A stretch of 39,258 bases of DNA from a virus (taxonomy: Duplodnaviria > Caudoviricetes): positions 1 to 39,258 of IMG/VR virus record IMGVR_UViG_3300028629_000022. One strand, given 5' to 3'. Both the position numbers and the translations under genes were made by a program. Below are positions 1-39,258 of the stretch, piece after piece; position 1 is the stretch's first letter, and every line of letters begins with the position of its first letter. The notes under the pieces were generated by a model. That model saw only the letters and a program-made list of their open reading frames with translations, did no database searches and was not told where the DNA came from.

Positions 1-24
1 GATGTCGTTTTCCGCTTCAAACAT
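1..24 (-). CDS. 5' part of a hypothetical gene running off the left end (MFEAENDI...)
   Basis: ATG at 24-22 overlaps the TGA of the upstream ORF (TGATG coupling). The frame is open to the window edge. Confidence 0.45.
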
Positions 25-266
25 CACTCGCCTTCGATCCGAACCTCATCCACAGAAAAGTCTTCCGAAGCATCAATGAAGACCTTTGCGGGCTCTTTGT
101 CCTCACCGTCTATGTAGATATTCGCCTCTTGCGGAATAGCGCAAAGTGCTGTTTCAATTGCTCTTTCTCTGCACTCGGCAATTAGCTCTCCATCATGCAG
201 GATTGGCCCCTCCGGAAGACTGACTTGCACCTCTAAATCCAACCGAACTATGATCACGTCCATCAT
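24..266 (-). CDS. acidic hypothetical protein (80 aa)
   Basis: ORF with AGGAG SD upstream, tightly packed in the minus-strand operon. Confidence 0.7.
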   Translation of the reverse strand: MMDVIIVRLDLEVQVSLPEGPILHDGELIAECRERAIETALCAIPQEANIYIDGEDKEPAKVFIDASEDFSVDEVRIEGE

Positions 267-275
267 TCACTCCTG

Positions 276-587
276 TTAAATTCTCCCGCTGTTAAATTGG
301 GAGGCTGTTTTTTTACCTTCTCCGCATTTCAGGCAGTTCCCGGCGCTGTCCCAACCGTGGGGGCCGTGCGCTTCTCTCGGCGGTCCTGCCGTTACCAGCC
401 AGCGGCCTGTGTTTCCTGCGGCTAGGTGTTTCGTCAGCCAATTGGCCGCATTTCCGGGGCTGTCCGTGGCACCGACAAAATCAGTCCACGGCGGATCTTG
501 TTCGCGGTGGTAGTCGTCCGTTACGGTGGCTATTTTGTTTAGGTGTTTTTTATTCCCGGTTCTTTTGGTGATAAAGCACTTGTACAT
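276..587 (-). CDS. hypothetical protein (103 aa) with C-terminal His/Cys putative metal-binding motif
   Basis: GAAAGGA SD 8-9 nt before ATG; H-x3-H...CLKC motif. Confidence 0.7.
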   Translation of the reverse strand: MYKCFITKRTGNKKHLNKIATVTDDYHREQDPPWTDFVGATDSPGNAANWLTKHLAAGNTGRWLVTAGPPREAHGPHGWDSAGNCLKCGEGKKTASQFNSGRI

Positions 588-624
588 TGTGCGCGTCCTT
601 TCTGGTAGTGGTTGGGCCTTGCCG

Positions 625-1602
625 TCAAGCGAAAAGCGGCAAGGACTTGCTCATCTTCTCGGCTTCGATCTTCTCCGGTGTCGGTGTGCTTTCTTCGTCC
701 TGGTACGCCGTCTTTTCCTTCAAGCCCGCACAACACAGGATATAATCGGCGGCCTTCTGTGCCTTTCCAGCTGCGCGAAAAAGGGTGTCGGGCTTGTCCT
801 TGAACATCTTAACCCATGTCGCTAGATATGCCGTATGTTCGTGGTGGTACTCGTACCCACAAAAGGCGGCAAGGAAAGCGCCTCCGATTTCCGCGACTAG
901 TTCTTCAAAGGCGCGGCCTTCCCCCTGGTAAACGTGGGGCCGATTGGCGCGATCCTTCGGGGCCGTCCAATGTGTCAGCTCGTGAAAGGCCGTCGAATAG
1001 AACGCTTCATCCGATTTCCAGGCCGTTCGCTCCGGTAGTTCGATTAGGTCCTTGGCGGGGCAAAAGGCGGGCTGGTTTCCGCGATAGAAAATCCGGGCTC
1101 CGCTCATTGTCAATATCCGCTCGGCTGTCTCGTTCGGCTTCAATTCGCGGGCCTGGGTCTTTCGTGGTTTCAATCCTTCCGTTTGATCCAGGTTGAAAAC
1201 GATGTAAGTTTTTACCCAAGCGCGGGTTTTCCCGCCTGGGACGGGCTTACCGTCCTTGTCTGTTTCGCGGTCAAAGGACCAGAAAAAGACGGGGCTTCCG
1301 TGTTCACCCTTCTTGATACGGCCTTCACCATCCGCGCATTGCTTGAAGGTAAGCCATTGCTCGGACGTGTATCTCCTTTTCTCGCTCGTCCAAGCGAGGG
1401 AAAGCGTATTCATCCCGTTGTAGGATCTCCCGGTTTTCCAATTCATCATGCCACGGGAAAACCACGGCTTTTCCCACGGCGGGGCCTCTCCCTTTTCCAT
1501 GCTTTCGATTATGTTTTTGACAAGTTCTTCCATTTTAGCGCCCATGTCTTGTATCTCCTTTCCAGTTAGTTTTATCCCATTGTGGGGGTTATCGTCCGGC
1601 AT
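625..1602 (-). CDS. ardC: ArdC-family anti-restriction protein (ssDNA-binding N-domain plus zincin-like metallopeptidase domain)
   Basis: Motifs PPWEKPW, YNGMN, WLTFKQ, IKKGEHG, VFNLDQTEG, FHELTHWT (HExxH) and AFEELVAEIG are characteristic of ArdC. Confidence 0.9.
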   Translation of the reverse strand: MPDDNPHNGIKLTGKEIQDMGAKMEELVKNIIESMEKGEAPPWEKPWFSRGMMNWKTGRSYNGMNTLSLAWTSEKRRYTSEQWLTFKQCADGEGRIKKGEHGSPVFFWSFDRETDKDGKPVPGGKTRAWVKTYIVFNLDQTEGLKPRKTQARELKPNETAERILTMSGARIFYRGNQPAFCPAKDLIELPERTAWKSDEAFYSTAFHELTHWTAPKDRANRPHVYQGEGRAFEELVAEIGGAFLAAFCGYEYHHEHTAYLATWVKMFKDKPDTLFRAAGKAQKAADYILCCAGLKEKTAYQDEESTPTPEKIEAEKMSKSLPLFA

Positions 1603-1610
1603 CGTCAGCG

Positions 1611-1850
1611 TTACCGCTCACCTAACAGAGTGCCTTCTTGATAGTCTGCAATGGCAAGCAATTGATCAAAACAAATAGGAGGTTCATCCGGATTTTTTGC
1701 GTTTTCAATGGCTTTTCTAGGCGTTTCCCCATATCCAAGGAGGTTGTTTTTTTCAGCAACAAAAAATCTTTTTCCGTTACTTACTTTTGCGTAAACCCCA
1801 AAACCATCGATAATTTGTGGGGTATACCCGCCATGTGTTTGTGCGTCCAT
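1611..1850 (-). CDS. hypothetical protein (79 aa)
   Basis: GAAAGGA SD, operon packing, GYGETPRKAIENA motif. Confidence 0.7.
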   Translation of the reverse strand: MDAQTHGGYTPQIIDGFGVYAKVSNGKRFFVAEKNNLLGYGETPRKAIENAKNPDEPPICFDQLLAIADYQEGTLLGER

Positions 1851-1862
1851 TTTGATTTCCTT

Positions 1863-2228
1863 TCAGGCGTTTGCGGCTTCGAGTTTCAATTCAAGGGCAA
1901 CTTGGTCCCGGCCCCGGTCCTGGGGATCCTCCTCGGGGGCATAGTCGGGGTGGCAAAGTGGGAGGTTTCCGCACTCCATTTGCATCCCGCAATCGTCGGC
2001 AAGTTTACAGGTACAACAAGGGCAATCCTCGGTATGATCGGTAGCGTCACCGCAAGCGGGGCACGTTGGCGGCTCATCTTCCTGCGTGTCTCGGGCGTGG
2101 AGGGGGTCGCAAGTGCGGCAAAGGATTCCGTCGAGCGTGTCCCGGTATGGGCGGCCTATACGGCCCGGGCGGTCGGGGTCCGGGGCCTGCGCTCCTACTG
2201 GCTGGTGGCAAGCGGTGCAAGTGGTCAT
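1863..2228 (-). CDS. Cys-rich putative zinc-binding protein (121 aa)
   Basis: AGGAGG SD at 2241-2236; multiple CxxC pairs (CTAC, CRTC, CPAC, CPCC). Confidence 0.7.
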   Translation of the reverse strand: MTTCTACHQPVGAQAPDPDRPGRIGRPYRDTLDGILCRTCDPLHARDTQEDEPPTCPACGDATDHTEDCPCCTCKLADDCGMQMECGNLPLCHPDYAPEEDPQDRGRDQVALELKLEAANA

Positions 2229-2252
2229 CTGGCGGCCTCCTGTTAGTTGTGT

Positions 2253-2304
2253 GGTTTCGGCCTTGGTAGCGGCCTCATCAGCGGGGGCTTTACCCCCGGA
2301 CCCC
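2253..2304 (-). ncRNA. type III hammerhead ribozyme (candidate)
   Basis: Minus strand reads GG-GUC / stem I CGGGGG-UAAAG-CCCCCG / CUGAUGA / stem II GGCC-GCUACCAA-GGCC / GAAA-CC. The conserved core is complete, stem III is short, and the site is intergenic. Confidence 0.8.
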
Positions 2305-2317
2305 TTGCGGGGTCTGT

Positions 2318-2569
2318 CTACTGCGTCAGGTCCAACGTCCGATAACCCATTGACGCGAAGTCCTCGAGGGCCTTGAGGCTTGATAACAGCGTGTCAAGGT
2401 GAACAACGCGAAGCGCCCCTGTACCCCTGCGGAACGTGATCGAGTACGTCCCGCCGACTGTCTCGCGCATAACGGCGGCCTTGGGTTCCACGACCGACGA
2501 CCCTTGGCCAAACGGCCTAGGGTACCCCGACTCCCGCCTTGTGCTGGTGTTCCTGCTGATGGTCTGCAT
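2318..2569 (-). CDS. hypothetical protein (83 aa), first gene of the leftward early operon
   Basis: GGAGG SD upstream; lies just downstream of a sigma70-like promoter. Confidence 0.65.
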   Translation of the reverse strand: MQTISRNTSTRRESGYPRPFGQGSSVVEPKAAVMRETVGGTYSITFRRGTGALRVVHLDTLLSSLKALEDFASMGYRTLDLTQ

Positions 2570-2629
2570 TGTCCCTACCTCCCTTATCTGTCGTATTTAT
2601 CGGGGTTTATTTTCTCCCCTACATAACAA

Positions 2630-2657
2630 AATATATCATACTTCTTCCAACACGCAA
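2630..2657 (-). promoter_or_regulatory. leftward sigma70-type early promoter
   Basis: Minus strand TTGCGT-16 bp-TATATT with TG extended -10 and an upstream T-tract. Confidence 0.6.
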
Positions 2658-2700
2658 CAAAAAAAGAAAGTATTTTTCATGCCAAATCTAACCCCGTCCG

Positions 2701-2751
2701 TGTAAAGTTTCTTTACACCTCCTTATCTCCCTACTGTAAACAATCCTTACA
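2701..2751. promoter_or_regulatory. two palindromic operator-like sites TGTAAA-N5-YTTACA
   Basis: 2701-2717 TGTAAAgtttcTTTACA and 2735-2751 TGTAAAcaatcCTTACA, between the divergent promoters. Confidence 0.6.
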
Positions 2752-2754
2752 CCC

Positions 2755-2784
2755 TTGACACCACATCCCATCCCGCCTTACCAT
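2755..2784 (+). promoter_or_regulatory. rightward sigma70-type promoter, probably leaderless for TerS
   Basis: TTGACA(2755-2760)-18 bp-TACCAT(2779-2784); ATG 6 nt later with no SD. Confidence 0.65.
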
Positions 2785-2790
2785 CTACCC

Positions 2791-3588
2791 ATGACCGATA
2801 TCATGGCCCAGCGTCAGGATCCCGAGTTTGAGGCCAAGCGCCTTTCCGCCCTCCGCGAGTCCCTCAAACATAAAAAACGTTACAAAAACTCCCCAGGTCC
2901 TCCCCTAGACGGCGGCGCCTCTCACCCTTGGGATCCACGCGACAAACCCCCATCAACAAACACCAACACCAACAACGGTAACAACGTCCCCTATATCCCC
3001 TCATCTGCTACCGTTGCTGACGTCCTCAAACGATTCCAGGACGACGATCAGGAACCACCTCTACCTCTCCACTCCTACATACCCAAAGAACAGCAGGACG
3101 TTATAGTTAGGTCCGCTGTACGCGGCGCGCCCGCGAGTTTTTCCGACCTTCCCGCCGGGTGGCACGCGCTCATAGTGGAAGTTTTTTTGGACTACACGCT
3201 TTCGGGAGGCCGAACAAAGATAAAGGTCATCTGTCGGCGCTGTGGTGTAACCCGGGCGGCCTGGGACCGGCTGATTAAATCGCGTTGGGGTCCGTCTATA
3301 TGCAGGTGGTATGAAGGCCTGGTACGCGATATGGTCCGCTTCCGGCTTGGGCCTATACTCAATAAACTGTGTGATAACGCGGAACGGCGCGGAAACGTCA
3401 AAGCCATTGAATTACTTGCCAAACTGACTGGCCTTCTTCGAGCGGACGGCGACGCACCGATGCCGGTCCCCGTTCAATGGTCGCGGCAAGCTCCGCGTGT
3501 ACCAAAGCAGGCCGGGGCTTCCAGCGCTGACAATGCAGGGGAGAATAAACCGCCTGACAACGGGCCGGGGACTACAGGCGCGGATTAA
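2791..3588 (+). CDS. putative terminase small subunit (HTH)
   Basis: Upstream of TerL; HTH-like IKVICRRCGVTRAAWDRLIK and GNVKAIELLAKLTG motif typical of phBC6A51-like TerS proteins. Confidence 0.6.
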   Translation: MTDIMAQRQDPEFEAKRLSALRESLKHKKRYKNSPGPPLDGGASHPWDPRDKPPSTNTNTNNGNNVPYIPSSATVADVLKRFQDDDQEPPLPLHSYIPKEQQDVIVRSAVRGAPASFSDLPAGWHALIVEVFLDYTLSGGRTKIKVICRRCGVTRAAWDRLIKSRWGPSICRWYEGLVRDMVRFRLGPILNKLCDNAERRGNVKAIELLAKLTGLLRADGDAPMPVPVQWSRQAPRVPKQAGASSADNAGENKPPDNGPGTTGAD

Positions 3589-4308
3589 CTCTATTTGACT
3601 ATACGCTGTTTCCTACTTCCTGCCGTTCGCCTGTAACCTAATACATCCGATAGGATACCTTATGGTGTACGCTGTGCCGTGATCCCTTCGCCGTGACGAA
3701 TGGATACCAGTCTAGGCCGTGAATTCCGATTCGGTTTTATGCGTAATTATACCGTCGCGCTACGCTGTGCATCCCGCGACCGAAGGGAGCGGGGCCGTTG
3801 CTGTACACGCTAGGCCCCACCCCCCCGTTCGGATTGCCCCACCGGGTAGATTCATTTGACTTTACACCTAGGCCAACGCGCACATGGGGGTAAGAAACCG
3901 CCGGGAGGGAGGGGTAAGTTCGGGAAGTGCAGGGAGCGCTGGTGTAATTGTCGCTGTAATTATTCTTCGGCTAATTTTGGAAAGTTCGGCAGAATTCGGC
4001 TACAAAGAGGTGACAAATAGGGGTGTCAGAAAGTATTTGTCAAGGTTGGGGTACATGGCAATAGTTTGACACAGGTTTCATGAAAGAGAATTAAACTGTT
4101 TAAGTTGTTGTTTATGAGGGAGAAAGTGCGAAGTCGCCGAATTTTACCGAACTTGCCGAAAATCGCCGTTAGATATAGTTGTAGTTGTAGTTGTAGTTGT
4201 AGTTGTAGTTGTAGTTGTAGTTAGAGTTATAAAAACTACTAGTAGTGCTGTTGTAGTAGGTAGTGCTGTTAGGACTGAATCCAAAGACGATCGATTCTCG
4301 ATCGATGA
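3589..4308. other. long non-coding region with repeats, candidate pac/terminus and/or replication origin
   Basis: No convincing ORF; TACGCTGT x3, CTAGGCC x3, ATTTGACT x2, a switch from C-rich to G-rich, a long inverted repeat and a microsatellite. Confidence 0.45.
4176..4222 (+). repeat. (TAGTTG)n microsatellite, 7 full copies plus TAGTT
   Basis: Read directly from the sequence. Confidence 0.95.
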
Positions 4309-4344
4309 TTGACAGCAAGGCAAAGACGATGGAAAATCCAAGGC

Positions 4345-5937
4345 ATGATAGAACCTACTGATTTTGAGCGCCTATTCGGCGGGAGTGACGATGAGCCGGA
4401 ACCAGATGGGGTGGCGCTCGATTATCGGGCGTTTCTGACGGACGATGACGGGGCCGAGGTTCGGGCGCAAGATCAGGGGTGGGTTGCTCAATGCGACCAC
4501 GCTGCCGAGTTTTATGACGACGAGACAACCAGGAATCTATGGCTCCGGGGTGGTGTTGGATCTGGAAAGTCCACGACCGCGTACCAGAAGGCCGTCAAGA
4601 TGGGGTTGGCCTATCCCGGGCTGAAAACCCTTATTACGCGCACGACCGGGCCGATGCTCCGCGCAACGTCGTGGGAGCATTTTTGTAGTATTCTGCCAAG
4701 GTCGTTGGTCGCCAAGGAAAACCTGAATCCATACCCGTTTATCCGGCTGACGAACGGCTCCGAGTACCATTTCATCCCGTTCAACCATGAGTATATCGAG
4801 AAAATCGGCTCCCTGACCCTTGGGCTTATCGTGGCCGAGGAATCCCATTTGTTCCGCCCGGGCGTGGATATTTATTTCTCACACCGTCTGCGCCAAAAGT
4901 ACGGGAAGGGTATCGACAAGTTCGGCAATACCTTCACGTCAGAGATCCCCCGCCAATGGGTCTGGTACGTCGGAAACCCTAATGGCCGTGACTGGCTCTG
5001 GAAACTCTTTGAACGCGATAAGTCCGACAAGAATTATCGCTCCTTCCAATGCTCGACCTATTGCAATATAGCCAACCTGCCCGAGGACTTCATACGGCAG
5101 TTGGAGAAATACCCGGAACATATTCGCAAACGTTGGGTCCTCGGAGAGTGTGCCGAAAACGCCGGGTCCGTGTTCCCCATGTTCGACCGCTCCCTTCATG
5201 GCCTCCACCTCCCAGGATGGCTCCCACAACGCCATTGGCTTGTCTATTTCGGCATGGATACCGGCTTCCGATCCCCAACGGCGGGGGTGTGGATGAGCGT
5301 CGATGAAAAGGGCAACGTCGTCGTTTTTTCGGAGTACTACCGCTCCCTTCGCTCCGCCCCGCAAAACGGCAAGGCCATCCAGCATCAGCACCTTGAATTG
5401 CGGAAAAAAGGCATGGCCGAACCGATGATCTGGAAAATCGACCCCGCCTCCCACCAGCATAGGGGCGAGAACGAGGAAGGCCGCACCATCTACGACCAGC
5501 TCCTTCCCTGGCTCCCGCAGTTGTCCTTCGGCTCGAAAGACTGGAACGGCCGTACATCGAAAATCAATACCATGCTCGAACCCGATCCCGATAACCCCGT
5601 TCACCCCTATACCGGCGCTGTCCGAAAAGAGGGTTGGCCCCACCTGTTCATAACCGATAATTGCGAAAACCTAATGCGGGAAATGGAGGAATACCAATGG
5701 AAAACCGTCAAGGACGATATTTCCCCGCTCAAGGAGGAAGCCGAGGAACGCAATGATCATTGCATTGACGCCCTAGGCTATGCCATCATCGAAATCACCC
5801 AGGCCGCCTCCAAATCCCCCGAGGAAATGGCCGCGTGGCTGGCCTCCGAACAGTACCGCCTCGAAAAACACAAGGAACAAGCCCTCAAACAGTTCGACCG
5901 CCATTCCCACACCCGCTATCGGGACCACCTGCTGTAA
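4345..5937 (+). CDS. terL: terminase large subunit
   Basis: Walker A GGVGSGKS, Walker B IVAEE, GNP motif, nuclease GMDTGF and NDHCIDALGY. The start could instead be TTG 4309. Confidence 0.92.
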   Translation: MIEPTDFERLFGGSDDEPEPDGVALDYRAFLTDDDGAEVRAQDQGWVAQCDHAAEFYDDETTRNLWLRGGVGSGKSTTAYQKAVKMGLAYPGLKTLITRTTGPMLRATSWEHFCSILPRSLVAKENLNPYPFIRLTNGSEYHFIPFNHEYIEKIGSLTLGLIVAEESHLFRPGVDIYFSHRLRQKYGKGIDKFGNTFTSEIPRQWVWYVGNPNGRDWLWKLFERDKSDKNYRSFQCSTYCNIANLPEDFIRQLEKYPEHIRKRWVLGECAENAGSVFPMFDRSLHGLHLPGWLPQRHWLVYFGMDTGFRSPTAGVWMSVDEKGNVVVFSEYYRSLRSAPQNGKAIQHQHLELRKKGMAEPMIWKIDPASHQHRGENEEGRTIYDQLLPWLPQLSFGSKDWNGRTSKINTMLEPDPDNPVHPYTGAVRKEGWPHLFITDNCENLMREMEEYQWKTVKDDISPLKEEAEERNDHCIDALGYAIIEITQAASKSPEEMAAWLASEQYRLEKHKEQALKQFDRHSHTRYRDHLL

Positions 5938-5973
5938 ATTTTCTTTACACATCACGCCAAGCAGTTGTATATT
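5933..5973 (+). promoter_or_regulatory. operator TGTAAA-N5-TTTACA overlapping a sigma70-like leaderless promoter
   Basis: TGTAAAttttcTTTACA at 5933-5949; TTTACA-18 bp-TATATT(5968-5973); ATG at 5980. Confidence 0.55.
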
Positions 5974-5979
5974 TCAGGC

Positions 5980-6324
5980 ATGATAACCCTGCTCCTTGTG
6001 TGCAACCTCGTTGCATCGTGCGCGTTGGCGTATATCGCTTTCCAAAACGCGAAGAAAATGTCAGACCTCAAGAAGTCCGTCCTCGAAACCAAAAAGTCAT
6101 TCGACAATTTCGTTCACCCGAAAATCAAAGCGACTTCCGCGAAGAAACCAGAAGTGGAACCGGTCAAATCCCTGGACGGAACCAATGGACAGCATGAAAA
6201 GGCCGTACCCGTCCCTCGGTCGGAGCAGGAAGAAAAGATCGAAAAAGTTGGACGGGAAATAGGGGTCAAGGGCATCGAGTTCCGCAGGCGACAAGCCGCC
6301 TCCGGTAGAAACGTGGTGCTGTGA
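5980..6324 (+). CDS. small membrane-anchored hypothetical protein
   Basis: N-terminal hydrophobic helix MITLLLVCNLVASCALAYIAF followed by a charged tail; stop overlaps the portal start. Confidence 0.65.
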   Translation: MITLLLVCNLVASCALAYIAFQNAKKMSDLKKSVLETKKSFDNFVHPKIKATSAKKPEVEPVKSLDGTNGQHEKAVPVPRSEQEEKIEKVGREIGVKGIEFRRRQAASGRNVVL

Positions 6325-8561
6325 TGAAAGTCAAGGCGATCCTCTACCCGAAAAAGAAAGTCGAAGCGTGGCAACGCGAAATTGAGGAAAAAGTAGAGCG
6401 GTGGAAAGAGGCCCGCCGGCCGGCCATTGAACAGTTTCAAACCAATCTCGCCCTTTACACCGGCCATCACTACATGGCTTTCGATCCGAACCGGGGCGAG
6501 TTGGTCGATGCCCCGCCCCTGTATGACGATCAAGTGCGGGTCACGTTCAATTTTGTACTGCCGAAGTGCAGAACTGCAATCGCCAAAAACACCGAGAACG
6601 CTCCTTACGCGCAATCCATCCCGAACAGCAACGAGGAACGGGATATCAGAGCCGCCCGTATCGCGGAAGCCATTACCAAGTACGACTACCGTTCTAAGGG
6701 CCTCGCACAGAAATATAACTTCCTGTCGATGGATGATGTTGTGTTCGGGGAAGCGTGGTTGTTCACGACCTGGTACAAGTATTCCGGCCAAACCTACAAG
6801 AAGTACAAACAGGAACCCGCCATGGAGGAATACACCCCGGGCGAGGGCGAAGCGTGGGGCGAGGACGAGTATGGCAATCAGGTCAAGCCGAAACGGCAAA
6901 AGGTAGGCGAGGACGGCAACGTGGTTATGCAGAACGCCGTCGGTGCAGACGGGGAGCCGGTCATCGAAGAAGAAATCCCCGAGGGTGATGTGAAGTATGA
7001 GAGGGTTTTGCCGTCGTGCGTGTTGTTCGATTCGTCCGTTTCGGAAATTGAGGAACTTCCGGACGTGGCGCGACGGGAATGGAAATCCATCGACTACATC
7101 AAACGAACATTCCCGAATTGCTCCGATATCACCGGGGATCACGACAGCCGCGACCAATGCGACGACGTTTACATGACCCTTTACGGTCATGGGTTCCAGC
7201 CCGTAGGCGACCAAAAGGAAAAGGGCGCGTATGTGGTGCAGTATTACTCGAAAGCGTGTCACGAATACCCCGAAGGTCTGTACATGGTGATCGTGGAGAA
7301 CAAGGTTCGCGTCTGTGAACCGCTTTTCGGATTGCGCGGGAAACGGTTGCCGTGTTCGCAAGCGAGGTACTTTGCCATCCCCGGTTGCCTTCGTGGCATC
7401 GGGCTTCCCGAATTGCTGGCCTCTCCTCAACAGACCTACAACAAACTGATGAGCCAGATCGTCGAGAACGCGATTCGGGTCATTAATATCAAGGTACTGG
7501 TGCGCGGCGGGGAAAAGGTTTCGGCCTTGACGAACGAAGTGGGCCAGGTCGTCGAGTATTGGGGAACCAAACCCGACTACTGGCAACCTGCACCGCTCCC
7601 GCAGACACATCACCAAACCCTCGCCACCGTCCGGGGAGCGATTCACTCAATATCGGGGATATCCCCGATTTCCGAAGGCGAAACCGATCCATCCATCAAT
7701 TCAGGGGAGCAGGTCGCTGAAATGCGCGAGAACGACCAGCGCAAGCACAACCCCCAGGTGGATGATTTCGTTTCGATGATCTGCGACTCCATCCACCTTG
7801 CGTTGACGTACTACGCCGAGGGGGTCACCGAGGAACGCATGGTCCGCATCGTTGGCGACGACAAGAGGGCTGATGTGGTGAAGTTTGTCGGGGCGGACAT
7901 TGGCGAGAACGTGGACGTACAGCAAAGACCGTCGAGCATGAATTTCTATTCACGGTCGTCCGAGCGCAAGACGATCCTGACGATGTTGGAAACCGGGGTC
8001 GTGGACAAGTTGCCGCCCGACAAGCAATCAGCGTTCTTGCAGAAGGCCATCGAGCGGTTGAATTTCAGCGAGGCGGACAAGTTTATCGGTGAAATGAATA
8101 TCCACTCCGCGAAGGCAAGGCGCGAGAACGACGACATGGATCGCGGAATCCCGGCATACGTTATGCCCTGGCATGACCCCGACGTGCATATCTACGAGCA
8201 TGAGAACCACATCAACAGCAACGATTTTGAAATGCTCGACGATGATGCGAAACAGATCAACGTCGCTCACCTGGAAATGCACTACGCGAAACGCAATCAA
8301 CAGCTGGACGAGGAAGCCGGACCCGCACCGGGTTTACAGATGGGCTTGCCTGGGATGGAGCCAGCCGGGCAGGGTGGAGTTCCGCCCCAAGCCGAGCAAG
8401 CCGGTCCTGGCCCTGTGCAGGGTTCGCAAATGCCGCCGTCGGGAAGAAACCCGCTGGCGGCGCTTGGTATGCCTCCAATGCCGCAAGGCGGAGGCACGAT
8501 CCCGCCGCCTCCGGGCGGGGGACAGGTCACAACGCCTTTCAGGGGGTTGGGTAATGGCTGA
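6321..8561 (+). CDS. portal protein
   Basis: 746 aa, follows TerL, GIGLPELL..PQQTYNK and ISGI..ISEG portal-like motifs, Pro/Gly/Gln-rich C-terminal tail. Confidence 0.85.
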   Translation: MMKVKAILYPKKKVEAWQREIEEKVERWKEARRPAIEQFQTNLALYTGHHYMAFDPNRGELVDAPPLYDDQVRVTFNFVLPKCRTAIAKNTENAPYAQSIPNSNEERDIRAARIAEAITKYDYRSKGLAQKYNFLSMDDVVFGEAWLFTTWYKYSGQTYKKYKQEPAMEEYTPGEGEAWGEDEYGNQVKPKRQKVGEDGNVVMQNAVGADGEPVIEEEIPEGDVKYERVLPSCVLFDSSVSEIEELPDVARREWKSIDYIKRTFPNCSDITGDHDSRDQCDDVYMTLYGHGFQPVGDQKEKGAYVVQYYSKACHEYPEGLYMVIVENKVRVCEPLFGLRGKRLPCSQARYFAIPGCLRGIGLPELLASPQQTYNKLMSQIVENAIRVINIKVLVRGGEKVSALTNEVGQVVEYWGTKPDYWQPAPLPQTHHQTLATVRGAIHSISGISPISEGETDPSINSGEQVAEMRENDQRKHNPQVDDFVSMICDSIHLALTYYAEGVTEERMVRIVGDDKRADVVKFVGADIGENVDVQQRPSSMNFYSRSSERKTILTMLETGVVDKLPPDKQSAFLQKAIERLNFSEADKFIGEMNIHSAKARRENDDMDRGIPAYVMPWHDPDVHIYEHENHINSNDFEMLDDDAKQINVAHLEMHYAKRNQQLDEEAGPAPGLQMGLPGMEPAGQGGVPPQAEQAGPGPVQGSQMPPSGRNPLAALGMPPMPQGGGTIPPPPGGGQVTTPFRGLGNG

Positions 8562-8796
8562 AAAAGGAAACATTTGGGGCGATATTGCAAAGGCGCTCGG
8601 AATGAGAAAAAAGAAAAAAGTCGAAACGCCGATTGCCGAACGCAATACGAAAATGAACGAAGCCATGAAGGAAATTGACGCCGATGCGCGTCCGGTCTAT
8701 ACTGACATCGACAAACCCGCAACACCTGAACCGGGAACGGAAGGAACGCGGGTCAAGAAAAAAAAGTCGTGGCTAACCTTTATCAAAAGGCGCTAA
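8554..8796 (+). CDS. basic hypothetical protein (80 aa)
   Basis: ATG 8554 overlaps the portal end; fills the gap to the scaffold gene. Confidence 0.6.
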   Translation: MAEKGNIWGDIAKALGMRKKKKVETPIAERNTKMNEAMKEIDADARPVYTDIDKPATPEPGTEGTRVKKKKSWLTFIKRR

Positions 8797-8806
8797 AGGA
8801 GAAACA

Positions 8807-9982
8807 ATGACTGTTCCTAACCCGGAAGTCAAGGGCGGAAAAGAAGCGGCAGTAGAAGAAAAGAAAACTCCTGTGTCCGGGGCGGATGCGGGAGCGGCGA
8901 AAGGCGCTGGTGATTCGGACGCCAACCCAAAGCGTTTGCTGACCTTCGAGGACATTGAAGAAGGCCGGATCAAACCCCTGGGCGCGGAACCGGACGATAC
9001 GGATACCGCCAAAACCGACAAGTCGGACGGCGGGGACGAGGACAAAAAAGCCAAGGGCGGGGACGAAAAACCAAAAGCCAAACCCGATTCGGACGAAGAT
9101 GATGGCGATAACGATGACGTTATTGACCACTTCTACGAAAAGGACGGCGATGAATACAAGAAAGTCTCCGTCGATGACGCCCTGGAAAACCTCCAGGTCA
9201 CCCTCAAGGTGAACGGCAAAAGCCAGATTCTTGAAGGGTGGGACGAGGTTAAGAAATGGGCGTCCATCGGGCTTGCGTCCGAGGAAAAGCGCCGCAAGGC
9301 AAACGAGGTCTTTGAGGAAAACCGAGTACTCAAGGCGACCTTGAAAGCCGAAGCCGAAAAAATAGCCCAAGAGCGCGTCGAGCAGTACATCAACGACGTT
9401 CTTGGCGGCAAGAAGAAGGCTGCCGCGGACGACGAAGACGCTGACGACGACGCACCGGGAAAGAGAAGCGCATCAACCACCGATCCGGTTATGCGTCACC
9501 TGCTTGCCGAAGTCAAACGGATGCGGGATGAACGCGAAGCCGAGAAGCGGGAGCGAGAGGAAGCGGAGCGCACCGCCGCCGAGAAGTCCGCAACGGAGCG
9601 GAACGTCAAGGCGGCACAAGACATGGCCGACCGAGTTGGTGATTCCTTCAAGGATCGGTTCACGTTCGACGGGAAGCTGGACGAGGAAGCGTTCAATCAG
9701 TTCGCATCCTACGTCAGCGGAGCGACCCAAGCGGCCATGAGCCGCGAGTTGGATGGAACCGAGGATTTTAGCGAAATCCTTGCCAAAGGCGAGAAGGTCA
9801 TGCGGAAGATGGCGAAGCGTTATTTCGACAACCTGGAAGCCCATGCCGAACGGCTGGCGCAAGCCAAGTTGAAGGCCAAGAAGGGTGAACCCTCCAAGGC
9901 CGCTTCGGACGACGACATGCCTGAACCGACAAAGGGTGCGAAGAAAAAACTGCTCGATTGGGATTCTGTCGAATCCAAGTAG
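8807..9982 (+). CDS. putative capsid scaffolding protein
   Basis: AAGGAG SD; acidic and coiled-coil; VTLKVNGK motif; immediately upstream of the major capsid gene. Confidence 0.75.
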   Translation: MTVPNPEVKGGKEAAVEEKKTPVSGADAGAAKGAGDSDANPKRLLTFEDIEEGRIKPLGAEPDDTDTAKTDKSDGGDEDKKAKGGDEKPKAKPDSDEDDGDNDDVIDHFYEKDGDEYKKVSVDDALENLQVTLKVNGKSQILEGWDEVKKWASIGLASEEKRRKANEVFEENRVLKATLKAEAEKIAQERVEQYINDVLGGKKKAAADDEDADDDAPGKRSASTTDPVMRHLLAEVKRMRDEREAEKREREEAERTAAEKSATERNVKAAQDMADRVGDSFKDRFTFDGKLDEEAFNQFASYVSGATQAAMSRELDGTEDFSEILAKGEKVMRKMAKRYFDNLEAHAERLAQAKLKAKKGEPSKAASDDDMPEPTKGAKKKLLDWDSVESK

Positions 9983-10040
9983 GGCGGACGCTTTCGGTCC
10001 AAGGTGATGCGGTTCCTCCCGAAAAACCAGGAGGCACCAA

Positions 10041-11327
10041 ATGGCTGTCACCGACGGAGCGTTGTACGCATCCGACGTTCTCTTGAAGTACCGATACCTG
10101 GACGTGTTTCGGGATCAGTACCCCCTCAAGACGACCGGGCTTCGGATGCTCAAACGAGACAACAGCAAGGTCACAAAGGACGGTAGGGGTGCCCAAGTCG
10201 TGTGGGCCATCCGTACCGGGCGCAACAGCGGCATGGCCGCTTTCGCGGACGGTGGGCTTTTGCCCCGCGCCGGGAAGCAGATCGCCGCGACGGGGTCCAC
10301 CACCCTCAAGAACGTGGCGGGACAGTTGCAGATCGAGGACAAACTGATCGAAATGAGCAATTCGATGGGTGAAGCCTCTTTCCGCAATGCGTTGGCCGAC
10401 GAAATGAAGCGGTGCGCCGTGGATTTCGCCGCCAACAAGAACCGGATGCTGTACGGCGACCGAACCGGGATTCTCGGCAAGGTCGCGTCGGCTTCCGACG
10501 ACGGGACGTATTGCACGATCACGTTGGATTCAACGTGGGCCGGTCGTCCGGTCGTCCTGACGCAGTATTTCCAGATCGGGGATCTGCTGGACGTTTTGAC
10601 GAGTGCCGGCGTCGATGTTGCGCCGGCTTGCACGGTCACGGCGGTCAACGCCTCGGCTGGAACGATCACGGTGAGCGGGACGGGCCATGATTCTATCGCG
10701 GCCACGAACATCATCACCAAGGTCGATGCGTATGCTTCGGCAACCGCCGTGGAGCCGACCGGGTTTCGCAACATCTACTCCGCTTCGGACGACGACCTGT
10801 TCCTGAATACGGGTAATTACCCGATTTGGGCCGGTTACGTCCGATCCACGGAGGAAGGACCGACCGAAACGGCTATGGAGTTCCTTCGCATCCAAGGGTT
10901 GAAGAAGGGCGCGAAGTACCGCGGCGCCCTGACGACCTTCGGGGTTCAGGCGAAGATGGTCACGCTGATCGCGGACCAGAAACGCGCCATGAACACGGTG
11001 GACTACAAGTTCGGGTTCGCCGGGACCGAAGACGTGGAAGCCCTCAAGGGACCGGAGTACGCCGGGATCGGGCCTATCGTCGCTGACGAGGACTGCCCCG
11101 CCGGGACAGCCGCCAACAGCGGATACCTGTTCCTGATCGATCCGACGAGCATCAAGTTCGCGGATGCTGGTGCGCCCCATTGGATGAAGGGTGACGGGTC
11201 GATCCTGTCCCGCATCCAGGGTTACGCGCTGTACGAGGCCACGTTCATCGAGTACTACGACGTGTTCTGCGAACAGCGGAACGTGTGCGTGGCGCACAGC
11301 AACTTGCAGGAACTTTCGCTGGAATAG
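10041..11327 (+). CDS. major capsid protein
   Basis: GGAGG SD, strongly biased codon usage, NRMLYGDRTG and EPTGFRNI motifs, followed by a terminator. Confidence 0.85.
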   Translation: MAVTDGALYASDVLLKYRYLDVFRDQYPLKTTGLRMLKRDNSKVTKDGRGAQVVWAIRTGRNSGMAAFADGGLLPRAGKQIAATGSTTLKNVAGQLQIEDKLIEMSNSMGEASFRNALADEMKRCAVDFAANKNRMLYGDRTGILGKVASASDDGTYCTITLDSTWAGRPVVLTQYFQIGDLLDVLTSAGVDVAPACTVTAVNASAGTITVSGTGHDSIAATNIITKVDAYASATAVEPTGFRNIYSASDDDLFLNTGNYPIWAGYVRSTEEGPTETAMEFLRIQGLKKGAKYRGALTTFGVQAKMVTLIADQKRAMNTVDYKFGFAGTEDVEALKGPEYAGIGPIVADEDCPAGTAANSGYLFLIDPTSIKFADAGAPHWMKGDGSILSRIQGYALYEATFIEYYDVFCEQRNVCVAHSNLQELSLE

Positions 11328-11331
11328 TCTA

Positions 11332-11359
11332 GGGCGCCCCGCAAGGGGCGCTCCTTTTA
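11332..11359 (+). terminator. intrinsic terminator after the major capsid gene
   Basis: GGGCGCCCC-GCAA-GGGGCGCTC followed by CTTTTA. Confidence 0.7.
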
Positions 11360-11379
11360 TCCCCCCGAAGGAGGGAACA

Positions 11380-12216
11380 ATGAAGAAGTTTCTGGTCTTT
11401 CTGCTTCTGTTCGCAATCGCCGTTCCTGGATTCGCCACGTTGGCCTCCACGTCAACGTCGTACACCACGGACGACTTGCGGACGGGAAACCGATATCTGG
11501 CCTTGGGTTCGCTGGCCGGTGCCACGTCCGCGCAAACGGGCGTCACCGTCAGCTTGACCGGGTTTAGCGGATTCATGGTCGATCTGGCTATGGAGGCATA
11601 CGATGGGACGGTCGAGGTTCAAGTCTCGAACAGTTCCACCGGGCCGTTCCGAACCGCCTACATCGACAACACAACGAACAACGCCGGGACCGCCGTTCCG
11701 CAGACGAAAAACACCACCTACGTCAACAACGAGGGGTGGAAGTATATGCGCATCTACGGGGATCCCGACGCCGGGGCCTGCACGGTCAATGCGCGAATGT
11801 TCGGCAAGTTGGACGTTCAGAAAACCCAAACCGGGCTTTCGGATATCCATTCCGCGCCCCGCGCCGTGGCTACCGTGTCGGCTTCGACGGCAACGATGGC
11901 CTTGAAGGAGTTCGACTTCAAGGGATCGGGTTGTCGTGTCGTTGTGAACGCGGCTTCCGTGGTTGCTGGGGATTCGTTCATCCCTGTCATTTTCTGGAAG
12001 AACAAGGTGACGGGGCTGTACACGGAGTTGCTTACCGGAGCGGCAATCACGAACACGACTACGACCGGGACGTACACAATCGGGCCACCGGGTTATACGG
12101 CGGCGGCGAACGCAACGTCCCTGTTGGTTCCTTCCACGGATACTTGTCTCGCAATCGGGACAAGCAACGTGTCCGGCACCAATTCGTTCACGGTTTCGGT
12201 GATCCCGATTCCGTAA
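11380..12216 (+). CDS. beta-rich putative capsid decoration/structural protein with Sec signal peptide
   Basis: GAAGGAGG SD; MKKFLVFLLLFAIAVPGFA signal-like N-terminus; Thr/Ser/Gly-rich jelly-roll-like sequence. Confidence 0.7.
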   Translation: MKKFLVFLLLFAIAVPGFATLASTSTSYTTDDLRTGNRYLALGSLAGATSAQTGVTVSLTGFSGFMVDLAMEAYDGTVEVQVSNSSTGPFRTAYIDNTTNNAGTAVPQTKNTTYVNNEGWKYMRIYGDPDAGACTVNARMFGKLDVQKTQTGLSDIHSAPRAVATVSASTATMALKEFDFKGSGCRVVVNAASVVAGDSFIPVIFWKNKVTGLYTELLTGAAITNTTTTGTYTIGPPGYTAAANATSLLVPSTDTCLAIGTSNVSGTNSFTVSVIPIP

Positions 12217-12286
12217 GACGACAGGAGCGGTTATCCGGGTCAGGGATTTGCCCCTGGCCCGGAGAGGCCGTAGAGCGGAGGCCGTC

Positions 12287-12730
12287 GTGGACAGGGCTAA
12301 TTTCGAGACAAAACTGAAACGAATATGTGAGGCGTGGGAGGTTCAGCGCATCGGTAATATGCACAACGTTTGGGAGCGCGGGAACCGATTCCCCGGAGGC
12401 GCTTACCTGGTTTATCAGGTCAAGGGCCGCAACCCGAACGAGGACGACGTTCACACCCTGCGGAGAATGGACTGGTATCGGCGCCAAATGTTGCAGAAGA
12501 AGCAGTTACAGGAATGTCACGAACACAACGAGCGGGTCAAGGCGAATGATGAGAAACGCATCAAAGACAGTTTTATGGAAGTCGCGGACGCCATGAGGAA
12601 ACCCTGCCAGATGATCGCGGACGAAAAAGGATTGCGGCGCAGTATGTTTGACCACCCCACGCCGAACCGGGAATTTATACCAGCTGTTCCGGAAAACACA
12701 ACGCCAACGGAACAAGGAGCAACGGCATGA
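12287..12730 (+). CDS. hypothetical protein
   Basis: GGAGG SD then GTG at 12287; stop overlaps the next ATG. Confidence 0.65.
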   Translation: MDRANFETKLKRICEAWEVQRIGNMHNVWERGNRFPGGAYLVYQVKGRNPNEDDVHTLRRMDWYRRQMLQKKQLQECHEHNERVKANDEKRIKDSFMEVADAMRKPCQMIADEKGLRRSMFDHPTPNREFIPAVPENTTPTEQGATA

Positions 12731-13005
12731 GCGACACGGCAAATGGAAGCGGAACCGTGAAAGTTGACCTCAAAAGGTTGTCGCTTATACTCGGGCTTGT
12801 CATTACCATTGTTGGCATGGTAACCGGACCCTTGTTCTATTTTCAGAGCAAGGCGGACGCAAAGGAACAGCGGGCCACGGATCAAAAGGCGTGCGAACAG
12901 AGGTATGAGTCCGCCAAAGAGGATATGAAGGAAATGAAGGAGGACGTGAAGGAGATTAAAAGGATCCTGATGCGGCAGGAACGCCGCAGGGGGACGGACG
13001 AGTAA
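12727..13005 (+). CDS. single-TM coiled-coil protein (holin/XhlA-like candidate)
   Basis: TM LSLILGLVITIVGMVTGPLFYF followed by heptads DMKEMKEDVKEIK. Confidence 0.55.
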   Translation: MSDTANGSGTVKVDLKRLSLILGLVITIVGMVTGPLFYFQSKADAKEQRATDQKACEQRYESAKEDMKEMKEDVKEIKRILMRQERRRGTDE

Positions 13006-13721
13006 TGGCTATCACGGTTCGACAAGTGCAGACAAAGGTTGTTTCGGAAATGTTTGCCGAAGGATACGGAACGAGCGACCGCTTTACGCCGACGGTCATT
13101 TCCGGGTATATCAACGATTCCCTGGACTACATTTGGGAACGGTTGGTAGCTTCCTGCGAGGAATGGTTCACTTTCCAAGAAAAAACGATAAGTGTTGTCG
13201 CCGGGACGGCCCGATATGCCGTTGACGAAGAATGTGCGGCCATCCATAACGTGTACAAGAGGACAGGTTCTTCTGCGGCGGACTACTCGTACCAGGAGAT
13301 CCGCCCGCTCAAGGACAAGCACGAACGGTTCACCGGAAAGGGGAACGACATTTTGAGGGCGCGGAATTATGCGCCCCAATGGAAGGAGGTCGAGCCGGCC
13401 CTGGACGCATCCCATAATTTCGTGCGCTACATCGAGTTTATCCCGACCCCCACGGAATCCTACACCGCCGTTTATGACGGCATACGGTACATCGACAAGG
13501 TGGATGAGCCGCCGGCCGACCCCACGATTGCCTACATCGAATTGCCGGAAAACTTCCGCAGGGTGCTGGTGGCGTTGGTGAAAAGAATGTGCCTCATGGC
13601 CGACCACGTTGACGTGACGGTGTTGGAAGCACAGATCGAGCGCGACCTCCAAAGCGCAATCCAGGTTCACACGATGGGCCTTGACAGGGACGGGAGCCGG
13701 AAAATCTTGAGGCGAAACTGA
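13005..13721 (+). CDS. head-tail adaptor (tail tubular A-like)
   Basis: Position; motifs YINDSL, VAGTARY, FIPTPT and ELPENFRRVLV seen in podoviral adaptors. Confidence 0.7.
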   Translation: MAITVRQVQTKVVSEMFAEGYGTSDRFTPTVISGYINDSLDYIWERLVASCEEWFTFQEKTISVVAGTARYAVDEECAAIHNVYKRTGSSAADYSYQEIRPLKDKHERFTGKGNDILRARNYAPQWKEVEPALDASHNFVRYIEFIPTPTESYTAVYDGIRYIDKVDEPPADPTIAYIELPENFRRVLVALVKRMCLMADHVDVTVLEAQIERDLQSAIQVHTMGLDRDGSRKILRRN

Positions 13722-13722
13722 T

Positions 13723-16170
13723 ATGCGCGATTCAGAGTTTCTTGTCGGCCTGCCATTCGCGCGATCGCGTAATTTCAACGGTATCGACAACGCGGCAAAT
13801 GAATTTGGCGAAAACCGCTCCGGTAAAATGAAGCGGTGCGAGAACACCGCTTTTCTTGATGGAAAACTCACGACGCCGTTTGGGTATGCCGCGCTTCCTT
13901 TCACTAGGCATGAGGACGGGACGAGCAGGTGCTTTGGCATCGTGCCATCCGTGGACAAAGGCAAGTTCTACACGTTTTTCAGCAAGCACGTCACAGGGAC
14001 AACGCTTTCTTCCGACACGTCCTATTGCAATCTTTTGACAATGGCGACAACCGACTTGGACACGAACAACCCGAAGAAAAATGTGTGCGGGGTTAATCTA
14101 AAAAACCGGACCATCGTATGTGATGGAGGGAGCATCCGCAAGTATTACCAAGCGTCGATTTACAGCAATCTTGTGTATATCCCACCCGCCGGTGTTGCGG
14201 CGGAAGGCGACGCCGGGGTGCTGAACGGGACGTATTCGTACAAGGCTACCTTGTGTGACGATTCGGGGAACGAAACCGGAGGGGGCGCCTCCGTTTCGAT
14301 TACCGTGACGGACAAGAAGGTAACGGTCACTTTCGATCTGTCGTCTTACAATGATGCAAATATCGGGTTTACATCGGTCAAGTTGTACCGCACCGAGGCA
14401 AACGGTTCCACCTATTACTACTTGGGCGACACGAACGGCAAAAAGACGATTGCAGCCGGCACGGATTCTTACGTTTTTACGGACAACGCCGCTTTCGACT
14501 ACACAGACAGCGGCATCGTCGAAAATCCGCAGTTGGACAACGACGATCCGGTGAACCTAACGGCGGCGGACTATTTGCTGGTGTACAACGACCGCCTGAT
14601 TGTGTGGGGGACCACCGAGGGAAGCACTTATTACCCGTATCGTATGCGGTGGTGCCGCATTTCCGAGGTCGATGGCGTCATTCAAACAAACATCTATTCG
14701 TTCCACGCGGACGACTACAAGGACTTCAACAAGCACAACGGCGACCCCGTTATTGGTGGGTGCGTATTAGGGGGTCGTCTTTTCACTTTCAAGGGCGACG
14801 AGACTTGGGAGAGTATCCCAACAACGGCAGACCCCGAGGCGTATGGGATATGGGGGATGCACAACCAGGTCGATACCGAGTATGGGTTTTACCATCATTC
14901 GATTGCAAACATCGGTGGACCGGCTATTGGGTTGACGCGGGATGGGGTGTGCATTTTCAACGGAAGCGGATTCACGTTGATATCCGACCCGATAAGCGAA
15001 ATTCTAAAAAGGGCTATATTCCCCGAAGTGAACAGCGGGTGTTTCGACTTGGCAGAAGGCCGCTATTATTTGTCGGTCTGCGACGGAGGGTTGGCCGGGA
15101 CGTATGGACGACCAGTTTCAACGACGTACCTTTACCAAAATGCAAAAAGGAACGCAACGCTTGTATATGACGTGTCGCAAAAGTCATGGGAGTATCACCC
15201 GCTTGTATTCAACCAAATCTATACAACGTTGGAGGATAGCCAGAACAAGCCGAAGATATTCTGCGGCGGTAGCATTTCCGACGTGAACGTGATGATCGGG
15301 AATTATGAGTTTTCGGGGCCTTCTTATTGCGCGTTGGCGGTTGTGACAAACGCAACAAGCATTACGGACACTTCGTTTTCCGGTGCGGACGATATGTTCA
15401 ATGACCGCAGGATCGCCATGCCGATCTGTTACGACACGGAAAGCAGTTCAATTATATTCACGGATTATGTTAGCCGAGTAAGCGACAACGAAGTTACCGG
15501 GACGACCGCGGTTATGGCGTTGGAGGACACAATTCCGATGAAACACGCCTACAGGGCGTGGTATGTTGTCAATGTGGCGTATGGCGTTACGGCAGCAAGC
15601 GGGAATACAGACCGATTGACCGACAACGGGAACAACGCCTTTCTCGCGAGTTGCTTGACCGGATGTTCTTGCGCGTTTGCGTCAAGTGAAAAGGTGTACA
15701 ACAACCTGCGAAATGGCGCGGAGGTGCTGACGATATCCAGCTTGAATTTTGGGGGCGGCGCGTTCGATAACATCAAAAATTACGTTCTATTTCCTTTCAG
15801 GTACATTGATTCTCAAAGCCCTGATTTTTACTCGACGCATTACGAGCCGAGGGTGATGATTTACACGGTGCCTTTTGGAATTGAGGAATACCACTACTTG
15901 AAGTTGTTCCGGTACTTGAGAATGTACGCAAAAGGAGATTGCGAGATCAGGGTGCGGGTATTCAAGGACGGCGACGACGCATCGGCACAGACGGTCACGG
16001 CGATTACGTTGTCCGACGAGGACGTTTTCAAGCACAAGATCAGCGCTCTGGCGGGTCATTCGGGGCGATTTGTAAGGTTCGAGTTGTCCATGCCGAGGGG
16101 ATACGGCGAGTTTGAAATCAACGAGATTGCGGCTGGATACAGGCGCAAGACCGCGTTCAGGGCGGATTGA
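13723..16170 (+). CDS. tail nozzle / stabilisation protein (tail tubular B, P22 gp10-like)
   Basis: 815 aa, beta-rich, follows the adaptor; RNFNGID start, propeller-like repeats, C-terminal GRFVRFEL. Confidence 0.7.
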   Translation: MRDSEFLVGLPFARSRNFNGIDNAANEFGENRSGKMKRCENTAFLDGKLTTPFGYAALPFTRHEDGTSRCFGIVPSVDKGKFYTFFSKHVTGTTLSSDTSYCNLLTMATTDLDTNNPKKNVCGVNLKNRTIVCDGGSIRKYYQASIYSNLVYIPPAGVAAEGDAGVLNGTYSYKATLCDDSGNETGGGASVSITVTDKKVTVTFDLSSYNDANIGFTSVKLYRTEANGSTYYYLGDTNGKKTIAAGTDSYVFTDNAAFDYTDSGIVENPQLDNDDPVNLTAADYLLVYNDRLIVWGTTEGSTYYPYRMRWCRISEVDGVIQTNIYSFHADDYKDFNKHNGDPVIGGCVLGGRLFTFKGDETWESIPTTADPEAYGIWGMHNQVDTEYGFYHHSIANIGGPAIGLTRDGVCIFNGSGFTLISDPISEILKRAIFPEVNSGCFDLAEGRYYLSVCDGGLAGTYGRPVSTTYLYQNAKRNATLVYDVSQKSWEYHPLVFNQIYTTLEDSQNKPKIFCGGSISDVNVMIGNYEFSGPSYCALAVVTNATSITDTSFSGADDMFNDRRIAMPICYDTESSSIIFTDYVSRVSDNEVTGTTAVMALEDTIPMKHAYRAWYVVNVAYGVTAASGNTDRLTDNGNNAFLASCLTGCSCAFASSEKVYNNLRNGAEVLTISSLNFGGGAFDNIKNYVLFPFRYIDSQSPDFYSTHYEPRVMIYTVPFGIEEYHYLKLFRYLRMYAKGDCEIRVRVFKDGDDASAQTVTAITLSDEDVFKHKISALAGHSGRFVRFELSMPRGYGEFEINEIAAGYRRKTAFRAD

Positions 16171-16526
16171 CGATGGCAAAGACCTACTACCGAGGACCGG
16201 CCCCGACGTTTTTGAAGCCGTTCGGGTCGGTGGTGACAACGGAATATTTCAACCGTTTCCTGACGCAATTGGCGCAAATGTTCCAAAGCACTTGGAGCGA
16301 AGCGCCGAGCGTGTATAAGGTGAGTACGGTTGTGTCGCCTTCCGGGGGAACGTTCAGTATCCTGAACGGGTTGCCGGTGCCTTCCGGTAGCCCCGACGTG
16401 GATTACGCATTTTACATTCAAACGACCAATCCCCCGGCCCTGTACTTTTGGGATAGTGTAAGATGGACGCAGTTGCCGACGCACAGCGGGGGCGGGGCAA
16501 CACCTACGCCTCCGGGGGAGATATGA
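16167..16526 (+). CDS. small tail-associated protein
   Basis: Coupled to both neighbours; LYFWDSVRWTQL motif common in tail-fibre-associated domains. Confidence 0.6.
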   Translation: MTMAKTYYRGPAPTFLKPFGSVVTTEYFNRFLTQLAQMFQSTWSEAPSVYKVSTVVSPSGGTFSILNGLPVPSGSPDVDYAFYIQTTNPPALYFWDSVRWTQLPTHSGGGATPTPPGEI

Positions 16527-19375
16527 TGAAACGAATCGCATTTCTTTTTATGTTTCTTCCGTGCGCTGTGTACTCGCAAACGGCAACGCCGACCTATACG
16601 GCTATTCCAACCCCGATGAAATACGCGGTATATCCGTGTGTGTCGTGTACTCCGGCACCGGGGCCGCAGTATCTTTCAAAAAAAGGTAATTTTGACGGTT
16701 TGAATGTGCATGGACCCGCTAACATTGTGGGGAACCTGGCATTACAGACTGTTGTTGTCGATACCGGACAACCCGTATCTAATTTGATTCGAGCTGACGC
16801 TTTTACCGGAACGGATGGGACGTTGTTGTTCTGGCGTGGCGTCCTCAATAATTCCTGCAAGCTGGTTAATTCGGAGCAGGACTATGGACTGGAACTGATT
16901 GCCGACGGCTTCAATCTCGGAAGCGGCTCCCATGTCATTTATGGAAACGACACAGTCGGCTTGTTCGCTTCGTCGACACTCGGGTGGACTTTCGATATAA
17001 ACGATGGCGTGACGTATGACGTCTACAAGGTGAACAGCCACGAGTACATGGCGAACCAAGTCGTGCTGTCTGGCACAGGCGGAGGCGCGACGCCGACGCA
17101 AATCGTGGAGCGTTGTCAGGCCCTCCCAACGGCGACCTGGGACTATCGAGGCCGCGCAGGGTTTGATTCGACGAACGAGCGGACTCTGCTTCTCGATTAC
17201 GAGAACGGGGATGTTCGGTTCTACAAAGGGACCGCAAGGGGAGTCCCGACTCCGCAGACCCCGACCGATGCCGCGAATAAGGAATACGTTGATGCAGTAC
17301 CGACGTATGCGGCAACCGCTTATGTCAAGAAGGCCGGCGACAGTATGTCCGGACCCCTGACTGCATCCGGGGGGGTCCTGTCGAACTCCTATCAAAGCGC
17401 CGACGGGTACAACGTTGCCGACTTTTCACCTGGGTTCCTACTTATCGGATCGACAGCAGATGGAAAGCGGACCTTTATATCCGGAAGCCACCCAACCACC
17501 ACAACGGCCGGAATCGCCATCATAAGCACGAACCCGATGGACGTTGACGTGGATGGCGGTACGAATTTCATCACGCGGCAAGGCGAGTACAACGGCTACG
17601 TCGCTTGGCGGTCGATCATCGACAACGAGGGAACGCCCGTCACGATGGGCGTGTTGCGGAACGTGGAGGAAACGGAGGGGGACTTTATCGGGTTGCAGAT
17701 GTACGAGGGGGCCGGTGTTTCGGTCACGGGCGGGGGCGACGTCCAGGTGGACGACGTGTCGCTGGTGGCCCTGGCGACGAGATCGTACCTTGAGCCGACG
17801 GCAACCCACACCTTCACCGTCACACCGACTTTCACCGTGACAGCGACCCCTAATGTGGCGACCCCCTCCGTGGTATCGAAGCAGAAATTGAGTTCGGCGG
17901 CTTATACATGGGATGAGATTAGAACGTATGCGAATAGTGGTGTAACGTGTACGGTTTTCATGGACCCCGCAGGTTCGGGAGTTTCGGTTGTGTCGGGAAA
18001 GGTACACGCTGTCACTTGTGGAGGTTCGGCGGGCCTTACCTTCATTCAGGCCACAGACGGAAACCGACCTCTTACGGCTACGGGGCCGGGGGGGTATATG
18101 TGTTTGCGGAACGGGGCGGGGGTGACGCAATTTTTGAGTAGTGGAGCGGCTAGTATTTCGTCTGTTTTTTCACAAACAGAAAACACGATGTTTTTTGTTT
18201 TTAAGGAAAACACCACAAAATCTATTAACTCTGGGCTTTTGGCGTGTGATAATACAGACGGAACAAACGTAGTTCAAATAATTGCAGACGACGCGGCCGG
18301 AAATATATATTACTGCTACGGAGATAATAACGGTGCTACCGGTAGGATTAGCAAAGCATACGCACTTTCAAGAGGAAACTATATCGTCACGTCATATTGC
18401 CGAAACACTAGCAACGTAATGGGGATTTATAATAATGGAGTTTCAATCTATTCTAGCATCGTTCTTGATACCGATGGTTTTACTTACTCTAGCGGTGACA
18501 CGCGGGGTATAACCATCATGGCATCCAAGTATGGCGCTCCAAGATATTTAAACGGCGACCTCTGCGCCCTCATCATCCTCAACGGCTACCTCGACCCAAC
18601 GGGCGCGGAATATATCAAAATCTACAATGGAATCGCGCAACGTTTCAACTTGCCAACCTACCCCTCAACCTCCAACGTGATACAGGAGTGGGTCAATTCA
18701 ATTGGGACATGGGTTGCGAAGGTCACGGATACGGGGAAACTGTGGCTAAAAGGTGGGGCTGATATTATTGGGGCGGTCATTATCCGTTCCATCAATGACG
18801 CCGACAATGTGCTTACCATCATCGGAACATCATTACAGACGGGAGACTTGTTGCGCTTACAGGGTAGGGGGGGCGGTGTAACCGTTGCATATAATGGAGG
18901 CGTCACCGGAACCACAGCGGGGTTTAGTGGGGCTTTGAATTCTGCGAGTGTTTCAACAACAGCCGTAACAGTTTATAGAACCAATGAGGTTGATAGATTA
19001 TTTTTACAGAACATAGACAACGCCGGATATATGGGTATTTCTGACCAGAGATTAAAAGTTTACAGGTTTAATGGTAGCGGAGGGATATTTACAGTAGAGA
19101 CCGGAATTATTTCGGGTTCGTTCTCTGGTTCCGGTGGAGATATAGTTATCAAGCCGAGGGCCACAGAAGTTGCTAGGTTTTCTGGAGGAGGAACGACTCC
19201 ACTTGGATTAAATCTTTCTGCTCCTCTCACCGGAACAACGGCGGGGTTGTCGGGAAACCTTACCATCGGTTCGGCTGGAAACATTGTCCCGCTTTGCACC
19301 CCCACGCTTGTCGTCCCTGCGGCGGGTATTACCATGCAGTTCAAATGCGGCGTCTGTACGGGAGTGAATCCATGA
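16526..19375 (+). CDS. tail fibre / receptor-binding protein with N-terminal signal peptide and LamG-like domain
   Basis: GGGGAG SD; MKRIAFLFMFLPCAVYS signal-like start; fibre motifs PTDAANKEYVD and YVKKAGDSMSGPL; ConA/LamG-like segment (QATDGNRP...GDLCALIILNG). Confidence 0.75.
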   Translation: MKRIAFLFMFLPCAVYSQTATPTYTAIPTPMKYAVYPCVSCTPAPGPQYLSKKGNFDGLNVHGPANIVGNLALQTVVVDTGQPVSNLIRADAFTGTDGTLLFWRGVLNNSCKLVNSEQDYGLELIADGFNLGSGSHVIYGNDTVGLFASSTLGWTFDINDGVTYDVYKVNSHEYMANQVVLSGTGGGATPTQIVERCQALPTATWDYRGRAGFDSTNERTLLLDYENGDVRFYKGTARGVPTPQTPTDAANKEYVDAVPTYAATAYVKKAGDSMSGPLTASGGVLSNSYQSADGYNVADFSPGFLLIGSTADGKRTFISGSHPTTTTAGIAIISTNPMDVDVDGGTNFITRQGEYNGYVAWRSIIDNEGTPVTMGVLRNVEETEGDFIGLQMYEGAGVSVTGGGDVQVDDVSLVALATRSYLEPTATHTFTVTPTFTVTATPNVATPSVVSKQKLSSAAYTWDEIRTYANSGVTCTVFMDPAGSGVSVVSGKVHAVTCGGSAGLTFIQATDGNRPLTATGPGGYMCLRNGAGVTQFLSSGAASISSVFSQTENTMFFVFKENTTKSINSGLLACDNTDGTNVVQIIADDAAGNIYYCYGDNNGATGRISKAYALSRGNYIVTSYCRNTSNVMGIYNNGVSIYSSIVLDTDGFTYSSGDTRGITIMASKYGAPRYLNGDLCALIILNGYLDPTGAEYIKIYNGIAQRFNLPTYPSTSNVIQEWVNSIGTWVAKVTDTGKLWLKGGADIIGAVIIRSINDADNVLTIIGTSLQTGDLLRLQGRGGGVTVAYNGGVTGTTAGFSGALNSASVSTTAVTVYRTNEVDRLFLQNIDNAGYMGISDQRLKVYRFNGSGGIFTVETGIISGSFSGSGGDIVIKPRATEVARFSGGGTTPLGLNLSAPLTGTTAGLSGNLTIGSAGNIVPLCTPTLVVPAAGITMQFKCGVCTGVNP

Positions 19376-19570
19376 GTCGCTACACGAAGGCCAGATTGCC
19401 GACGAAGGATACTCCAATAGGTTCAGGCGTCTAGAAAACAGGAAGGACGAACGTCAAATAGCTTTCGGATCGGCCATAGCAGTAGTAGAGCAGTTGCTCA
19501 TCAAGTGGCATCCCCCTGTTGAGATTGACCTCGGGCTTGCCCCTAAAATACAGGTAACGTGGAGGTTGTG

Positions 19571-19762
19571 ATGGAAAAGGGAAATAGGAAGGTGTACGAG
19601 TCCTTGCAGGTGGCGATCTTCATGCTGTTGGGGTTCGCTATCGCGGCTTACTTCAAGGTGAGCGCGGATCTGTTCGGGATGTACGTCCTGGGGCTGTTCG
19701 GAAAGACGGTCGGCTTCATGTGGTCGAACGCCAAGGAACACGAAGCCGAAGTGAAGAAGTAA
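19571..19762 (+). CDS. putative holin (63 aa, two TM segments)
   Basis: GGAGG SD; two hydrophobic helices and a charged C-terminus. Confidence 0.6.
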   Translation: MEKGNRKVYESLQVAIFMLLGFAIAAYFKVSADLFGMYVLGLFGKTVGFMWSNAKEHEAEVKK

Positions 19763-19766
19763 AGCC

Positions 19767-19889
19767 GTGCCTTTCAGGAGCGAAAAGCAAAGGCGTTTCC
19801 TGTTCCGCGCCCATCCGGAAGTTGCGATCCGATGGGCGCGGAAATACGGAAAGTCGGTCGTGAAAAGGAAACGGGCTAATAGGAAATAA
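19767..19889 (+). CDS. small basic protein MPFRSEKQRRFLFRAHPEVAIRWARKYG... (40 aa), absent from the ORF track
   Basis: Translated by hand from GTG 19767; resembles the MPFKSEKQRR-type small proteins common in uncultured phage structural modules. Confidence 0.7.
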   Translation: MPFRSEKQRRFLFRAHPEVAIRWARKYGKSVVKRKRANRK

Positions 19890-19898
19890 TGCTATACT
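19890..19898 (+). promoter_or_regulatory. extended -10 promoter upstream of the internal virion genes
   Basis: TG-C-TATACT, followed by AAGGAAGG SD and GTG 19920. Confidence 0.45.
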
Positions 19899-19919
19899 AC
19901 TTGGCAAGGAAGGTGCGTC

Positions 19920-21029
19920 GTGGCTGAAACTGCGGAATTACTAAACTACGCCGATCCGAACGAGTTGAACCCACTTTACAGTTTGGGTTCTGACTACGGC
20001 GTGTTGCAAGCGCAAACGCGGTTCGACGATTTGAGCGCCCTCCTTGCCGACGTTCAAGCCAATCCGGGCAATTACCCCGACCCCGAATACCTGACCAGAG
20101 AATTGAACAACGCGATTCGCGCACAGCAGGAAGCCCTGAATTACGCGCAAGCGCAAACGCAGTATCAGACGATGAAGGACCAAATTGGGACAACGGATGA
20201 TACTTGGTTTGCGGCAAATGCCGCGAATGATTGGTTTCGACAATATGGGGTGAACGCAAATTGGGTGTCAGCCGACCAGATTACAAGTGCTATGGTTTTG
20301 GGAGGCCAGTATTACTCGCCTCAATCTTTAAGGGCAATTTGGAACTCTGTAAAAGACTCGACGTATCAAGCGCGGTTAAACCAAAGGGGGCAGTTGTCAG
20401 GGTTGCAAACCGCGGCGGATCAGCAACGCGCAAAGATGATCGAGAATTACTACATCGTCCGTCCCGATGTAACGGGGCAGGGCGATATCATGCGGAATTA
20501 CTACTACGGGACGCAGTACAACCCGGATACGGGGCAGGGAACGCTTGGGGGACAGGTCGGGCAAGCATTGAACACGGCGGCACGGAGCATCTATGCGGAA
20601 CGCGACAGAGCGGTAAAGTGGGCTGGTAGTCAGTTGTCGCAGACGGGACAGTTGGATAGCGGGGCGGCAAAGAAGGTACAGCAGGGGATCAATACGAGGG
20701 TTCTTTCCGGTCTTTCAGGAGTTGCAAGCCGCGCCGATACTGAAGCGCAGGGGCGCCTCGCTGACTGGAAAACAACGTCGGAGGATTTGTTAAGCAGGAT
20801 TACGGACACGGAGAACGCGACGCGACTTGCGGCCCTTGAGGGCAATTACGGAGACAGTCTTTCGTCGTATCTGTCAACAGCCCAAAACGCCGCAAACAAA
20901 ACGGTCGGTGATATTTACGACCAGGCACAGCAAAAAATCAAGGAGAACCAATCTTCCGTGTGGGGCGATATTGGTTCGTTCCTTGGGAACGTTGGAAGCA
21001 TAGCGGCTAGAACCGTTTACAGTAAGTGA
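19920..21029 (+). CDS. putative internal virion (ejection) protein
   Basis: Gln/Ala/Asn-rich helical sequence, C-terminal WGDIGSFLGNVGSIAA amphipathic motif, position. Confidence 0.6.
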   Translation: MAETAELLNYADPNELNPLYSLGSDYGVLQAQTRFDDLSALLADVQANPGNYPDPEYLTRELNNAIRAQQEALNYAQAQTQYQTMKDQIGTTDDTWFAANAANDWFRQYGVNANWVSADQITSAMVLGGQYYSPQSLRAIWNSVKDSTYQARLNQRGQLSGLQTAADQQRAKMIENYYIVRPDVTGQGDIMRNYYYGTQYNPDTGQGTLGGQVGQALNTAARSIYAERDRAVKWAGSQLSQTGQLDSGAAKKVQQGINTRVLSGLSGVASRADTEAQGRLADWKTTSEDLLSRITDTENATRLAALEGNYGDSLSSYLSTAQNAANKTVGDIYDQAQQKIKENQSSVWGDIGSFLGNVGSIAARTVYSK

Positions 21030-21039
21030 GGGTAAAGGC

Positions 21040-21615
21040 ATGGCGACATACCAAGACTTGAGTGCGGAAGCCCAAAGACGCAGTATGTTTTGGCGCGACC
21101 TCTATGCGCGGTACAACCCGGACTTTGCGCTACGGCAAGGGATCAATATGCCGGAAATGACGCAATCTACCGGCGCGATCAACAGCCTGCTTGGAAAAAC
21201 GGCAGGGAAACTGCAAGCGAGCGGCGGGACGGGTTCGCAGTACAGGGTGGCCGAGGCGAACCTAGAACGGATGGAGGGCGCCCGGGCGGCGCAGGCCGCG
21301 GCGGAACACCAAAGCGGCATGAACGCTTTCTTGCGAAACGCGCAATCCGGAATCAAAAAAGTTGGGCGCGATTTCAACAAAACGCTTGGAATCGGTGCAG
21401 CCGAAACAAAGGCCGGGGAAAGACTTGGCGATATTTCCATGAGAGTAAAGGATGCAAGGGAACGAGCGCAACGAGCCGTTGACGATTCGGAACAAAGCGG
21501 TTTCGAGGCGTTCCTTCGCGGGATCGGCGGTAGCGCAGGGGACGTTGCCGGGTACTACCTGGGGAAAAAGTTGTACAAAAACCCTTACGAGAAGGACGAG
21601 AAGGACGAGGAATAA
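21040..21615 (+). CDS. putative internal virion (ejection) protein
   Basis: Ala/Gly-rich helical sequence, C-terminal Gly-rich hydrophobic patch, position. Confidence 0.55.
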   Translation: MATYQDLSAEAQRRSMFWRDLYARYNPDFALRQGINMPEMTQSTGAINSLLGKTAGKLQASGGTGSQYRVAEANLERMEGARAAQAAAEHQSGMNAFLRNAQSGIKKVGRDFNKTLGIGAAETKAGERLGDISMRVKDARERAQRAVDDSEQSGFEAFLRGIGGSAGDVAGYYLGKKLYKNPYEKDEKDEE

Positions 21616-21630
21616 ACAGGAGGTGGCGAA

Positions 21631-22404
21631 ATGGCTTCACCGTGGGCGGCTATGGGGGCAAGTTTTGCAAACCGGGCTTCGCAAGGAGTTTTGGGTGCGG
21701 CCCAACAGCGTGACTCCGCGCAGTTGCAGATGGCGCGGGACAAGTCGGCGCAAGACGCCGCGGCGTCAATCGAGCGGCAAAAAATGTACCGTGAAATGCA
21801 GAACAAGGCGTATGCGGAATGGGGCGCAATCGTGGATAAGCACGTTGACCCGAACGCGAAGCCGGAAGAACAGGCGGCGCGGTATCAAAACGCCGTGGCG
21901 CTTTTCAAGAGGGCGTTCCCGCAATACTACAATATCATCGGGCCAGAAATCGAACAGGCTGGGCAAGGGGCAATGGTCGATGCTCGTTCCAAGATGGAAG
22001 CGAACATGAAACGGGGGATGAATGGTCCGGAAGGGTTCCGGGGGCTTGGGGTTACGCTGGCCGGACCCGTCGCAAGAACCGCCCTGGGCGCGGCAAGCGC
22101 GGTGCCGTCGCCACTACAACCTGCGGCGCAGTTTATGGGTGGTTTGGCCGGAATGAAGAAAATGAGCGAAGGACCATTATCCGATGTGTCTAATGAGTTC
22201 TCTTTGCGGCCAAATCCGATGCAACCCGGACGCGAAATGAACCCTGATGTAATGGGGCCGAGGTCGAAGTCCCGTTTGGGTATCGAACCGCCACCGGCCA
22301 TGTTCCAATCCGCGCCTCCCGGCATGACGCAACCTATTCAGCCGGTGGACCCGTATTATCTGCCGAAGCGAGACAGGACGAAGCCGATCATTCGGAGGCG
22401 GTAA
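21631..22404 (+). CDS. putative internal virion protein
   Basis: AGGAGG SD; Ala/Gln-rich N-terminus and Pro-rich C-terminus. Confidence 0.55.
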   Translation: MASPWAAMGASFANRASQGVLGAAQQRDSAQLQMARDKSAQDAAASIERQKMYREMQNKAYAEWGAIVDKHVDPNAKPEEQAARYQNAVALFKRAFPQYYNIIGPEIEQAGQGAMVDARSKMEANMKRGMNGPEGFRGLGVTLAGPVARTALGAASAVPSPLQPAAQFMGGLAGMKKMSEGPLSDVSNEFSLRPNPMQPGREMNPDVMGPRSKSRLGIEPPPAMFQSAPPGMTQPIQPVDPYYLPKRDRTKPIIRRR

Positions 22405-25400
22405 TTGGCGCGTGAAACAAGAGTACGCCGCAGGAGCGCAAGGGGGAAAACGGCGAAACAAACCCCCACGTTCGGTCAACGCGCAATGGGCGCATTGGAA
22501 GCGTTCGGGGAGGGGTTGAATCGCGTTGTCCTGTACCCCGAAACGGCGGCGGTTCGGGCGGCGCAGGAGTCGCGCCCGGTCCTTCCTGCGATCAAGGCGG
22601 GATTTAAGGGAGAGGACAGGGAAGCGTGGGGCGGCGTTCTTCGGAATGTAGGCGTTGAAAACAAGCCGCTTGAAATGGGCCTTAATATCCTGGCAACACC
22701 CGATATCTTGGTAAACCCGTTCGGAAAAACAGCAAAAGGCATCCAGCTTGCGAAAGCGGCGAAGTTGTCCAAGGGCCTTGGCGCACAAGCCAAGGCCGGT
22801 GAACGCGCCCTTTTGACCTTCCACGTTCCGGGGCACGGCCCCGTTCCTCTTACCCCGAAGTTCATTAACGAGCCGGTGTTGGGTGCGCTTGGCAAGGTGG
22901 GTGGGGCCATCAAGGGGTCGAAGTTGGGCAAGGAGTTTCGCAGGGCGTTTTCGGATACGACGGGAATCCCGAAAATGGACGAATACAAGCGGAGGATGGA
23001 TAACATCGTCCGTGAAAGCGTCGTAAATCAGACGGACGCCCGTATCAAGATGGACAAGATGGTGGACGAAATCGCCAAGAAGCGCGGATGGACGTTTGAA
23101 CAGACACAAGGACAAATGCGGAAGTTGCTGGACTACATTGAGGCCGAACAATCTTCGGCATCCCAAGCGTGGAAAACGAGCCGTGAACGGAAGGCGTTGC
23201 TGAAACTGCAAGCCAGGTTGCCGAAGGTGGAGGAAAAGGCGAAGGCGAGTTTCGAGGCCGTTCAGAAAAGCGGGTATCCTTCGACGGTGTACAAGTCGAA
23301 GTATGCGGCGAAGGAGGCGAAGCAGAAACTTACCCAAGCGGAATACAAGTTGTATCAGGGGAAGAAGAAGTTTGCCGGGATTGCGGCGAAAGGGAAGTTG
23401 TCGGTTTCGAGGGCATCGAAGGAGGCCGTTAAGAATATACGCGAAGCCAGGAACGAAGCGTGGGAGTCAACGATACATGGCGGCGTGAAGCCGGGAACGA
23501 AACTGTATGTTGATCTGGACGCTATTGCGCGTCGGTCCAGTCGTAGACAAGCCGTCCGTTTGCTTAAGGACTTGAAGGAGGCCGGATACCGCACCACGAC
23601 CAAAAGGGGCGAGGGCCTTACGCCGCAAGAGTATGTACGGGCGTTTGATCTTGAACACGTTCGGGCAAATCCGCACCTTCCGTACCCGCAATATTTGAAA
23701 AGAATGGCCGAAGATGCGAAGTTTACAAGTGCTGATGCCGAATACGATGATATGTTGGAAATGGCGCGGGAAAACCCGTATCACCGCAAGTCCGAGTATA
23801 TGTTGAACGCGAATGTTGCGAAGGCCGAGGAACATGAGGACTTGTTGCGATTCTTGGAGGGAGGAGAAGGCGGCTGGATGAAGTACGGGTTCAAGGTGGA
23901 ACCGGACGTGACGGAAAGGGCGCGGATCGGGTCGTTGTTGAAAAAAGAGGACGAGTTGAAGGTTGCGCTGACGAAAGAAACTGATCCGGCAAAAGCGGAG
24001 GCGCTATCCCTTGAGTTGAAAAACCTTCAAGCCGAAAAGCGAAGCGTCGGGGAGGCCGCAACCATCCGGGCCTCTGACGATACCCGCAAGCAGATCACGG
24101 AGCAATTCAACGTCTTGAAGGGCCAACACGACGAGTTGGAAACGCAGTTGGCGAAGATGTACAAGGAGGGCGTGAACAGGGACGAAATCCACGCCTTGCA
24201 GAATCAGTTGGCCGACCTGAAAATAAAGATGGCAGACGTTGACACGCAAAGCGACGTGTTCCGGGCGGCGCAAGCGTTGAACCGGCTTGAAGCGGATATT
24301 TCCAAAATGCGCTTTGAGGCGTCGAAGGCGTCCAGGTTGTATGAGGATGCGCTTTCTACCGCCCAAGTCGAAAAGGGACAGACGTTCGCGGAGTCGGTTG
24401 CGGAGACAAAGAAGCGGTACGGACTGTTGAAAAAGGATTTGGAAAAGACAAGGGGAACGATTGCTCGGTTGGAAGCAAACGCGAGGTCTGGAAAGGGCGT
24501 GGACTACGGATATTTGAACGTTATGCGCGGACAGGCCGAACACTTGCAGACGGAAATCAACCGCATTGTCGGAGGCGGGGTCGGGAAGTACATCAAGGAG
24601 TCGGAGAAAATCGACAACCTTGTTGGGCGCATCAAGGCCAAGTCGGAGAAATACGACGAGGCCGTGAACGCTTTCAGGGCCGAAGCCAAGAAGGGCATGG
24701 ATGAGGAAATCGAGGGCATTGCGAAAGAGATACAGGCCGATATGGCCCGGATTGCCAAGGAGGGCACGGAGCGCCAATGGTTTGAGGCCATTGAAGGGTA
24801 TATGTACCACTACAAGGCCGAGGAATTATCGGAATGGTTGAAGGGAATACCAAAAGAGCGGTCCTTGAAGGCGCTTTCTCTTTGGGACCGGACCCGGATG
24901 CACCGCATATTCCAGGGCAAGACCATCAACGAGTGGAACAATATCGCGCGTAGCGGAGAAATCGGGAAGTATATGCCCGAATTGGATGGTTTTGTCGGGC
25001 GTATGTTCGACGACGACGCGGCGGTGTTGCTGGCTTTGAGGCGTCATGCTCACGAACGCTTGAAGGCGACGGACGACTTTTGGAAGGCCACGCGGGACAA
25101 CCTGGGGATCAATTCAGCAGAGTTTGAGGCCGCGAAAAAAAAGGGAACGATAGACGCAGGACTATACGAGGGGGTAAAGCATGAGGCGTTCAAGGACGCG
25201 AAAAACCCGTCCGGGGTCGTGTGGTTCGAGAAGGAAACCGCGAAGGCCATTGCCGATATGCGGAAGGTTCTCGAAATGCCGGAGAATGTTTCGCAGTTTG
25301 AAACGCTTCTTCAACGGGTCAATTCGATCTATAAGGCATATACCCTGTCTCTATACCCGGCTTACCATGCCCGAAATGTGGTAGGGAACGTCCTGAACAA

Positions 25401-26592
25401 CCTATTGGGTGGCGTATGGCGCGTTTCCGCCTATGCAAAGGCCCTGGCCTTTCAGTTGGGCAAGGACGTGAAAATCGCCATGAAAAACCCCATTTCCGTC
25501 GAAAATCAGGCCATCACAGAGTTGGATAAGGCCCTTTTGAGCCGTCTAATTAAGACGCATGGGATAGCCGATACCGGGTTCTATGCCACGGAGGGAATGA
25601 AGCGCACAGGGATCGAGCGAGAAGTGAAGGGGTTGGGCGCAAAACTGGCAGGTGACAACCCGCTGGTGAAGGGCGGTCAAAAGGTCGGGCAAGCGTTTGA
25701 GAACAACGCGAAGGTGGCGCACTTTATTCACAAGTTGGAGGACGGGTTCACGCCGGAAGCGGCGGCGGCGTCCGTTCGAAAGTACACGTTCGATTACAGC
25801 GATATTGGGTGGGCCGGACGCAAGGCGCGGCTGGTGATGCCGTTCATCAGTTGGACCATGAAGAACGTGCCTTTGCAGATGGAGGCATTGCTGACGAGGC
25901 CGGGGCTTATGGCCGGGTACGAACGCGCACGAATGACTGGCTTGGGGAAGGACAAGGAAAAGCCGGACGAGGCGTACATGAGCCAGTTTATGATCGAAAA
26001 CTTCCCAATGTACGTCGGGAAGAACAAGGACGGGAATTATATGTACTTCCTTGGCGGCTCGTGGATCCCCGCAGGTGACGTTGGAAGGGTGTTGGGGTCG
26101 GGAAGGAACCTTAAGGAAATAATCAGCGACACCCCTGCGGAGTTTATGAAGGAAATCTTCATGCTCGTCAACCCTCTTTACACGGCCCCGGCGAGGATGG
26201 CGTTCAATTACGACCCGTATTTTGAGGGGAAGGTTCAAAACTTCCCGGGACAGGTTCGGAAGTTGAACGTCGGGCCGGGTGTGAGTGCGGAGTTACCGGC
26301 AAAGGTCGTGTACGGGTTGCGGCAATTCAGGCCGATCAGCGAAGTACATAACCTATTTGCGCCTGATAAACCGATGAAGGCGAACGCGCTTCGTTCGCTG
26401 ACTGGTTTGAAAACCTCTGTGTATGACCCGAAGCGTGGACGTGTTCAGAAGGTTATCGATACTCGAAAGGAGTTGGCCGAGTTGAAGGGGTGGCTGAAAT
26501 ACTACCGTCGCAAGGGCGACGAAAAGAACGTCAAGGCGATTCAGGGAAGGATTGACGAATTGCTTGGGGCGAAGGCGTTAAGGAGCAAGTGA
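22405..26592 (+). CDS. large internal virion / DNA-ejection protein (1395 aa)
   Basis: Size and position; central coiled coil; PAYHARNVVGN and VRKYTFDYSD...PFISWTMKNVP motifs typical of podoviral core proteins. Confidence 0.65.
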   Translation: MARETRVRRRSARGKTAKQTPTFGQRAMGALEAFGEGLNRVVLYPETAAVRAAQESRPVLPAIKAGFKGEDREAWGGVLRNVGVENKPLEMGLNILATPDILVNPFGKTAKGIQLAKAAKLSKGLGAQAKAGERALLTFHVPGHGPVPLTPKFINEPVLGALGKVGGAIKGSKLGKEFRRAFSDTTGIPKMDEYKRRMDNIVRESVVNQTDARIKMDKMVDEIAKKRGWTFEQTQGQMRKLLDYIEAEQSSASQAWKTSRERKALLKLQARLPKVEEKAKASFEAVQKSGYPSTVYKSKYAAKEAKQKLTQAEYKLYQGKKKFAGIAAKGKLSVSRASKEAVKNIREARNEAWESTIHGGVKPGTKLYVDLDAIARRSSRRQAVRLLKDLKEAGYRTTTKRGEGLTPQEYVRAFDLEHVRANPHLPYPQYLKRMAEDAKFTSADAEYDDMLEMARENPYHRKSEYMLNANVAKAEEHEDLLRFLEGGEGGWMKYGFKVEPDVTERARIGSLLKKEDELKVALTKETDPAKAEALSLELKNLQAEKRSVGEAATIRASDDTRKQITEQFNVLKGQHDELETQLAKMYKEGVNRDEIHALQNQLADLKIKMADVDTQSDVFRAAQALNRLEADISKMRFEASKASRLYEDALSTAQVEKGQTFAESVAETKKRYGLLKKDLEKTRGTIARLEANARSGKGVDYGYLNVMRGQAEHLQTEINRIVGGGVGKYIKESEKIDNLVGRIKAKSEKYDEAVNAFRAEAKKGMDEEIEGIAKEIQADMARIAKEGTERQWFEAIEGYMYHYKAEELSEWLKGIPKERSLKALSLWDRTRMHRIFQGKTINEWNNIARSGEIGKYMPELDGFVGRMFDDDAAVLLALRRHAHERLKATDDFWKATRDNLGINSAEFEAAKKKGTIDAGLYEGVKHEAFKDAKNPSGVVWFEKETAKAIADMRKVLEMPENVSQFETLLQRVNSIYKAYTLSLYPAYHARNVVGNVLNNLLGGVWRVSAYAKALAFQLGKDVKIAMKNPISVENQAITELDKALLSRLIKTHGIADTGFYATEGMKRTGIEREVKGLGAKLAGDNPLVKGGQKVGQAFENNAKVAHFIHKLEDGFTPEAAAASVRKYTFDYSDIGWAGRKARLVMPFISWTMKNVPLQMEALLTRPGLMAGYERARMTGLGKDKEKPDEAYMSQFMIENFPMYVGKNKDGNYMYFLGGSWIPAGDVGRVLGSGRNLKEIISDTPAEFMKEIFMLVNPLYTAPARMAFNYDPYFEGKVQNFPGQVRKLNVGPGVSAELPAKVVYGLRQFRPISEVHNLFAPDKPMKANALRSLTGLKTSVYDPKRGRVQKVIDTRKELAELKGWLKYYRRKGDEKNVKAIQGRIDELLGAKALRSK

Positions 26593-26593
26593 C

Positions 26594-27169
26594 ATGAGCG
26601 CGAACATCGAGTCGGCAATCGAACACACGATGTGGTTGGAGGGGAAGTTTTCCAACAACAAGGACGATTCCGGCGGCGCGACGAAGTATGGCGTGACGGA
26701 AGCGACCGCCAGGGCGAAAGGATACCTCGGGCGCATGGAGGATATGCCAATCGAGTTTGCGCGGGACGTGGTTTACCCGGACTATTGGAACCGGGCGTGG
26801 GAGGCGTTGGAGTCGCAAGCGGTGGCGAATGAGTTGTTCGACACGCGGATTAACGCTTTCAAAGTGTCGGATGCGATAGCGCAAGCGGCGGTCAATTCGC
26901 TGAATATGGGTGGGACGCTGTACCCGAATATCCATGTTGACGGGTCGGCGGGACCGAAAACGGTGGATGCGTTGAATATCCTGATACGTCGGGGCGACGA
27001 GGCCGTGTTGTTGAAGGTGATGAACCGCTTGCAGGGGGCTTATTACATTGCATCGGCGGCAGGGGAAGATGCAAAGGCGGGTTGGTTCGCTATGGTGCGA
27101 GGAACGGCTGGTCCTACGAACGAGAAAAACGAAACATTCATGCGCGGGTGGATCAACAAAAGGACGTGA
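26594..27169 (+). CDS. endolysin, glycoside hydrolase family 108 with C-terminal peptidoglycan-binding domain
   Basis: EGKFSNNKDDSGGATKYGVT catalytic motif; VDGSAGPKT; NETFMRGWINKR. Confidence 0.9.
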   Translation: MSANIESAIEHTMWLEGKFSNNKDDSGGATKYGVTEATARAKGYLGRMEDMPIEFARDVVYPDYWNRAWEALESQAVANELFDTRINAFKVSDAIAQAAVNSLNMGGTLYPNIHVDGSAGPKTVDALNILIRRGDEAVLLKVMNRLQGAYYIASAAGEDAKAGWFAMVRGTAGPTNEKNETFMRGWINKRT

Positions 27170-27173
27170 ACGG

Positions 27174-27818
27174 ATGAAAAAAACAATACTCATCGTCGTC
27201 TTGACTTTATTCGTTTCCGTTTGCCATGCTCAAATGGATACGCTGGCGAGGTATATCAAGCGCGTCCATGATACCTCTGTGTCGGGGATTGAACCGATAA
27301 CCGAGAAAAGATCCATTGAGTACTCGACTTACATCAAGCGGTATGCGGCTGAATACGGTAATGACAGGGATATTATCGTCGGTTTGATCGAGTGGGAGTC
27401 TGACGGATTCAGGAATACGGTGGACAAGAAGGGGTCAAGGTCGAAAGTTCTACACACGAGCCAATGGTGTTGGGGTCTTGGGAAATTGAAAGTATCAACA
27501 GCGAATGATTTTGCGAGAAACTTTCTCGGTTGGAATTGCGAATGGATAACCGGGCGCGATCTTCTCTACGATTATCGGTTGAACATCGAATTAACGAGCG
27601 CCTATTACGGGTGGTGTTATGATATCAAGAATGGGAACATTGAAAGGGCTTTGAACGCATACCGGGCGGGTCCGACAGGGGAACGGCGCGGGAATTACAT
27701 GATAAAAATACGGATGCCGGATGGAAAAGTTGAGACAAAACCGTATTCTTATTGGGTAATGACGTGTGTTGACAAGTGGAAAAGGTACAAGGTAAAATAC
27801 GGACTCGATGATGAATGA
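27174..27818 (+). CDS. secreted lytic transglycosylase (SLT-like)
   Basis: Signal peptide MKKTILIVVLTLFVSVCHA; IEWES, GLGKL..STA, NIE and ALNAYRAG SLT motifs. Confidence 0.75.
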   Translation: MKKTILIVVLTLFVSVCHAQMDTLARYIKRVHDTSVSGIEPITEKRSIEYSTYIKRYAAEYGNDRDIIVGLIEWESDGFRNTVDKKGSRSKVLHTSQWCWGLGKLKVSTANDFARNFLGWNCEWITGRDLLYDYRLNIELTSAYYGWCYDIKNGNIERALNAYRAGPTGERRGNYMIKIRMPDGKVETKPYSYWVMTCVDKWKRYKVKYGLDDE

Positions 27819-27833
27819 CGAGGCTAACCCATT

Positions 27834-28388
27834 GTGGAGGGCGCTTTGAAAAAATACGAGAAATACGGGTTGTATGTGGGTGTCGCGCTATTCCTAATCA
27901 CTACCATAATTTTAAGTATCCATCTTGTGAAAACGATGGATGAGAAAAAGACTTTGCAAGATTCCTTGACCGTTTCCGAGGCCATGAACAAGACGCTGGA
28001 AACGGACCTCAAGACGGCCAAGGCGCGTGTCGTGTACAAGAAGGTCTATTACCCCGCGTCGGAAGGCGGCGGTCTGCAAGAGGAAAGCGGAGAAAGCGAA
28101 ACGGACGTGTCCGAGGCGGTGAGCAAGGCGATCGAGCAGTATTCGTCGGAGAACGAACGACTTACCGAAGAAAATGCCGAGTTGAAAAAGTGGCTTGAGT
28201 TGAAAAGCGATTCGGTGTCGTGGGCGTTCGGCGCCAATGCCGATCTCCCGGTTTGGGATGAAGTGAAGTTGAACAGCGTTCGCGGGACTAGGAAGATCAT
28301 CCGTGTCCTGGGGATGGAAACCTGGGCCGGGTTGGGATGGGATTTCAACGTCAAAAAGACGCAGTTGTGCGCCGACGTAAAGTTTTAA
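27834..28388 (+). CDS. spanin-like protein (N-terminal TM, coiled coil, C-terminal beta-strands)
   Basis: TM YVGVALFLITTIILSIHLV, heptad region, aromatic beta-strand C-terminus; lies next to the lysins. Confidence 0.5.
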   Translation: MEGALKKYEKYGLYVGVALFLITTIILSIHLVKTMDEKKTLQDSLTVSEAMNKTLETDLKTAKARVVYKKVYYPASEGGGLQEESGESETDVSEAVSKAIEQYSSENERLTEENAELKKWLELKSDSVSWAFGANADLPVWDEVKLNSVRGTRKIIRVLGMETWAGLGWDFNVKKTQLCADVKF

Positions 28389-28407
28389 CTAAAAAGGAGT
28401 AAGGCAA

Positions 28408-29058
28408 ATGGCGAACGATTACAGTACGGCGGGGTCGAAGCATGAGAACTACGGCCAAATGAACATCAAGGCCGGGATTCTCCCGAAGGAAATGGACATG
28501 ATCGCGGCCTACATCTTCGGATACCAGAAGATCAAGGACGCTTACGGGCGGCCCATGATGTTCTTCCGCGACGTGCAGACGCGGAAGGTTATCACGCCGT
28601 ATGAGCGCATCATCCATGCGATCCGGGCCTTGTGTCAGACGGAGTTCATTTTCAAGTACTTGCGGTACGACAAGAACGACAATCAGGTTTTCTGCAAGGG
28701 ACGCGGCGCCGTGTCGGACGACGAACAGGCGGAAACGGAGCAGAAATGGAACGCCATCCTCAAGTGGGATTTGGCGTACCTGAACAAGTGCCTTTCCGAT
28801 TGGGGCGCGGCTGTCGAAAAGTTGGGGTTTCAGCGGTGCGAGATCCCGCCTATTGCCCTGACCGAATCGACCGGCAAGGTGAACATCGAAACCGTTGGTA
28901 CAGAGAAGCATGATCGGGTCAAGGAAATGATCGGTTCCGCGAAGCCGAAGATGAAGAAGGGCGAGGAAATGGAGCGCGTGCCGGATGAAGTGAAACCGCC
29001 TGACGCTCCGAAGCGTGGTCGTCCGAAGAAGGCCGAAGTGGAAGCGCCTGAAAATTAA
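28408..29058 (+). CDS. hypothetical protein (216 aa)
   Basis: AAGGAG SD, biased codons, C-terminal PKRGRPKK AT-hook-like motif. Confidence 0.7.
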   Translation: MANDYSTAGSKHENYGQMNIKAGILPKEMDMIAAYIFGYQKIKDAYGRPMMFFRDVQTRKVITPYERIIHAIRALCQTEFIFKYLRYDKNDNQVFCKGRGAVSDDEQAETEQKWNAILKWDLAYLNKCLSDWGAAVEKLGFQRCEIPPIALTESTGKVNIETVGTEKHDRVKEMIGSAKPKMKKGEEMERVPDEVKPPDAPKRGRPKKAEVEAPEN

Positions 29059-29104
29059 CAACACCCTTTCCTTCGCCTGTTGGGCCGGGGAGCGTAATTG
29101 ACCC

Positions 29105-29133
29105 TTGCGTTCCCCGGCGATTTATGGTACAAT
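29105..29133 (+). promoter_or_regulatory. sigma70-type promoter of the recombination/replication operon
   Basis: TTGCGT-17 bp-TACAAT with TG extended -10. Confidence 0.65.
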
Positions 29134-29170
29134 GCGGTTGAAGTAAAGATACGAGAAATACGGTGAACCG

Positions 29171-29440
29171 ATGAACGAAACAGCCGAGCAAACAACCTAC
29201 AAAACGGACACCTTGCGCCTTGCGGCATATCTTTGTGTCTGTGGGTACGATTACACTTGTGCGAAAACGGAAGGCATGGAGCCGAAAGCCGTTTTCACCT
29301 TCTACGATACCGACGGGAAAATCAAGGTTCACGTCACCGAGTACATGACGGAAAATGTCGTGCTACACCTTCCGGCCTACAACAAGACGGTGAAAAGAAT
29401 GTTGCGAGAGGTACACAAGATCATGGGGAGCGCACGATGA
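29171..29440 (+). CDS. DUF5659-like small protein
   Basis: YKTDTLRLAAYL..GY...AVFTF pattern. Confidence 0.6.
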   Translation: MNETAEQTTYKTDTLRLAAYLCVCGYDYTCAKTEGMEPKAVFTFYDTDGKIKVHVTEYMTENVVLHLPAYNKTVKRMLREVHKIMGSAR

Positions 29441-30324
29441 ACCATATATCATCTTCGCAGGTGCGGATGGTGCATGAGTGCGAAATGCAATGGTATTTCC
29501 GGTATGTGATGAACAAGATAGCGCCGCCTGGGGTGGCGTTGGTGTTGGGGTCGTCTTTCGACAAGTCCGTGAACGTCAATTTCGAGCAAAAAGTCAAGAC
29601 ACAAGAGGACGTGAAGGAGTCTGTCGTTACTGACGCCTTCGTGCAGGAATATCATAACGGGATCAAGGAAGCTGACGTTACGATGGAGCAGGAGGAAGGA
29701 GAAAGCCGGGAAAAGTACGTCCAGAAAATCGAGGATGCGGGTCTATCAATGGTGCGGACGTTCCACAACGGACACGCGAAGTATTTCATGCCGAAAATGG
29801 TACAGGCGAAGTTCACCTACAATTTGAGCGGGACGGAAAATCCTTGGTCCGTGTTGGGGTATATCGACCATATATCGCTGACGGTGCAATTCAAGGTGGA
29901 AGAAACGAAGTCGGGGAAGGCCCTGCTGGTGCCGACTGGGAAGCTCGGGGCAAAGACGAGCGTGTACGATAACAAGACGGCGACCAATGCGCCGGCGGAC
30001 GGGGAAGTGAACAAGTCGTGGCAATTACCGAATTACTCCCTTGGGCACTATCTGTTGACGGGCGCGTATCCCGAAAAGACGGGCCTCGTATTCACGACGA
30101 GGCCGACCGTCAAGACGGAACCGAAAGTGGTGTATCAGGAGCGCATCTGCACGTCGGACGATACCGACCGGCTCATGGCCCGGTACAGCGCCGCGATCAA
30201 GACGATGGAGGCGTTGAAGGACGGCAAGATCGAGCCGAAGGGAGCTAGCGAGGGGAGCCATCTTTGTACCCCGCGATTTTGCGGGTATTGGAGCCAATGC
30301 AAGTTGCGAAGGAGGGAGTTATGA
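29437..30324 (+). CDS. PD-(D/E)XK Cas4/AddB-like exonuclease
   Basis: ISSSQV..HEC, ALVLGS, GYIDHI, DNKT, QLPNY and C-terminal C-x4-C-x5-C Fe-S staple. Confidence 0.85.
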   Translation: MNHISSSQVRMVHECEMQWYFRYVMNKIAPPGVALVLGSSFDKSVNVNFEQKVKTQEDVKESVVTDAFVQEYHNGIKEADVTMEQEEGESREKYVQKIEDAGLSMVRTFHNGHAKYFMPKMVQAKFTYNLSGTENPWSVLGYIDHISLTVQFKVEETKSGKALLVPTGKLGAKTSVYDNKTATNAPADGEVNKSWQLPNYSLGHYLLTGAYPEKTGLVFTTRPTVKTEPKVVYQERICTSDDTDRLMARYSAAIKTMEALKDGKIEPKGASEGSHLCTPRFCGYWSQCKLRRREL

Positions 30325-30494
30325 CCCGCCCGCAAACGGTTGTAGAGGCGAAGCCGTGCGCCAAGTGCCACCAACAGCCGATACTGGAAAACATCGGGTG
30401 GTGGGTGTGCCGTTGCTGTGACAATGCGATTGAAGGGCACGGCAAGACGAGGGAAGAAGCGGTGGTGGATTGGAACAAGAAGAACGGCGGATAG
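30321..30494 (+). CDS. Lar-like restriction-alleviation zinc-ribbon protein
   Basis: KPCAKC...CRCC...TREEAVVDWN pattern; GGAGGGAG SD. Confidence 0.6.
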   Translation: MTRPQTVVEAKPCAKCHQQPILENIGWWVCRCCDNAIEGHGKTREEAVVDWNKKNGG

Positions 30495-30535
30495 CGCAGT
30501 ACCCGGAAACGGGATTCTACTACTAGAGGTGAAAG

Positions 30536-30838
30536 ATGAAAAAGGGAACGTATGTGATGGTCAGGACGTACTCGGCGGGAGTTTTCGCCGGGACATTGAA
30601 ATCGGAGGTCAACACGCCTTCGGGGAAGGAGGTCGTGCTTACCAATGCCAGGAGAATGTGGTACTGGTCGGGCGCGGCTTCGCTGTCGCAGTTGGCGACG
30701 GACGGGACTTCTAATCCTAGCGGTTGCAAGTTCCCGTGTCCTGTGTCAGAGGTGGTGCTTCCAAACACCATCGAGATGATCCCAATCACGAAGGTCGCCA
30801 AAAAGTCCATCGAGTCGGTTCCTGTTTGGAAGGCGTAG
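30536..30838 (+). CDS. DUF6948-like Sm-fold phage protein
   Basis: YVMVRTYSAGVFAG...VVLTNARRMWYWSGAASLSQLA motif. Confidence 0.75.
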   Translation: MKKGTYVMVRTYSAGVFAGTLKSEVNTPSGKEVVLTNARRMWYWSGAASLSQLATDGTSNPSGCKFPCPVSEVVLPNTIEMIPITKVAKKSIESVPVWKA

Positions 30839-30914
30839 TAATACGGCGGGGTTGTCCCGCCGCGACTGGATAAGGTCCAGTTACGGAAGGACAACGCCAC
30901 GGGAAGGGGATGAC

Positions 30915-31127
30915 ATGAGCGACGAAAATAACACCGGTTACGGTGACGGTGACGGTTCCGGTGACGGTTACGGTGACGGTTCCGGTTACGGTTACGGTTA
31001 CGGTTCCGGTTCCGGTTACGGTTACGGTTACGGTTACGGTGACGGTTACGGTGACGGTTCCGGTTCCGGTTCCGGTTCCGGTTCCGGTTCCGGTTACGGT
31101 GACGGTGACGCCACGGGAAGGGGATGA
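30915..31127 (+). CDS. Gly-rich micro-protein 1, MSDENNT-(G[YDS])29-ATGRG (70 aa)
   Basis: SD GAAGGGG then ATG 30915; TGA-C-ATG coupling to the next ORF. Confidence 0.65.
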   Translation: MSDENNTGYGDGDGSGDGYGDGSGYGYGYGSGSGYGYGYGYGDGYGDGSGSGSGSGSGSGYGDGDATGRG

Positions 31128-31128
31128 C

Positions 31129-31221
31129 ATGAGCGACGAAAATAACACCGGTTACGGTGACGGTGACGGTTCCGGTGACGGTTCCGGTGACGGTTACGGT
31201 GACGCCACGGGAAGGGGATGA
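31129..31221 (+). CDS. Gly-rich micro-protein 2, MSDENNT-(G[YDS])9-ATGRG (30 aa)
   Basis: Identical SD/start context to micro-protein 1. Confidence 0.55.
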   Translation: MSDENNTGYGDGDGSGDGSGDGYGDATGRG

Positions 31222-31222
31222 C

Positions 31223-31567
31223 ATGAGCGACGAACAAAAAAAAGACGAACAAATAGCGGGAGTGTTTATCGTGATTGGCATTATTTTGGTATTGATTATT
31301 GCGGTTGGAGTTTATCGGACGTTTCATCCAGTTCCGAGTGCTGAAATTACTTACATGAACGGGCAGAGGGTTGTTGTCATTAAAGGACACAGGACGTATG
31401 ACGGACCAGCTACATACCTGTATTACATGGCCGGGAAGCCGGACCCGGTATTGTCGATTACGGACCCGATACCGGATGAACAACGTCGTTGCAACGTCTG
31501 GTTTATCATAGACCTGGAAGGCAACACCTACAAAACAACGTCATTCACTTGGCGAAGGATCAACTGA
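31223..31567 (+). CDS. single-TM hypothetical protein (114 aa)
   Basis: Starts in the third 33-bp repeat; TM IAGVFIVIGIILVLIIAVGVY. Confidence 0.7.
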   Translation: MSDEQKKDEQIAGVFIVIGIILVLIIAVGVYRTFHPVPSAEITYMNGQRVVVIKGHRTYDGPATYLYYMAGKPDPVLSITDPIPDEQRRCNVWFIIDLEGNTYKTTSFTWRRIN

Positions 31568-31568
31568 C

Positions 31569-31973
31569 ATGGACGTTATCGAATTGGCTACGGCTTGCAA
31601 GAAGGCGGCAGAGGCGGGGTCGTGCGTGGACGTTATCAAGGCGTGTGATTATGTGTTGGGGCCTGCGTTCCAGTTCAAGGCCACGGTTGAAGAATGGTCT
31701 TTCGTGGTGGCGGGGCGTCCTGGGGAACCACCGGCGAAGTGGATGCCGAGGATCATGGGGAACGTGTCGGGCCATCCGGTATATTCGGATGGAAGCAAGT
31801 TTATGAGCGAGGCGATCTGTTCCATTGACCCCGAGAATAGGTTGGTCGTGACGAGTCGTGGCGTGTATGTGTTGGGGGAGGTTGACGAGACTTTCAGGGA
31901 CAAGGTTTTTGGAGGGTCGTCGGAACAGGCGATACTGGCGAAGTATGCGGAAATACTCAAGGGGGTGGCGTGA
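31569..31973 (+). CDS. hypothetical protein
   Basis: Coupled ORF; GNVSGHPVYSDG...VVTSRGVYVLG pattern seen in phage hypotheticals. Confidence 0.7.
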   Translation: MDVIELATACKKAAEAGSCVDVIKACDYVLGPAFQFKATVEEWSFVVAGRPGEPPAKWMPRIMGNVSGHPVYSDGSKFMSEAICSIDPENRLVVTSRGVYVLGEVDETFRDKVFGGSSEQAILAKYAEILKGVA

Positions 31974-32182
31974 TGAGCGCGATCATCATGTTTGTAAACA
32001 TGGTGCTGTGCTTTGTTTCGGGAGCAGTTTTACTGCACCTGAACAAACTCGGGTACTGTTGGCTTTTTTCCGGTGATGCGATATTGATTGCCGGATTGCT
32101 GTTCGGAGTGGGGATTCTCAACGGGTTCATGGGTCTTGGGTTTTGGTTTGAAAAAACGGAAACGGGAGGGTTTCAATGGTGA
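31970..32182 (+). CDS. small two-TM membrane protein
   Basis: Two hydrophobic segments; coupled to both neighbours. Confidence 0.6.
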   Translation: MMSAIIMFVNMVLCFVSGAVLLHLNKLGYCWLFSGDAILIAGLLFGVGILNGFMGLGFWFEKTETGGFQW

Positions 32183-33240
32183 AGCCGGATTTGCAACCTC
32201 AAACGCAGGGAGAGGACAAGCCGAAGGACAAGGGCATCGTGAAGTTTTCGAGCATCATCAAGTTGCCGAACGTGCAGGAGCAGTTCAAGAATCTGCTCAA
32301 GGAGCGTTCTTCGCAGTTCCTTGCGTCGGTCTTGAACGTGGTGACGGCAGATCAAAACCTGTCGAGGATCGCGCAAGTCAATTCCGCTTCGATCATCAAG
32401 GCGGCGGCACAAGCGGCGGCGCTGGACCTCCCCATTGACAAGAACCTGGGGTATGCGTGGCTCATCCCTTACGGGAACGAGGCGCAATTCCAGATGGGAT
32501 GGAAGGGGTTCGTGCAGTTGTGCCTTCGGACGGGGATCTACAAGGTCATGTCCCTGGCCTACGTAGTGAACCTGCGGAAGTGGAACCCGCTCACCGAGGA
32601 ATTGGACGCCGACTACGACGAGAAGTTGAACACCAAGGAGCCGGTCGGCTTTGCGTTCCACTTCTCAACGGTGAACGGGTTTCAAAAGACAGCATACATG
32701 ACGAGGGAAGCCCTTTTGAATCACGGAAAGCGGTTCAGCAAGGCGTTCAATTCCGGTCCTTGGCAGACGGATACCAACGCCATGTGCGCCAAAACGCTGG
32801 TGAAAATGACCCTCTCCAAGTGGGGGTACATGAGTATCGAAATGCAACGGGCGTTCAAGGTGGATCAGGCCGTCATTCGGAACGACGACCTGGACAAGCC
32901 GGATGCCGTGTCTTACGAAGCGCCCGGGGAGGAAGTCGCGGAGGCACCGGAGCCGGTCAAGCCGGTTATCGAAGTCACGGCGACGGTCAATCCTCCTGCA
33001 ACGGACGAAAGCAAGAAGGACGAGCCGATGGAGGATGCCCCTGCGGAGGAAGCGCCGCCCGAAAACTTCAATGCCACCTCTGAAATGGCAACGCTCAAAC
33101 AACGAATGGTAATGGCTACTTCAACAAAAGCGTTGAATGGCATCTATCATTCGTCCGAAACGATGCCGTTTAACGAGACACAAAAGAAGTCGTTGTACAC
33201 CTGGTATCAGGCAGAGTTGAAGCGCATTTCGGGGGTCTGA
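32176..33240 (+). CDS. recT: RecT-family single-strand annealing recombinase
   Basis: LDLPIDKNLGYAWLIPY, AQFQMGWKGFVQLCLRTG, PWQTD..AMCAKT and LSKWG motifs. Confidence 0.9.
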   Translation: MVKPDLQPQTQGEDKPKDKGIVKFSSIIKLPNVQEQFKNLLKERSSQFLASVLNVVTADQNLSRIAQVNSASIIKAAAQAAALDLPIDKNLGYAWLIPYGNEAQFQMGWKGFVQLCLRTGIYKVMSLAYVVNLRKWNPLTEELDADYDEKLNTKEPVGFAFHFSTVNGFQKTAYMTREALLNHGKRFSKAFNSGPWQTDTNAMCAKTLVKMTLSKWGYMSIEMQRAFKVDQAVIRNDDLDKPDAVSYEAPGEEVAEAPEPVKPVIEVTATVNPPATDESKKDEPMEDAPAEEAPPENFNATSEMATLKQRMVMATSTKALNGIYHSSETMPFNETQKKSLYTWYQAELKRISGV

Positions 33241-33242
33241 CC

Positions 33243-33779
33243 GTGGTGAACAACGCAACGACGGGGCGACGGTACTTCATGCGATTGCGGACCCGCCTTA
33301 TGCAAGCTGGGCTTCCGCAATCGCAATCCCTGGTGGCTTTGTCGGATATGGCTTATCTGGCATGGCCGCATTTCTTTTTGATATGCGACGATTGGGGGAT
33401 TTTCCGCCTGGACACCAAGACTATTCAGGCGACGTTGTTTCCCAAGCGACCAGGAATGACGGAGCAGCGCATCCTTGAGTTGGTAAAGGAGTATGTAGAG
33501 GCGGAACTTGCCGAAGTGTACTTGGACGAGGACAAAACAAAGTGGGTTTGGCTGACGGGATGGTTCAGAAATCAGTCCAAGTGGGCTAGAGATCCGGAGG
33601 ATTGCACGGATCCAATCCCACCATCGTGGAAGCAGGACGGCAATCCGGTGACCGGGAAGCCGATTAAGGAGCAGGGGGCCGGGGCGCCGAAACAAGCGCA
33701 GGTCGAGACTAGGGACGTCAGCGCGGCGGCGATTTTGAAGTTGGCCGATAGCCTTGCGAATAGCAAGCGGGTAACATGA
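33243..33779 (+). CDS. phage replication initiator-like protein (N-terminal domain only)
   Basis: CDDWG...IQATLFP...W.RNQ pattern of replisome-organiser N-termini; follows RecT. Confidence 0.5.
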   Translation: MVNNATTGRRYFMRLRTRLMQAGLPQSQSLVALSDMAYLAWPHFFLICDDWGIFRLDTKTIQATLFPKRPGMTEQRILELVKEYVEAELAEVYLDEDKTKWVWLTGWFRNQSKWARDPEDCTDPIPPSWKQDGNPVTGKPIKEQGAGAPKQAQVETRDVSAAAILKLADSLANSKRVT

Positions 33780-33797
33780 AAAGATAGGAGAAATAAC

Positions 33798-34025
33798 ATG
33801 ACGAGGAACCAAAAACGCAGGGAATACATGACGGAGTACAAGAGAAAATACAGGGCCGCGCACCCGTTGGTGTACAAGGCGCATCAATGGGTCAGGAACG
33901 AGGTCCGGGCCGGAAGGATGAAGCGGCTTCCGAGGGGGATGCAGTACCACCACCCCGATTACAGGCGTCCCGGTTTTGTCGTGCCTTGCAGGGTGGAGGA
34001 TCACCGCAAATGCCACAAGAAATGA
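33798..34025 (+). CDS. degenerate HNH-like protein
   Basis: AHQWVRNEVRAG...HHPDYRRP...HRKCH. Confidence 0.55.
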   Translation: MTRNQKRREYMTEYKRKYRAAHPLVYKAHQWVRNEVRAGRMKRLPRGMQYHHPDYRRPGFVVPCRVEDHRKCHKK

Positions 34026-34270
34026 ATGACAACCATCCGTGGAAGAAGGACTACATGGCCTTCATCCACGATACGCAGAGGATGAAGGGCAAGGCGAATC
34101 GGTTCAGGAAGAACCGGGATATCAAGGATTCGATGGATATAAGGGCAAACGTGGAAATGCCCAGGTGCCAGGAGTGCAGGAACATGAAGCCGGTTGGCAA
34201 GGGGCATGGGTGCATCGAGGAAGGGCGATCTGTGTGCAACGACTGTCTTGGGAGGAACGACGACAAATGA
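34022..34270 (+). CDS. hypothetical zinc-finger protein
   Basis: NHPW N-terminus; CQEC and CNDC pairs; ATGA coupling. Confidence 0.6.
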   Translation: MNDNHPWKKDYMAFIHDTQRMKGKANRFRKNRDIKDSMDIRANVEMPRCQECRNMKPVGKGHGCIEEGRSVCNDCLGRNDDK

Positions 34271-34518
34271 GTACCTACAAGAAAACGGTTCAGTTGACTT
34301 GCTACGTCGAGGTCGAAGCGGAGATCCATGTTGTGCGCGACCCGAATTACGGGGCCGATGCGGACGGAAACAGGGGCATCACGACCTACGAAGTGGACGG
34401 AGTAAAGATATTGAACATGGACGAAATCCAAGCGTCATTGGAAAATCAAGTCTGCGAAAACGCGGATTTGACGGAAGAAGATGGGCGCGATCCAGACGCA
34501 GGGAGGGATGAGAAATGA
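34267..34518 (+). CDS. hypothetical protein
   Basis: GGAGG SD; YGADADGNRG motif; ATGA coupling. Confidence 0.65.
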   Translation: MSTYKKTVQLTCYVEVEAEIHVVRDPNYGADADGNRGITTYEVDGVKILNMDEIQASLENQVCENADLTEEDGRDPDAGRDEK

Positions 34519-34769
34519 ATAGCAATGGAAGATGGTTTAAACTGTCAAAATATTTTAAGGGTGGTCATTTTGACACGTATGTATTTATCCCAATTGGATA
34601 CAAGGTTGTTTGTTGGGATAACATTCTTTCTAGGTTTGGGGACGGAACTTGTGGTGGGGCTTGCTACGGATGGACTACGTATGCTAGGCGCGTTATGGCT
34701 CCTATTGGAAAAAGTAGATTCAAATTGAATAGGTGGGAACTTAGAAAGATTAAGAAGGTGTCAAAATGA
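34515..34769 (+). CDS. hypothetical protein, AT-rich
   Basis: Coupled ORF with GGAGG SD. Confidence 0.55.
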   Translation: MNSNGRWFKLSKYFKGGHFDTYVFIPIGYKVVCWDNILSRFGDGTCGGACYGWTTYARRVMAPIGKSRFKLNRWELRKIKKVSK

Positions 34770-35035
34770 CAAACGAACAGGCGAAGGCTTTGGCAGAGAA
34801 TGTTAATCCTACATGGGTAGTTTCATATACATCGTCCATTAAGGGTGGGTACATGATTGCTGGCCCTGATGGGATGGTTGCGTTTGGAGATTCGTATGAA
34901 TCTGCATTTTTGCAAGCTGGAGTGAAGGTGTGCCAATATAACTGCGCCGAATCAATTATTAAGGTTAATGGAAAGAGAGTTGTGTGCCCATTCTGTAATG
35001 ACAAAGGCTACACCCTTGTCGGAGGAGAGAAATGA
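34766..35035 (+). CDS. hypothetical protein with C-terminal zinc ribbon
   Basis: CQYNC...CPFC; coupled ORF. Confidence 0.6.
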   Translation: MTNEQAKALAENVNPTWVVSYTSSIKGGYMIAGPDGMVAFGDSYESAFLQAGVKVCQYNCAESIIKVNGKRVVCPFCNDKGYTLVGGEK

Positions 35036-35069
35036 GCAATTCCAATCCCGAACTTTTGGAGGTGAAGTG

Positions 35070-35273
35070 ATGGGAAAGAAATTCACGGACAAAGAGAGAA
35101 TGGACTTTCTAGAGGAAAACTTCTGCGAAGTTCATTATGACGCAGAAGGTGGCGGGGAAGATTTTATTGTTGACCCAAGAGAATTGAGTTGTGGCGACTG
35201 GTGTAAATCAATACGGAAGGCTATTGATTCGTGCATTTCATATAACACACGTTCCAAGAAAGGCGGGAAGTGA
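35070..35273 (+). CDS. hypothetical protein
   Basis: GGAGGTG SD; TDKERMDFLE...SIRKAID pattern common in phage hypotheticals. Confidence 0.65.
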   Translation: MGKKFTDKERMDFLEENFCEVHYDAEGGGEDFIVDPRELSCGDWCKSIRKAIDSCISYNTRSKKGGK

Positions 35274-35683
35274 TGGAATGTATAAATCCAGGACACAACG
35301 ACAAGAAGGTTGATGCAGACACCATTCCAGAGTGGGCGTATGACGACCGCTGGTGTCCTGAATGTCGGGCTATTCTAAAAAAAGTTCACATGATACAGGA
35401 ACACATGAAAAAGCACGGAAACGAAGCATGGGATGGAGTTGAAAAGTTCAGGTTGAAACACGGGCATCTTCCGAGTGAGTCTGCCGCCCCGTGTAAGGAG
35501 TGTTTCAATGAGAGAACTGTGAATATCATTCGCGTTAGAGAACTCGAATCGGAGAACGCCGCCCTCAAGGCAAAGGTGGAGAGGTTGCGTAATCTATTGG
35601 ATAAAGCGAGCAATGCCGACAAGTATGACTGGAACATGGGATTACGGGATGAAGTTGAGCAAGCCCTGAAAGAAACGGAGTGA
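35270..35683 (+). CDS. hypothetical protein with Cys motifs and coiled coil
   Basis: CPEC, CKEC, ELESENAALKAKVERLR. Confidence 0.65.
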   Translation: MMECINPGHNDKKVDADTIPEWAYDDRWCPECRAILKKVHMIQEHMKKHGNEAWDGVEKFRLKHGHLPSESAAPCKECFNERTVNIIRVRELESENAALKAKVERLRNLLDKASNADKYDWNMGLRDEVEQALKETE

Positions 35684-35686
35684 ACG

Positions 35687-36397
35687 ATGGGAGATACAAC
35701 GAAAATAGAGTGGTGCGATTCGACGTTCAATCCGTGGATCGGTTGCACGAAGGTTAGCCCCGGTTGCGTCAACTGCTATGCCGAAAGGGATCAGGACCAC
35801 CATTACCACAGGGCAAAGTGGGGAGCCGGGAACCCGCGTGTTCGGACCTCTCCTGCAAACTGGAAGAAGCCGCTCGCGTGGGATAAGGAAGCTCAAAATA
35901 CCGGAAAGCGCCGTTTGGTGTTCTGCGCGTCCCTGGCCGACGTATTCGACAAAGAGGTTCCTGAATCGTGGCGCGAAGATCTGTATGCCCTGATAAACGC
36001 AACGCCAAATCTGACGTGGCTACTGCTGACGAAGCGAGAACAGGATATGCACCTGGGCGGCTATGCCCCTAATGTGTGGTTGGGCGTGACGGCAGAGAAC
36101 CAAGAACAATGGGACAAGAGGGTTCCTTTGCTTCTGTCGTCCGGCGCGTCCAAGAAGTTTGTTTCGGTCGAGCCCATGCTTGGGCCTGTCGATATGCGCG
36201 GGTTGAAGCCCGACTGGCTGATAGTTGGTGGCGAAAGCGGGTCGAAAGCAAGGCCGATACAATTTGAATGGGTAAGTTACCTGTACGCGGAGTGCCAGCA
36301 TCTTAAAGTACCGTTCTTTTTCAAACAGGTTGGGTCCGATGATTCTGGATGGCCACTACCGTGTAACATAGAATCGGTTAAGGAGTTTCCAATTTAA
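35687..36397 (+). CDS. phage gp37/gp68 family (DUF5131) protein
   Basis: TKIEWCDSTFNPWIGCTKVSPGCVNCYA, VFCASLADVF, LLTKR, VSVEPML, GGESG and FFFKQ motifs. Confidence 0.92.
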   Translation: MGDTTKIEWCDSTFNPWIGCTKVSPGCVNCYAERDQDHHYHRAKWGAGNPRVRTSPANWKKPLAWDKEAQNTGKRRLVFCASLADVFDKEVPESWREDLYALINATPNLTWLLLTKREQDMHLGGYAPNVWLGVTAENQEQWDKRVPLLLSSGASKKFVSVEPMLGPVDMRGLKPDWLIVGGESGSKARPIQFEWVSYLYAECQHLKVPFFFKQVGSDDSGWPLPCNIESVKEFPI

Positions 36398-36453
36398 AGA
36401 AACGGAGTGACAGCATTGATTGGCCCAACGAGTGCTGAACAAAAGGAGGAAGC

Positions 36454-36636
36454 ATGATACGCAAATGGATACTCAGATTCCTTAACCAATGGGAAGGGTG
36501 TGACACGTGTAACGGACGCGGAGTTGTAAACATTGAGGTTATTTCAAACAGAGGAATGGAAAACGAGTCGAAAGTTACCATTACAAACGTAGAGTGTCCA
36601 ATCTGCAAGGGCTGGACTTTCAGGAGGAAAAAGTGA
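36454..36636 (+). CDS. small zinc-ribbon protein (CxxCxGxG type)
   Basis: AAGGAGG SD; CDTCNGRG...CPICKG. Confidence 0.6.
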   Translation: MIRKWILRFLNQWEGCDTCNGRGVVNIEVISNRGMENESKVTITNVECPICKGWTFRRKK

Positions 36637-36836
36637 TTTACAACGAGAGGGGAGGAAAGCTCTACCCGCGAAAGTACGGGACGGAAGCGGGACGAAAAGA
36701 GGCGAAACGGATTGCGCGAATGGAACACGCCCGCAGAAGCCGAGGATACTATGAGCGTCATGCGAAAGCGGTTAAGGCCAGCCCTGGCGTCGTCTGTGCC
36801 GTATTCGATACCATTTCGGTCTTGCGGATTGTATGA
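36633..36836 (+). CDS. basic hypothetical protein
   Basis: AGGAGG SD; GTGA overlap with the upstream stop. Confidence 0.5.
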   Translation: MIYNERGGKLYPRKYGTEAGRKEAKRIARMEHARRSRGYYERHAKAVKASPGVVCAVFDTISVLRIV

Positions 36837-37081
36837 TGGATCCCAACATGGGAGAATTAAAACCTGATATAGCGCCTAAATTCCAACACGGACAACGCCG
36901 TTGCTTTAAGGATGGCGAGGCGCTTCATGTTTGGTGCCGCGTGTGCAAGGCGTATCTACACGCCGACAAGATGAAGAAAAGTAAAGGGTCTAACGGTATA
37001 GGATACGACTACATTTGCAAGCGGCATCACGCCGAAAGCGTGAAATGGTACAACAGGAGGATAAAGCGTGAATCCTGGTGA
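36833..37081 (+). CDS. hypothetical zinc-binding protein
   Basis: WCRVCK...ICKRH; coupled ORF. Confidence 0.55.
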   Translation: MMDPNMGELKPDIAPKFQHGQRRCFKDGEALHVWCRVCKAYLHADKMKKSKGSNGIGYDYICKRHHAESVKWYNRRIKRESW

Positions 37082-37289
37082 CGAATCGGTACGGGATGAA
37101 CATGATCGAGTTGCGCGGGTGGTGGCAAGCCACAAGCATCCGACTATCTGGCTGTTCCTCTCCGGCCGGAAGTATATACCAGATGGGTTTATTAATTGGT
37201 CGAACGAGGTTCAGCTTGAAGTCTTGTATGCGTGGGCTGATTCCGTGATGAAACAGGATGGCAAGTGGTTCTGTATAAACATAAACTGA
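37068..37289 (+). CDS. hypothetical protein
   Basis: AGGAGG SD before GTG. Confidence 0.55.
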   Translation: MNPGDESVRDEHDRVARVVASHKHPTIWLFLSGRKYIPDGFINWSNEVQLEVLYAWADSVMKQDGKWFCININ

Positions 37290-37693
37290 TATCGGCGTTA
37301 GGCAACGGAGGCGTCCTTCCTAGCCGTGGATCTGAACATGAGGAAATATTCGCTTATCAGTTGAAGGACAATGGGTTGTTGGATGGGTGCGAAAGGCAGT
37401 ATCGGTTCCATCCGTCTAGGAAATGGAGTTTTGATTTCGCGTGGCCGTCTGTTCTGGTTGCCGTGGAGGTCGAGGGTGGGGTATGGATTCAGGGCCGTCA
37501 TACGAGGGGCGCGGGGTTCGTGAAGGATTGCGAGAAATACGGTGAGGCGGCTATCCTGGGCTGGCTGATTCTTCGCATCCCTGCGGCCTGGGTTGACAAT
37601 GGGACTGGGTTGGGTATGTTGACTAGGCTGATGAATAATCGTCCAAATAAACGGCAATTAAACGCAAAAAAGAGGAGTGGCCGGGGGTGCTAA
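37265..37693 (+). CDS. DUF559/Vsr-like PD-(D/E)XK endonuclease
   Basis: YRFHPSRKWSFDFAWP...VAVEVEGG..GRHTRG..DCEKY..A..LGW motif. Confidence 0.8.
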   Translation: MVLYKHKLISALGNGGVLPSRGSEHEEIFAYQLKDNGLLDGCERQYRFHPSRKWSFDFAWPSVLVAVEVEGGVWIQGRHTRGAGFVKDCEKYGEAAILGWLILRIPAAWVDNGTGLGMLTRLMNNRPNKRQLNAKKRSGRGC

Positions 37694-37706
37694 TCCCCGG
37701 CCTTTT
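37679..37706 (+). terminator. hairpin terminator at the convergence of the two transcription units
   Basis: GGCCGGGG-8 nt-CCCCGGCC then TTTT; the stops of both convergent genes lie in the loop. Confidence 0.6.
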
Positions 37707-38142
37707 CGGTAATATGCGGATTTGGCTTGATCTTATAACGGTCTTTCGCCTCCACCATGACCCCGAGGTGGTCCTTCCCGGGGGGGCCGGTTCCCTTCTT
37801 CTTCCCGGTCATTCGGTAGAGCTTGAAAGGCGTTCCTAGCACAGCAGGGACAACGTACAGCGGGTTTTCCTTGAGTGGTCCACGTCCTTTCTTGGCTTCC
37901 GCTCTTATCGGTCCTATCCATCGGGTTTTCCACTTTTCGGATATTCGATTGCTTTCTAGGATCGCAACGATGGCTGTTGCGGCTCGTGCGAGAAAATCCG
38001 ATTCCTTCAATCCTCGGGCGTTTATGGCTGGAAGAAAGTGTTCCCGATACCATGAGTCGCGAACGTTCACATTGATCTGTTTCGTCCGCGCTTCCGGTAC
38101 CAGTTTGTATCCCCTGGGTAATCCGCTACCTGGGCCACCCAT
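37690..38142 (-). CDS. putative ribbon-helix-helix transcription regulator
   Basis: TAATG coupling at 38142; GGPGSGLPRG leader then RTKQINVNV beta-ribbon and SDFLARA helix pattern. Confidence 0.55.
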   Translation of the reverse strand: MGGPGSGLPRGYKLVPEARTKQINVNVRDSWYREHFLPAINARGLKESDFLARAATAIVAILESNRISEKWKTRWIGPIRAEAKKGRGPLKENPLYVVPAVLGTPFKLYRMTGKKKGTGPPGKDHLGVMVEAKDRYKIKPNPHITEKAGD

Positions 38143-38648
38143 TACGCGGCCTCGATCTCGGAAAGGTGGCAAGTCTTGACGGAAGCCGACAAGGGTATGC
38201 CTTGCGCGTTGCGGATCTTCCCGTTGTGCTTCGCGTCAACGTGCGCTCCAAGGGTGGGGAACATAACGCGGACGGTCTGCCGTTGGGGGTCGTAGGTATG
38301 AAGGAAGGCGTAACCCTTTCCGATCTCTCGCCACCACTTGAGGACAACGGCCGCGCGGCCGTGCTTGACGATGAACGGAAAGGGCTTTGCGCGTCCCTTC
38401 TGGCTGTTGTAGTAGCGGCGAACCTGGGCGCGGTTGGGCTTCGGCCCGGGCTTGTTCGGCTTGTAGGGGCCGGTTGGCGACGGGATCTTGATAACGTCCT
38501 GTTGGTTGTGTTTTCCATTTTTGATCGCGGCGCGGTTCTTGGTGAAAAGGTTCTTTGCCTTGCTAATCAGCGTTTGAATGAACATTTTTGTTCGTCCTTT
38601 CTTGGTGAAAAGGTTCTTTGCCTTGCTAATCAGCGTTTGAATGAACAT
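38142..38648 (-). CDS. basic hypothetical protein with duplicated 21-aa N-terminus
   Basis: GAAAGGA SD at both in-frame ATGs (38648 and 38585). Confidence 0.65.
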   Translation of the reverse strand: MFIQTLISKAKNLFTKKGRTKMFIQTLISKAKNLFTKNRAAIKNGKHNQQDVIKIPSPTGPYKPNKPGPKPNRAQVRRYYNSQKGRAKPFPFIVKHGRAAVVLKWWREIGKGYAFLHTYDPQRQTVRVMFPTLGAHVDAKHNGKIRNAQGIPLSASVKTCHLSEIEAA

Positions 38649-38672
38649 TTTTGTTCGTCCTTTCTTGGTGAA
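38536..38672. repeat. 63-bp tandem duplication (2 copies plus 11 bp)
   Basis: Units start at 38536 and 38599; TTCTTGGTGAA recurs at 38662. Confidence 0.95.
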
Positions 38673-38825
38673 GGTTGGTAAAAGCCGCGTGTGCTAGTAT
38701 GGCAAGGGCGGCGGCTCGTATCCCTATTCGCTTCCGTTTCGAGAGTAGCGCGGCCTCAGCTCGTTCCTGGGGCGTCAGGGAGCGCCAAACCCGGCAATGC
38801 GGGAAGCGGGTTTTAAGTTCGTGGT

Positions 38826-39038
38826 TTAGGTTCGTTTCGTTCCGTCCTTTCTGGCCGTTGAAAGGGCCTTTCGGTAGATTGTCGGGGCTTCCTGCTCGGG
38901 GTGGAGCATTAAATCCCCGTATTCTTTGGTGGGGATTGAGAATATCATCCCTAGATCGTCCTTGAAAATCATTGTCCTTGCTTGCGTCATAGGCCATAAA
39001 ACTACATGGTCCGTGACGGGTGGAAGGTTTGCCATCAT
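38826..39038 (-). CDS. hypothetical protein (70 aa)
   Basis: AAAGGTG SD before ATGATG. Confidence 0.6.
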   Translation of the reverse strand: MMANLPPVTDHVVLWPMTQARTMIFKDDLGMIFSIPTKEYGDLMLHPEQEAPTIYRKALSTARKDGTKRT

Positions 39039-39181
39039 TTGTCACCTTTTTCTGTTTTTTCGTCTTTCCTGGATTCGGTACGTCCTTTCTAGTTATTGAT
39101 CGGGAAAAGTTCAAGCGTTGTAAATAGTTCTTCGTTCCAATGATCGCATCGGCATCTTCCGGCTTCCCAAATGTACATTTC

Positions 39182-39256
39182 CTAACTGTGTTCTCTGATA
39201 GGAACTTCAACGTCGTCCCCATACTCTATTGCCCTCATCTCCTCTGCCTTCACCTT
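39182..39256 (-). CDS. 3' end of a hypothetical gene entering from the right edge (...KVKAEEMRAIEYGDDVEVPIREHS)
   Basis: Frame is open from the edge to TAG at 39184-39182. Confidence 0.4.
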   Translation of the reverse strand, partial: KVKAEEMRAIEYGDDVEVPIREHS

Positions 39257-39258
39257 CG

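Follow-up and report, generated by a model that had tools for sequence, protein, structure and literature searches.

Can a hammerhead ribozyme still cut when a hairpin holds its cleavage triplet, and how would such an arrangement arise? A short intergenic element of a tailed phage raises both questions. The window, the whole stretch of DNA that we analysed, is a complete record of 39,258 bases with genes for terminase, a P22-like portal and the major head protein; the sequencing runs that hold most of it are activated-sludge metagenomes. The element is probably a chimera of type II and type III hammerheads. Our tentative answer to the first question, to which we give somewhat less than even odds, is that a leftover hairpin would block its type III fold, and that the RNA would be cut only while a ribosome at the stop codon opens that hairpin.

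The element and its gene context

A leftward run of small genes begins at 2569. The preliminary description had placed the anti-restriction gene ardC downstream in this run, and the protein families found at 1602-625 agree (Table 1). From the gene content and a promoter-like site we infer that the run is an early operon. The site, seen by eye before the first gene (2657-2630, minus strand), is an extended -10 element with an A/T-rich stretch upstream; it falls below the threshold of a consensus promoter scan, which did not list it.

The first gene encodes 83 amino acids. Its homologue P0002 is 80% identical over 71% and has the same final five residues, and the four differences between L102 and the window come to two synonymous codons and one change from V to I. 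Judged by this homologue and the substitution pattern, the gene upstream of the hammerhead is real. The hammerhead itself lies between the first two genes of the operon, two genes before ardC. Co-oriented phage genes flank it, a Shine-Dalgarno (SD) sequence and AUG follow directly downstream, and the anti-restriction gene is nearby. It is a single copy: a descriptor scan for types I-III and the Rfam models found no second hammerhead in the genome.

Judging by the available part of PMC3088659, both the hammerhead class and this gene context are already known. Perreault et al. (2011, PMC3088659) describe there hammerheads between prophage genes, next to ardA, with activity both in vitro and in E. 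coli. Another of their hammerheads precedes an early-gene AUG by 13 nt. The role proposed for intergenic phage hammerheads, as far as the accessible portions of PMC3088659 and PMC6765202 go, is the cutting of polycistronic RNA. Like the examples described in those portions, the window copy lies between co-oriented genes, near an anti-restriction gene and before an SD and AUG. It differs from the ardA-flanking hammerheads of the same part of PMC3088659 in being single instead of one of several, and in its association with ardC, not ardA.

The CUGANGA and GAAA motifs and an NUH triplet are all present in type III order. The preliminary description had claimed a full type III core, and its sequence and coordinates hold; the core lies at 2302-2253. 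The Rfam search that it had proposed does find Hammerhead_3, at 2306-2249, with 32 bits (E 4.4e-4, 4.4 kb searched), below the gathering score of 48.5. No Rfam family reaches its gathering score anywhere in the window, and Hammerhead_II gives no match to the 5' part of the element. These models also missed most of the phage examples tried, with one hammerhead hit in six loci. The bare core pattern occurs in the window at chance level (3 matches against 2.25 expected). Hence we count the element as a real hammerhead because stems I (6 bp) and II (4 bp) are present, both closed by loops and both part of the minimum free energy (MFE) structure. The proposed cut between 2299 and 2298 is the one predicted by the hammerhead consensus and by the Rfam alignment.

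Table 1. Features of the hammerhead locus and its surroundings.
Feature	Position	Strand	Basis or remark
ardC anti-restriction gene, downstream part of operon	625..1602	-	Pfam ArdcN and MPTase-PolyVal; PHROG anti-restriction
A/C-rich leader, SD (2240-2236) and AUG (2228) of Cys-rich gene 2228-1863	2226..2252	-	Sequence
Core GAAA (2258-2255) and 3' strand of 3-bp type III stem III	2253..2258	-	Sequence, Rfam
Stem II hairpin, 4 bp (2274-2271/2262-2259), 8-nt loop with last base A; type III-like	2259..2274	-	Sequence, Rfam
Core CUGAUGA	2275..2281	-	Sequence, Rfam
Stem I, 6 bp (2298-2293/2287-2282), 5-nt loop with first base U1.7	2282..2298	-	Loop length and sequence type II-like
Predicted cleavage site after GUC, C17 = 2299	2298..2299	-	Hammerhead consensus and Rfam alignment
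GCAA-loop hairpin, 6 bp, pairs GUC triplet	2299..2314	-	Folding and sequence comparison
Likely remnant of type II 5' arm (stem II strand and GAA), one substitution and two A lost	2314..2320	-	Inferred; comparison with TAGACC
TAG stop of upstream gene, then 3 nt, then hairpin	2320-2318	-	Sequence
First gene of leftward operon, 83 aa, no family	2318..2569	-	Strong SD 2583-2577; TAG 2320-2318, 3 nt before hairpin

Predicted competition between the hairpin and stem III

To place the element among its relatives we used type III cassettes from scans of viral contigs. The scans gave at least 258 cores (stem I ≥5, stem II ≥3). There were 245 with sufficient flank, a GUC triplet and stem III ≥3, and 201 after removal of those 85% alike. 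These 201 are among the matches listed, and the window is one of them. That the motif class is real follows from a scan of viral contigs by sequence alone: of the 84 distinct cores that it gave, 75 also have stem I and stem II (the other 9 were dropped). Covariation also appears outside the pairs used for selection: 16.4-15.4 is Watson-Crick in 160 of the 201 listed cassettes and in 56 after shuffling.

Cassettes made of a stop codon, a hairpin, a hammerhead and a leader are common in phages, at least 201 distinct ones having been collected. An SD and start lie within 45 nt downstream in 119 of the 201 listed (null 12). An upstream hairpin of -8 kcal/mol or better is present in 108, compared with 21 after one shuffle, and in 59 of the 140 listed cassettes that bear a hairpin its last base is 5-6 nt short of C17, so that stem III is barely left free. 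In ordinary cassettes this separate hairpin likely releases and protects the 5' product.

In the window the hairpin is not separate. The preliminary description had proposed that it competes with a stem III of about 3 bp, and so it does in the predicted folds: stem III is limited to 2302-2300 paired with 2255-2253, and the GCAA hairpin dominates both the MFE and the centroid structure (z -3.26). A short stem III is no special sign, and we rejected it as such, as 33 of the 201 listed cassettes also have 3 bp. Compared with the type III family (RF00008), the window shares the core, the GUC, closed stems I and II, U1.7, the final A of loop II and the strand order. It departs from that family in its 3-bp stem III, whose 5' strand is locked in a 6-bp hairpin, in its score of 32 bits and in a type II-style loop I.

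How strong is the block? If stems I and II are kept in place, the predicted cost of stem III is 8.9 kcal/mol in the presence of the upstream sequence and 0.3 kcal/mol without it. This is the strongest predicted block of the 201 listed cassettes; an earlier measure, applied to 184 cassettes among the matches listed, gave 10.7 for the window, rank 3. The pair G2314:C17, in which G12 stands opposite C17, is alone worth 3.2 kcal/mol to the hairpin. We considered a three-strand stem III, formed by partial invasion, as an easy path to activity and rejected it: invasion of 1, 2 or 3 pairs with the rest of the hairpin kept costs 9.7-10.8 kcal/mol and is thus no cheaper. Because the hairpin contains the triplet and the block is about 9-10 kcal/mol, the bare RNA is predicted to be off. 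The published examples, in the available part of PMC3088659, cut during in vitro transcription, whereas the window copy is predicted not to.

Such gating is not a family trait. The median difference across the listed cassettes is 0.2 kcal/mol, and only 12 of 201 reach 4 kcal/mol or more. Dominant captor hairpins occur in 15 of the 201 listed (null 9.6 +/- 3.2) and stronger ones in 12 (null 4.7 +/- 2.5).

Loop I U1.7 and the last A of loop II are the bases of the hammerhead loop-loop tertiary contact. The window has both, as do most listed relatives (152 of 182 for U1.7 and 158 of 199 for the A). A further contact that had been suggested, GGUA at the edge of stem I with UACC in loop II, can be drawn on paper but did not stand up to comparison. 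It occurs in 4 of 180 listed relatives, the number expected when partners are swapped (3.9). L010 has the same stem I edge without it, and in contig X6 (depth 3.7) a change at 2266, which may be an error, breaks it. Complementarity between loops I and II of the window amounts to only 2 bases.

Probable origin of the element from two hammerhead types

Where does the blocking hairpin come from? Its bases 2313-2300 match exactly a hairpin that serves as stem III in type I/II hammerheads of phages. A viral scan seeded with the hairpin (a sample of about 280 stretches) yielded 109 distinct contexts. In 66 of them the hairpin is stem III of a hammerhead, which belongs to type I in 40 and to type II in 26. 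A further 21 are terminator-like and 22 are other contexts. In an unseeded type II set the same hairpin accounts for 3 of 99 stem III hairpins, which makes it the second commonest.

The bases before the hairpin point the same way. Among the sampled type II hammerheads with this stem III hairpin, TAGACC followed by GAA is the commonest 5' arm (7 of 26), and the window's arm differs from it by one substitution and two missing A. The upstream stop of type II cassettes lies 6 nt before A15.1 in 17 of 84 and 9 nt before it in 19 of 84; in the window the distance is 4 nt. A 5-nt loop I is present in 65 of 97 type II hammerheads, compared with 21 of 181 of type III. Loops I that differ from the one in the window by at most one mismatch number 22 among the 97 type II and 2 among the 181 type III hammerheads (p 2e-9).

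Three features, the hairpin, the damaged 5' arm and the loop I of 5 nt, agree with type II hammerheads of phages. We therefore consider it probable that the 5' half is of type II, the 3' half of type III, and that the two meet near CUGAUGA. The hairpin would then most likely be stem III of a decayed type II hammerhead, and the spacing to the stop codon was likely inherited from the type II cassette. We propose that recombination near CUGAUGA took place between two cassette types that use the same kind of intergenic site. The useless 5' arm would then decay, and one substitution and the loss of two A would leave G12 opposite C17.

A type II fold is now impossible: there is no pairing between the 5' arm and the stem II strand, and the GAA is gone, two A being missing. 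Stems I and III of the type II layout are both closed. Set against type II hammerheads (RF02276 and the available part of PMC3088659), the window shares the closed stem III hairpin, a stem I with a 5-nt loop and a stop codon that runs into the beginning of the 5' arm. It differs in that this arm is unpaired with the stem II strand and without GAA, and in having a type III 3' arm. The dead arm, 6 nt long, carries both inferred changes, whereas the 11 bases of the core have stayed intact, a post hoc comparison with a chance probability of about 0.12.

Type II hammerheads are themselves abundant in viral contigs, with about 970 stretches estimated for one pattern (L601, L723, L730, L756 and others). 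In 63 of 84 cases a stop codon precedes them by 5-10 nt, and TAG or TAA often overlaps the 5' arm, so that translation could interfere with type II hammerheads too. Of 232 type III loci, 10 have both types on the same strand; intact duals of types II and III numbered 0 of 151. One locus with two type II hammerheads (L035) also carries, at 2480-2550, a type III hammerhead preceded by what may be the remains of a type II arm.

The variants of the window's element suggest that cassette edges are recombination joints, although each case is a single contig. X4 keeps 2252-2800, while 399 other letters replace the next two genes, so that the swap lies right at the 3' end of the hammerhead. X6 (depth 3.7) keeps 2165-2335, and its upstream sequence differs from six codons before the stop; by eye, 30 letters of it are open in the frame of the same stop. 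Both contigs keep hairpin and core, and in a near-identical genome the element is unchanged. With about 99% identity among all the variants seen, selection could not show itself, so the intact core says little. A search for diverged homologous loci, where covariation could be sought, found only the near-identical genome; DNA for P0002 was not found, and annotated phages gave no match. A 151-nt contig from an RNA library (run X10) crosses the cut site with 21 nt on one side; it may be DNA and was not counted, and this run covers mainly the capsid region.

Elsewhere in the genome, the intergenic piece 263-322 (a small hairpin, a short direct repeat and an SD before ORF 266-24) has different flanks in runs X3, X7, X8 and X10. 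We propose that it is a reused leader or a cassette joint, since it is shared by contigs with different flanks. Contigs with positions 1-297 have depths of 94-944, much higher than the remainder of the phage. A six-base microsatellite, whose copy number may vary, lies at about 4170-4225, just upstream of the gene for the large terminase subunit, and a direct repeat of about 62 bases at about 38575-38675 (minus strand) duplicates a gene start.

Possible opening by the ribosome, alternative readings and meaning

Could a ribosome lift the block? When nucleotides behind the stop are hidden, the remaining block falls from 8.9 kcal/mol to 4.8 with 5 nt hidden, to 0.5 with 7 and to 0.4 with 9. Hiding 7 nt thus removes the block in silico, and ribosome-dependent cleavage is feasible. 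This upholds part of the switch put forward in the preliminary description: a terminating ribosome could free the triplet. That hairpin and stop were arranged as a switch is not required, because a hairpin that is most likely stem III of a decayed type II hammerhead would account for both its presence and its distance from the stop with no selection for switching. Dependence on translation may be a by-product of the chimeric origin.

A ribosome unwinds about 5 nt past a stop codon in the A site and covers up to about 9 nt. With 6-7 nt needed, opening is borderline. Attenuation, too, works through an intergenic structure opened by the ribosome. In translational coupling, as treated in the available part of PMC4538824, the structure is likewise one that a ribosome can open, and the window hairpin resembles it in lying next to a stop. 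The output in the window would be self-cleavage, not initiation or termination. The coupling model in that part of the paper leaves out structures that do not reach into the coding sequence or the stop codon, and the window hairpin starts 3 nt after the stop, without overlap.

Captor hairpins lie near a stop more often than the hairpins of ordinary cassettes (9 of 11 against 6 of 60 among the matches listed, p 3e-6). When bulged stems are allowed, the listed comparison becomes 9 of 11 against 26 of 59 (p 0.045), and without stop overlaps p is 0.12. A short distance from stop to hairpin is general among cassettes, and the statistics depend on how a hairpin is defined.

According to the gated reading, then, a ribosome terminating at TAG would hold the hairpin open and the type III fold would cut. 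Afterwards the hairpin would re-form on the 5' product, making the cut irreversible and capping the end, and the downstream message, with the Cys-rich gene and ardC, would start with stem I. The predicted folds bear out the earlier suggestion that the products would end and begin in hairpins. Predicted accessibility of the downstream SD does not clearly change upon cutting.

Did such elements arise more than once? We regard as somewhat unlikely the wider proposal that hybrids repeatedly left a second stem III strand at the upstream stop, so that cutting of a message would require translation of the upstream gene. Its basis is the 17 of 201 listed cassettes with a closed stem III upstream of the type III core (null 4.6 +/- 2.1, maximum 11 in 300 shuffles). 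Among the 11 listed double-stem-III cassettes with a called stop, the stop is at most 5 nt away in 9, and in 5 its last A is the first base of the hairpin. In 13 of the 16 others listed, the 3' strand has at least 5 bp and is able to displace the hairpin, and loops I are mostly type III-like; the window copy may thus be a one-off.

A chimera of the same origin might also be silent, which is only a little less likely than the gated reading. The ribosome would then open the hairpin too little or too briefly, and the element would be a non-cutting spacer of three hairpins and a leader that has not yet decayed. The block speaks for silence, being the strongest among the 201 listed and about 10 kcal/mol by every invasion path, and so do a stem III of only 3 bp where similar cassettes have at least 5, and loops I and II that come from different parents. 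Yet the core, U1.7 and the last A of loop II are intact while the 5' arm has decayed, and the block is gone with 7 nt hidden.

It is improbable that the element cuts constitutively, with tertiary folding or cellular helicases beating a hairpin whose sole role is to release and protect the 5' product. In favour, neither tertiary contacts nor Mg2+ enter nearest-neighbour models, most listed cassettes have a strong hairpin upstream, usually with its end 5-6 nt before C17, and the reading is plausible for cassettes with a 5-7 bp exchange. However, hammerhead tertiary folding likely repays a few kcal/mol, the penalty of about 10 kcal/mol exceeds this likely repayment, and the hairpin is transcribed first.

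Very improbable is an ordinary type III cassette in which a terminator-type hairpin happens to include the triplet, possibly as a selected sensor of translation: the G-form hairpin is often terminator-like (with a U-run in 21 of the 109 sampled contexts, often just after stop codons), so an origin outside type II is conceivable, and in the unseeded type II set another arm is commoner than TAGACC, but the type II-like loop I and the arm match would be left unexplained, and none of 33 sampled G-form contexts is followed by a hammerhead core.

The chimera that we favour resembles the non-circularly permuted hammerheads of Eckert et al. (2023, PMC10085705), in the available part of that paper, in that both are natural rearrangements of hammerhead blocks. 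The window instead keeps the standard type III order with a duplicated stem III strand, and its block order does not fit that class, which we therefore rejected as an assignment. In the main texts of the open literature, as far as searched, we found no type II/III chimera with a self-block, and no description of a natural hammerhead switched by a terminating ribosome.

According to the accessible portions of PMC6765202, what hammerheads do in phages and bacteria has yet to be settled. The element offers a test of 90 nt: can a terminating ribosome switch a natural hammerhead? Even if silent, it is likely a snapshot of conversion between hammerhead circular permutations, by way of the recombination of phage gene cassettes. 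If the wider proposal of repeatedly formed gated hybrids is true, phages could tie the processing of anti-defence messages to the translation state of their host.
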